Shown: positions 1 through 64,000 of the stretch, piece after piece
Layout of the letters: every line of letters begins with the position of its first letter
How positions within the stretch are numbered: the stretch's first letter is position 1
DNA from: Iphione sp. A-MEVVRFRX5
Lineage: Eukaryota
Direction: 5' to 3'
NCBI GenBank assembly: GCA_976226885.1
Contig: OZ320320.1
Location: forward strand, 10,044,001 to 10,108,000
DNA length: 64,000 bases
Notes under the pieces: generated by a model
Told to the model about the DNA's origin: nothing
Database searches by the model: none
What the model saw: the letters and a program-made list of their open reading frames with translations, nothing else
Made by a program: the position numbers and the translations under genes

Positions 1-1792
1 CATCGTCGCCTTCCTGGGCCAACACGGCGCCTACACAACTGTCACTGGCGTCCGTGTACAAGAGGAAGGGTCGATTGAAATGAGGGAACACTAAGACTGG
101 AGGAGATGTTAGTTTCAATTTAAGTGCTTCGAAAGCACGCTGACGTTCTTTGTTCCATACAAATTCGGCGTGTTTCCGCGTCAGCGCCAACAAAGGTTCG
201 GCAATTTCTGCGAACTTAGGGACATACCGTCTATAAAAGCTACACATACCAATGAATGATCGTACATCCTTAACAGTTTGAGGTGGCGGTAAGTTTCGAA
301 TGGCCTGTACCTTAGTCATGTCTGGCTTAACTCCTTCAGCGGTAATTACGTGACCTAAATATTCAAGGTTATCACGAAAGAAATCACACTTTTTCCCCTT
401 AAGCTTTAATCCGGCAGCTCTAAGTCGGTCAAAGACGAGCTGCAAATGTTGCAGGTGTGTCTTTCCGTCAACTGACCATATTAAGATATCATCCAAATAG
501 GCGGTTGTGAAAGTACCATTAATGCCTTCAAGCACCTTGGCCATAAGTTCGGAAAATACGCTTGGCGCGTTACAAAGTCCGAACGGCATAACATTAAACT
601 CAAATAAACCAGCATGACAGGCGAATGCGGTCTTCGCCTTGGAATCCTCTTCCATAGGTACTTGGTGATATCCGCTTCGCAGATCAAGTGTGGAGAAACA
701 CTTACTTCCAGCGAGCCTAGATAGGATATCATCAATGTGGGGTAATGGCCAATTAAACTTAGTGGTAACATCATTAAGCTTGCGGTAGTCCACACAGAAC
801 CGTTGAGTGCCGTCCTTCTTCGCAACTAGCACTATCGGAGATGCCCAAGGGCTTCTACTAGGTTTAATTACCTTGGCTTGAAGCATCTCGTTAATCTTTT
901 CCTCCACAACTTTCTGTTTGACTAAGGGTGTGCGATAGGGTTTCTGGGCTATCGGGGGTGCAATCCCCGTATCTATGTTCATTTGAACCAATTCAGTTTG
1001 ACCTAACTGTAAGTCAGATTCAGCAAATAAATCTTGATTTTGACTTAATAATTCCTATAAAGTGTTGCACTGTGCATTTTCATCCCGTTGTGTACCGTGA
1101 GCGCCAGTCACAACGCTAACCGTGGCCATGGGCGGGATTTCACTGTCCTCAGCATGTGCAAGCACATTACCCTTTTTAAAGGTCAGGGTCCGTGTAGTGC
1201 CATTAACCACAGGAAATATGATATTCTGTTCACTCAGAAGTAAACAATTAGGAATCATAACGCCTGGTTCGTTAGCCAGTGCTCCTTGCGTTGCAACCGT
1301 AACTATTAAATATTGACCTTGAGGTGGGAGCATACGACATCCGTGCACAAAAACTGTACCCATGGGTGGAAGTGTGACATCCTCCGTTATCCGTACTAAC
1401 GAAGTAATTGTGTCAGCTCCAACCAAAGGCACTTGTGCACCATTAATTTTCAAATACTCCTTGTCGATATTAATTTCATCGACAAATTGTGTTAACCAAT
1501 CCCAGCCTAAAATAAAAGAATGGTTAATTCCCATCACCACTCGGAAATCTCCGCTAACTTCCTGTGAATTTATCCGGAAGTCAATGAAAGTTCCTCCGAG
1601 CTGTCGTATCTCCGAACCTCCGACTCCTTGAATAGGTGACTCAACTTGGGAAAGCTCAGTAGCTAACCCTCTTTTATGGAGTTCGTGATAAATAGTAGCC
1701 TTAACTATCGAAACATCAGCCCCAGTATCGACTAAAGCTCAATACCACTGTTTTCCAACGCGTACCCTTACTGTAGGTTTTCCCTCCGTCAT
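1..1792 (-). pseudogene. pol: Gypsy A pol (protease, dUTPase-like spacer, RT) with two in-frame stops
   Basis: One frame from ATG 1792: MTEGKPTVRVRVGKQWY*ALVDTGADVSIV..ILGWDWL..CNTL*ELLSQNQDLFAESDLQLGQT..SPWASPIVLVAKKDGTQRFCVDYRKLN..LDLRSGYHQ..MPFGLCNAP..AYLDDILI. Stops are TGA 1739-1741 and TAG 1055-1057. Confidence 0.93.
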
Positions 1793-2607
1793 TATGACTC
1801 TGCGCTACCCTTATCTGGGCATTCACTTTTGTAATGGCCCGCCTTTTTGCACTTAAAACAGACAACTTTCTTCTTCATTCCTGCCCCAGGTTTCTTTTTA
1901 ACCCTACAATCACGGCTCATGTGGCCTGACTTTCCACAACTGTAACAGTTGCCACGAAATTTCCCCCTCTCCTCTACCTTATCCACCTCCATGGGCGCTT
2001 CGTCTCGGTTTCTTAACGAAAATTGTTTCAGCACATCATGCTCGTGTCCTGCCAATTCAACAGCGGCCTGTAGGTATGCAGGGTGTTCTCTCAACACCTT
2101 TCTTGCTATTTTGTGGGACTTAAGGCCATCAGTAAAATACTCTACCAATTGCAAACCTACGATGTCCTGCTGCAATTGTTCTGCGGTATAGGCATCCTGA
2201 GCGAGATCCAATATCCGCTCAGCATAGACGTAGACACTTTCATCGGCTTTTTGTTTACACTTGCGGAGAATACTTTTAGCATGTGCTCGGTCTACTACCT
2301 CTCCAAACCTAGTGGTTAATTCTTGTTTGTATTCTACCCATGTATAGTCTGGATGCTCGTGTGCTAGACGCAACAAATAGTCAGCTACAGCTCCGTCAGC
2401 TGTTCGTTGGGTTAAAACTTTTCTAAAAAGAGTCTGCTCGCGCTCTCCTCCGTCCACTCCGGCGGAAGCATGTTCGACCGCTTTTATCCAAGCCTTAAAT
2501 GCTTTAGCGGATCCGGCAAATCTAGGGACAGTAGAAATAGCGGTCTGCAGACCAAATAAAGCACCAATATTCTGTAACTGGACAACAACCGGATCAGGTT
2601 GCGCCAT
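1792..2607 (-). CDS. gag: Gypsy A Gag, 271 aa
   Basis: Intact ORF with a capsid-like region (FAGSAKAFKAWIKAVE..YVYAERILDLA) and two CX2CX4HX4C knuckles (CYSCGKSGHMSRDC, CFKCKKAGHYKSEC). Confidence 0.92.
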   Translation of the reverse strand: MAQPDPVVVQLQNIGALFGLQTAISTVPRFAGSAKAFKAWIKAVEHASAGVDGGEREQTLFRKVLTQRTADGAVADYLLRLAHEHPDYTWVEYKQELTTRFGEVVDRAHAKSILRKCKQKADESVYVYAERILDLAQDAYTAEQLQQDIVGLQLVEYFTDGLKSHKIARKVLREHPAYLQAAVELAGHEHDVLKQFSLRNRDEAPMEVDKVEERGKFRGNCYSCGKSGHMSRDCRVKKKPGAGMKKKVVCFKCKKAGHYKSECPDKGSAES

Positions 2608-2929
2608 TTCCCTTGCTTAATTTTACCAAAAGGGGAAAGGTAAGAATGATGACTTACTAGGGAATACGGTGGGCCAAGTAAAATTGAAGCCTATCAGTTG
2701 ATTGAAGACCTGTTTGTCAATGGCATACCTCATTAGCGGCCAAAGTATAATAATAATTCCTATTAGAGCAAACAAACAAATACAACAACCTACCCAACCC
2801 ATTTGTGCGACACAGCACTTAACCATTTCATATAATAATTTGGACACAAGGTGGCTTCTGGAGAGTAAAGAAAACTCACTCACCGTGATTGTTTTATGGG
2901 CGTTTTAACACATCCGTCCCCACTCCCTC

Positions 2930-3856
2930 TTACAGATCGTCACTCCGCCATCCCATGGGAAACAGATCGTCCAAGTCCATAGGGAGAGACACGAGACCGT
3001 TCGGAGGCTGACCGATCGAAGGCGAGGGCAGGTCAATGTCCAAGGGGCCTCCAAAGTCAAGGATGGTCTCGGCGGAATCGGCGTCTGTTGTCCGCAGAAG
3101 CTCAGCTAGCTCTCTTCCAGCTTCTGCAATGGCGTCTAGGTCTGCCTCAGATGGAGTTGTCAATGAAGCTGTCGGGGCGTCAGACGAATCAGCCCCAGCG
3201 GGTCGAGTCGAGCTGGTGACGTCTCTGGGTTCGTCGGCTGATGGGTACGTCACTTCGTTGTCAGCGGTAACAGCGGTGGTCGATGCGGTGGGCTCATCCG
3301 TCGTCTGTTCGTCCACGGCGATCGGGTCCGCGATGTCCTTCCTGCGAAGTGGAGTTGGCGGTTCGTCTGACGAAGGTGCGGGCAGACAACCACTGACGGT
3401 CGCCACAGTCGGTCCCTGGGCAGCAAGCGTTACCGGAGGGGACGGTGTTGTCGTTACTGGTGGGGTCAACGTTGTCGAGCTACTTCCGGTACTTCTTGGA
3501 AGTACTAAGCACACGGGCCGTAGCGCAGAGGGTGCCGTATGGCCAGGTCGGTTTCCTGCGCCGGGGTTCGCTCGATCAATTGGATCCACCACCACGATCC
3601 TTCCGGTGAATTCGTTCAATAGCTGCTGCAACTCTCCTCCGTAGATGTGGATGTCGACAGGCTGGTAGATTGTCGCCCTTAAGTTTTCTGGCGGAAGATT
3701 GCAGGTTCTGGCCAGAATTCCGCGTCCACGGGTCCTAGTGCAGATAAGTCCGTGCTCAGCACCTCGGAAGTGTGAACGTCTTCCTAAGGGTCGCGAACGT
3801 GTAACATGAAGTGTAACGCCGGTAGCCTTCTCGGCTACATCTGTGATGAAACTCAT
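2930..3856 (-). CDS. ORF0 of Gypsy A, 308 aa from first ATG, unknown function
   Basis: Stop-free frame between PBS and gag, same strand. About 95-aa mixed N-terminus, Pro/Thr/Ser-rich middle, acidic C-terminus. Confidence 0.5.
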   Translation of the reverse strand: MSFITDVAEKATGVTLHVTRSRPLGRRSHFRGAEHGLICTRTRGRGILARTCNLPPENLRATIYQPVDIHIYGGELQQLLNEFTGRIVVVDPIDRANPGAGNRPGHTAPSALRPVCLVLPRSTGSSSTTLTPPVTTTPSPPVTLAAQGPTVATVSGCLPAPSSDEPPTPLRRKDIADPIAVDEQTTDEPTASTTAVTADNEVTYPSADEPRDVTSSTRPAGADSSDAPTASLTTPSEADLDAIAEAGRELAELLRTTDADSAETILDFGGPLDIDLPSPSIGQPPNGLVSLPMDLDDLFPMGWRSDDL

Positions 3857-3893
3857 AAGTATTGTCTTCCGTCTTCTGCGATCAACAGATGAG

Positions 3894-3913
3894 GAATCCT
3901 GGTCACGGCACCA
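3894..3913 (-). promoter_or_regulatory. Primer-binding site, tRNA-His
   Basis: Minus strand TGGTGCCGTGACCAGGATTC, complementary to the tRNA-His(GUG) 3' end (..GAATCCTGGTCACGGCA-CCA as I recall the invertebrate sequence). Confidence 0.85.
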
Positions 3914-3921
3914 AATCGAGT

Positions 3922-4777
3922 TGTAACACAACTCAAGACGACACGGGTTTCCAAGTTAGTTGATCTTTATTCCGACAGGTAGACACTACAAGGTGGCGGA
4001 TCGGAGCTCTCCGAAAAGCGGTGAGGGGATCCGGTCATTATATACCGATAGTCCGCACCCCTATGTCAAAGGTTAACACCCTCCCGGTCATAGTTCGTAA
4101 CCTAGGTACAAAGTGCGTGACATATCATAACCTTAGGTCATAGGTCTCCGGACCTTTGACCTGTTCACATGTTCTTGGGTCAGGACAGGTCAAGAATCAC
4201 ATTAACCCTCTGTCCCACCCTAGCAGCCTTCGATGATGGATGTGAAAGCTGTCATCACCCACCCTGGAAGTGCCTCGAAATCTCCCCTCCGACCCTATGT
4301 TTGTTTAGACTGACCCGTCACCTGAACATAGTTTATGAATGTCTACTGGTGTGTGGGATGTCGATTCCCAGACTATCGATGGCGCCATGTCAGAGACATG
4401 ATACACCTGTTGTCTGTGAATCGAGGATCCGCGTTAAAAGACTTATATCTATACACTGTACAATTAGAACTCTCTCTCTCTCCACTGCGTTTCAGGGTCA
4501 TATTCATTATAGTATATACGCACAAACACTTCTTTAATGTATACACAATCATATGTACACAGTTGCATTATGATGTAGGCAATACAATGTCCAATGAAAG
4601 ACCATTAAAACAATGTCCGCATATCTGCCAAACTCGTGGTTCATATCTATGTGAAACTCAATCATTCCGTCGCACCATATCCGCGACCTGGTCGTCCGAA
4701 TACCCGAACACCCCTTAGTCCGAATGTCCGAACATCCGAATGTCCGAATGTCCGCAATATAACACTACTGTGTTACA
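3922..4777 (-). repeat. 5' LTR of Gypsy A (~856 bp)
   Basis: Inverted termini TGTAACACA/TGTGTTACA; on the minus strand TATATAA (4038-4044) and AATAAA (3966-3971); sits just upstream of the PBS. Boundary could be 3919-4780. Confidence 0.8.
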
Positions 4778-4825
4778 ACTACCTGCTTGTTTATAGTTGT
4801 ATTTAATATACACATACCATTATAG

Positions 4826-7048
4826 TTGGATCTCAAACTTTCTCTAAAGTAGACCTCAACAAAGGTTACCACAAACTAGAGCTGGCAGAAGAGAATTGCC
4901 ATATCACTACTTTTCAATCGTCAAGGACTCTACCAATAAAGGGGACTGTGTTTTGGTATTAACCCTGCAGCTGAGATTTTCAAGAAAGTAGTCCCATACA
5001 TGCTATAAGGACTCATGGGAGTAAAAAACATCTCAGATGATATCATCATCTTTTCATAGGCACTAAAAGAACATCAAAAGACAACAAAGCCATCCTGCAG
5101 CAGATGAGAGTCATGTAACTGTGAGACTACTAATAGGGACAAATGTGAATTCTGCAAAGATGAAATACAGTTCGGCAGATATATTTTCTCCAAAGATGGT
5201 ATCTCACAAAATATCAGCAGTAACCAGTGCAAGCCCTCTGTACAATTCTACTTGGGGCGGCACTGTATCTTGTAAGGTTCATTCCAAACTAAAGCATACC
5301 AGTAGCACCATTGAGACTCCTCACTCACAAAGATGAGCCATGGAGATGCGGACAGGAGCAGAAGAAAGCACTTGAAGCACTGAAAGGCAGTATGAGAAAC
5401 TGGAAGGTGATCAGATATTTTTGATATATATTAAGCGTTAAAAAGAACTGATTGTGGATGCCAGGCCATATGGCTCAAGTGTAATCTTGACTCAGAGAAC
5501 AGAGGAAAAAAGTGAAATGATTGAGTATGCACGTTGGGCACTGAAAAACAAGACAAGACTCAATCAAACAGAGTAAGAAGAACCCGGAACAGTGTGGGAT
5601 TATGAACACAAGGATAACAAACTCTTTGGGGTAGATTTCAAGATAGCCATTTTCAAAGCCAGGCCAACAGGCAGGCTTCAGAGAGTATGTACTATAGTCT
5701 ATAGCCATACAAGTTGACTGTTGTATATCGACTAGGGAAGTAAAATCCTACAATTACCTGGTACTATGTGATCCATCATGTCTGGACCTACAGACAAAAC
5801 AAATAGGCATACATGCAGTGTGATATTACAGGATGCACAGAAAGGACAGTATTTCTAGAGGAGAACTTAAGAGAGTGCACATGATGAGGTTCTTCCACAG
5901 GTCATAAAGTGCATTGCATCACAAAGATATCATGAGCTGGATACAAGCTGTGAGGGGGTCAGGTTGTTTTACTGAAGAGTCTGTATCAGTGATCAGTGGA
6001 CGTCACCCGCTCCAGTCATCAAGGCATTGTGAAGATCAAGTCATTGTTATACGTGGTTCCCAGGGACTGACAACTGCCTTTTATGTCAGTCTACAACTCT
6101 CAAGGTTGAAAGGGAACCACTACATGCCACAGAACTACCCAAGAATCCATGGACAAGTTTTACTTGACTTAAGGCAATACATACAGTGATGATCAACAAA
6201 GGAAGCTGGAAACAAGAATCATACACCTTCCTTTGGCACTACAGAGCCACACCATACAGTACAACAGGCATGTCACCAGCTGCAATTCTGAACAAATTAC
6301 AGACTGAAGTGCCTATGAAGACAACAAAGAAGCAAGTGCCATTCCAAGACCAGGTGGAGCTTGCAAGGAGAAAAGATGAGAGACTGAAGGAAGACATGAA
6401 GTAACTTGTAGACTAGTAAGTGCAGACACACAAAAGAAAATGACCTTAAAGTAAGAGATTTCAGAGAAGCTGTCAACCTCTGTCAACAAGCCAGTGCTAT
6501 ATGAGGTCATCAGGCAAAATGGCAACAGTATGATGGCAAGACAGGGTCATCATGTCATAACAAGAAACCCATCCCATATAAAGAAGATTGCAAGGCAGTG
6601 CATTGACATGAGACGCACAAATTCAGATCTAGATGCATTCTTTGATGATCTGTCTCCATGTGATCTGACTGACATTACAATGAATGCATGGAATGATACT
6701 GACACTGGCACTGATAAGATCAATGTGCCTATGCTACAACCATCAGATCCATCTAAGCCGAATGGTGTCAACATAAGGTGAATGTCATCAAGAACAAGGA
6801 GAGAACCAAGTCACCCTAGAGGCTTTATTGTGGGAGATGAGTGGTAAAGCCTCACTATGGAAGTAATGGGCTAGAAACTGCTCCTCTCCAGATTAAACTT
6901 TATATTGAAAATAAAGATTAAAGCTTGTTTAAGCTGAGTCAATCTATAGAGACTTTAAAATCTAGTCATGATCATTCATTCAGAAGAGACACTGTCTATG
7001 CAAATAGTTTGAGCTTATCGATATTCTTTTATTAAAAGAAGGGAGAGA
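4826..7048 (+). mobile_element. Old degenerate Ty3/Gypsy element B (RT-RNaseH-integrase remnants and PPT)
   Basis: Fragmented frames: FSKVDLNKGYHKLEL..HITTF, CFGINPAAEIF, LDDIIIF-like, VDARPYG, FLWHYRATPYSTTGMSPAAIL, VITRNPSHIKKI. Many stops and frameshifts. PPT AAAAGAAGGGAGAGA 7034-7048 is followed by TGTAAT, the probable 3' LTR start at 7049. Confidence 0.85.
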
Positions 7049-9635
7049 TGTAATATATTACCTCCTTCCTAATGAATAGTAATTAGGGACACTCCCAGAA
7101 TCACCTTCCAAGATGGCTACCACCAGCAGTTTAGAAAAAACACCACATTATTTGTAAGTAATTTCCCCAACTATCATTTAACACATACACACACAACAGC
7201 TCCAAGAGTTTGGATCACCACAGTACATACTGTACAATTTCCTAAGGAAGCTCACGTGAATTTGAGCTTGGCCCTAACAAAAGGTGATAATATCCTAAAT
7301 CTTCTTTACAAACAATTAGAAGCAACGCAATCGTCACTGACCCAATACCAGGGAATCTCCACCTACACGAGTGCAGATCATGGCCCTGGTATTGGCTCGT
7401 AGTGTAACAAAGTTAATCTAATGCTGATAGGAATGCTGATATGGATGTTAACTGCAAAAACTGATTTGTAGTATGTTGAATTACCTGTATATTCACAGCG
7501 TTTGTGCCCCTCCCCCCACCACTAATTTCATCTGTGCGGTGAAGCACGTCCGACATTTATGAAACCCTCATTTTGACCTTTACGGCCCACCGTGAGATTA
7601 ACTGTGCGGTGAGGCACGTCCAAACAAATGAAACCTTTGAAGCTCCCTTGCACCTGTCCACCTGATTGCTATAAGACCACTAATGTTATTCAGGAGCCAT
7701 AAAGTCACTTTGTAGGACCCATACCTCGATTTTAGTACTTGAGAAACCTTTAGAAACCTTTAGAAACGTTTTATGGCATTGTAATTCAATAGGCAAAGCT
7801 CTGGTATGGATATATAAACCAAACCCAGACCAGCCAGAGCTGAGAGTTGTCTGAGCAGTGCTGAGAGCTGGTAGGGACTGGGCCTACTGACCTCTACATT
7901 ACTTGCAATTCTTATTTCCTGTACCTGTAACACAACTAGGACGTTTTTAGTATTAAAATCCTCACAACAAAACCTGGAAGAGTTGTGTTCATTCTGCCCA
8001 CTGATAACTCGGGACTCTGCACGAAGCCTGCTGTAGCAAAGGTGACAGCAAGCCAGTCGGTGGGCGATGACCGACGACCCAACCACCTTTGTTATAATAG
8101 GTCGAAGGTTAATGATAAGGCTAGAGGAGCCATGGATACCAAGTAATGGTACTTTGATGGGGGCGTAACATTGCTTTGTCACTATGTTCGTATATTGTGT
8201 GTTTCCCATACAGATATTGTTTTTTGTGGATGTGTCAAGCTTCCCATTTGCATGTATGACAAGACCTTGCTGGTGACATATGGGCCCTACACCTGATGAT
8301 ATTACAGTCTGATAACACTCCTACCTCCAACTACAGATACTAGACATGACACTACTGTCTTCTAACACTCCTACCTCCAACTACAGATACCAGTACTGTC
8401 TAAGAGATTAGTAGTTATCAAACTATTGATAGCACTACTGTCTGATAACACTCCTGCGTCAGTCACTACTGATAACACTACGCTGTCTTAGAGATCAGTA
8501 GTTATCGGTTTATCAGAACTCTCTGAGGTAGTAGTGTTAGGCGTAGGGTTATATTTTCAAATAGTGTCATAATGTTAAGGTATAATGAAGAACACAAAGG
8601 TGGTTATGCAAGAGATTTAATATTTCTTAGACAATTGTTACCTACTCAAAGAAAGGCATTAAAAACTTGAACAGGAAGAATATCATGTTTAGACAAGCTT
8701 AAAACAAAGAAGCGCAACCGATTTCGGTAAATCCGAAGCCGCTGAGTCTCCGGGTACATTTCTTACATAAAGTCTAATGAGTATCTGTTTGGAGTACTGT
8801 CTGTCACCTTAGCAATGCTGAGTATTTTAACCTTAATTAATATATCATCTATCTCAGCAACTACAGGATCCTTATCAGCGGAATCAGCAGGTAAGTACTC
8901 ATAGCAGTCAAGCACGTCGACACCGGTATGTCACAAGTAGTTTACAATCTGAAAGTTGTTTCCCTCAGTGTTGTACTCAAATCACTTTCATGTTGACTGC
9001 TGGGTGTATAAGGAACTGGATGGGTACTTTAACAACACAAGTTAGTATGATCCAGAGTCACCACTTTACCGATGAATAAGTATGATCTACGATGAGTATA
9101 ATTATATGAGCCCCGACTAAATACGATAGTTTAAACCTTCATGGTCAAATAATGATAGACGATGAGTCCTTACAATTCAAACTTCCTCGTACATAACATC
9201 CGCCTTAAATAGTAAACTTTGGGTGCTCAGTGAACTCGTAGAGAAAGGGGCTTCGATGTATGTTGCCATTTCTAATGGAAATACAGTATCTGTGGTGAAC
9301 ACCATGTTCCTATGGTACTAACTGCTTACTTCATGCTGTAGAAATACTACTTAACCTACATAATTCATGTTGTATAAATCAAACCAGCACATATCACAGA
9401 TATACCTTGTTACCTTCAAGTAAGACTTCTGAATCGTACAAATTTACAGCCTGTAGTACTGAAGGGGGGGCACTTACTGGGCAGAATATAACAAGATGTT
9501 AGAGGTAACACAACTGTAGCTGACTGGTTTTGTCTCACTGCTGCTTGGGTGGGCGAGTTCGCTGGATGGCATGTATTCACATAAAGAAGGAACCAAACAA
9601 AGCAAAGTCTCAATTAGGTGGGCAACCAAGCGGGA

Positions 9636-11349
9636 TGAGCATGCCATCTCCCACCTCTCCACGTACAAACAATGCCTACTTACACACAGACCACATAGAC
9701 AGGCAGCCTCAGCCAGGCAACAGCCTCATCACCCCAGCTTATCCGCGTACAAACAATGCCTACTTACACACAGACCACATAGACGGGCAGCCTCAGCCTC
9801 ATCACCCCAGCTTCTCCACCTACAAACAATGCCTACTTACATACAGACCACATAGACGGGTGGCCTCAGCCAGGCAACAGCCTCATCACCCCAGCTTATC
9901 CGCGTACAAACAATGCCTACTTACACACAGACCACATAGACGGGCAGCCTCAGCCTCATCACCCCAGCTTCTCCACCTACAAACAATGCCTACTTACATA
10001 CAGACCACATAGACGGGTGGCCTCAGCCAGGCAACAGCCTCATCACCCCAGCTTCTCCGCGTACAAACAATGCCTACTTACACACAGACCACATGGACGG
10101 GCGGCCTCAGCCAGGCAACAGCCTCATCACCCCAGCTTCTCTATCTACAAACAGTGCCTACTTACACACAGACCACATAGACGGGTGGCCTCAGCCAGGC
10201 AACAGCCTCATCACCCCAGCTTCTCCGCGTACAAACAATGCCTACTTACACACAGACCACATGGACGGGCGGCCTCAGCCAGGCAACAGCCTCATCACCC
10301 CAGCTTCTCTATCTACAAACAGTGCCTACTTACACACAGACCACATCGACGGCTGGCCTTGGCCAGGCAACAGCCTCTTCACCCCAGCTGCTCCATGGAC
10401 AAACAATGCCTACTTACACACAGACCACTTAGACGGCTGGCCTCTGCCAGGCAACAGCCTCAACATCCCAGCTTCTCCGCGTACAAACAATGCCTACTTA
10501 CACAAGAACTACATAGACAGGTGGCCTCAGCCAGGCAACAGCCTCATCACCCCAGCTTATCCGTGTACAAACAATGCCTACTTACATACAGGCCACATAG
10601 ACGGGCAGCCTCAGCCTCATCACCCCAGCTTCTCCACCTACAAACAATGCCTACTTACATACAGACCACATAGACGGGTGGCCTCAGCCAGGCAACAGCC
10701 TCATCACCCCAGCTTCTCCGCGTACAAACAATGCCTACTTACACACAGACCACATGGACGGGCGGCCTCAGCCAGGCAACAGCCTCATCACCCCAGCTTC
10801 TCTATCTACAAACAGTGCCTACTTACACACAGACCACATCGACGGCTGGCCTTGGCCAGGCAACAGCCTCTTCACCCCAGCTGCTCCATGGACAAACAAT
10901 GCCTACTTACACCCAGACCACTTAGACGGCTGGCCTCTGCCAGGCAACAGCCTCAACATCCCAGCTTCTCCACGTACAAACAATGCCTACTTACACAAGA
11001 ACCACATAGACAGGTGGCCTCAGCCAGGCGACAGCCTCATCACCCCAGCTTATCCGTGTACAAACAATGCCTACTTACATACAGGCCACATAGACGGGCA
11101 GCCTCAGCCTCATCACCCCAGCTTCTCCACCTACAAACAATGCCTACTTACATACAGACCACATAGACAGGCGGCCTCGGCCTCATCACCCCAGCTTCTC
11201 TATCTACAAACAGTGCCTACTTACACACAGACCACATCGACGGCTGGCCTTGGCACGGCAACAGCCTCTTCACCCCAGCTGCTCCATGGACAAACAATGC
11301 CTACATACACACAGACCACATAGACAGGTGGCCTCAGCCAGGCAACAGC
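9636..11349. repeat. Minisatellite of ~20 units of 84 bp with 73-bp deletion variants; includes a 493-bp higher-order repeat
   Basis: Anchor TACAAACAATGCCTACTT recurs at 84- or 73-bp spacing; the block starting 10230 repeats at 10723. Confidence 0.95.
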
Positions 11350-12255
11350 ATCATAACTGTGTTTTAGAGCTTGATTGGCACTTCCGAGCTTCGAGACAAA
11401 CATGTTGACTAAATGTAGCGTTGCTATACTTGTTTTAAATATTTTTTGTGGCCAAATTCTCATGATCTACTGATCCAATCAGTTTGAATATTGGCACACT
11501 CGTTCTGAGGTTAGTTTTCCTGAGAAACTACAGTGGAAGAATGGTAAACAGTTGCTTTTTGGTCGCAATTCCAGATCATTTGAACAACACCTAGCAGTCG
11601 TGATGTACATTTGGTGTAAATTTCATGGCGTTAGTCCAAATAGCGCAGAATAAGACAGATACACCAACGATGAACACCCCACAGTGACAGCCTTTGGCGG
11701 GACCCTCGTCCATAGCACTGGCTGAACAAACTAAAGGAAATGGGCGACAAGCAGCAAGACACAGCAGCCCGCTCCGTGAGCCGACTAGTGTCACTCTATA
11801 CAGAAACCAGGACCGAATGTATGCTAGTAGGTACATGTGCACAACCACACAGTATAAAACACATTAACTTTGAAATCATTGGAAATGATACAGAAATCAG
11901 CCAATGGCAAACATTCATACAGCAAAATACCACGTCAAGATATCAACTCCTATGATACAGTGGTTTGAAAGTTACAAGGCCCGTAAAATCATGACGAAGC
12001 ATCAGGCAGTCCAACAGAACAGCATTACCATGTCCCCTCCTGCGGTGGGGGACAAAAACCGTATCCATACATACGTATAAATGTACATGCAACAGATTGT
12101 AACCTTACAGAAATACCAAAAATGGCAAGACTACACAAGACGAGGACTGTTCTGCATAGATCGGACAGGCATATATAAACCATACTTGAGCCATACTACC
12201 ATAAACCATACTAACATGCCTCAAATACCAAGCAACTGGTACAAAAATAGGAACC

Positions 12256-12623
12256 ATCAACCGGGTGTGCACATTCTGTACAGGTGTGAAAACTCACTGA
12301 GTTCCAAGGCTGTGCACATCCTTGCATCTACCACCAAAGTATAACAACGGGGTCTATCAACAAGGTGTGCACATTCTGTACAGGTGTGAAAACTCACTGA
12401 GTTCCAAGGCTGTGCACATCCTTGCATCTACCACCAAAGTATAACAATGGGGTCTATCAACAAGGTGTGCACATTCTGTACAGGTGTGAAAACTCACCGA
12501 GTTCCAAGGCTGTGCACATCCTTGCATCTACCACCAAAGTATAACAACGGGGTCTATCAACAAGGTGTGCACATTCTGTACAGGTATGAAAACTCATGGA
12601 GTCCCAAGGCTGTGCACATCCTT
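12256..12623. repeat. Tandem repeat, 100-bp unit, ~3.6 copies
   Basis: GGTGTGCACATTCTGTACAGG at 12264, 12364, 12464 and 12564. Confidence 0.95.
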
Positions 12624-13457
12624 AAAGCCACTAAATACATGGTATGCCCTACGAATCACAGCCTTAATACTTTGATAGAAAACTTATATTAAAACAATTT
12701 GTAAAGAATTAGTATTAGTCTGGCAAAGACAGCTTAGAGTATAAAATTACACAGAAATAAGCAGTCTAGTGGCACTGTGCAACACATTCGACAGTGGTAA
12801 GGTAACACAGGATTTTGGTTACTAAAAATCATTTTACGCGGCTAAAAGACACGAGTGGATGCGTCTGTGACAGGTTAGGATGGGACCTCCTCCTAATCCA
12901 TGAATAGAATCAGAACCATTTGAGTACTTTTCTTATTACTGTGAACGTTTTATCATTATTATATATAATATATAGGATAATTACAGTCATGTCTTACAAC
13001 TTTGCGGATGATGGGTGTAGCCAGGCACGGTAGACGGTTGCCCTGTGCGGAGGTTTACATGTTACTGCAGCAAGCACACCGCATGTGGAAAGGCGAAGTA
13101 CTAAGGTGGTGAAATATTACTGAGACTAGTTGTAATTTCAGCACCTCGGCCTAGGAGTTTAACAAGAACCACTGGCCATTCCCAAGTGGAGGCTGAGGGG
13201 ATCTGGGAACCCACAAACACCCTAACCATAGGGGAACTGGAGGGAACCCAAGCTCTCAACGCTTTTATGATTCAACCACTCATTGAAAAACTATACAAAA
13301 ATCAGCCTGGTGGCAGCACAAAAGGAAGTATTAAGTAATATATTTTGTTTCTCACAAAATGCAGACATTTATCAATAAATTCACAAAAAAATCTGATATT
13401 TCTGGTCCGCCAAGTTCAGTGCATCTCATCCTACATATCCAGATTCTCCAAGTACAC

Positions 13458-13853
13458 CACCTGTCCCAACCCTTCTATATAGAGAGGTGTGATAGCCCCA
13501 CCTGTCTCATGCCTTCTATATAGAGAGGTGTGATAGCCCCACCTGTCCCATGCCTTCTATATAGAGAGGTGTGATAGCCCCACCTGTCCCAACCCTTCTA
13601 TATAGAGAGGTGTGATAGCCCCACCTGTCCCATGCCTTCTATATAGAGAGGTGTGATAGCCCCACCTGTCCCAACCCTTCTATATAGAGAGGTGTGATAG
13701 CCCCACCTGTCCCATGCCTTCTATATAGAGAGGTGTGATAGCCCCACCTGTCCCATGCCTTCTATATAGAGAGGTGTGATAGCCCCACCTGTCCCAACCC
13801 TTCTATATAAAGAGCTGTGATAGCCCCACCTGACCCAACCCTTCTATATGGAG
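13458..13853. repeat. Minisatellite, 41-bp unit, ~9.5 copies
   Basis: CACCTGTCCCAACCCTTCTATATAGAGAGGTGTGATAGCCC repeated head to tail. Confidence 0.95.
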
Positions 13854-14075
13854 AGCCTCAGGATCAGATTTTAATGATTATGTCCTGGTTCTAATATACT
13901 TACATTGCATATACTTGCCTACAAAAATAAAGATTGAAAAAGAAATCTGTTTCCTGCACATCCCTATCTTATCTGGCCCTCTGTCCAGCCAGGAGCTGCA
14001 GGTAGCGCTGAGGTCGCACTGAATGCAGATATATTCAGATACTCAAGTCTGGTGAACATATTCTTAGCGGCTTTA

Positions 14076-14384
14076 GGCGCTGTTCACATATAACTGGATT
14101 TTTTTGCTCCACACCTGGACACAGGGCCAGAATTTTTTTCAACCCACTCCAATCTCTTCTAGCATTCACATATAGGTTGATTTTTCCAGATCCGCATGCG
14201 GATCTGGATTTGTATCCATCAAACATGGGTTTGGTCCAGATCCACATGCAGATTTCCATAGAACGCAATGTTAAATAGACATCTGCTACCCATGTGAAAG
14301 CAATTAACAACAATCTCAGAGGGAGTATTATCCGCATCCGCATCTGGGGATGGATTTTTCATCCGGTTATATGTTAACAGTACC
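14076..14384. mobile_element. PIF/Harbinger-type MITE (309 bp)
   Basis: 24-bp TIRs matching 20/24 (GGCGCTGTTCACATATAACTGGAT), TTA on both flanks, internal 24-bp perfect palindrome at 14185-14208. Confidence 0.7.
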
Positions 14385-15240
14385 TTATTCATACAAATGC
14401 TGCTGCCACCAGTAGTTTCAGGGAACTGAGGTCCGACTTGTACTTGAATGCTACAATGTGGTACAAACACGTTACGTGATAGTAGAACCACTAAAACCTG
14501 TTAGTGATACACACCAAACCATCACCCGTATGTACACAAACCACCGGTATGTACACAAACCATCACCGGTATATAACATTCTAACTCCCCCTCACTATAC
14601 CTACAGACTATGTATAATTCTATATAAATACTAACACACTAAGAGCTAATCCCAACTTCAACACAGATCATTCAACCTGAAAAAGTTGAAGTGACGGAGA
14701 AGAGGACGAGGAAACTCCCTTCTGCTGGGATTACAGTCTCTTTCTTTGGTATTAAGCACGATACGAACTTTTAAAACGAGTCAAGTTCAAGCATAAAATA
14801 CACACCGTCCACTACAATGCCTTGCACCAGCAGGCATTCTAAACTGAACGGAGTCCTGAACTGACTAAAGGCTCCCTTAACCAGCAAAGCTGAAGGTGAT
14901 AACTTCATCTTTCTAGTCATTTAAATGTGGGCCGTGAGTCAAAAGAATTCTCTTTAAAACCTGCAACCGCTAAAAAATCCAGCTTTCGCAAAATATGGGC
15001 TGGTGTGTGGGATTTCCGAAGTAAAAAAATATAAATTTATGTACAATTCAGGTCCAATCTGCTACAATTGATAAGGTACACATTTCCAAAGCATGACGTC
15101 AATTCGACATCCACCCACCCCGCGCCCTGTAAGGAGGCGGGCATTGCACAGGTTGTGGAAGCTCCATCGTGGAGTCGCCTGAACTCTTCTAGGGGCCCTA
15201 GTGGCTAGCTGCCCTGGCTTCCGGTCGCTGGTGGCGTCCT

Positions 15241-15369
15241 CTAGTAGCCGCCCTGGTCGCCGAAGCGCCTCTCGATGTCCATGTTGTACGGGTTGAAGTC
15301 CCCGAGCACGTGGGGTGCGTTCTTCTCCAGGAAACGCCACATCTGACCCGCGACCTGCGCCTGCGCGTA
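15241..15369 (-). CDS. AOAH: AOAH exon 19 (last)
   Basis: YAQAQVAGQMWRFLEKNAPHVLGDFNPYNMDIERRFGDQGGY*. Confidence 0.93.
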   Translation of the reverse strand, partial: YAQAQVAGQMWRFLEKNAPHVLGDFNPYNMDIERRFGDQGGY

Positions 15370-18300
15370 CTGAAAGCAACGACAAAATGGCCACGTTTAT
15401 AGAAATACACATTTACTATATAGCTGGCAGGTGGGGGGGGGGGAGTCCACCACTGTCCACCTCGAGACAGTCCGCACCCCGGACATGAGGACCACGTCAA
15501 GTCAACACCGACTTCTCATCAAAGACACACCCTGAAAGGCCATTTAAAGAGACAGAATCGACGGTATGTGAGACACTCTATGTGTTTGAAGCTGATGGTG
15601 ATGTTATTGTGGATGCGAGCTGCTGACTTGGGTGGTGGTCAGGGCAGGGATGTAACACAGGTGGGACCGCATACGCTTTGGCTGAGACAGAATCGACAGT
15701 ATGTGAGACACTCTATCTGTTTGAAGCTGGTGACGTCGTTAGTGTGGATGAAAGCTGCTGACTTGGGTGGTGGTCAGGGCAGGGATGTAACACAGGTAGG
15801 ACCGCATACGCTTTGGCTGAGACAGAATCGACAGTATGTGAGACACTCTATGTGTTTGAAGCTGATGACATTGTTAGTGTGGATGAAAGCTGCTGACTTG
15901 GGTGGTGGTCAGGGTAGGGATGCATCACAGATGGGACCACATATGCTTTAGCAAGGGAAGCCACATCACTGCCTTGTTTAAGTGCAATCATTATATCTAT
16001 GTGTTTATTTGGTAACTCTATCATATGCGTGTTATTTCTATGCGTTTTACTGTCTTATGCATGTTTGATACACAGTGGAGACCCAGTTCAAGACCAGACC
16101 ACAGGAAAGTCTAAACCAGGGGAGATAGCAAGAATTATCGAGCCAAAGAAGAGAAATACTCTATATTGGGTATACCAAATGCAACCAAACCATGGCAGCG
16201 ACAACACTTTTCTAGTCCCTGGCTTGAACGGCACCACTGTCTCCCTGTGTCATTATATGACATTTGTTTGATCAATAGAAGACCACAGAAAAACACTGAA
16301 GTCTGTTTGATATGATACTGATTCCTGTTGACTACAAAGTGACATTTCCACCTTCTGGGTCAGTCCCCTCATCTACTGCTACAGCTAGGTGGTGCTCCCC
16401 TGTATCGTGTCAGTTACACATGTTCTATACAGTACTAGGTGGTGCTCCCCTGTATAGTGTCAGTTACACATGATACTATATCATGTCAGTTACACGTCTC
16501 TATATAGTACTAGGTGGTGCTCCCTTGTATAGTGTCAGTTACACATGATACTATATCGTGTCAGTTACACATGTCTCTATATCATGCTGGGTAGTGCTCC
16601 CCTGTGTAGTGTCAGTTACATGTGTTACTATAAGTTACACATGTTACTATATAGTGTCAGTTACACGTGTTCTGTATAGTGTCAGTTCCACGTGTCTCTA
16701 TATAGTGTCAGTTCCACATGTCTCTATATAGTGCTAGGTGGTGCTCCCCTGTGTAGTGTCAGTTACATGTGTTACTATGAGTTACACATGTTACTATATA
16801 GTGTCAGTTCCACATGTCTCTATATAGTGCTAGGTGGTGCTCCCCTGTGTAGTGTCAGTTACACATGATACTATATCGTGTCAGTTACACATGTCTCTAT
16901 ATAGTGCTAGGTGGTGCTCCCCTGTGTAGTGTCAGTTACATGTGTTACTATGAGTTACACATGTTACTATATAGTGTCAGTTACACGTGTCTCTATATAG
17001 TGCTAGGTGGTGCTCCCCTGTGTAGTGTCAGTTACACATGATACTATATAGTGTCAGTTACACGTGTCTCTATATTGTGCTGGGTGGTGCTCCCCTGTAT
17101 AGTGTCACTTTCATGTGTTACTATACTGTGTCAGTTACATGTGTCTATATATCGTGCTGGGTGGTGCTCCCCTGTATAGTGTCAGTTACATGTGTTACTA
17201 TATCGTGTCAGTTACACATGTTCTATATAGTGCTGGGTGCTGCTCCCCTCTATAGTGTCAGTTACATGTGTTCTATATAGTGTCAGTTACCCATGTTACT
17301 ATATAGTGTCAGTTACATGTGTTACTATATAGTGTCAGTTACCCATGTTCTATATAGTACTAGGTAGTGCTCCCCTGTATAGTGTCAGTTACACATGATA
17401 CTATAAGTTACACATGTTACTATATAGTGTCAGTTACATGTGTCTCTATATAGTGTCAGTTACATGTGTTACTATAAGTTACACGTTACTATATAGTGTC
17501 AGTTACATGTGTCTCCATATAGTGTCAGTTACATGTGTTTCTATATTGTGTCAGTTACACATGTTTCTATAAAGTGCTGGGTGGTGCTTCCCTGTATAGT
17601 GTCAGTTACACATATTAATATACTGTATGTGCAGGACCAGCATTAATATAAACAGTTGTCTGACCGAGGGGTAAGTCATGCAAACTGAATGTGATGCGTG
17701 CTGTCTGACACAACACGTCTTTAGTGCTCCTCACCTGGTTGGGATGGAAGCCATCCACTGCATCGATAAGTTTGTAGACGTTCTCTTTACCATGTACCAG
17801 GATCCACTCATCGAGAACTGAAAGTCAATGAAAAAAACATAAGGGCAGGCAAGTAAACAACTCAGACTATCTACACGTCTGTCCTAGCAAACTTCCTTTA
17901 TTCTTTCAAAACCTTGTGTCTGCAGAAAGATGAAGCGAGCCTGATATAACATGCTGTCAGATATCACAAATATTCCACTAAATACAGCAATACAGGTCTT
18001 CATCAATTTATGACATCTGTAGTTATAAAAGTACTAGTTATACTAAGTTAATTATTATATGTAAACAGGGCTTATGTACAGGGGAGTCTTGGGTGACTGG
18101 CTACTCCGGATATCAGTGGTGCTAGTCTGAAAGTGACTTCCCCACGCAGTGCTTGATGTTTACACCCCCACTGCCCCTGAGCTGCTCTTTAAGCAGTCCT
18201 GAGTGTCTGTTCACTATACAGAGGAAAGTCCCTCATCAGGACACCCCTGGTTCCTTTATAAACTGCCCCGAACTGAGATGGGTCCCTATTAGAGACTTCT

Positions 18301-21300
18301 TGTAATATATGTATACAGTAGATATAATTTTTTCTTTCCCAAAGTGTCCTTATTAGAGGCCTTACTGGAGACTTGTTCCCAAGGTGACCTTCCACTCTAC
18401 ATATTCTCATAACTTTCTCATTCTTTCAGTTCATTCCCCAGGCGATTCATTTTACAATATGTGTGCGTAAATTATTTCTTATATTTAAGCCTATTTAGTA
18501 AGCTGGGTAATCTGGACAGCATACAATTAATTGGTGAGTACATTACAATATGTGATAGTTTATACATGTACTCAATAAACTCTGTTTTCTTCCATGCGGC
18601 AGATGTCCTCTATCACCATCCAAACATCCTTTCAAATGTCAAACATGTTTATACATGGTAATACATGTATTCGCATCTACAAAGTTTATTTCGTAATAAA
18701 GAAGTAGCTACTGAGTTAGGTTACAGTCCATGAACTGACCTGCTTTCAGCGGGTTTGGCATGAAGTGGACATCAAAGTTCTTAAACTTGTGAGTCTTAGT
18801 GACTTCTTCCTCTACTTGACTCAGCTGGAAGGCTCTCTGCAACATAAACACGGAATAACATAGCTCTAAATCCTCATAATGGGAGGCTAGTACTACATAC
18901 ATGTAAGCCTCAATGATGAGAAGTGGTAAGTGATGCAGGGACTCAATATGGCGGTGGGGTTTTCACGTAATTTTATTGAAACAGAACAAAATTCAGCCAT
19001 AAATATATAAACTGTGAGTATTTTTTGTAAATATACCAACATATGTTTCACACACACAAATATATGCACACATGCACGCACGTACACACACAGACACACA
19101 AGTAGGAGGAGGCCGCCCGACGACAAATTCTGCCAACTCTAGCAGCTATACTATCCCTCTCCCCAGAACTCTAGTAGCCATGCTCTCTCACTGACTCTAG
19201 TGACCATGCTATCTCTCTCTCACTGACTCTAGCGGCCATGCTATCTCTCTCTTACTGACTCTAGTGGCCATGCGATCCCTCACTCACTGACTCTAGTGGC
19301 CATGCTATCCCTCTCTCACTGACTCTAGTGGCCATGCTGTCTCTCTCTCACTGACTCTAGTGGCCATGCTATCCCTCTCTCACTGACTCTAGCGGCTGTG
19401 CTATCTCTCTTTAACCAACTCTAGTGGCTATGCTGTCTCTCTTGCACCGACTCTAGTGGCCATGCTGTCTCTCTCTCACTGACTCTAGTGGCCATGCTAT
19501 CCCTCTAGGACTGACTCTAGTGGCCATGCTATTCCTCTCTCACTGACTAGTGGCCATGCTATCCCCCTTCTCACTGACTCCAGCAGCCATGCTATCCCTC
19601 TCTCACTGACTCTAGCGGCCATGCTGTCTCTCTCTCACTGACTCTAGTGGCCATGCTGTCTCTCTCTCACTGACTCTAGTGGCCATGTGATCCCTCTCAC
19701 ACTGACTCTAGTGGCCATGTGATCCCTCTCTAATTGACTTTAGTGGCCATGCTATCTCTCTCTTTCTGACTCTAGCGGCCATGCTATCCCTCTGTGACTT
19801 GCTCTAGCAGCCATGCTATGCCTCTCAATGACTCTAGCAGCCATGCTGTCTCTCTTTCACTGACTCTAGTGGCCATGCTATCCCTTTCTCACTGACTCTA
19901 GTGGCCTTGCTATCCTGTTCCCCCCAGACTTCAGCAGCCTTCCCATCCCTCTCTCATGGAATCTAGTAGCCATGCTATCCCTCTCTGACTCTAGTGGCCA
20001 TGTTATCCTGCTGCCACACACTCTCGCTGCCATGTTGTCCCTCTCTCACTGACACCAGGGCTCATACTATTCCCCAGGCTGAAATCACACCCTCTGAGGA
20101 GTAGATACCAGTTGGTTGCAATGTAAGTTGATTATGGCAGAAATCAACCTGTTCCCTTACCTTGATGTGTGAGTTAGTCTCAGACCAACAATAATGTGTG
20201 AGAGTGTATGTTATGAGTTTGAATGTCTATTGTGAGAGTTTGTATGTGGACCTCATGCAGGACAATGAATGCACAGAACCCCCCATACCAACAAGGTCCT
20301 CACCTCTGACGTCTGGTTGCGAATGGTCTCATTGCTTCCCATCCAACCCGCACATGGTGAAATCTGGAACAGACAGTAAATTGTATGATAAAACAGTTTC
20401 TCTTACAGTATGGAGTTTTAAAAAACGGTAAAAAAAACCCAAAACAAGTAGTATCTCGTGTAATGAAGAAGTTTCCCTGACAGTTTAGAAACTGGTGTAT
20501 TGAAGTTATCTATCTGAGGGTATAGTGGTACCTAGTAACTGGTGTAATGAAATAGTTTATCTGACAGTATAGAAACTGGTTTCATGAAGTTATCTATTTA
20601 CGGGTATCCAGGTAGTAACTAGTGTAATAAAGGAGTTTCCATAGTGCTATGTAGCTACAAGGTAGTATGATGAAGCAGTTTTTGCCTACCAGTGGAGAGG
20701 TTAGTCACTGTTATAATGACATACCTTCTCTGATAGCATACAGCTAGTGATGGCAACAGTGAGTCCCTGCTACCACTTCTCTACCACATCAACACTGCAC
20801 AATCAGCTCAGATAAGAGGATGTTCTTCACTGAATCTTATCAAGTTGGTCTGCTACTAGAGCAGGATTCTGTGTACTACAATGGTGTTGAATACAGCGGA
20901 ATCCCTCCAACCAGGACATCTTGTATTATGGAGAGTAAGTGTGCTGGAACCCACACAGACCCTTGGCACTTTGGTTTGGACACTGGGGATCTCAGACTGT
21001 ACAGCCTGCATCCGGGGTATGTGGTTTAGGAAGCACAGAGTTGTTAAAAAGTGCATGTGCACCCAGCGTGGCCTGGGGCCACCAGCGAGCCAGCAGCTGT
21101 GGGTCTCGGGTCAGCTGTTAATTACTGCTCGACATAAAGTAACAAATATACAACCCCAGATACTGCCACACACATAACAACAGACACACACACAACCCCA
21201 GATACTGCCACAAACATAACAACACACATACAACCCCAGATACTGCCACACACATAACAACAGACATACAACCCTAGATACTACCACACACATAACAACA

Positions 21301-23513
21301 GACATACAACCCTAGATACTGCCATACACATAACAACACACACACAACCCTGGATACCACCACACATATAACAACACACACACACAACCCTGGATACTGC
21401 CATAGACATAACAACACATACCACCCCAGATACACATAACAAGACACACACAACCCTAGATACCACCACACATATAATAACACACACACAACCCTGGATA
21501 CTGCCATACACATAACAACACACATACCACCCTGATACACATAACAAGACACACACAACCCCAGATACTGCCACACATAGAACAACACACACACACACAA
21601 CCCCGGATACTGCCATACACATAACAACACACACACAACCCTAGATACTGCCACACACATAACAACACACACACAACCCTGGATACTTCCATACACATAA
21701 CAACACACATAGCACCCAAGATACACATAACAAGACACACAACCCTAGATACTGCCACACATATAACAACACACACACACAACCCCAGATACTGCCATAC
21801 ACATAACAACACACATACCACCCTAGATACACATAACAACACACACACAACCCTAGATACTGCCACACACATAACAACACACACAACCCTAGATACTGTC
21901 ACACAAATAACAACACACACACAACCCTGGATACTGCCATACACATAACAACACACACACAACCCTAAATGCTGCCACACATATAACAGCACACATACAA
22001 TGCTAGATACTGGTACACACATGAGAACACATATAACACCCCAGATACACATAACAACACACACACAACCCTAGATACTTCCACACATATAACAACACAC
22101 ACACAACCCCGGATACTGCCATACACATAACAACACACATACCACCCTAGATACACATAACAACACACACACAACCCTAGATACTGCTACACACATAACA
22201 ACACGCATACAGCCCTAGATACTGCCACACACATAACAACACACACACACAACCCCAGATACTGCCATACACATAACAACACACATGCCATCCTAAATAC
22301 TGCCACACATATAACAACAGACAGACAGACCGACATTATATATGACCCTGGCTGCTGTCAGTCATATTACCTGGAGGCAGTTGAGGAAGTCATACAGATC
22401 ACGGTAGCGTATGTCGTGATGGAGGTTGCCTAATGGGTGCACACGGTCATGGAGGTTGTTGTATAAAACACGGCCATCAGCAAGACCAACAACAATCACG
22501 TGACTGTTGGCAGGCAGACGGGAATCCTGGTAGAAGTGAGACAAAATGAAGATCTCTTTCTTTTTAATGGAATGATTTGTAAACTGATACCATCTCTCGT
22601 ATAACTTGAAGCTCTGAGTTGAGTAAGCAAGCGATGCTCTTCACATTCTATTTCTTTGTTTTCCTGGGAGTTCCTCAGCAAACAACATTTTTCAGTTTTC
22701 TTCTCTGATGTTTCTATTAAATTCTTCTCTTAATCTATAGTTCTCTACACTTATTTACAAACAACATGGCTGAGACAGTCTATGCGTCGCCACCTGAACA
22801 CAACAGAAAAGTCACTGACTCTTGGCTGGGCAGAATTGACAGCACCTTCATTACCAATTAAAAGTGAAGTGAAAAAGATTCTTTCTTCCAAATCAGCTGA
22901 TTTCTAATCTGGCATTTATCCTATTTACCCAAATCATACAGGAACAGGAGTTCAATGAGAAATAAGGAAGACATAAATTTCTTAAGTAGATATGTAATGG
23001 TTCAAACATTCCTATAAGCACAGGTTCCTGACGGACGGGCTGAGGGCTGCACAACAGTATTGCTAGCTTTCAGAAACGATGGGGAACAAACTCAGGAGCA
23101 CAAAGTAGGGATAAAAACTAATGTTGTAAACAAAGTGATAAATTACCAGGAAATTCAGGGTGTTGATGAGGTTTGTGCGCATCTGGGCCGGTGTCGTCAT
23201 GTGAGCCACAGTGTCTTTCGAGTGCCTGAAAGATGCAAGTTGCGTGTCAGGTAACATTTACATCCTAATTTTTTAACATTTACATTCTCTGTGACAGGCA
23301 CAGTGTTCCACTGCATGATGCACCATATTACATTCCCTTCAATGAGATGAACGCCCATATGAGAATGTTTCCATGACGCTAGGCTACTAGTAACACGTTT
23401 TCATGACGCAAGGCCCCTACTAAAAGAGAGAGTATATGTGTGCATGGGGAGAGAGAGAGAGAATGTGTGTATGTGTGTGCGTGGGGAGACAGAGAGTGTG
23501 TATATGTGTGCGT

Positions 23514-23553
<40 letters not shown>

Positions 23554-23597
23554 TAGAAAGAGAGAGAGAGAGTTAGTGTAGATGTGTACGTGGGGGA

Positions 23598-23639
<42 letters not shown>

Positions 23640-26600
23640 CTCCCCCCCACGTAACATCCTCTCCATTGTCCTTAAATTCATCCAAATCTCCAAATGTCCT
23701 TCATGATTCTATACTAGTTATGATGCAGCTATTAAATACAACATGGCTAGCTCACTCACACATACTCTCTGTGTATGTGTGTTTTTGCTTTGTGTGTGTG
23801 CATGTCTCTCATACTGGAGCACTAAGCTAAAACAATCCGCCCCGCCACCCATCTCCCTCACTATACTGGAGCACTAAGCTAAAACAATCCCCCCCCCGCC
23901 ACCCATCTCCCTCACCATACTGGAGCACTAAGCTAAAACAATCCCCCCCCCCCGCCACCCATCTCCCTCACCATACTGGAGCACTAAGCTAAAACAACCC
24001 CGCCCCCCTGCCACCCATCCCCCTCATCATAGGGGAGCACTAAGCTAAAACAATCCCCCCCTGCCACCCATCCCCCTCATCATAGGGGAGCACTATGCTA
24101 CAACAGGTACTGCCCCCCTGCCATCCATCTTCTTCACCGTACTAGGCGGTACACCACTTAAATAAGGTGAAGTCCAAGGAGAGGGATGGGGCAGGATCCT
24201 GTGAGTAAACCCAGAAGCTCCCTGACCAGACCCTGCATGGGTGACGAGGACCCCCTGGTGCTCTGATGGGGATGGCAGTGTGTACACCTAGACACAAGCT
24301 GTAACCAGAACTGGTATTGACAATGATGGTCCCGCTAGTGAGAAACGATACAGAAAAATCTCCCTTATATCCGAGAGAAGGCATAAAGCAGTATGACATC
24401 ATTTTATTCCTCATACATCGTAACCTAAAGTACTTGTACTACTTCTCCCCTGAACCATCGAGTCCGAGGACGACGCCACATGTCATAGTGTTCAATACAT
24501 ATCGACAGTCACTGTAACTGCCACTAGGTGTCTCTGCTGAGCCCGATAGAAGGAACGGTCGTTGAAGTGACCACGTGTCAAGAAATGCGACTAAGACTTG
24601 AGAAGGGTGGGTCTTGGTGAGATACACTGCTAGCGGATGATGATGATGATGATATGAGGTGGAGGCCTGGGGGGTGGATCTCCTTATCAGCCACTATCTC
24701 CCTCACCTCGGGACAGACCGATGTGATGCTGCTTACCTAACATAACACAGGGGGGGAGGGGGGATCACGAGGTGTGTATGTTATCTACTGATAAGAGAAG
24801 AATAAGGCGAATCGATACCTTCCAGGTGGGGATCAACTACACCATCGAGGTGATCAACTTCACAGGTGATTCCTCCCTCAAGTATCTTCAACATTCCGAA
24901 CACATGTAAAGATGGAAGGGATGATTCTCAAGGATAAACAAGTAGAGGAGACTCTCGTAGAAATGTAGAGGAGGACTGGGGTGGTGTGCAGGAACCCAGA
25001 GCAGTCTTTCTTTTTATTAAATCTCTATACAGTGAGCCTCGGCCGAGGGTCTAAGGGTCACTGTGGTTACCCCCCAGAATTAGAGCAAACATTTAAACAG
25101 AGCAAACAGAAACGTTTCAGTGAAGACTAAAAGTGATTGTAAAATAAGACATGTCAGAATTCCGTACATAGTCCTCTGTTTGAACAGAACATACAGAGTG
25201 TAGAGAACTTATAGAAAGTTAGTTATTCAATACAGGAGACGAGGATGATGTGTCCTATCACAGCCGGAGCTATCTTGATAACAGGTCACATGGTGCTAGT
25301 GTGATGTCAGCGTCACTATAGCAACTCCCAAGGATACATAAACAAGAAGTTACTTGTAACTAAATGCAGCGGTTATTTACACAGGTGTGTTGATTCTTAT
25401 GTTCTACTGAAATCAGCATGGGTTGATGCGAGGTTTCGCCAAGTCTGGCTCATCACGCATCATGAGTGCAGCTGTTGTCGACGCATTCAACATTTGTTGA
25501 TATTTGTTGCCAGGAGACCAAATGAGGTCCCCTGGGTCTGTGACTGATCAAGTTGGTTACAAGGAGGAAATGTCTTCCAAAGCTAGATTGTGACTGAAGG
25601 CTACATCGTATGTAGGGAAAATATTTTTTAGATTATTTATTGATAGCAGACATTTCGTCCGTTTGACGGTCTTCTCCTACTTTAGTTTACTTGTATCAGA
25701 CAATTTTCTCCGGTATCACTATTTGTGAAGGTAAACTCGACACCAACGTGTATAACAAAAAATGCACACAACTAAAATCGGGCACCTACCAGTTACAGAC
25801 GTCATTTCCCACCATGGCATAGAAGACCAGCAGGGGGACATCTGTCTTGTTATTCCGGGACAAACTGTAGAAGAACAGAGAGAAAAAATGCAGATGTAGA
25901 TATTCCTGCCCTGAATAATTACGACATACATGTACATGTACAATACTGAAAAATATTACTAAATAGAAAGCAACAGTGTCTAGGGCTGACCAAATGGGTA
26001 TAACGCTATAAACAACTGACGTCTGCTGAAAGGATAAAACACAGTACAGTATTACAGTAATGAGTGGTGAACCTCAATGGGCAATCCTGTAGTGGAGTAC
26101 TGTATGGTTCGGTGTGGTGAACCTAAACAGTCAACGATAGATTGCTGTCATCAGCGGTAAAGTGTGGTGAACCTCAATGGCCAATCCTGTAGTGGAGTAC
26201 TGTATGGTTCGGTGTGGTGAACCTAAACAGTCAACGATAGATTGCTGTCATCAGCGGTAAAGTGTGATGAACCTCAATGGCCAATCCTGGATTGCAGTGA
26301 CCCACCGCAAGGTGCCATGAACCTCAACAGTCGATCCTTTAGTAGATTAACCCATGTTCAGATGTGGTGGCTTGAACTTTAAAAGCCAAAGAGTACAGTA
26401 ACATTTTGCAAACCTAAATGGTAAATCCTAAAGTACAGCTACCTAAGGTGAGGTGTGGTGAACTGTAACGTTCAATCCTGTGTAGTGAACTGTAATGTTC
26501 AATCCTTCAGTAGAAAAACATTTTGTTACCATTAACCGTCAGTGCACTAATGTATCGTGAGGTGTGGTGAACTACAATGCTCAGTCTTTCAGTCTTACAG

Positions 26601-29600
26601 TACACTAAAATATAGTTAGGTGTGGTGAATCTCATCAGTCAGTCCTAGAGAACAGTAACACATGATGACATACGGTGAATTTTAGCAGTCTATTCCAGAG
26701 TGCAGTAATGTATGGTAAGGTACAGGGACCTTCAGTGGTCTACGCTAGAGTGTAGTAATGTATGGTAGGGTGCGGTGAACTTCAGCGGTCTATCCTAGAA
26801 GGTACTAATGTATGGAAAGGGTTATTGAACGTCATAATTCAATCTCAAACCAAACAAATGTTCCTGAAAATAGGGGGACTTACCTATTCTGAATATGTTG
26901 CATATCAGTTGAGTCAGCACCTATAAAGGAAAAAATTGATATTTGTTTTACATGTGTTTTGATAAAAAAAAATTTTAAACAAAATTTGTGTGTGTTTAGC
27001 AATCGCCTAGCAACTTGGTTTGAGATACATATAAACTAACCAGAGATAGTGGCAGTAACTGTGAAAAGAGGAAGAGTGATGTTGATAGTTACCATTCACC
27101 CCAAGGTTCTGGAAGTCTCGATGGTTGCAGCGGTTCCTACGACGAAGGCGGAGATAGATGGAGTCCACTGGTCCCTGGATCACTGGCCACTGATTCTCCA
27201 TGTAACCTGACAGACAGATACACTGGAAGGTCAATCTCACAGAGGAACCTCTGCATTTTCAAATAGCTAGCGGGGAAAAATCGAAGAATGATCACGTAAA
27301 ATGCTTTCCTGAGAAAAATCTGAAAAGACACCATTCACATGTTCAATGAGTTTCTCATACATATCACGAGATTTTGCAGACACGTATACATATTACTTAT
27401 ATCAACCATTTGCCATACACCTGAAGATGGGATTTCCTTGTGTTCAGTTGTCTTAATTGCGATGTAGCCTTTAATAAATCTAGATCCAGATCGTTGAATG
27501 GAGTTTGTAGCTCTTTTCATTCCTTACTATATAATACATATATGTGCATATTAATACATAAAACATACATGTACATATACATACATGCACACAGATATAA
27601 TCCATTATAACTTCAGCTATGAATGGGAACATTTCTTCCCATTTTACAAGGAACATCCTGTCCTCATGATAAGCAAATGAAACAATGATCATCATGATGC
27701 AGCTGTTAGCTACAAAGTGGAGAGCCTCCTCCCTCCTTGCTGCCCGCCCGCTGACAGGATGTTATTCATGTGGCTGGCAGCAGTGCACTCCCCTCCTGAT
27801 CCCCATCCCCCCTAGACCCCAGCTGTCCAGCAGGGTGGCTACTCTTTGGCTCACTCTTCACACAGCCTCCTCACGCGTCTCATCAGATGGCGTTCTAGCA
27901 GTGGAGAGCAGGCTCCCTCTCACTAATCAACTCTACCACAGGGCCTCCTCTCCAGTGATGACCTTAAGTTAGGAGCTACTGATGTTAAATATGAAGGTGC
28001 TGCATGATGCCGTCCTTATGTACAAGTTACCCCCCTACTGAGGATAATGGACGGGCACCAGGCACACACCGAACACTCCCAACATATCACCTCTAGTCAA
28101 GCCCCACTGATGTGAACACTGATGGGACTGCACCAAACTGTTCTCCTATACAGTTTATCTATTTGGAGATTCCAGAAATTCCATCAATCAGACGGGGGCT
28201 CGAGGTATACAATGGAGAGTTACGTAAATCCCACAAGGGGGCACCAGGTATACAATGGAGAATTACTTTTATGCTTCTAACTTGTAGTCAAGACCAACTT
28301 ATGCAGATGAATGAATATAGTGGCTTCTAGCAATTTACAATCGCGGAGGAAATTCTATGAAACCTTTCCCCGGTAAATGTGTCCCTGAGAAGAACTAACC
28401 TGTGGCAGCCGACAGCATTGGCCAGTCGAACTCGTTTTCAATGACGAATGGTAAGAAACTCAACAGCTTCTGTATAATACAAAAATGAGTGTCAACATTG
28501 AAGGAATGAGTATCAGCATAACAATGGAGTTTGTGTCAGCATAACAAAGGAGCGAGTGTCAGCATTACAAAGGAGCGAGTGTCAGCATTACAAAAGAGTG
28601 AGTGTCAGCATAACAATAGAATGAGTGTTAGCATAACAAAGGAGTAAGTGTGAGCATTACAAAGGAGTGAGCGCTAGTATTATGAAGGAATGAGAGTCAG
28701 CATAATAAAGGAGTAAGTGTCAGCATAACAATAGAATGAGTGTTAGCATTTCAAAAGAGTGACTGTCAGTGTTACAAAGGAATGGATGTCAGTATTATGA
28801 AGGAATGAGCGTCAGTATTATGAAGAAGGAATGAGAGTCAGCATAACAAAGGAGTGAGTGTCAGCACATGGGGATTATGTTGGTTGCTCAATGATAATTC
28901 TACTTATATATCTAAGAATTAGGCTGCATGGAATCATGTACATTACTATTTAACACAAAAACAACAAGAAAAGACAGTTTACAGGGACTGTGACCTATGG
29001 AACAACTCCAACATCAGTTGATGATAAATACATAGTTTACTGGGAGTTTATTCTCTAGTACCAGCCTACTGGGCTATTTGGAAGTAGATGTCCCATGTCA
29101 CCTGGGTAAAATTACAATGTACAATTAAAAGGAAAGGAATCATTTATGGAAGCTAGGTGACGGGGGTGGTAGGTAAAACTGACAGGACTGATGAAGCTTG
29201 GGCCTAGGTAAAATCCCAGACCCACAGTCACAGGGATAATCATATTACCAGCTCTAACAAGATAGAGTTGAACCTCACATCCCTTGGTTTAAAGACTCGT
29301 TTCTCTTATTCCTTACCTCGTTCGCGAACTCGGAGGAGTTGACCCACTGGTGTGGGATGTGGAAGTGGGCAGTGACAGAGTCTCCCAAGGCAGCCACTCC
29401 CATCTGTCCACTACCTCCACAGTAGAGGTCCTCGTATGGCCGACCTGTCTCCTTGTCAGCACCCTGCAACCAGAACCAAACACCAACTCACACTATGCCA
29501 CCGTTACATGGTTCAGCATTCTGCAACCAGAACCAAACACCAACTCACACTATGCCACCGTTACATGGTTCATCATCCTGCAACCAGAACCAAACACCAA

Positions 29601-32600
29601 CTCACACTACACCTCAGTTAATTGGTTCGGTGTCCTGTAACCAGAACCAAGCAGCACCTCATGCTATGCTATGGTTACCTGGTTCAGCATCCTGTAACCA
29701 GAACCAAACACCAACTCACACTATGCCACCATTACATGGTCCAGCATCCTGCAACCACAACCAAACACCAACTCACACTACGCTACGGTTACATGGTTCA
29801 GCATCCTGCAACCAGAACCAAACATGCACTCACCCTACACCAGGCTTACATGGTTTTACTTTGAGGACATGTTTTTTTCTGGCAGGGAATCTGGCAGGAA
29901 TGCATGACCACTGTCATGCCAATATTAACAAACTAATATGCCATATGGGAAGCGTAATCTCACCAATGACTGCCCTCACTAATGCTGGCCCAGAATACAC
30001 ACATGAGCACTCTGTCAGACTTAGATCCTAACACAGTGGTCTTCAGTGAAGTTATAATAGATATGTGTTCTAATGTCTAATATATATATACATATTATAT
30101 GATAGAACATGTGAGATCACGAGGTCCAACAGTCAGTTGTCTGGGATGAAGATAACAAAGATAAATGTCACAACTTTCAGAAACATCAGAGAATATAACC
30201 ACTTACATAAATGCCATTACAATTGGTATCCACAAGGACGTCCCACAACTCCGGTCTGGAAAGTAGGACAAAACTCTATTAGAAACACAATAAATCCAGC
30301 TTTTCACTCTGTATCTGCACCCCAAGGCTATATACAGACTGCACTTTCAGCCCAGGGGTGGTTGAGGAGTTTGACCTGCACGTTTCAACATGCTGAGGGA
30401 GTCTAATGTACCACAAGGTACTGATAAGACAGAGAATTCCTGGTAAGATATACTTTGAAGTCTGATATCATTCCCCAGCCAAGGCATATACATACATCCA
30501 CCAATCAACTGTTAGTTCTTACTTGGCTCCGGGATGAATGTGTTGTAGGAAGTCATCACAGTCACGTCCCCTCCACAGTGCTCCCCGCAGCGTCTGTCAA
30601 GGTACCAGAATATGAATCTTAAATAAGATTCCTTTACCAACTTATTTTCAACTGGATATGCAGCAAACTGCCCTCATGTGTTTGTAAAGTTTACTTACAA
30701 TCAGCTGCTCACTTGAAAAACTTATTCATGTCAATAAGCAATCCCTGCCACTGGTCTTACAAGTTTTAAGTTGTAAGGTGATGTCATACATGTACATAGA
30801 CTTATTTACTGGCATTACACTCTGTCGACTATTAGGTTGGGTTATTAGGTGATGTCATACATGTACATAGACTTATTTACTGACATTACACTCTGTCGAC
30901 TATTAGGTTGGGTTATTAGGTGATTTCATACATGTACATGAACTTGTGTACCTGCTTGTACCACACTTAGTCGACTATTAGGTTGGGTTATCAGGTAATG
31001 GTATACATGTATATGGACCTGTTTATTTACTGGTATTACACTCAGTCAACTATTAGGTTGGGTTATCAGGTGATGTCATACATGTATATAGACCTACTCG
31101 TATCACACTCTGTTGAATATAAGGTGCAGATGATCGCGATGTTTACCGCCGCCATATTGAATTCTCTACCTCTCCTTACTTAGAGGCTCAATAAAGCACT
31201 TCCTGTTTACCACCAGCTCAGATCTGCTCCTTCTCTCTACATGGTGTCAGAAGTAAACTAATGCTACAAAGTCATCACACAGCTAAGTTACCTAAAAGTA
31301 TTATTATTTTAAAGGAGAACAGGTGTAGATGAACCTGTGAAAGTTTGAAACTTGAAAGCTTCTGAATAAGGACATATTTTATGATAGTCTCTGTTAGCAT
31401 CACCATGTGCTCCTTTGTCTGTGCCTACACCATGTGCTCATAGGGACTGTACTGTCTAACTAGTCACTGAAATTGACAATATTACTGGGAAACCCACAGT
31501 TTGCTGAGTTTAATGTAATATTGGTGACAAGTATTGCACAAGAGGATAGACAGACATAGGATATTTGAAGAAATAGAAGAGTGACTGTGCCTTTGCATAC
31601 TGACAGTTTACCAGTTGAGTAAATAGAACTGTTTACATCTAATACAAGGAAGTCAAAATTACAATGGCGCTGGTCGGTATACCTGTTCCTGCTGCGATGT
31701 CAGTCGAGGGAAATGTAGCTGAGAACTGGAATTATTTTCGGAAAAGTTTCGAAAATTACTGCATAGCAACTGAACTTGACAAGAAACCAAACACTGTGCA
31801 AGTAGCGACGCTGTTATCTGTGATGGGTAAGGATTGCAACATGATCCTTGAACACTTGACAATTTCGGAGGAGGAACGAAAAAATCCAAAGCAAACTCTC
31901 GATGCCCTTGAAGCGTATTTTAAGCCCAAAGCGAATCCCGTTTATGAGCGATATGTTTTTGGCACAGCTACGCAAAAGTCGGATGAAACTGTTGACGCTT
32001 TCATCACAAGGTTGCGTATGTTAGCGAGTACCTGCGATTACGGCACTCTTGAAGAACAGCTGATACGTGATCGGGTTGTGATTGGCATTCGCAACAACAA
32101 CGTTAGGATGAAGCTCCTTTGGGTCAAGAACCTGACTTTAGACGCGGCAACAGAGATCTGCCGAGCTACCGAGATTGCGATGAAACAGTTGCAGACCCTC
32201 AGCCTGAAAGAGGATGCCTCAGTGCATTATGCACAGAAAGGCAAGAAGAGAGCAGACAAAGCGTCGAGCAAGCCCAATACAACGTGCAAGTATTGCGGCG
32301 GAGAGCATGCATACGACCGAAGTGTTTGTCCCGCATTTGGAAAAACTTGCAACAAGTGTCAAGGGAAGAATCATTTTGGCAAAGTTTGCATGTCGAAGAA
32401 AAAGCAAGGTACGAGTTCTGGCCAGTCCCACATCACTGACCGCAGTCAGAAGAAGAAATATTCAAGGAAGAAGGTGCACCGCGTAGATGAAGATGAGTCT
32501 TCCGATGAAGAACCCATCTTTGTTGTGTCCGGTCGCAACAAGGACAAGCACCAGTATTTCTCTAACCTCGCATTTGAACAGCCTGATGGAGGGAAGCACA

Positions 32601-35600
32601 CGATCCGATGCCAGCTGGATTCCGGAGCAACGTGCAACATCATGACGCATCGGGACTATTGTGCTGTCATGCAGAGCGATGAACCTCGAATGCTGCCCTC
32701 ATCCACCCGCCTGAGGATGTTTAACAGGACCACAGAACATGTCCTAGGAGCAGCCCGGCTACATGCGACAGTTAGCAACAAGCGAAGATTGCTACATTTT
32801 GAGATCATCAAGGATGGCCCAGGCACACTCTTGTCTGGCAATGCATGTGAGAAGTTGAAGCTGATCGACTTCAATAAAGAGGAGGTTGTCCACGCGATAT
32901 CTTCAGAGGAGCTCACACAAGAACAAGTCTTTAATGACTACAAGGACGTCTTTGAGGGACTTGGAAAAATTGGATCGTACCACATTGAGACAGATCCATC
33001 CATTCCCAGCGTGCAGAATCAACCAAGACGGGTGCCAGTCCCACTACAAAGTGAGCTAAAGTCGAAACTCAAGCAACTAGAACAAGATGGGATCATCGCA
33101 AAAGTGACTGAGCCAACCAGATGGATCAGCAACATGGTGACTGTGAAGAAACCTGGGAAGCTGAGAATCTGCATAGACCCGAAAGACCTGAATAAGGCAA
33201 TACGCAGACCACACTTTCCGATGAGGACCATCGAAGATGTTGCGCCCCGCCTTGCAAAGTCACAAGTGTACAGTGTGGCCGATGCGAAAGATGGATTTTT
33301 GCAAGTCGAACTTGATGAGGAGTCTAGTTATCTTACTACTTTTTGGACTCTACAAGGAAGGTATCGATGGCTACGCATGCCATTTGGCATCAGTTCAGCC
33401 CCAGAAGAGTTTGGCCGACAACTCACCGAGAAACTTGAGGGCCTCAACAACATTGAAGTCATCGCCGATGACATCCTCGTCTATGGATCAGGTGACACCT
33501 ATGAAGAAGCCGTTCGCCAACATGATGCTGCATTCATCAAACTCCTTGAGAGAGCCAGAGCGTGCAACCTGAAGCTTAACAAAAGGAAGCTAAAGTTCAA
33601 GCTCACATCAGTGGCATACATGGGACATGTCATTGACAGCAAAGGTCTCTCTCCTGATCCTGAGAAAGTCAGGGCAATTGTTGAGATGCCTCAGCCCGAA
33701 GATGTACAAGCTGTACAACGCTTACTCGGCATGACCAACTACTTGGGCAAGTTTCTCAACAAGTTATCAGAGGTCTGCGAACCTCTGCGACGTCTATGCG
33801 ACAAGGACCGCCCCTTTAAGTGGCTACCGCAACACGAGACAGCTTTTCAAAGAGTGAAGACGATGATCACAGAAGCACCCGTTCTACGCTACTACGACGT
33901 GTCACAACCAGTCACTGTTGAGTGCGACGCAAGCTCAGTAGGTCTGGGTGCAGTGCTGATGCAAGGAGGTCAGCCCGTGTGTTTTGCCAGCCGAGCGTTG
34001 TCGAAGACCGAGCAGAATTACTGTCAGCTGGAGAAGGAATGCCTAGCTATCTGCTTTGCATTGGAGAAGTTTGACAATTATGCCTTAGGAAAGCACGTCA
34101 CCGTATTGAGTGATCACAAGCCCCTCGAGATGATCTTCAAGAAGTCGATTCTAACTTCTCCAAAGCGCCTGCAAAGGATGAGACTGCATCTACAGAAATA
34201 CGACCTGACAGTCTGCTACAAAAAGGGCCCAGAAATGTTTGTCTCTGATGCACTGAGCAGGGCCTTTCTCCCATTGCAACCAGGGCATGTCGACACAGAG
34301 TGCCTAGTCTACCAGTTGGGCACTGAAGACTCCATTTACACTGAGTTGGAGACCACAGACAGTTCACTTGATGTGTCTGTGAGCAGCGAAAGGTTGAGTA
34401 GGATCCGCCTCCACACAGCCAAGGATGTAGTCCTACAGCAGTTAGCAAATGTCATCAACGTTGGATGGCCTGATGACAAACAAGCCATTCCCGAGGCCGT
34501 GCGAGAATACTGGCCTGACCGAGATGAACTTGCATGCAGTGATGGACTCCTGTACCGTGGTACCAGGGTGATCATTCCCCGAGACATGAGAGCCGAGATG
34601 ATTGAGAAGGCACATGCCTCTCACCAAGGGATTCAAGCAACCCTTCGTCACTGCCGTGGTGTCATCTACTGGCCAAGGATGAACGCTGAAGTCACAGATG
34701 CTGTCAGGCAGTGCAGTATCTGTTGCGAGTCAGCCGTGAATCAACAGAAGGAACCAATGATGAGTCATCCAATTCCAAATTATCCCTACCAGATTCTGAG
34801 CTCAGATTGTTTCGAGCTCGAAGGAAGACACTATGTTGTGGCTGTTGACCACTACAGCGACTTTATCGATGTTGATGAGCTACCGAACATGACGTCGAAG
34901 TCAGTGATCAAGTTCCTAAAGCGAAACTTCAGTACACATGGAATCCCATCAGTTCTCATCACCGAGAACGGAACTAACTATGTGTCGAGTGAGTTTGCAG
35001 AGTTCACAAGGAAGTACGAGTTCAAACACGTCACCAGCTCACCACATCATCCACAAGGTAATGGCAGAGCCGAAGCAGCAGTAAAAGTTGCCAAAAATCT
35101 GATGAAAAGGGCGAAGAAGAACAAGACAGACATCTACATCATGCTGCTTGAACAACGCAACACACCATCCCAAGACCTGGACTCCAGTCCAGCACAGCGA
35201 CTCATGTCCAGATGGACAAGGTCATTACTACCTGCAGCCGAAACAAAATATATGCCTCACATTGTCAACACCGTACCTGAAAAGCTGGCTAAGAGGAAAC
35301 AGAAGAACAAGCGCAGCTATGACCGCAGCAGCAAGCCATTACCACAGTTGACAATCGGACAACCAGTGCGAGTCCAAGCGAAACCACAAACATCGTCTGC
35401 TTGGACTCTAGGCACAGTACAAGAAAAGGTTGGTCCTCGCTCCTATATAGTCGATGCCAATGACCAGCTGTTACGACGAAACCGTCACCACTTAAGGGAG
35501 ACTCAGGAAAGGCTTGACACACCTCACCAATCAAGCCCTGCACCACCACAGCCAGTGATTGTGCCAGTCACGAACCAGGCACCTGTTCCAGTATGTCCAC

Positions 35601-38600
35601 AGCCTGAGTCTGTTAGTCCAACCAAGACCCCTTCAGGCAAGCCGAGAGCAGTTACGAGATCTGGTCGCACATCCAGACCACCAGCATACTTGGCGAAAGA
35701 CTATGTTAAAAAGTAACAACAAGATGTTACACAATGGCCAGAATAATGCCAGTAACATCACAGGAATGAGCCACAGTCTATGGCAATGATTTCCTTATTA
35801 CGCAAGTTGATTTTATTATTTTGATTATCACACTTTCACTTCTCAACAATAGTTGCTTAAAGATTATTCACATGCAAAGTCAATTACAGACATTTCTTCA
35901 ACTTGAAAAAAAAGACTCTTCAGAGACTCTTTCCAGATCTTACGAAACTAAAGAACTTTCTTAAACATTTAAGCTTTTGAAAAAAAGGGAGATGTAGATG
36001 ATCGTGATGTTTACCGCCGCCATATTGAATTCTCTACCTCTCCTTACTTAGAGGCTCAATAAAGCACTTCCTGTTTACCACCAGCTCAGATCTGCTCCTT
36101 CTCTCTACATAAGGTAAGGTTATTCTGTGATGTTCTTGCACCTATGTACTTACCTTTATCGTACTGAACCCATCACCATCGAGGTCCACACCTGGGAGGT
36201 TGTTTTCTGACACCCTGCAAAGAAAGGACAGAGAATGCCTGGTGTATGTATATATCTGTCCAGCTGTTTCCCTGACCCTGTCCATCCTGTTATCTGTCTT
36301 ATACGACACACCTGTCTGTCTTTCTGTTCTGCTAGGTCCCCTCTTTCTCCTCCCTTTGGAGAGGTCCGATAAGTTGCATCGGCTAAGATGAAAATTTCTC
36401 TCCCTCTGTTTGTCTACCCACATACTATATTTTAAATGGTACTTCTTCTAAAAGACCGCAGAGTAATGGTGTCCCCACCGGTAAGGGTAAGCGACTGACT
36501 TATTGGAGAAGTGTATCCCTCAATGGTATCTTGGAGACACTTCTACCACAGCAGAGCCTGACTATAGCGGACCCTAACATTAAAGATACTACCCTAATCC
36601 CCACCGTAAACTTGTACTATATTAATAAAGAATAATAAATAATGAATAATACATTCTGAGCCTTGAAGTACTCAGGATGGCAGCTGAATATCGGCAGTGG
36701 GGAGGGGTGTTGCTAGACTAGAAGCTACAGGAGCAGCTCATCCTGAGGGCAACTCAACTAGGAGAGCAACTCAGAATTTAGGAGAAATTTTCTGGTTCAT
36801 AAAATATTCGCTCACCTTTTAATGATATCACACACAGCTCTGACGCCAGGGATCGTGCAGATGTCAAACGCATTCACCTTCAGCTGAAAGTGAAACTCTA
36901 ACCTTAGATACACATATAGCCATTATGGAGGACTTTTAGTCACAGGGAAAGTCACGAGGACACACGTGTTAAGATGAGCGAAATGTTGTAAAATGCTACA
37001 CAGTACTATTCTAGCCATCTTCGTATTTCTGGTTGTGTATTTCATGTTACTTACTGATTGGAAGTATCCCTTGGCAACCTGGTCCGCCAGCCATTTTTCT
37101 TTCTTCAGTTTTACCTAAGGATGGAAAAACATCAGTATGTTGACAAGAGCAGAGATGTGCAGCTAATCATAGTCAGCCTGCAAGTTATCCACGTTCATCA
37201 AATTAAAAGAGGAATTATCTTCATATCCACACTGAGGTGAAATATACTCGATAAGTGGTAGGCACTTGGATTCACTACTGACCCCATGGTCAGTGGGAGC
37301 TTCCTAACAATGGTGGGGTTTGGGGTAATGAGTATAGGTGTGGAACACATGCTTGAGGCTGGTAGACACCATAGATTATTAAAGAGGCATTTAATAGAGA
37401 CAAAGATATTGAGTGGTAGGAGGCATAGTTTGAAGCTAAATATGTTCAACTGCCTGCTACCCATTACTCATCCATGGAATAAAGCGAGCAATTTATTCGT
37501 GTTTAAAAGATGCTCCGTAATCTTCCACACAATGATACAGGTACTCTATTTGTAGTATAATGTTAACCAGTCACCAGCAAGTGCTGCCACGTAGTGTCTA
37601 TAATGGGAACTATGTCTCTGTAATAATAGCCAATCAGGATTCAATAAAAGATTCACCTCCTGTATGACCATGTGCTGAATAGAGCTGCTCAAAACAAAAC
37701 AACTCAGTGTTATTAGTTATTTCTACATGGTGGCAGCGGTCAAAAGAACCTGAAAAGTTCACAGAAACAGACTGGAACAGCATTTCAGCTGGAGGAGGAA
37801 GAAGTTAGGGAAAACACCAAATCTAAGGTGGGAGAAAACCTTTTTTGATACTGTCAAATTAGAGTACCGTAGGCCTACCTCCTTTGTTCTCTACTCACAT
37901 ACCTCCAAGAAGTTTATAAGTGACTTTGAAAATAACTACAGTAACCTGAGACTGACTACCAGCAAGTATAGTGCTGGATATAATTATTGTGTAGTGGTGA
38001 TCCGACCAGTTAGACACCAAGCCCACAATAAATTACTGATCCAGAATGGCAGCCTACCAGATACCCCCACCAACCCCCATGAGCCTACAAGGTGATATTG
38101 TTGAAAACTGGAAGGATTTCAAACAAGCATGGGGTCATTATGTGATCACTACCGAGTTGGTGAACAAGATGAAGGCCGCAGATAGGTACACCTAACAAAG
38201 CGGGGATGCTGCAGGTCGCATCTACATTGTGTAGTGTTATGGGGAAAGACTGCATGAAGGTGATGTACAGTCTGCCCTCTCTCTCGGAAGCTGACAAGAA
38301 AGACCCTGAGAGAATAATAACACAGCTTAGGGAGCATTTTGTACCGCAAAGACACGTCTTGTTTGAACGCTATAAATTTAACACAGCCAGCCAACAGGCT
38401 AGCGACACTGTTGATGACTATGTGGTCTGACTGTGACAACTAGCAGATTCATGCGAGTTTGAAAACCTGAAGGACAGTCTCATACGTGATCGGTTGGTCA
38501 TCAGAACGACTGACATAGCAGCGCGAGACCGACTCCTTCATGAACGACCCGTCCCAGATCCCAAGAGGTGTGTCGAGAGTCTGCATGCAAGTGAATTATC

Positions 38601-41600
38601 ACGAGCGCATAAACAGACAATTGAAGGCACTAAAGAATCTCGGGGAGCATCAGTTGACCACGTGAAAAATACATCACATAAACAGAAGAAAGGGAGGAAG
38701 TAGACAAAGCCCATGCATTCTTCAGGACAGACGTCAGACAAGAAATGTGGTTGGTGCGGCTGCAGTCCCCATCCTCATTCTGAGTGCCCAGCAAAGAATG
38801 CAAGATGTAACAACTGCAAGGGGGAAGGGCCACTACATGACAGTCTGCAGGACAAAGAAACAGGTCCAAGAGGTCGGGCAAGACGACTATGAGATCGACT
38901 CATTCCTAGGTGAAGTGACTCCCAAGGAAAAGGATCACTGGAAAGTCGTCATAAAAGTAGACGGCTACGCCTGTCAGTTTAAGCTTGACACTGGAGCTGA
39001 GGTGACTGTCTTGAGCGATGAGGAAGTGGCATTGAAAAAACTCAAGTTAACGAAGACGAAGAAAACTCTTCATGGCCCTGGGGGAACCAAGCTGCAAGTT
39101 CTTGGGGCTGTCAACGTTCTACTTGAAGTCGGGGATAGGCTACACCACGAGACAGTTTATGTGGTGAAGAACCAAAAGTCATCACTGTTAAGCAAAAGGG
39201 CCTGCGAAGCACTCACTCTCTTGGAGCCGTCTAGGGAGGTTTTCCAGGTGAAACAAGGCACTCCAGATTTCCGTGAAGAATATCCAGGCCTCTTCAGTTG
39301 AAAGTGGGAAAGCTGAAAGATAACTACCGCATAACCCTACGACATAAGGCAGAGCCACTTTGCCTCTACACCGCGAGGAAAGTGCCTCACCCACTTTTTC
39401 CTCAGGTGAAGGAAGAACTGAAGAACATGGTCAAACTAGGTGTTATCTCTCCAGTAACTGAGCCGACACAGTGGTGCTCTGGTATGGTTGTGGTCCGAAA
39501 GCCAAATGGACAGGTACGAATCTGCGTTGATCTTACCGCACTCAACAAAGACGTCACCAGAGAGGTCCACCCAAATGAAATCAGTTGATGACAACCTTGC
39601 TAAGCTCCAGGGGAGTAATATCTACACCAAACTGGATGCAAACTTAGGGTTTTGGCAGATTCCCCTTGATAAGGAATCCCGCCTACTCACCGCGTTCATC
39701 ACGCCAATAGGACGGTTTTGTTTTAATCGACTACCATTCGGCATCAGTTCTGCACCTGAGATCTTCCAGCGGATGATGTCCAACACCCTGCAAGGACTGG
39801 AAGATGACGGGGTAATATGTCATATGGATGACATCCTAATACATGGACGCGATGAGAAGCAACACGACCGGAGAGTGCGACTCGTTCTTGGACGACTAAG
39901 GGATGCTGGGATCACACTTAATGAGAAGTGTGAGTTTTCCTGGAGACAGATCAAGTTTCTCGGACATATCGTCAATCCTGAAGGTATCCAGGCCAACCCT
40001 GAGAAGACCAAAGCCATACGAGAATATCTGGCCCCCAAGAATATCACTGAACTACAGCGGTTCTTGGGTATGGTGAACCAAGTCGCGAAGTTTGTCAGAG
40101 GTTTGGCTGCAATGACAGAACCTCTAAGAAGGTTGCTCCGAAAGGATACAGCATGGATGTGGGACTGTGCACAGCATGAAGCGTTCAGCAAAGTGAAGGA
40201 TCAGCTGGCATCCTCCGAGACCCTAGCCCACTACAACCCAAACAGGCCGACCTTCATAGCAGCGGATGCGTGCACATGTGGCCTAGGAGCTGTGCTGATG
40301 CAACTATAAGAAGATGGATCGAAGAGACCCATCTGCTATGCCTCGCATTCCCTAACGGAGACTGAGGAACGCTATGCTGTTATAGAGAAGGAAGCACTAG
40401 CGGTAGTATGGGCCTGTGAGAAGTTCAAAGACTATGTCACTGGACTCGAATTTGAACTCCAGACAGATCACAAGCCTCTGGTCTCACTCCTGTCATCTAA
40501 GGATTTATCCCAGATGCCACCCAGGATCCTACGGTTCCAGCTTAGAATGATGTGCTACTGCGCAAAGATAGTGCATGTTCCAGGAAAGGACCAAACAACT
40601 GCAGATGCATTGTTGAGGGCTCCTACTGATCTCCCGGATAAGGAAGATGTGTCCTTCATCTGTGAGGTAGAGCACTTCGCCCGACAGGCGGTGGAGGTAC
40701 TACCAGCAACAGCTGTCAAGCTTCGCGAGATCCGACAAGCTCAACGAGATGATGAAGTATGCATGCAAGTGATGGAGTACTGCCGAATTGGATGGCCAGC
40801 ATACATCCCAGACCAGCCACTACTCCGCCCGGACTGGTCGAACCGCCAACACCTGGTCGTAATCGATGATCTCCTACTATATGATGATCGGTTGGTTATC
40901 CCAACAACACTTCGGATGGACATATTGGAGCAAATCCGCCATGGCCATCTTGGTATCACCAGGTGTCATGCACAAGCTAGGGAGAGTGTTTGGTGGCCTT
41001 CCCTTAGCATCGCTATTGAGGAAATGGTCAAGAAATGCCCATCTTGTCTGAAGTGCCTACCAGAAAGGAAAGAACCACTCCTCACATCACCACTAACTGA
41101 CAAAGCCTGGGAACGAGTTGGTTTAGATCTTTTTGAGTATGGAAAAAAGACATATCTCCTACTCGTTGACTACTTCTCCAGATGGACCAAGGTACGACCA
41201 CTGGAACAAACAACAGCTCATGGGGCTATCAAAGCTATGAGCAGCATATTTGCTGTCCATGGCATCCTGGACATTGTTGTGTCAGACAATGGACCGCAAT
41301 ATGCATCAAAGGAATTCAAGGAATTCGCACAGAAGTATGGCTTCACCCATGTAACCTCTTCACCGGGGTACCTGCAGAGCAATGGAAAAGCCGAACGGGC
41401 AGTGCGCACCATCAAAAATATATTACAGAAGAGTGATGATGCCTACCTAGGACTACTCACACACCGGTCCTCACCCCTACAAAATGGGAGCTCACCTGCT
41501 GAACTCCTAATGGGGCGAAAGCTACGCACTACTCAACCAAGAATTCCCACAGTCGGAGGGGAAAACAGATCCATCCACAAAAAAGAGGAAAACTACCGGG

Positions 41601-44600
41601 CTAAACAAGTGGCTAATTTCAACCAGCGCCACAGAGCAACCAAGGAACTCTCCAACCTCTCAGAAGGAGACACAGTTTGGCTGCATGACCAACAGAGAGC
41701 TGGTCAGGTGACGGAGAAGACAAGCAGCCCAAGATCGTACATCATCCAGACAGACCTGGGCTCCACTGTCAGGAGGAACCGAGGGTCACTGATTCCTCTG
41801 GAGACATCACGCACCCAGGGAGAACCACCTGACATGGACGTTGGAGAAGAAGGAGAAAGAGACAATAATGTGCCGCAACAGAGAACTGCAACTCCCAGCA
41901 GACCTCAAGAAACTGGTGCCACCACAATGCGCCGAGTCGTATTGTGAAGCCCCCAAAGAGGCTTGACCTTTGAGAGCCAGGGCAGAATAATCCCTTAGAA
42001 TCAGAGGATAGTCTTTCCTATGACGATTCTGTATGGCCTCAATACAAGTGATATTAGCTCAAGTATCATATAAGAACATTTAATTTGATAGATTAGAAAT
42101 CTTGAAGGGGGATGTAGTATAATGTTAACCAGTCACCAGCAAGTACTGCCACATAGTGTCTATAATGGGAACTATGTCTCTGTATTAATAGCCAATCAGG
42201 ATCCAGTAAAAGATTCACCTCCTGTATGACCATGTGCTGATTAGAGCTGCTCAAAACAAAACAACTCAGTGTTATTAGTTATTTCTACACTATTGATGTA
42301 TTGGTGCTGCCCATTCACTCATTCAAGAAATAAATGTTTATATACAAAAATCACAAGGACATCATACAGATGATCACTTCTCGATAGACTAGATAATTCT
42401 TGGAGTGGGATAAGCATCGCAGTAGAAGTTTACCCTGGTGCCCTGACCTGTATACAGGACTGGGTGCCTGTGTGCCAAAAAATTTATCACAAAGGATCCA
42501 TATGATACATTTGTAATCTGTGTCAACCTGGGTTTAATAAAGCTTTATTTACCTTTTTCTAGCCACAAGTGCCCATGCAGATACTCCACTCAAAGAATAA
42601 GAGAGAAATGAATGCTTAAAACAAAAATGGGTTGAAGTAATGTTTGAAAGATGCAGAAAGTGAATTAGGTTCAAAATCTTCTTGTTCCCTAATCAAAGAT
42701 AAATAGAGAATAACAAACAAAGAAATGCAGAGAGATGAGAGCCTTATATGTGGGCAAGAAAATCCCGTAATGGGTAGGCAGACAGAGAGACTGCCTACCT
42801 GTGAATGGAAAATAATGTGACACATTTCGTTACGTAGATATGACTGAAAAGTCATGTGACACACATCTGGGCACCTAGCTCTGACTGGAAAGTCACGTGA
42901 CACTCATCTGATCACCTACCTGTGAGCGTGGAGCGATGTGACACATCTGGTTGCCTTTCTCTGTGTAACATAACCCCATGGCATGACAAGCAACATCAGG
43001 AGGGGCCTTCTTGTTTAATCTGGAACAAATACCAGACAAGCATCAGCAAATGAGTATCTTACAACCCTGTACACTGTGGGTCCAATAATTTAATCATTAC
43101 TATCAGTTTAGATACAAGATTTAAACTGAAAAGATGTGTTGTCGAGACAGACATTTTTACTTACAGTTTAATTGCAAGTGGGCCATAGACTTTGATGACG
43201 CCATAACATGCCCCCTGGTAGACCCCTGGCGGCAGGAATTTACACACTTGTCCAATCACATCCGCAATGGACGTATTGTGGATCTGAGACACCTGACCAA
43301 GTACAGTCAGTGTAAACGTGCAGCCTACGGAGAAAAAAAGAATCAAACCAATGTTCATCATGACAAGTTGGCTTAAATGGACACATTTAATTATTATCAA
43401 TCGTCGCTTAATGACAACGAGCAGTTGCGATGTTCAGGTCGGTTCTACAGATTTTGTTGATTAGTGAACTTCCTTATTCTACCCCTGTGTCACCAAAACA
43501 GAGCCAATAACTGATACACAAATGCATGTCAGCACAGCAGCCACCCACCCCCTCACATCTGTCATCCTCTGCATGTCAGCACAGCAGCCACCCACCCCCA
43601 CACATCATTCTCCCCATGTCAGCACAGCAGCCAACCACACCCCCACACATCATTCTCCCCATGTCAGCACAGCAGCCACCTATCCCACACATGTCTGTCA
43701 TCCTCTGCATGTCAGCAGCCACCAGCACAGCAGCCACCAGCACTGCAGCCACCCACCCCTCACACATCTTTCTCCCCATGTCAGCACAGCAGCCACCCAT
43801 CCTTCACATGTCTGTCATCCTCTGCATGTCAGCAGCCACCCACCCCTGACAGGTCTGTCATTCTCTGTATGTCACCACAGCAGCTTCCCTGTATCTAAAT
43901 GAATTCTTTGGAAAAAACGTCCCTTAGTTCCACTTATTATATTTTATCTTATGGACCTCTTACCAAAACAATTTACAGGAAAGCCACTGTGTTCAGTCCA
44001 TGTAGGCCGACGCTACAGATTTGTGGCAAGGGTCAGTATGGAGAAAGCCTGGACTTTGTAGGGTTCTCGGTGGGGCTTTGCTTGTTACAGAAGGATCCCG
44101 GGTGAGATGTCTGGACAGGTAAGAGTAGCATCTTGAATTTATCTGAATGGATAGATATGCCTTGAGGGCCTTGCATGGACAAGGCCCAGGATGTCTTAGG
44201 TTGGGCCAGTTCTGACCTGAAAGCTTGCCCCCTCCATTATACGTTAAACCAGAATATTATTCCTCTGTATGAGACTTACAAACGTTACACAAGGAAATCC
44301 TCTGAGTACGTGGCTATGCTAAACACACCTGATGCTACCGTGGACTGGCATGACACTCTATTCTCCGGGTTACCAAATGTCAACAGTCTTGTGGTCTGGG
44401 CTACAGAGCTATTGCATTGTAATGTCATGGTCATGTGACTGCTCAGCTGGCATCTGTAAATTATTTTCAGTGAGTCAGTGCATTAATCATGTGATGGTTT
44501 CGACACGTCCCCTTAGGTGTCAGTGCTGTAATTGCAAGGTGTACCTCATACTGTTCAGTTAACTTTCTGCTTGTCAGGAGGTGTGGATGTGCTGATTTCC

Positions 44601-47125
44601 TGGTCCCCTGAAGATTCGGTGATAATAGGGGAGTTAGGACATATTCCTTTGAGAATCTTAGGCTTGCTTTAAAAAAACTGAGAAAAGTTTAGATGTAAGC
44701 ACTTGATCTAAAGGTAGTCTTACTTATTTCTTTATCATAATTCTGTCATATAAAATATAATCCACTTCCAAGTATGTAGACTTTCCAATCAAAAAGTCAC
44801 AGTTATACATAGGGTTTAGGTGCAACAGGAAATAGGGCATACCAAGTGTAGCTCTGCACTGGCACCGGTACTGAGTGGGCCTATACCTTCCTAGGGAAGT
44901 CCCGGTTATTTCTGACCACATGCCTCTTGTGTGTAAAGGACGGGTGGAAGGTAGTGACCAGCATCTTTCTTTCTTAATTATCTTTTTTCTGTGTGCCTGA
45001 TGGTTTAACTCATTTTAGTCATCCACCTGACGAATGGAGCACACATCTCCTGAACACCGTGTAAGCCAGAAAAAAATGCTTTAACTAGACTAAAAGCCTT
45101 TCTAAACCTTTTCTTGGAGTTTCTAACCTCCATCATATCTTTATAACTTGTCTGTAGCTTACATAGACGTAAAGATGCTACCACCCCGGGTCAGTTTTAC
45201 CATGTCATGAGGGAAATTGATGCCTTGGGACTGAACTTGATGCTCGGATGATAATCTGTTGACGTGGGTTAGGAAATTCTGGAGTTCAGAGTCTCTATGT
45301 TGCCACATCACGGAGTCATCATCTACTATTCTGTCGGCTGCTTTTCACACGTGCCTTACTTATTTAGCAGTCATAATTATTAATGCCACCCTTATTCCCG
45401 TGTCTGTGCTCGAGATTTGTAGGTAATGTTTACCCGCAAAATTAAATTCATTCATGGTAAGGACTATTTTCAACAGTTGTCACAATGCAGTGTTACTCAA
45501 GCCAATATCTGGGCCCAGACAGTATCAGTGCCCACAAACCACCCCATCATGGGATTTCGATGTACAGTGACATTATATCATGGGCACACAGGAAGGTGTC
45601 TTTGGCTGGCTCTCTGGAACGTTCAGACTGTAAATTAATTATCTGGTAATTATCTGTATTTATTTAATGTAAAGTGTACAGATAGATGTATTGAAGTATA
45701 GGCCTTTGATAACATTCGTTGTTCATGAAGGTGTACATGTTGTGTCTGTGCCTCCTTATGGCCAGTGAGAGCACAACGTATGGTAAGTACCTTCTGTGAT
45801 GTAAGGAAGGAATCTCATTGTATTTGTGTACATCCAGGGATAATGCCATTGAATATTGAATCGTCATGCCAGAACATCTGGACAAGTATTGGTAAGAATG
45901 TGTTAAATGAAGTCACACCCTGAGAGGGCGCGTTAGAAAATAAATCCTTGTCACTGTCACCTGCAATGAAACGTGAAGGAGTTGGGAGCTGGTGTCCCCA
46001 ACACTCTGCGTCAGTACATGCGCACTTACCAGGGATCAAGTCTGTCTGAGCACGTTTACACGCACACAGATACACACGCACACACACACATACATACATA
46101 CACAAATATGCTCTGCTCGCATTGCGTAACTTAGACGTTAAGGCTGTGCGGGTTGCGTCACGTAGCCGCAGTCTTAGACCCTTCTGTACCGAGCAGTTAC
46201 CTCACATCTGTTGATCTATACTGAAGCTGATAGAGAGTTCAGTGGTCCTATTATTCTGTAAATGATATCATGGAGCACCCTATGCTTGTTTTAAAGGAGA
46301 AGACAATAAGAGCTAGATAGCAGGAGTGAGCGAGTCCGTCTTTCATAGGCCCAGGTGTATTTATATATAATAGTATATCATGTGATCCTCTTCACTGTCA
46401 CCTCGTCCTCAGATTGATAATTCTCACTCACGATTGTCCTCGAACAAATGCATCTTTAACTACTTTCCTATGTCTTCCTTTTGTTTAATTCTTGTAAATT
46501 ACTACAGAAAACAAGGTTTGGGGTATCTTCCGGGATAGGACAGAATTTCGGGAAAGTGCTAGGATGAAACGTAGACAGGAGAATGGCGATGGAAGTTCGA
46601 ACACATTTTACAGGACAGTACAAGGCTTCCTTATCCCACTGACACTGTGTGTGTGCTGTAAAATGGGTGACCATGTTATTCGGACTACTACTACTACGAA
46701 TACCAGTACGAAGAGTTCAAAGAAGTTTGTCTCGCGCTCACTCTGTTAGAAGGAGGGAAAACAACTTACAGGTCACATCCTGCCACATCGGAAATATAAT
46801 AGCGCTACATGTATTTTGAACGATGATGATTCAAACTTTCCAGGTTTGATTGTGTCATTGTGGTGATTTGACGGATGCTATGAATGGGTACTGAGTGCAC
46901 GTGTACTCGTGAATTGCGTGTAAAACAAAAAGTCACACTAGTACACAAGTACGTAAGGCTCGGAGAATGAGACATTAGATGAGTGAAAATTGAGATTCAC
47001 ATGGTCAGTATAGTTGACATACCTGCACAGGTGAACCCTCCATTTGCCCCTCTTCCATTTACATGAGCTGGGACAGATAAGGCTGTGATACAACCTAGTA
47101 AAAAGAGAAAATTTGCGCGAAACAT
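15241..47125 (-). CDS. AOAH: Acyloxyacyl hydrolase (saposin-like plus SGNH/GDSL lipase; LPS deacylase), 19 coding exons, 572 aa
   Basis: Exons: 47125-47023, 43324-43165, 43019-42920, 37114-37055, 36883-36816, 36214-36154, 30593-30523, 30255-30207, 29463-29317, 28469-28400, 27206-27093, 26920-26884, 25864-25790, 23225-23147, 22526-22371, 20363-20304, 18836-18740, 17817-17735, 15369-15241. All GT-AG and phase compatible, total 1719 nt. Signal peptide, saposin Cys pattern, LRGxxWRGRDC, NCNGI, LGDSxxAHFHI, GND, DGFHPN, C-terminal FGDQGGY. Confidence 0.96.
15549..15950. repeat. Tandem repeat, 135-bp unit, ~3 copies (AOAH intron 18)
   Basis: GAGACAGAATCGAC at 15549, 15684 and 15819. Confidence 0.9.
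16384..17610. repeat. Complex minisatellite (TATAGTGTCAGTTACACATG and GGTGGTGCTCCCCTG modules)
   Basis: Dozens of variant copies of two interleaved modules. Confidence 0.9.
17735..17817 (-). CDS. AOAH: AOAH exon 18 (catalytic Asp/His)
   Basis: LDEWILVHGKENVYKLIDAVDGFHPNQ. Confidence 0.93.
18740..18836 (-). CDS. AOAH: AOAH exon 17
   Basis: RAFQLSQVEEEVTKTHKFKNFDVHFMPNPLKA. Confidence 0.9.
19165..20060. repeat. Minisatellite, ~38-bp unit (GACTCTAGTGGCCATGCTATCCCTCTCTCACT-like)
   Basis: More than 20 diverged tandem copies. Confidence 0.9.
20304..20363 (-). CDS. AOAH: AOAH exon 16
   Basis: ISPCAGWMGSNETIRNQTSE. Confidence 0.92.
21141..22320. repeat. CA-rich minisatellite (ACACATAACAACACACACACAACCCTAGATACTGCC)
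   Basis: Tandem copies ending ~50 bp from the AOAH exon 15 donor. Confidence 0.92.
22371..22526 (-). CDS. AOAH: AOAH exon 15
   Basis: DSRLPANSHVIVVGLADGRVLYNNLHDRVHPLG..YDFLNCLQ. Confidence 0.93.
23147..23225 (-). CDS. AOAH: AOAH exon 14
   Basis: HSKDTVAHMTTPAQMRTNLINTLNFL. Confidence 0.9.
23447..23637. repeat. (GA)n/(GT)n microsatellite
   Basis: Long GAGAGA runs. Confidence 0.95.
23811..24095. repeat. Minisatellite, ~55-bp unit, ~5 copies
   Basis: GGAGCACTAAGCTAAAACAATCCCC..GCCACCCATC repeated. Confidence 0.9.
25790..25864 (-). CDS. AOAH: AOAH exon 13
   Basis: LSRNNKTDVPLLVFYAMVGNDVCN. Confidence 0.92.
26064..26830. repeat. Diverged ~50-bp tandem repeat with a near-exact 100-bp duplication at its start
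   Basis: GTGGTGAAC anchor recurs; 26064-26163 is nearly identical to 26164-26263. Confidence 0.8.
26884..26920 (-). CDS. AOAH: AOAH exon 12
   Basis: GADSTDMQHIQNS; 37 nt, phase 1 to 2 fits both neighbours. Confidence 0.82.
27093..27206 (-). CDS. AOAH: AOAH exon 11
   Basis: GYMENQWPVIQGPVDSIYLRLRRRNRCNHRDFQNLGVN. Confidence 0.93.
28400..28469 (-). CDS. AOAH: AOAH exon 10
   Basis: KLLSFLPFVIENEFDWPMLSAAT. Confidence 0.92.
28488..28866. repeat. Minisatellite, ~31-bp unit (GAGTGTCAGCATAACAAAGGA..)
   Basis: About 12 variant copies starting ~20 bp from the AOAH exon 10 acceptor. Confidence 0.88.
29317..29463 (-). CDS. AOAH: AOAH exon 9 (catalytic Ser, GDS)
   Basis: GADKETGRPYEDLYCGGSGQMGVAALGDSVTAHFHIPHQWVNSSEFANE. 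Confidence 0.94.
29464..29850. repeat. Minisatellite, 57-bp unit, ~7 copies, containing the AOAH exon 9 splice acceptor
   Basis: CTG(C/T)AACCAGAACCAAAC at 57-bp spacing; the copy at 29464 is the functional acceptor (minus strand ..CTGGTTGCAG). Confidence 0.92.
30207..30255 (-). CDS. AOAH: AOAH exon 8
   Basis: PELWDVLVDTNCNGIY. Confidence 0.9.
30523..30593 (-). CDS. AOAH: AOAH exon 7
   Basis: TLRGALWRGRDCDDFLQHIHPGA. Confidence 0.93.
30770..31124. repeat. Tandem repeat, ~71-75-bp unit, interrupted by Gypsy C
   Basis: ATTAGGTTGGGTTAT at 30831, 30902, 30977 and 31052. Confidence 0.85.
31125..36109 (+). mobile_element. Full-length Ty3/Gypsy (Mag-like) LTR retrotransposon C in AOAH intron 6, antisense to the host gene
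   Basis: 117-bp LTRs (31125-31241 and 35993-36109; 2 mismatches), 5-bp TSD TAAGG, PBS TGGTGTCAGAAGT (tRNA-Leu) at 31242, PPT 35979-35992, single gag-pol ORF. Confidence 0.97.
31664..35716 (+). CDS. Gypsy C Gag-Pol polyprotein, 1350 aa
   Basis: Zn knuckles (CKYCGGEH..C, CNKCQGKNHFGKVC), protease LDSGATCN, RT IADD, RNase H (CDASSVGLG, EKECLA, DHKPL), integrase HHCC plus D..E(normally D)..E. Confidence 0.95.
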   Translation: MALVGIPVPAAMSVEGNVAENWNYFRKSFENYCIATELDKKPNTVQVATLLSVMGKDCNMILEHLTISEEERKNPKQTLDALEAYFKPKANPVYERYVFGTATQKSDETVDAFITRLRMLASTCDYGTLEEQLIRDRVVIGIRNNNVRMKLLWVKNLTLDAATEICRATEIAMKQLQTLSLKEDASVHYAQKGKKRADKASSKPNTTCKYCGGEHAYDRSVCPAFGKTCNKCQGKNHFGKVCMSKKKQGTSSGQSHITDRSQKKKYSRKKVHRVDEDESSDEEPIFVVSGRNKDKHQYFSNLAFEQPDGGKHTIRCQLDSGATCNIMTHRDYCAVMQSDEPRMLPSSTRLRMFNRTTEHVLGAARLHATVSNKRRLLHFEIIKDGPGTLLSGNACEKLKLIDFNKEEVVHAISSEELTQEQVFNDYKDVFEGLGKIGSYHIETDPSIPSVQNQPRRVPVPLQSELKSKLKQLEQDGIIAKVTEPTRWISNMVTVKKPGKLRICIDPKDLNKAIRRPHFPMRTIEDVAPRLAKSQVYSVADAKDGFLQVELDEESSYLTTFWTLQGRYRWLRMPFGISSAPEEFGRQLTEKLEGLNNIEVIADDILVYGSGDTYEEAVRQHDAAFIKLLERARACNLKLNKRKLKFKLTSVAYMGHVIDSKGLSPDPEKVRAIVEMPQPEDVQAVQRLLGMTNYLGKFLNKLSEVCEPLRRLCDKDRPFKWLPQHETAFQRVKTMITEAPVLRYYDVSQPVTVECDASSVGLGAVLMQGGQPVCFASRALSKTEQNYCQLEKECLAICFALEKFDNYALGKHVTVLSDHKPLEMIFKKSILTSPKRLQRMRLHLQKYDLTVCYKKGPEMFVSDALSRAFLPLQPGHVDTECLVYQLGTEDSIYTELETTDSSLDVSVSSERLSRIRLHTAKDVVLQQLANVINVGWPDDKQAIPEAVREYWPDRDELACSDGLLYRGTRVIIPRDMRAEMIEKAHASHQGIQATLRHCRGVIYWPRMNAEVTDAVRQCSICCESAVNQQKEPMMSHPIPNYPYQILSSDCFELEGRHYVVAVDHYSDFIDVDELPNMTSKSVIKFLKRNFSTHGIPSVLITENGTNYVSSEFAEFTRKYEFKHVTSSPHHPQGNGRAEAAVKVAKNLMKRAKKNKTDIYIMLLEQRNTPSQDLDSSPAQRLMSRWTRSLLPAAETKYMPHIVNTVPEKLAKRKQKNKRSYDRSSKPLPQLTIGQPVRVQAKPQTSSAWTLGTVQEKVGPRSYIVDANDQLLRRNRHHLRETQERLDTPHQSSPAPPQPVIVPVTNQAPVPVCPQPESVSPTKTPSGKPRAVTRSGRTSRPPAYLAKDYVKK
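36154..36214 (-). CDS. AOAH: AOAH exon 6
   Basis: VSENNLPGVDLDGDGFSTIK. Confidence 0.9.
36816..36883 (-). CDS. AOAH: AOAH exon 5
   Basis: LKVNAFDICTIPGVRAVCDIIKR. Confidence 0.9.
37055..37114 (-). CDS. AOAH: AOAH exon 4
   Basis: VKLKKEKWLADQVAKGYFQS; 60 nt, phase 0-0, poorly conserved linker region. Confidence 0.75.
37551..42289 (+). mobile_element. Full-length but inactivated Ty3/Gypsy (Mag-like) element D in AOAH intron 3, antisense to the host gene
   Basis: 177-bp LTRs (37551-37727 and 42113-42289; 6 mismatches), TSD CTATT, PBS TGGTGGCAGCGGT (other tRNA-Leu isoacceptor) at 37728, PPT GAAGGGGGA. Confidence 0.96.
38046..41973 (+). pseudogene. Gypsy D gag-pol with several stops and frameshifts
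   Basis: Fragments: ENWKDFKQAW, FERYKFNT, LDTGAEVT, RICVDLTALN, HMDDILI, ADACTCGLG, TDHKPL, LDLFEY..SDNGPQY..AERAVRT, C-terminal RIVKPPKRLDL*. Confidence 0.93.
42920..43019 (-). CDS. AOAH: AOAH exon 3
   Basis: LNKKAPPDVACHAMGLCYTEKGNQMCHIAPRSQ (end of saposin domain). Confidence 0.92.
43165..43324 (-). CDS. AOAH: AOAH exon 2 (saposin-like domain)
   Basis: GCTFTLTVLGQVSQIHNTSIADVIGQVCKFLPPGVYQGACYGVIKVYGPLAIKL. Confidence 0.93.
43522..43855. repeat. Minisatellite CATGTCAGCACAGCAGCCACC.. (AOAH intron 1)
   Basis: About 8 variant copies. Confidence 0.88.
47023..47125 (-). CDS. AOAH: AOAH exon 1 (signal peptide)
   Basis: MFRANFLFLLGCITALSVPAHVNGRGANGGFTCA, with a phase-1 GTATGT donor matching exon 2. 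Confidence 0.88.
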
Positions 47126-47423
47126 GTTCCCTCACTCCTACGTGGTTCCTTAACTGACGACTGCCTTGTTTTCATCACGTGACACCAACCACATCGCCTG
47201 ACCAGGACACACCTCTCTCATTATCATAATTACAAATAGGGAGAGTTTCAAATTCTATAGGAACAAAACTTCCTAACCTGTGGACAGAAACAGCTATGTA
47301 TTTTTGAATCCATTTTATCTATACATTTGAAAAAAAAAATCGGGTGAGGGAGCATTACTATAACACGTTGAAACCATGAACGGATACACGAAGGTACACA
47401 CACAGACTCTCTACCCCCCCCCC

Positions 47424-47620
47424 NNNNNNNNNNNNNNNNNNNNNNNNNNNNNNNNNNNNNNNNNNNNNNNNNNNNNNNNNNNNNNNNNNNNNNNNNNNNN
47501 NNNNNNNNNNNNNNNNNNNNNNNNNNNNNNNNNNNNNNNNNNNNNNNNNNNNNNNNNNNNNNNNNNNNNNNNNNNNNNNNNNNNNNNNNNNNNNNNNNNN
47601 NNNNNNNNNNNNNNNNNNNN
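47424..47620. other. Assembly gap (N run)
   Basis: 197 Ns, upstream of the AOAH start codon. Confidence 1.
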
Positions 47621-49567
47621 TGGTGTGTTTGAACATGTACGAATCATATCTAAATCCTTACTATATGTCAACCATTACAGTAGATGAATATGAGCACCAG
47701 ATAGTGTGTTCCCTGATGCAAATGTGTTTTCCCCCAAGTTTTACCCGCGATGCTCCCTTGGCTATGGGCCTGAAGTTTGAGGCAAGTTTCTATCTTATAT
47801 ATTTCCATTTAAGAAAATACTTCCAAGATCTAATTCATTAGCATTCAGTGAGAATATTAGATAAGAGAAAGGCCCATATACCATAAGAAAGCCTGATCTT
47901 TCAGGTTTAATTTGATGTATAACATGTATATATTGTATATGGATTAGGTATAAGGGAAATAAAGTGAAAGTAGCAACCCCCAACTCCCTACATACCTTCT
48001 ATTCATAATCAGACTGCTTGTTTTGTAATCTAGGCTTAATATAGTTCACGAAAATACTTTTTAAATATGCTACCAATGAATTTGACATATCTGAAAACCT
48101 TTGTGTATGAAGTTTTAGAAGTAAGGAAAATGAAATTGATATATATTACTACATTTTAGTCCATTTTCTCCATTGTTCATATAGGACAACATTTCACCAA
48201 ATTCTTTCCTTGTTGTGGCATGAAATCTTGTATAAGTCAACAACCACTTGTGCAATTTTAAAAATTCAAAAAGCAAAAGGAAGTAGAATGTGTTCTTTAT
48301 CTACTAGATAAAGTGTTCATGTTATAGAAGAGATTTTAAAATATGCTGTTACGTTGCTACATGTAGCATGTGGTGTCAACAGGTCACAATGACACAACTT
48401 TTACCTTTTACGGGTAGAGATGATTGATCTGTCAGAGGAAGTTGTCAATAATGTGTCATTGTCACGCTGGAGACTGAACATTTCTATGTTACATGTGATC
48501 AGGCAATTTTTCCCTTTTGTAGTATGAAACCTTTTGTAATTCAACAACTACATGTTCAATTTCAAAAATTCAAAAAACAAATAAAGGCAGAGGGTGTGCT
48601 TCATCTATTAGATAAAGTGTTAATGCCATAGAAGAGATTTTAAAAAATGCTAGTTAACATGGAGTGAGGGGGGGGGGTGACCTAAGGTTGGTGTAATAAT
48701 CTACACAAGCCACACTGGGACTGGTAAACTAGCCATCTCCAGTTATGATTGTGTTCCACAATTTAACTTCCCAATGGTGTCCCAGTGGAACTACAATGTT
48801 GCAACGCTGCTGCAACAATATAAAATTATTACCTGAGTATATACACAATTATAACTTCTAAAGAACTCCCCACGTCGAGCATTATATCGCTTCACTAACC
48901 GCTCCCGTTTTAACCTGGTACCCTGAATCACGTGACCAATGAGTACCAGTTTAAACCGGTGGACTGTCAACATGAGCTTCTAGTCGACCAGCTGAGAGAA
49001 TGTGGACGCGGCACTGAATCAATCATTAGATTTTATTGGTAAGTACATATCTTGGCTTCTCTTCTTTCAATTGACAATTATAGTTGTGCCTTTCAATTAG
49101 AGGGAGAAAGGTCTTTTTGACATCGTGCATCTAGGCCATCTGTACCCGCATTATCGCCCACTAGCATGTTCGTGCTGTCGAGGTAAACCGCTAGAATCGG
49201 CGTGGAAGCAATCATAACTGTCCGCATCCGATCCCCACTGTCCCCACTTCTGCCATAGAAGCAGTTCTGTGCAGTCATCCTTCGTACCGTTTGAATGCAA
49301 TTAAAATAATCACTGTGTTTATCTTCTGTCAAAGATTGTTGATTTTCCTGTGGTGACCCCACAACGTTCGGTGATCACCTACCAATATATGTGGTAGCAG
49401 GTTTATCCCTCTTGAATACACCTTATTCTTTTTGTGCGTTCATAATACCTATACAGACAGCAGGTTGAAACGTTAGGCAGCCTGCAATGACTTTATTTCT
49501 ACCCCTGCTTAGGAAGGCGACATAGATAGACTAGGCCTGCTCATCAGAGGTCGATATACATGTACCT

Positions 49568-50110
49568 GATTTACCGCGATTTCGGACCTGGGTGATTTCG
49601 GACCAGGTTATTTCGGACCAGACATGGTGACTTCGGACCAGCAGGTTCATTGAGGAAATACACCCTCACTGAGAATGAATAACCCTCAAAACGCTTTGTT
49701 AGGGAGTAGTGGTTGCCCTCACACCTTTACCAACACCAGCAGGTTCAAAGGCCTGGGGGGAGTGTAGCGCGACGACTACATCGCCACTACATCGCTGTCG
49801 TTCAGCCTACACACAAGTGCTTTACATCGTCAGAAAGCCCTCGTGGAGAGCTTTCCAACGAGCCGTCACACAAGTCTGTAGCTGCATTTGCCTCTCATTC
49901 ACGGCTGAAAACGTACGGCTGAAAATGTAATTTATTTAAATTATAGGGATTATTCAGCTACAGGCATCATGCATGCCCAACACACCTATTCCGCCCGCCG
50001 CCGCCGCCGCCGCTATGGTCCGAAATCACTTTCCCTATGTGGTCCGAAATCACTATTGTGGTCCGAGGTCACTGGTCCGAAATTGTCGCGGTCCGAAATC
50101 GCCAGACACC
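49568..50110. mobile_element. Non-autonomous foldback element, MULE/Phantom-like (543 bp)
   Basis: 9-bp direct flank CATGTACCT (49559-49567 and 50111-50119); 4 copies of (A/C)TTCGGACC on the left and 5 inverted GGTCCGA copies on the right. Confidence 0.7.
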
Positions 50111-52659
50111 CATGTACCTTGCTTCGATTTGACACAACCAAGTCTTCCGTATAAGCCCGTCGATTTTTGAGTTACAACGAGGTATTTTTTGCTCTTTCGG
50201 AAGGGGTGTGGTCTGTCACCATAGCAATTTGTGGTCAGCGCATGCGCACTGAAAGGCCTCCCTCGGCAAACATTGCCACATGGCTCAGCTGACATATTAG
50301 AACAAAGAGGGTGATCTTTCTCTGGTCACCATGACAAAACTATGCAAGGTAGGAAGAAATGGTTTGGCATATACATAGATTAGATATTAAAGATTATTCG
50401 CTCCAATTTTTGGACATTTCTATGCAGAGATAAGAGAACTGGAACTAGTCAAATTGACACATTTTACATAGGATTTGGTAGAGACTGTAAACCCTTGCCG
50501 AGGTGTAGCGTATATAGGTCATATTCACTGCTCAACTCTGCAGCCTAAGTGATGCTTTATCTGTGCATCATGAGCCCACACTTGTGCCTCTGCTGTTCAG
50601 ACTTGCCTCTTTCGTGTTAAAAACAATGAATAACTGGCCCTTTGCTCCTATAAGCAGACCCGATTGTAGCAGCAATGTGTTTGTGTAAGGAAATAGGAAC
50701 TTATATCTAAGGAGTACATGTACTTGAAATGTAGATAATCGGTTCTTGGCATCTGCATGTGACCATACATGGAGCAGGTTCGGTTACAGCAAGTTCGGTA
50801 CCAGTACGTGCAGGCTGACTTTTCCTAACACTGTCTGTGTGTGAGCGGGGGGGGGGGGGCAGGTGTGTGTGTATGTGTGACTAACAAACCCTCCATGAAA
50901 GCTGACAGAGCTTTTAGTAAGAGTCGTACAGATTCGGCTCACAAACGCCTCAGCACAAATTGTTGAGCGGGTGTAAACATTGTATATTCCAGTATATGTT
51001 AGAGGAGAAATCCCTGATCCTATGATTACACGTGTCAGGTCTTTAAGAATGCAGCACATACTGGCAAACCAGATGTCTGCTGTCCTAACAGTTAGTAATA
51101 GACTATGTTCTAAGCTTGAATAAAGAGACATGCCCAGTCGAGGTTATAAGGCTTTGCCCCGTCGGGAACCTATGCAGAATGTCTGACAGAATGAAAGGTT
51201 TGGTCAGACTGTGCATTGAACAACCAGAGACCAGTAGCTTTTGGGGACCCCACGTCATAGAATCGTATGTATCAGTTGTCTTCACTATGGTACGATTTTA
51301 ATTCAATGTTCAAACGTGGCTTGTGCTCTTGGTACCAGGCGCTACCTTGATAATGGAATGTAAGAATTCCATCTGCAACTGCCATATCCATGGTGATCTA
51401 GTATAACATCATGTTACTGTGGTTACTAGTAAAAGAGTCATTGGCAACAGTATATCATTTGATTATCACTGATTAGTGACTGTTGCCATCATATCAGCCC
51501 TCCATTGGCAGATATTTAAGAAATGGCTTCAAGGTTTCGTCCCCCTTGGGCTCCTCAGGTGCTTTTAAATGCAGGAATCAAGGTGAACAACAGTTGTTGT
51601 TTTGTGGGTGGCCCTCGGCCACACAGTGTGATAACTTAATACATCATGGTTGAAATTGCATGGGATGTGCATATTTCTATTTAGAACAAATGGTGGATCA
51701 ATACAATATGGGCCAAAAATGGTCAGTAAATAGAAAAAAAAACCGATTTTAATTCAATATATGCCCACTAGAGGGCGACTACTGAGAACTCCTGGCGATT
51801 GTGTTGTAATTCAAATTAATTGTTTTGTTTCGGTTTGGAAGATGATTCATGATGAAATGAACAGTGAATCTATGCACAACAGCGTGGGGCTCAGATCTGA
51901 TAAAGACGCAAATTTAATACAGCAGATTGTATTAAAGACACTAGTAGTGTATATTTAAGTAAAGATAGTGGTCTATAATACATACCAACTCACTTATTAA
52001 AGTTAATCTTGAAAAAAAGATTGATCGTCTGCCAGTGTTTGCACAACACAAATAACTGGCAGTGTACCTGATGTTTACAAAAACAACAACAATCAAATAA
52101 TACTGGACGACCAGTATGTTTTTCGAGAGAAAAGAGCTACTGGAATGACAATTATGCGTTTGAAAAATAAAATACATGAATATCTGATTTGTTGTGGGAA
52201 ATTTCCTGTGCCTTCATTAGTCTTGCCAAAGCTTTTGATATTGCATCTTGTGACATAATATTCAAGGTAGGTATTTTATATGATTGGATATACGAATATG
52301 GGGGTTGTCCTTTATAAGAGACTGCGCTGAATTAGCTTGTGAAAGATATATCACATTGAGACGAGATATCTATGAAAATTGATTGACACGTGGCAAAAAC
52401 GTTCAACCTTACACGATACTACGTGGATAATTGAAAAAAGAAATGATTACGAAGCTGGCATGGGTTATTATGTAAACGGGGAGGTGGTAAGAAAAGAGTT
52501 AAGAGGTCTTCATAATGTAACAATACTTAGGATATTCAGTAGGCAAACCTATAGAGAAAGACTACTGGCAAAATAATGGGAAACACATAAAGGAGCTGGG
52601 GCAAAAGATTGGGAAACTTATCAGGAATACTAGCAAAATAATAGGGAGAAATGACATGC

Positions 52660-53420
52660 CCCCTCTGATGTCTTGAGGCAGTTGGAAGAGAGGCTGACCA
52701 CTAGAGGGGAAGCGGGAAGGGGTCGGACAGTTGCAGGCAGTCAGGGAGAGAGGCTGACTGCAAGAGGGGATGTGGGAGGGGTCTGACAGTTGTAGGCAGT
52801 CAGGGTGAGAGGCAGACAGCTAGAGGGGATGTGAGAGGGGGTCTGACAGTTGCAGGCAGTCAGGGAGAGAGGCAGACAGGTAGAGGGGATATGGGAGGGG
52901 GTCTGACAGTTGCAGGCAGTCAGGGACAGAGGCAGACAGGTAGAGGGAATGTAGGAAGGGTCTAACAGTTGTAGGCAGTCAGGGAGAGAGGCCGACAGCT
53001 AGAGGGGGTGTGGAAGGGGGTCTGACAGTTGCAGGCAGTCAGGGAGAGAGGCAGACAGGTAGAGGGGATGTCGGAGGGGGTCTGACAGGTGCAGGCAGTC
53101 AGGGACAGAGGCAGACAGGTAGAGGGGATGTGGGAGGGGGTCTGGCAGGGGGGGGGGTCTGACAGCTGCAGGCATTCAGGGAGAGAGGCTAACCACTAGA
53201 GGGGATGTGGGAGGGGGTCTGACAGTTGTAGGCAGTCAGGGAGAGAGGCTGACAGGTAGAGGGGGTGTGGGAGGGGGTCTGACAGTTGCAGGCAGTCAGG
53301 GAGAGAGGCAGACAGGTAGAGGGGGTGTGGGAGGGGGTCTGACAGTTGCAGGCAGTCAGGAAGAGAGGCAGACAGGTAGAGGGGATGTGGGAGGGGGTCT
53401 GACAGTTGCAGGCAGTCAGG
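52660..53420. repeat. Minisatellite, 60-bp unit, ~12 copies, just upstream of PUS1 coding exon 1
   Basis: GGGGTCTGACAGTTGCAGGCAGTCAGGGAGAGAGGCAGACAGGTAGAGGGG repeated. Confidence 0.93.
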
Positions 53421-53549
53421 GACAGCTGGGCAAGGTGTGTGTTGGGGGTGGGTGGGTTTTAAGTCATATAAGGAAATCAAGACTGCAGCGGGAAATTGAT
53501 TACGTTTACTTTTTCCCCTTTTTCAGTCAGCTCATATATAGACTTCCAC

Positions 53550-53885
53550 ATGCGTTGTATCCTTTTGCGTGAAACCATAACCAGATTAAGTCACATAGTG
53601 AACATACCTAAAGCCCCGTCGCGAGGTCTTGGCTGCGGACCGTTGAGAATGTCATCAGACGGACCCCTGGTCCAGGTTGCACCAACCGAGACCCAGGTCA
53701 AGGTCGCACCAACTGAGACCCTTTCAGGGGACATAGGAGGCAAAGTTGGCTCACCAGGAAAGAGTGAAGAAGTTGTGAATCAGGAGAGTACTGGAGACAC
53801 AACGACTGCCAAAAGACCACATGAAGAGAATTCAAATGATGGACAAACTGGTGCAACTGAAGTGAAGAAGGCCAAAACTGAACAT
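53550..53885 (+). CDS. PUS1: PUS1 coding exon 1
   Basis: [42 protein letters not shown] donor in phase 0. Confidence 0.8.
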
Positions 53886-56800
53886 GTAAGTAAACAATGT
53901 AGTAATAAAATATCCATATCATAATATAAATAGAAATTCACTTATTAATGAAGTTAATTTGGGGAACATCCTATGATTAAGATAAAAATAAATGTCTTAG
54001 ACTACCATATTGATGTCTCTAATACGATCTGAGTTTGAATGCCAGCAGTTTGGTAATTAATGGAATGGTTCCGCTCGTTCGGAGTACAAACACTGATCTG
54101 TTTGCTTGTGAACATTGCTATGGTGAAGGGTTTTCTGTGTGGACAGCAGACTCCTGCTCTTTGTAGGACCGTCCGTTCTACAAGAAGAAGAAGAAGGTAG
54201 CGATGCTGCTCGTCTACTCCGGCAAGGGCTACACCGGCATGCAGATGTTAGTACCTCCCAACCGCCTACCAGCACAATAAGTATCTGTCCTACAGTCAAG
54301 TAAAGAAATACTCGCACATTTAAGCTCTAAGTTGTTTTGCATTAGTACAGCTCTTCTCCATGTTGAATTACCAGGAACCCTGGGATGAAGACCATAGAGC
54401 AGGACCTTCTCGATGCTCTCCTCAAGGCCGGCGTCGTCACGGAGGATCACGCGTCCAAACCAGGCACCAAGGTATAGTCACGTGACCAGCTGTAAATCAC
54501 ATGATCAGTATCACATCACTTCCCCATGTAACATCACTTTCTCATAAACTGAAGAGAAAGCCTCAATCAGGCAATGTCTTTTTCATGCAGGTTCACTCTA
54601 TGTAGTAGTCACTGGAAGTTTCGTTATATATTTTGCTGCTCCTCCTACAGATGGGGTTCCAGCGAGCAGCCCGGACCGACAAAGGCGTGTCAGCGGCAGG
54701 ACAAGTCGTCTCCTTGAAGATAAGTCTTCATTGCTCTGCCAGTAATGACGTTGACCTTTGAACTCTTAGCAAAGAGCAGGAGTTTCAGGTTCAATAGAGG
54801 GCATCGATACAGTGTGTATGCCGATGAACCGACGAGATGTAGAATGTCAGGTAGTTTCACAGGACATTAGAACTACAGTCCAAGACTACAGGACTAAATA
54901 GGCAGACCACAACGTGCAGATTTCATGTTATTTTTGAAATTTGCAAGTAACGACAGCACATGGACTGGCTGTGTTTACCTGCGGGGGGGGGGGAGCGGGA
55001 TGGTTACAGTTCAGCGTTCATGTGGAAAAAGTGTATTTCCGGTTCCTACATTGTAATCAATTGGGATGAGATTACAGGGATCCCTGTTGTGTAGCATATC
55101 CAGTGGAATGCCCCGAATCTGGAGACCCTTATTTCTAACCTGAGTTGTTCAGACTTTAGAGAGGGGAATCGAGTGAAAAAAGTCCTATATGGGGATGAAT
55201 TTCTGTCCCTGCATCAGTGCAGCTCAGAACTTTCCCTGTTTTAGTCTGAGTTGGAATAACGTTGCACCAGAATTACATGTAGCCTAAGTTAGGATGGAGG
55301 TGTAACAGAGGTGCCTATCATCTGAGTTAGCATAGAGGTGTAACAATGTTGCCTTTCCTAGGATAAAGGTGTAACAATGTTGCCTTTCCTAGGATAAAGG
55401 TGTAACAATGTTGCCTTTCCTAGGATAAAGGTGTAACAATGTTGCCTTTCCTAGGATAGAGGTGTAACAATGTTGCCTTTCCTGGGATAGAGGTGTAACA
55501 ATGTTGCCTTTCCTAGGATAGAGGTCTAACAATGTTGCCTTTCCTGGGATAGAGGTGTAACAATGTTGCCTTTCCTGGGATAGAGGTGTGAAAATGTTGC
55601 CTTTCCTGGGATAGAGGTGTGAAAATGTTGCCTTTTTGAGGTGTAACATAGGTGCCTATAGTTTGAGTTAGTTAGGGAAGTAACAGAAGTACCTTTCATG
55701 GGAGCTAGTGTGACATAATCAGTGGAACAACATTGGCGTACATTCTCACACTTCTACTGGTACCGTATTCACATGTTGGCACCCAGAGCGACTTCAGTAG
55801 AGCTGGCTTGAGAAGCGTCCCCGACAGGACCACCCTTATATTTCTACTGTCCTGATAGTAGACAATGTCAGACATACGTTAACTAGTGGTATTCCTTCTC
55901 ATTCTGTCCACATTTCTGGTACAGGCATATCTTGTGTGCCCAAGCTGATATTCCACTGTGTACATGCAGTCTAGGGTATATGTAATTTATATACAAGTAT
56001 ATTTTTTATATATATTTATGTAAATCTATATTTGTCTGTATACTGATATATAAATCTATATTTGTCTGTATACTGATATGAGTCCCAATTTTATCACAGC
56101 ACATGTTCGTGGATGTCCCGAATCTCCTGGAGAAGATCAACTCCCATCTTGCCGACCAGATCAGAGCATTAGGTAAACTCGTCTTTCATACCCATCCCAG
56201 ACTGGGGCTCAGGCACTGGCCGCAAGGGGTCTACGCGACAGCCCAGCTGTCAGTCAGTAAACCACAGTTGATATCAGACTTCACCAGGACACTTTGTATT
56301 AAGTATTACACCAGTTATGCAGACATTTGGAGAAGGGAGTCCAAGTATAAGTCATACCTCTCTAGTCTCTTCACCCGAACGCTTGCTAATTGTGTCTTAC
56401 CAGTACTTCATGGAAAGCCACCTTTTGGTATCCAACTGGTTTTTGATTATTTCCAACAACCTCCTCTCTTCTCGAAGTAATGTGTCAGCAAGCCTCATAC
56501 ATTATCATGGGAGAGCCTTGCCTTCACTTTGAAATTACAACTGTACAGGAAACTGTGACTTGGTTCTGTAGGGGGTCTGTTGAGAAGTGTACCATACTGA
56601 ACTTAGAGACACTTTTCTCCGTGTAAGCGAATGTAAATAAACTTAAAATATCGCTATGTTTTTAATAACTAGATTCTCACAGTTGACTGGAGTGGAGAAC
56701 AAAGTGTCCTTTGATAATGACGGCCAATCTTATCATTCATATTAATCAGCATTTATTGTTTAACAGGCATTTAACAGTAAAGACAGATGTTTCAAACCAT

Positions 56801-59800
56801 TCCGATAACCTTTTATTGATACCGATCAGGACATAGAAAGTGAAAGATGAGGTTGAAACATGTACATTGTAAACTACACTGACAAGCTGGTCATTCTCTT
56901 TGCTCAGGATTCAAGCGTGTAACACGAGGCTTCAGCAGTAAGGATAGCTGTTCCTCGCGAACCTACATGTACCTGTTGCCAACCTTTGCCTTCACACCAG
57001 TAGATGAGGTAAGTAAATCTAACCTTATCAGGATTTAAGCGTGTTACATGGGGCTTCAGCAGTAAGGACAGTTGCTCCTCATGAACCTACATGTACCTTT
57101 TGCCCACCTTTGCCTTCACACCAGTAGACAAGGTAATTAGATCTATATACATATGGATTTAAGCGTGTAACACAAGGCTTCAGCAGTAAGGACAGTTGTT
57201 CCTCGTGAAACTACATGTACCTGTTGCCCACCTTTGCCTTCACACCAGTAGACAAGGTAATAAGATCTATATACATACGGATTTAAGTGCGTAACACGAG
57301 GCTTCAGCAATAAGGACAGTTGCTCCTCGTGAAACTACATGTACCTGTTGCCCACCTTTGCCTTCACACCAGTAGACAAGGTAATTAGATCTATATACAT
57401 ACGGATTTAAGCGGGTAACATGAGGCTTCAGCAGTAAGGACAGTTGCTCCTCGTGAAACTACATGTACCTGTTGCCCACCTTTGCTTTCACACCAGTAGA
57501 TGAGGTAAGAAAATCTATATATATTCATCAGGATTTAAGCGTATTACATGAGGTTTAGGCAGTAAGGACAGTTGCTCCTCGTGAACCTACATTTACCTGT
57601 TGCCCACCTTCACCTTCACGCTGGTAAATGAGGTAAGTAAATCTATCCTTATCAGGATTTAAGCATGTAACATGAGGCTTGAGCAGTAAGGATAGCTGCT
57701 CCTCACAAAGCTACATCTACCTGTTGCCCATCTTTGCCTTCATGCCGGTAGACGAGGTCAGTACATCGTCCTTATGATTCAGCCTTGTAGAAGTGAGTTG
57801 TGATGTTTTTCTTGCTAATTGACTGATCACACACAGCGTGGCGGAGGAAGTTGTTAAAACCATGTCATTATGATGCTAGATGCAGAATGTCTGTATGGTA
57901 CACGTCATCGATCGATTGACCAATCGCTGCTTTATGTATTAATGTCAAAATAATGCTCTGCTACAACAGTTTCATGTCTGCTACCCAACGGAATGTGAAC
58001 AGTTTTGGCGTGTCTTTTTGGCATTATGATGTGATGTAGTAAGAAATGAAAATACTGTTGTAGTATCCTTTTGGCACTATGGTTTTATGTGGCAGTTGGG
58101 CAATTAGCAGACAGGTTTTGGGGGTCACAGTGCGAGTTTCTCATGCATCCCATCCAGAAATTCCATGATTGTAACTCAGTTCATATCTATTCCTGTTCAT
58201 TATGAGGAAGTTACAGCTGTAGACAGTACGATGATAAATACGCAACCTCTCCTTTTCATCAGTATGTCTTATGTATGGTTGATTAAGTCCTTGCTAGGGT
58301 ATTGCCACTTGCTCACCTAAAGCATTCTCCTGTTTTTCAGTTTGTCTTGGAGAGTTTTAAAATGTCAGGTATGTATAACACTACTCTCTTTTTTATGATG
58401 TACGTTGACTTCCTATAATTATATACATATATATATAGTAGAATCTTGTATAAAGGGACATTTTGTTGTTCAGAAAATTCACACACTTCACGCGTCGTAG
58501 TATGAATCGCCTCCAAGCTGAGAACTTCTCTACCAAATCCATAGCGGTTCCACTAGCATATGTAATAAAGTTCTGAAAAGCAATTTTTCATTATTATCAA
58601 CCTGTTTTCAGAGGAATTAAGAGGAGAGGTCAACAAAGTCCTGGGACTTTTCATAGGAACGCACAAATTCCACAATTTTACATCGGGAAAGTAAGTACCC
58701 GTAGGTTTTCATGAAGATCCCCAGTATTAAACTGTCCGTAGTAAATTCGCTGGAAATGGTGAAGAGCCACGTCAAGTGTGTTAGAGAAACTCTCAGCAAA
58801 GTTGCCTGTCTTTAAATTCCTTCTTTGGTACAATTAGGTACTTNNNNNNNNNNNNNNNNNNNNNNNNNNNNNNNNNNNNNNNNNNNNNNNNNNNNNNNNN
58901 NNNNNNNNNNNNNNNNNNNNNNNNNNNNNNNNNNNNNNNNNNNNNNNNNNNNNNNNNNNNNNNNNNNNNNNNNCGTGCGTGTGCGTATGTCTGTGCGTCT
59001 GTGTGTCTCATTCTCTCCCTCCCTCCTTATTCTTGACTTATGCATAAAGGTTTATCAACCATTTTACAGAGAAAAGAGAGGGAAAACCACAAAACCAGCT
59101 GAAATACTGTGAAATAGTATCAACTTTACAAACCCGTCCAAAATTATCGAATGTGGCTGACGGATGACGCATTTGAGCATGGACTGTGAAATGCAGCACT
59201 TGGGTAAAGATCCCATATTTATGTGTTCACGAAACTTTAGATACCAGAAAGTATCCACAGATAGAGACCCCAGAAGATGTGAGATGTTCTGACTGCTGTC
59301 TGTCCTTCTCTCGACAGGAAGCCTAATGATGCCAGTGCCCAGCGGTACATCATGGACATGTCGGTAAGCATGACTAACTCAAAGAGAACCTGGGGAGGAT
59401 CGGTGGATGATGTGCATGTAGGGCCAGCTCTAAGCAGCGTCACTCAGCCGTCCTTGACTCGACAGTGTGAAAGACGAGAAAACCGGATATTCAGTACTGT
59501 GATTCAGAGAGATCATAGAGATAAGCTGTACACTGATGCATTATTTAAATTCGATGTAAAGTTCGCCAGTAGAGTAAAGATATACGTACAAGTACATGTA
59601 CAGATAACGCCAACTCTAAATNNNNNNNNNNNNNNNNNNNNNNNNNNNNNNNNNNNNNNNNNNNNNNNNNNNNNNNNNNNNNNNNNNNNNNNNNNNNNNN
59701 NNNNNNNNNNNNNNNNNNNNNNNNNNNNNNNNNNNNNNNNNNNNNNNNNNNNNNNTTGGCTTGTTGAAAAACATGGTGCTAAGAGGCATGTTTCCCCCTT

Positions 59801-62800
59801 CAGGTAATAAATATTAGACTATAAGTAACCAGGCACGATATCCTGACCATTTGACAGTTGACTTTCTGTTATGGGAGAGAGCACAGTTGTGTGAAGTTAT
59901 GGGAGACTAGCTGCACAGTGGTGTAAAGTTACGGGGGAGGTAGCTGCACATTTGTGTGAAGTTATGGGAGACAGCTGCACAGTTGTGTGGTGTATAGCTA
60001 ATATAGCTGTATGTTTGGTGCAGATCGGGGAGCCTTTCCTGGCGGAGAACGTGGAGTACGCTGTGATCAGTGTCCGTGGACAGAGCTTCATGCTGCATCA
60101 GATCAGGAAGATGATAGGTTTGTTCTGGATGTAGTTAGAAGTGGTTTGGTGGAGCTTGGGAGGTGTCGAATGGACTGACCCTTTGCCTGTTACAACTGTA
60201 CTGAAACGTGTGATCCTGTCTGCTGGAATGGACGGATCGCCTCACGCATACACAGTGTCATTAATGATGCCATGACACCACAGGTCAAACTACGACTACC
60301 CACATACTGCTAGTAAAAAATCAACATAGGCTGTATCTTCCTAAGCCAGAAGGAACTCTTCAGATTTTAATGATATCTATATCAAAGGAAGGCCTAAGGA
60401 GGAAAATGAGCCATAGCATGGCTCTCTAGATGGCGCTGTAATGACAATTCGGCGATCGGTCCGTTGCTGCTCTGCTCACGTTGTATCATCTTGTAATTTG
60501 TTGAATAATTCTTTGTAGCGTTTTTCAAGAAAATTCACCTTAAGACTGCATGCCAATATCCTCGTTTATCTAAAAGTTTGTAGATTGAAGTGATAAATAG
60601 CTGCGTTGTCTAGTGGTTTAATGATTATTGGAGGAGTGATAACTTCCAAAATACAGGGATAATAACATCAACCATAAGTGATCATTTCTGGACGTACACC
60701 CAAAGAAAGATCAATAGTATCAAACTGAATGTCAATTTATTAGGATAAGAGATTATAGGAATTTTAGTGAAAATTACTTTTGTTTGGATATGGAGAGAAA
60801 TTTAACTAATTTTGATCACAACAGTAACACAACTGACAAATGGAATTTTTGGAAGATAAGATTAAGGATACACTGGACAGACATGCACCATATAAGTTCA
60901 AGAAAGTTCCTATCAATATTACCAAATAGATAACCAAAAAAATTACTAAACTTAGAAAAACTAAGCTCAAACCTTTCAAACAATATCTCAAGAAATCCTA
61001 CAGCAAGCCAGACAAGTATGCAATACTCTTAACTCTAAAATTAGACAGGCCAAGGGGAATTACACCACAATGAAGCTCAATCAATATAGACATGAACAAT
61101 GTAAATACTGGAAAGAACTCCGAACCCTCCTTCCTAGCACAAAGTCAAATTGACAATAGAGAAATTATATTACCAAAACGTGAAAACCACAGGTCAAGAG
61201 GAGATTGCAAACTTACTTAACACACATTTCACAGATGTAGGTAGAAACACTCAGGATACACTACCCATGGCACCAACTACATAGCAACCCAATGTCAGAC
61301 ATCATAAACAACTTCAAATACAAGTATCTTGGACTTATTCTAGACAACCTCACTATAAAAGAACACATAGTACACATGACCCAGAAGCTAAGCACCACAC
61401 TCATTGCACTGAACATAATGAACAAATATGTTGACAATAAAACAAACCTCCTCCTATACAAATTATTAGCACTGCCTCATATTGATTACCTAGATATTAT
61501 ATGGTCCACAGTACCGCACAAATATATCACGCAAATACAATGCTTACAAAACAGGGGATTAAAAAGAGCTGTCCAATTGGACAGTAGGACACCCAAAGTA
61601 CAAGTACATGAACAAACAAACATGATGAGAATTACTGAACGTATTAACCTACATTTACTCATACAAGGATACAAAGCCTTTTTTACATACGAAAGCACCT
61701 GAAAAATTCAAGAAATCACCTATTAATTGAGAGACAATTTTGCGGCCAAATTCACGAGTCCACCAGATGCCCACACAACACATATTTCAAAAACGACATA
61801 TTGCAGAATCATTAATAGAAGGAATATGACGAAAATACATGCAACACACTACGAAACAAGAAACGTAATACGGAGTTTCAAAGCTGAAATAACACAGAAA
61901 TGGAAGAATAATGACATGAACCTGTGCTAACCAAACCTCTGTTCAATCTTGATGTATAACAGTATTTAGTACTGACCTAGTAAGGATAGTCAAGAAACCC
62001 TCTCAGATAGCTAAGTTTTTCAAGCATTTGTTGCTGCTCCCCAGCCTTATTTCACAATGTATTGTACCTTACAGCACCGGCTGTAAACCAGCCATTAGGC
62101 TAATGCCGGAATGCTGTTTAAAAGCAATAAAAAAGTACTCTGTTATTAAGTGCAAGCCCTCCAGTTTCACAGTGCGTCAGTGATTGTAAAGTCTCAGACA
62201 AGACCACCAAATTCACACCAAGTGTGTCAGTGATTGTAGAGTCTCAGATCTCATTGACTTAAAAAACTAATGTCTCTAGTTGGAGCGTCCGGCTCAGGAA
62301 ATACACCCCCCCCCCCCCATTACATCAGAACCTGCTTTACCTGGCAGCGGGTGATCAGGTTATAAGGATAGGAACCGTTTTATTCACTTCTTTCTGTATT
62401 CTTGAAGTGGGAATGACGTCACACTGGCTGATAAGCCTGGTACCCTTAGTCAAATGTAGGTCAGTTTGCCTGGGGTGGAGGTGAAAGGTAGTGTGTTTCT
62501 CTCTTTGAGTCATTATAATGTTTATGTCCATAATAATCATTTGGCAATGATTTCAATGCCAACTCTGATATTATAATGAAAACACACCTAGAACTACCTG
62601 TAGATAGAGTTCATATGTCAAAATTATTATCAGTTTGTTTTCACTAGGCCTTAGATTTCACATTAGAATATGCAGAAACTCCCTGTTTATCACCCACTTT
62701 TCACCTCTGTAGGGTTTTTGCTAAATAAGAAATTTTAACAGAGGATTTTTATCTAAATACTAATGTGGTCTTTTAGATTAATACTAAAGCTACACATTTA

Positions 62801-63547
62801 TCACAATGAAGCCTTATGACACCTTTGAAATCCTTCTCAAATTGGGGTTGACAACTCTTTGTTTACACCTTGCTGGCCACAAGTGCCCGGATTGCCGACT
62901 TCATGAATACAATTACATAAATGGTACACAATGAGATCTTCCAGTCATGATCGACCTTTGCCTCTCTAAAAGCATGCTTATTGATACTGTATGTGTACTT
63001 GTTGCTATAGTTTGTACTTGATCTGTGTGCAGGTCTAACTATTGCCATCGTGCGAGGACTGGCCGGCCTGAGGTCTATGGAATATGCTTGGAGGCCTGAA
63101 AAGGTGAGTTGCTGTACAGTGGAACCCTTCTACTAAGGGCACCCTTTATAAAGGACACCCCACATTATGGACAGGTTGGAAACAAAACCAAATCTATATA
63201 TAATGATGTTTAAATACTCCTGCTATAAAGGACACCCCTCTTTACGGACATTTTTGGGTCAGCCCTTTGCTGTCTGTAGTAGAGAGGTTCCCCTGTATAT
63301 GACTTGCTACAGGAAACATACTGTAATTGATGGGCTATTTGAAGTTTGGTGACATTTAATTCTTTTTCCATCTCGTGAATGTTATAGCCAGTAAATGAAA
63401 TCACCTAGACGAAGAAAATTTTGTGCTGGGATAAATTAGGGACGTTTTGAGGAAGTTGTGGTGTGGACTTGGCATACGTTACATGTTGTTGGTTTATTGT
63501 AGGCCGATGTACCCATGGCGCCGGGCTTGGGTCTGATGTTAGATCAG
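53550..63547 (+). CDS. PUS1: tRNA pseudouridine synthase 1 (TruA family), first 12 coding exons; 3' end beyond the window
   Basis: Exons: 53550-53885, 54167-54246, 54375-54471, 54651-54719, 56103-56172, 56908-57008, 58341-58368, 58612-58690, 59318-59363, 60024-60117, 63033-63103, 63503-63547 (372 codons). Motifs: [37 protein letters not shown] (catalytic Asp), [48 protein letters not shown]. Confidence 0.95.
54167..54246 (+). CDS. PUS1: PUS1 exon 2
   Basis: [25 protein letters not shown]. Confidence 0.93.
54375..54471 (+). CDS. PUS1: PUS1 exon 3
   Basis: [32 protein letters not shown]. Confidence 0.92.
54651..54719 (+). CDS. PUS1: PUS1 exon 4 (catalytic RTD)
   Basis: [23 protein letters not shown]; the donor is non-canonical (ATAAGT). 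Confidence 0.9.
55330..55655. repeat. Minisatellite, 30-bp unit, ~11 copies
   Basis: GGATAGAGGTGTAACAATGTTGCCTTTCCT repeated. Confidence 0.95.
56103..56172 (+). CDS. PUS1: PUS1 exon 5
   Basis: [23 protein letters not shown]; starts at 56103 if the intron ends AC, or 56100 if it ends AG. Confidence 0.88.
56908..57008 (+). CDS. PUS1: PUS1 exon 6 (the functional copy)
   Basis: [33 protein letters not shown]; the only stop-free copy in the array. Confidence 0.92.
57032..57756 (+). repeat. Six tandem degenerate copies of PUS1 exon 6 with its donor (124-128-bp period)
   Basis: Copies start at 57032, 57156, 57280, 57404, 57532 and 57656; each has one or more in-frame TGA. Confidence 0.95.
58341..58368 (+). 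CDS. PUS1: PUS1 exon 7 (28 nt)
   Basis: FVLESFKMS; strong acceptor and GTATGT donor, phase 0 to 1 fits. Confidence 0.8.
58612..58690 (+). CDS. PUS1: PUS1 exon 8
   Basis: [25 protein letters not shown]. Confidence 0.93.
58844..58973. other. Assembly gap (N run)
   Basis: 130 Ns in PUS1 intron 8. Confidence 1.
59318..59363 (+). CDS. PUS1: PUS1 exon 9
   Basis: [15 protein letters not shown]. Confidence 0.9.
59622..59755. other. Assembly gap (N run)
   Basis: 134 Ns in PUS1 intron 9. Confidence 1.
59865..60005. repeat. Minisatellite, ~34-bp unit, ~4 copies, before the PUS1 exon 10 acceptor
   Basis: GTGTGAAGTTATGGGAGAC..AGCTGCACAGT repeated. Confidence 0.8.
60024..60117 (+). CDS. PUS1: PUS1 exon 10
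   Basis: [31 protein letters not shown]. Confidence 0.94.
60760..62135 (+). mobile_element. Degenerate CR1/L2-group LINE fragment in PUS1 intron 10
   Basis: Linker-like remnants (..[12 protein letters not shown].., [13 protein letters not shown]) followed by RT C-terminus [33 protein letters not shown]; AATAAA near 62127. Boundaries approximate. Confidence 0.75.
63033..63103 (+). CDS. PUS1: PUS1 exon 11
   Basis: [23 protein letters not shown]. Confidence 0.92.
63117..63295. mobile_element. Tc1/mariner-type MITE (179 bp)
   Basis: TA on both flanks; 19-bp TIRs matching 16/19 (CAGTGGAACCCTTCTACTA). Confidence 0.7.
63503..63547 (+). CDS. PUS1: PUS1 exon 12
   Basis: [15 protein letters not shown]. 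Confidence 0.92.
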
Positions 63548-63884
63548 GTAAGTCTCTTTATTTTCAAGTGACCCCTTAAGGATAAAGGTCAAGTGATGGT
63601 CTTGGATAATAATATACAGTCGAAACCCTATTTACAACCGCATTGGTTTCTGACCAGATTTGCTTTTCTGAACAGTTGAGCTAGGAACTGAATGGTAATC
63701 AGTAGATAATTGATATGCAAAGTGATCGATTTCAGACCAAATCAATTTCTGACTGAATCTAAGACCCCACTGTATAGGGTCTTTTCTAGTGTATTTTAAT
63801 ATCAATTTCCAACTGTCTGAAATAGACCTCCAAGGGATAATGGGAGAGGTGGGGTCATACGTGTAAGTCCTAAGAAGTCAGTGT

Positions 63885-64000
63885 AAACCTGCTGATTCAT
63901 GGTCTATACCCGCCAATTGACGGTCTAAATCTGCCTATTCATGGTCTAAATTAGCTGATCCATGGTCTAACCCTGCTGATTCATGGTCTATACTCGCCGA
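63885..64000. repeat. Short tandem repeat (ATTCATGGTCTA modules), truncated by the window end
   Basis: Four or more CATGGTCTA copies. Confidence 0.7.

Follow-up and report, generated by a model that had tools for sequence, protein, structure and literature searches.

A probable U2-type AT-AC intron in the PUS1 gene of Iphione sp., shared in position with a soft coral, worms and a clam

Within the 64,000-nucleotide stretch of Iphione sp. DNA analysed here (the window), we identified a PUS1 gene in which exons 4 and 5 are separated by an intron that begins with AT and ends with AC. We put the probability at roughly 0.85 that this is a genuine PUS1 AT-AC intron, most likely removed by the major (U1/U2) spliceosome and hence belonging to the class called AT-AC II, or U2-type AT-AC. 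Judged by its sequence and that of its orthologues, it is a new and deeply conserved member of this known class. Its splicing in Iphione, its U2 dependence and any effect at the level of expression are what we infer from these data. An earlier note on this DNA had proposed a U2-type AT-AC intron at this position, and the proposal is supported by the conserved termini and U1-type donor, by the length of the encoded protein and by the absence of U12 motifs.

AT-AC II introns are defined by a U2-type 5' splice site with A at +1 that is paired with a terminal AC (PMC1557818). They are extremely rare: a survey of five model species counted 24 U2-type AT-AC introns out of about 610,000, most of them in a single gene family (PMC1557818). 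A-C terminal pairs do splice, albeit less efficiently (PMC1557818), and the AT-AC introns of sodium-channel genes carry G at +5 (PMC2831892). The earlier note had taken as known that changes at A+1 and C-1 compensate each other and that rare U2-dependent AT-AC introns exist. The PUS1 intron adds an example in a housekeeping RNA-modification gene, with a range that takes in a soft coral, worms and a clam. Our literature search, incomplete in its coverage, found no paper connecting PUS1 with AT-AC introns.

The host gene occupies the + strand from 53649 to the window end and comprises multiple exons, with phases that agree across the first six (Table 1). Of the five introns that separate these exons, only the one after exon 4 departs from GT-AG. 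Assignment to PUS1 and the TruA family of pseudouridine synthases follows from the RTDKGVSA motif together with collinear PUS1 similarity over several exons. Searches were run per exon or with stop-free open reading frames, and the proteins fetched were then aligned to the window by tblastn. In a search of solved structures, exon 4 matched the human PUS1 structures 4nz6 and 4iqm (E about 5e-7) and exon 6 matched human PUS1 structures (E 2e-9); the PDB search with the exon-5 open reading frame returned chance matches only. Pfam scans of single PUS1 exons gave no match because the pieces, 23 to 41 residues long, are too short. Iphione itself is absent from the protein data, in which its nearest relatives are spiralian and share roughly 55-60% of residues per exon; they are the transcript-derived protein P0086 and the proteins of Ridgeia, Tubulanus, Owenia and Capitella. 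Ten exons of the window align to P0086 by tblastn, including exon 5, which aligns to its segment MFVDVENPLEKINENLPPEIRVMG. In the assembly (1.18 Gb in 89 contigs) the exon-4 region occurs once.

Table 1. Features of the PUS1 locus in the window and orthologous introns in four other species. Slashes mark exon-intron borders; positions for other species refer to the retrieved genomic loci.
Feature	Position	Strand	Size	Details
PUS1 exon 1	53649-53885	+		
PUS1 exon 2	54167-54246	+		
PUS1 exon 3	54375-54471	+		
PUS1 exon 4	54651-54719	+	69 nt	phase 0 to 0; catalytic RTDKGVSA motif; preceding intron ends AG
5' splice site AAG/ATAAGT	54717-54725	+		A not G at +1 (54720); G at +5
AT-AC intron	54720-56102	+	1383 nt	phase 0; AT at 54720-54721, AC at 56101-56102
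Tandem repeat in AT-AC intron	55328-55635	+		31 bp x 9.9 copies, 96% match
Candidate U2-type branch site CTGAT	56073-56077	+		A at 56076, 26 nt from 3' end; fits yUnAy
Intron 3' end AGCAC	56098-56102	+		proposed 3' splice site AC at 56101-56102; competing AG at 56098-56099
PUS1 exon 5	56103-56172	+	70 nt	23 residues plus first base of Gly codon; donor TAG/GTAAAC
PUS1 exon 6	56908-57008	+		
Capitella teleta intron	L010 1873-1937		65 nt	CTGAAG/ATAAGTG...CTCTTTTTAC/ATGTTC
Solemya velum intron	L003 22221-23666		1446 nt	CTAAAG/ATATGTA...TTCTTTTAC/ATGTTA
Lineus longissimus intron	L012 1398-1545		148 nt	ATAAAG/ATAAGTA...CTTTTCTAC/CTCTTT
Dendronephthya gigantea (octocoral) intron	L013 1505-1619		115 nt	TTAAAG/ATAAGTA...TTTTCAGCAC/ATGGTT

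Exon 4 closes with TTGAAG (54714-54719), which is followed immediately by ATAAGT (54720-54725). By match count, this donor agrees with the U2-type consensus MAG/GTRAGT at eight of nine positions, the mismatch being +1. At the other end, positions 56090-56102 read TTTATCACAGCAC, CACAGCAC stands directly upstream of the exon-5 ATG (56103), and exon 5 begins ATGTTCGTG with that ATG first. The earlier note had given the donor as TTGAAG/ATAAGT and the start of exon 5 as the ATG at 56103, and both coordinates and letters proved exact. Since both exon ends (54719 and 56103) are in phase 0, AT-AC joining preserves the reading frame. The CTGAT near the 3' end is a candidate U2-type branch site, proposed from its sequence and position, and the pyrimidine tract that follows it in the window is modest (12 of 20 in 56078-56097).

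If the intron is removed as we propose, U1 snRNA would pair with AAG/AUAAGU everywhere but at +1, and U2 with a CUGAU-like branch site that precedes the 3' end by about 26 nt. At step 2, the non-Watson-Crick contact between the first and last bases would be A-C in place of the usual G-G, and 54719 would join 56103. The same compensating A-C pair was obtained in double mutants of yeast and human GT-AG introns in which G1 was changed to A and the last G to C (PMC1557818); those mutants were engineered and splice less efficiently, whereas the PUS1 intron is natural and conserved. It provides a natural substrate on which the spliceosomal first-to-last base interaction could be studied.

The 31-bp tandem repeat inside the intron is probably neutral filler, and an Rfam scan of 53000-64000 returned no family at the gathering threshold, so neither a snoRNA nor any further known RNA lies within it. 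A second tandem repeat (30 bp x 2.1 copies, 56017-56079) stops some 20 nt short of the 3' splice site. The candidate branch site falls inside this repeat and its sequence is therefore duplicated, with ATACTGATAT at 56040 and 56070.

The same intron was sought in related species and was found in Capitella, Solemya, Lineus and Dendronephthya. Relatives came from a representative search with the exon-6 open reading frame, which gave 165 matches, and junction regions were read from their proteins; five of its top matches (P0001, P0002, P0004, P0016 and P0063) were dropped as repeat proteins that match the query at many places by chance. Genomic loci were then compared for six species, the four named above together with Owenia and Branchiostoma. 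In all four species that have the intron, it follows S-L/I-K and falls, in phase 0, between the same two codons. In each case AAG precedes it, positions +1, +5 and +6 are A, G and T, and the last two bases are AC. The donor is AAG/ATAAGT in Capitella, Lineus and Dendronephthya and AAG/ATATGT in Solemya. That four further phyla or classes carry an AT...AC pair at the orthologous position is more than chance would produce. A clear, long pyrimidine tract runs up to the AC, with no AG close by, in the introns of Capitella, Solemya and Lineus; such tracts reaching the AC give the layout of a major-spliceosome 3' end and not of a U12-type one. The Dendronephthya acceptor, CAGCAC/ATG, is identical to that of the window. 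An additional segment, GAGTCCCA, is common to the window and Dendronephthya introns near their 3' ends, and was set aside as a chance likeness, its distances from the AC being different.

Two computational RefSeq models and several mRNAs show how these exons are read at the protein level. In Lineus, XP_064630465 reads SIK-LFYNIPNL, which is the exact AT-AC junction. In Dendronephthya, XP_028391240 reads VVSLK-MVPYKEL, likewise the AT-AC junction, so the exons are joined in this model at the AC and not at the AG 3 nt upstream. The mRNA contigs of three relatives (L005, L004 and L007), which bear on the mRNA level only, join SLQ or SLK straight to M, giving SLQ-MFVDVEN, SLK-MLVNVDN and SLK-MLLNVEN. 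Transcripts of Capitella or Dendronephthya were sought among the database proteins and none was found. By contrast with the four intron-bearing species, Owenia fusiformis (L006 33375-33428) and Branchiostoma (L011 2500-2553) have no intron at this site, AAG ATG being continuous and free of any scar, which indicates precise intron loss in two separate lineages.

A very unlikely alternative, though the likeliest of the rivals, is AT-AG splicing, in which the same donor would be joined to the AG at 56098-56099. The product, SLK-H-MFVDV, would be either the principal one or a minor isoform of the NAGNAG kind. This AG lies in frame 3 nt upstream of the AC and is the usual U2-type acceptor, and some product with the additional His may therefore arise. 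Joining at the AG that ends at 56099 would add exactly one His (CAC) relative to AT-AC, as had been claimed, and the length of the protein across the junction can consequently be set against it. From SLK to the conserved IN, the window encodes 11 residues under AT-AC and 12 under AT-AG. Among about 170 orthologues scored, 11 residues separate K from IN in 23, which include all the spiralians, and 10 residues do so in a further 122, mostly vertebrates; the spacing of 12 that AT-AG predicts, and with it the extra residue, occurs in none. Counts taken by coordinate arithmetic on gapless alignments to solved structures agree: from K to the exon-6 G there are 23 residues in yeast Pus1 (7r9f), 22 in human PUS1 (4nz6) and 23 in the window under AT-AC. 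The gapless alignment to yeast Pus1 that the earlier note had given is consistent with this equality of 23 residues. Three of the orthologous introns lack an AG near the AC altogether, and in Dendronephthya, where the same CAGCAC is present, the RefSeq model nevertheless joins at the AC. Furthermore, step 2 with A at +1 needs C, not G, at the last position (PMC1557818).

Slimmer still is the chance that this is a degenerate U12-dependent AT-AC intron spliced by the minor spliceosome. In its favour, AT-AC is the typical pair of termini for a U12-type intron, the Solemya intron opens with ATAT (+1 to +4) as ATATCC does, and the genome encodes a full-length U12 snRNA (G000:C22:34617878-34618026, - strand, locus L002; 121.5 bits, model positions 1-151). 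The presence of this gene implies that the minor spliceosome has been kept and is available in Iphione, and the PUS1 intron is without its signals. The two hallmarks of a U12-type AT-AC intron, a ATATCCTT donor and a TCCTTAAC branch site that precedes the 3' end by 10-20 nt, are both missing from the PUS1 intron. Its donor is ATAAGT rather than ATATCCTT; in a pattern scan of 54720-56102, RTATCC did not occur at the 5' end and its single occurrence was internal, at 55096, and neither TCCTTRAY nor CCTTRA was found anywhere in the intron. This bears out the claim that the U12 signature is absent. In addition, the long 3' pyrimidine tracts of the relatives' introns are a feature that U12-type introns lack, and -1G, +5G and +6U suit pairing with U1. 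For the window itself, it is from the absence of motifs alone that use of the minor spliceosome would be excluded.

We consider it highly improbable that a cryptic GT donor (54724, 54742 or 54750) is joined to an AG acceptor (56082 or 56099) to produce a longer exon 4 or 5, even though in-frame GT/AG pairs exist and the gene predictors made such a choice in Capitella and Solemya. The GTs at 54724 and 54742 are in phase 1 and could pair only with the AG at 56082, for a gain of 8 or 15 residues; that at 54750 sits in a weak context (GAC/GTTGAC) and would add 11; and the GT at 54789 lies downstream of an in-frame TGA. These values fit the prior statement that the nearby GT options are weak and add at least 8 residues. 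Additions of 8 to 15 residues are absent from every transcript-derived or intron-less orthologue, and the sites are weak, the 56082 acceptor being without a pyrimidine tract.

The two predicted proteins are better explained as annotation errors. Capitella ELU03937.1 (KB302742.1, L010 1858-1990) reads SLK-ISVF-KINEH: the model enters the intron (ATA AGT = I S) and omits most of exon 5, losing about 10 residues and gaining ISVF. Solemya KAL5017922.1 (JBHNWI010000282.1, L003 22150-23740) reads SLK-IFIFFFY-MLLNAEN, the model having spliced from a cryptic GT located 4 nt inside the intron to an AG that precedes the true end by 20 nt, and its IFIFFFY is a translated pyrimidine tract. Both models are wrong at the junction because the predictor avoided the AT-AC intron, as the earlier note had expected gene predictors to do. 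The AT-AC intron of PUS1 is accordingly a concrete annotation trap, with two public models that carry wrong peptides.

That position 54720 reads A through a fault in the assembly, or through a G-to-A splice variant private to this individual in an otherwise ordinary GT-AG intron, would take one changed base, but it is likewise highly improbable: A at +1 and a terminal AC are found in the orthologous intron of four other species (four phyla or classes), a GT-AG ancestor would imply the extra His that is absent from all orthologues, 54720 lies outside any homopolymer, and the antiquity of the intron rules such an error or variant out.

On the present comparison the intron is old, with the same site, phase and termini in one cnidarian and three spiralian phyla, and with clean loss in Owenia and amphioxus. 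It probably persists through being trapped, because a change at either end alone would break splicing. Trapping has been put forward for AT-AC II introns in general, in which a change at either end alone is deleterious (PMC2831892), and deep conservation accompanied by occasional clean loss fits this picture. We therefore see in the PUS1 intron independent support for the evolutionary trapping of AT-AC II introns.

The closest parallels to this U2-type AT-AC intron are found in sodium-channel genes. Like it, the introns of SCN4A and SCN5A combine AT-AC termini with a U1-type donor bearing G at +5, have no U12 motifs and keep their borders conserved across species (PMC1557818; PMC2831892). Their U2 dependence was shown experimentally, whereas the PUS1 intron is known here from sequence; and their conservation spans human to pufferfish, whereas that of the PUS1 intron spans a cnidarian and spiralians. 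The AT-AC II intron of TAF2 is another single intron that has survived in an orthologous position across a very long span, in that case the one between human and Drosophila (PMC1557818). Unlike the TAF2 intron, that of PUS1 is seen in Cnidaria, Nemertea, Annelida and Mollusca and has been lost in Owenia and amphioxus. U12-type AT-AC introns share the terminal dinucleotides of the PUS1 intron and may be its ancestors through a rare U12-to-U2 AT-AC route (PMC2831892), although they differ from it in carrying the ATATCCTT donor and the TCCTTAAC branch site, and the relatives of the PUS1 intron have a pyrimidine tract. Descent from a U12-type AT-AC intron is a remote possibility, under which the ATATGT donor of Solemya would look like an intermediate.

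The intron may limit PUS1 output, as the earlier note proposed. A bolder version, which we regard as a long shot, holds that the intron is pre-bilaterian, has stayed frozen for upwards of half a billion years and may be retained not through trapping alone but also because its weak, non-canonical splicing ties PUS1 expression to the condition of the major spliceosome. Since the part of U2 snRNA that recognises the branch site is itself pseudouridylated by PUS1 (at Psi44 in yeast and Psi43 in vertebrates; PMC7960923), the intron could on this view be an autoregulatory sensor.

Several other features of the locus were observed. The window contains 461 N in three runs (47424-47620, 58844-58973 and 59622-59755), two of which lie inside PUS1 between exons; one or more PUS1 exons may therefore be hidden there. 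A late PUS1 intron, between exons at ~60021-60122 and 63032-63097, holds a 153-residue open frame (61241-61699, + strand) that resembles, by eye, the C-terminal part of a retroelement reverse transcriptase. Exon 6 and its flanking splice signals are repeated over 56904-57767 as a 124-bp unit in 6.9 copies (86% match), an array confined to one place in the genome, with seven matches that all fall at the PUS1 locus. The first copy alone is open and the other six contain stop codons; if the extra copies keep usable splice sites, stop-containing isoforms could result.

Follow-up and report, generated by a model that had tools for sequence, protein, structure and literature searches.

The window, by which we mean the whole 64-kb stretch of DNA analysed here, contains a gene of which eleven exons were mapped in order on the + strand by tblastn of three orthologues (P0102, P0055 and P0074), and the mapped exons include the catalytic RTDKGVSA exon, which ends at 54719, before an AT-AC intron. 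Exon-by-exon similarity to PUS1, covering both the RTDKGVSA motif and an R-T-Y-x-Y stretch, identifies the host gene by homology as PUS1 (TruA-family pseudouridine synthase 1). The relatives bear the name pseudouridylate synthase 1 homolog, and the nearest orthologue, P0102, for which the source was a transcript contig from a different organism, matched the human PUS1 structure 4IQM at 4.9e-109. Pfam searches with the single exons yielded none that reached the cut-off, as the exons are too short. PUS1 was found as a single locus in the 1.18-Gb genome, and no PUS1 retrocopy was detected in that genome. The 138 orthologues aligned in this work came from a representative search with the exon-6 peptide, and a word search with P0102 gave 3267 matches, with no close relatives in either search and with the best PUS1 orthologues being about 60–65% identical at the protein level. 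The second arginine encoded by exon 6 lies within the R-T-Y-x-Y stretch and is R in 138 of the 138 aligned orthologues.

The gene map was corrected around exon 6, as shown in Table 1, beginning with the placement of exon 5. About 10 residues present in all orthologues were absent between exon 6 and the exon that starts at 58612, and a search for open AG...GT segments with a length of 3n+1 revealed a micro-exon whose peptide aligns with FTMESYRIT of P0102. By this homology, the exon that follows exon 6 is the micro-exon and not the exon at 58612, and because the micro-exon follows exon 6, intron 6 has the limits listed in Table 1.

Exon 6 is the first member of a tandem array. Seven head-to-tail units were observed on the + strand from 56904 to 57775, with successive periods of 124, 124, 124, 124, 128 and 124 bp. 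Tandem Repeats Finder reported a single array (56904–57767, period 124, 6.9 copies, 86% matches, score 1162), and a separate repeat search gave start-to-start spacings of 124, 124, 124 and 252. Each unit is composed of TCAG, or a decayed form of it, followed by the exon-6 sequence of 101 nt and by intron sequence of about 20 nt, with the donor border being complete in every unit and only the last 3–4 nt of the acceptor border having been copied. The exon-like parts, whose starts were fixed by anchored scanning and by alignment with MAFFT (Table 1), are exactly 101 nt long and are followed by GT in all seven copies, in the same phase and in register, and the spacers between them measure 23, 23, 23, 23, 27 and 23 nt. 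No indels were found within the 101-nt bodies of the six pseudo-exons. The reading frame is open in copy 1 only, where the first codon takes one base from exon 5 and the 3′ end falls on a codon boundary, and copies 2–7 each contain a stop.

Table 1. Copies of the exon-6 array and neighbouring features of PUS1 (window coordinates; the slash in the donor column marks the exon–intron border).
Feature	Position	Strand	First, second Arg codon	Acceptor (for copies, bases −3 to −1)	Donor	Remarks
Exon 5	56103..56172	+			GTAAAC	tblastn and sequence reading; AT-AC intron upstream; ends with first base of Gly codon
Copy 1, predicted authentic exon 6, 101 nt	56908..57008	+	CGA, CGA	CAG	GAG/GTAAGT	
Copy 2, pseudo-exon	57032..57132	+	TGG, TGA	CAG	AAG/GTAATT	CAG 23 nt past donor of copy 1
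Copy 3, pseudo-exon	57156..57256	+	CAA, TGA	ATG (AG lost)	AAG/GTAATA	
Copy 4, pseudo-exon	57280..57380	+	CGA, TGA	ACG (AG lost)	AAG/GTAATT	
Copy 5, pseudo-exon	57404..57504	+	TGA, TGA	ACG (AG lost)	GAG/GTAAGA	27-nt spacer next
Copy 6, pseudo-exon	57532..57632	+	TGA, TGA	CAG (kept)	GAG/GTAAGT	
Copy 7, pseudo-exon	57656..57756	+	TGA, CAA	CAG (kept)	GAG/GTCAGT	most diverged; 3′ edge
Intron 6, 1332 nt	57009..58340	+				copies 2–7 and spacers form first ~59%
Exon 7, 28-nt micro-exon	58341..58368	+		cctgtttttcag	GTATGT	FVLESFKMS plus one base
Exon 8	58612..58690	+				tblastn to orthologues

These results agree with the description of the array in the earlier note. Its coordinates (56908–57756) proved exact, Tandem Repeats Finder and MAFFT confirmed a 101-nt exon 6 with a GT donor repeated in seven copies at a 124–128-bp period, and a codon-by-codon reading bore out the statements that copy 1 is the sole open copy and that TGA stands at one or both Arg codons of copies 2–7, with GT being kept in all copies and CAG being kept in copies 2, 6 and 7 and absent from copies 3–5, as the note had said. 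The array is real as sequence, and it did not arise by chance, because the copies are 80–95% identical over 101 nt and the 124-bp unit was found at one locus only in the whole 1.18-Gb genome, which contains no second haplotype copy. The similarity of a possible eighth, degenerate copy 3′ of 57775 was not significant when compared with shuffles. The three ORFs within the array had no exact match in the protein collection, no Rfam match was obtained between 53000 and 62000, and a search of the array flanks for complementary selector or docking sequences returned AT-rich chance pairs only.

In addition, we analyzed the splice signals of the copies. The donors of the six pseudo-exons are as near to the consensus as many of the real PUS1 donors, with that of copy 6 being perfect, and real donors such as GTTAGT, GTATAG, GTAAAC and GTTTGT are no better. 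Acceptors were scored by counting pyrimidines in the 17 nt from positions −20 to −4, and six real acceptors were scored in the same way. Five of these six have 12–13 pyrimidines out of 17, with runs of 6–10, and exon 10 has 9/17 with a run of 3. Copy 1 is preceded by a pyrimidine tract of 13/17 and a CACTGAC branch-like site, whereas the acceptors of copies 2, 6 and 7 contain 9–10 pyrimidines out of 17 in runs of 3–5, copy 6 having 10/17 with a longest run of 3. The founding unit carried neither the pyrimidine tract nor the branch site of exon 6, and a branch-like word, CTAAC, lies upstream of the CAG of copy 2. Judged by these signals, copy 6 would be the best candidate for occasional inclusion. 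A spacer of 23–27 nt falls below the length that an intron needs, so adjacent copies cannot both be exons, and the remark of the earlier note to this effect was sound. Joins were modelled and translated locally only, to place the stops. A join of copy 1 to copy 6 is predicted to meet a stop after 9 codons and a join of copy 1 to copy 7 after 4 codons, while copy 2 in place of copy 1 would stop at the second Arg codon and a read-through of the donor of copy 1 would stop after 9 codons, in the spacer. For the joins of copy 1 to copy 6 or copy 7, the stop would lie upstream of later junctions, which is a property of the sequence only.

A comparison among the copies revealed that copies 2–5 differ from one another at 5–9 of the 101 positions, copy 1 differs from copies 2–5 at 9–13, and copies 6 and 7 differ from every other copy at 15–20. 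In the maximum-likelihood tree, copies 2–5 form a clade with short branches and a support of 92/91, and copies 6 and 7 have the longest branches and the outermost positions. The two edge copies, 1 and 7, have T38, C41 and C51 in common, at which copies 2–6 have C, T and T. This pattern is typical of minisatellite turnover, in which young interior units have been exchanged among themselves and older units at the edges have escaped exchange.

The differences among the copies are concentrated at CpG sites. Fifteen of the 16 columns in CpG context (CpG in any copy) are variable, against 19 of the 85 columns elsewhere, and 27 of the 34 variable columns contain transitions only. The observed/expected CpG ratio of the whole window is 0.48, and copy 1 has four CpGs, with the extra copies having one to three. 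This CpG-biased decay fits germline gene-body methylation as the probable main mutational route, and it favours the neutral exon satellite with decay of methylated CpGs that the earlier note had put forward as one of its options. The further suggestion that the satellite is "silenced by" methylation did not hold, as nothing shows silencing and methylation accounts for the mutational route only. Since the second Arg is invariant among the 138 orthologues, copies 2–7 are disabled at a residue that the PUS1 family never changes. The TGA at this codon, common to copies 2–6, would most simply be one mutation spread by amplification, while the changes at the first Arg codon, scattered over the tree, look recurrent; the derivation of the stops from CpG-to-TpG changes, as previously proposed, fits repeated change at the first codon, but at the second would most simply describe one event and not five.

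An event count gave 20 synonymous or third-position changes out of 40, against 11 expected under a neutral spectrum (p ~0.002), and the excess was also seen within the clade already carrying the stop. When variable columns were counted by codon position (18, 8 and 8), the result was not significant, or borderline at most. Coding constraint on the copies was considered and rejected in view of a wrong parsimony root, homoplasies due to exchange, the excess in stop-bearing copies and the borderline column count, and the synonymous excess is attributed to recombination between the copies rather than to such constraint. The features that were counted against neutrality were the near-consensus pseudo-donors, the CAG of copies 6 and 7, the absence of indels in the bodies and the synonymous excess of the event count.

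Arrays of a similar kind are known from amphioxus as mirages, and the original paper on the Adh3 mirage is reportedly that of Canestro et al. 2002 (cited in PMC3087553). Amphioxus mirages have been described in Adh3, the globins BflGb6 and BflGb9, TnC and PGBD5 (PMC3087553; PMC3902484). The PUS1 array is like them in its head-to-tail units of minisatellite size (124–128 bp), which span an exon–intron border and carry an exon edge with a splice signal. The authentic unit, which lies at one end in the mirages, would here be copy 1, to judge from the frame, the orthologues and the pyrimidine tract. The array is also like the mirages in its homogenised interior and diverged borders, which are seen both in the tree and in the states shared by the edge copies. 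The globin mirages have units of 150–160 bp that are 81–100% identical, with the interior homogenised and the boundary units excluded (PMC3087553), compared with a unit of 124 bp here. However, the units of the amphioxus mirages hold one border and a partial exon, whereas the PUS1 unit holds the entire exon, its donor and the last acceptor bases; moreover, the host of the PUS1 array is a worm-like invertebrate, and length polymorphism and undisturbed splicing have been shown for amphioxus. Whole-exon tandem duplicates and decayed intronic copies of exons are well known (PMC9013439), and the array resembles unannotated intronic exon duplicates in that decayed copies of a coding exon lie in an adjacent intron of their own gene, but such duplicates usually occur as one copy at kilobase distance (PMC9013439), unlike the six copies with 23–27-nt spacers found here.

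Overall, we consider the array to be a neutral whole-exon "mirage" minisatellite, likely harmless clutter, and give this reading a probability of roughly 70%. A local tandem duplication would have founded the unit, comprising the whole of exon 6 with TCAG and about 20 downstream intron bases that include the donor, and unequal exchange or replication slippage would have raised the number to seven. Copy 1, still preceded by the genuine pyrimidine tract and branch site, would have stayed the working exon, and copies 2–7, lying inside intron 6, would be removed along with the intron. The unconstrained extra copies would then have decayed, fastest at methylated CpGs, with an early CGA-to-TGA change at the invariant Arg codon reaching five copies through later amplification, and with three interior copies additionally losing the AG. 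The window contains 30 tandem arrays, many with periods of 20–180 bp, which make up 17.8% of its 64 kb, and the array is best read as a by-product of a high rate of local tandem duplication in this genome. We infer that it has no function.

An unlikely, though by no means negligible, alternative is that the array leaks noisily and without function into the mRNA, through minor inclusion of copy 6 or 7, use of copy 2 for copy 1 or use of a later donor, with the products being cleared by NMD. The CAG kept in copies 2, 6 and 7, the GT donors in all copies, of which those of copies 5 and 6 are strong, the early stops of all the modelled products and the branch-like word before the CAG of copy 2 would permit such a leak. 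However, the pseudo-acceptors have short pyrimidine runs and the branch region was not copied, the CAG of copy 2 is merely 23 nt from the donor of copy 1, and splicing is undisturbed in the published mirages, for which RT-PCR detected no aberrant mRNA (PMC3087553, PMC3902484). A leak of this type is compatible with the neutral array, and it is quite possible that the two coexist, in which case it would mean a small cost in output and no regulation.

That the copies act as regulated poison exons or decoy donors, which set the share of PUS1 mRNA sent to NMD and in which copy number tunes that share, is in our view improbable. Poison exons, found in SR-protein genes and others, couple unproductive splicing to NMD, and the known ones are typically conserved. 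The PUS1 array would be like them in that inclusion of copy 6 or 7 would place a stop well before the final junction, and the sequence is permissive, as these two copies have a CAG, good donors, a length of 101 nt (not a multiple of 3) and early stops, and the bodies of the pseudo-exons are free of indels. Unlike poison exons, however, the PUS1 copies have acceptors that are weak or absent, the three youngest copies have no AG, and the copies are 5–20% diverged with nearly all CpG sites changed, like unconstrained DNA; tandem repeats also occupy so much of the window that a special explanation is unneeded. The earlier note had suggested a poison-exon bank in which copy number serves as a dial; of such a bank, the sequence allows copies 6 and 7 only, and the idea has no positive support and runs contrary to the splicing published for mirages (PMC3087553, PMC3902484). 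If true, such a dial would be a heritable, fast-mutating control on a housekeeping RNA-modifying enzyme encoded by the single PUS1 gene.

It is highly improbable that the array is a dead cluster of formerly functional, mutually exclusive versions of exon 6 whose frames were later lost. Like the mutually exclusive exons of tropomyosin, Dscam, MRP and others (a survey of 2002; PMC9013439), the copies are whole-exon copies of equal length and the same phase with gaps below intron size, which would keep two neighbours out of one mRNA, and the synonymous excess of the event count (p ~0.002) could be read in the same direction. That excess, however, persists in copies with the shared stop and is gone in the column-based count, the unit never held a pyrimidine tract or branch site, and the orthologues offer little variation to exploit in the invariant R-T-Y-x-Y stretch. 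Also unlike mutually exclusive exons, six of the seven PUS1 copies have no open frame, being stopped at an invariant residue or close to it, working splice signals are missing (copies 3–5 are without AG, and copies 2, 6 and 7 have weak tracts), and the extra copies have no pyrimidine tract of their own, with flanks that are devoid of docking/selector complementarity. The "mutually exclusive" framing of the earlier note loses its point, since copies 2–7 are unable to code. Just as hard to credit is an assembly artefact, with a true locus of one exon 6 or of another copy number: tandem arrays may be mis-sized and an amphioxus mirage was mis-assembled in a draft genome (PMC3087553), but the copies here differ at 5–20 of 101 positions in a tree-like manner, a pattern that collapse or stutter errors do not give, and the array, which is only 0.87 kb long and has no N close to it, lies in an assembly that is chromosome-scale and comprises 89 contigs.

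Read as a neutral mirage minisatellite, the array has a bearing on annotation, as such arrays can mislead gene predictors and a 28-nt micro-exon is easily missed. It is also a clean natural test of how the spliceosome distinguishes a real exon from copies that nearly match it: in an essential gene present as a single copy, six decoys, all with good donors, follow just past the true exon, and the visible difference is the pyrimidine tract and branch site present at the true copy only. Arrays of this kind could give rise to mutually exclusive exons or to new introns, though the copies here are already dead. With the PUS1 array, the class of mirages, described for exon edges and in lancelets, would come to include a whole exon and a further invertebrate lineage.

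The changes among the seven exon-6 copies of PUS1 (56908-57756) showed a third-position/synonymous excess over the neutral spectrum, with 20 of the 40 events being of this kind against 11 expected, and the excess was also present inside the clade already bearing a stop. TGA at the second Arg codon is shared by copies 2-6. This synonymous excess is probably due to exchange between the copies. At the 3′ edge of the array, CCTTAT of the last unit is directly followed by GATTCA (57776-57781), the hexamer with which exon 6 copy 1 begins. As a short direct repeat it keeps the array register, and it may be a trace of the founding slippage. Local alignment gave no support for a further degenerate exon-6 copy beyond the last unit. 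Two odd PUS1 models were observed in other animals, one from a sea urchin (672 aa) with its C-terminal half repeated, and one from a centipede (801 aa) consisting of two fused PUS1 units; both are likely annotation or assembly fusions with no relation to the exon-6 array.

In the 64-kb window, a total of 30 tandem arrays occupy 17.8% of the length. Immediately 5′ of PUS1 exon 1 lies a G-rich 60/179-bp minisatellite (52676-53422), and the exon-1 coding region itself contains an in-frame 27-bp repeat of 2.1 copies (53665-53721). The AT-AC intron after the catalytic exon harbors a 31-bp array of 9.9 copies (55328-55635, 96% matches), which is very young.

Arrays and PUS1 features located in the window
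Feature	Position	Strand	Remark
Tandem array, 84-bp x 19	9794-11354		
Tandem array, 32-bp x 27	19183-20053		
Tandem array, 38-bp x 32	21150-22327		
PUS1 intron after catalytic exon	54720-56102	+	starts ATAAGT, ends AC
PUS1 micro-exon, 28 nt	58341-58368	+	homology to orthologues only

The PUS1 micro-exon, which follows exon 6 and precedes the exon at 58612, encodes FVLESFKMS plus one base and has clean borders (cag / GTATGT). Such an exon can easily be overlooked by gene predictors.
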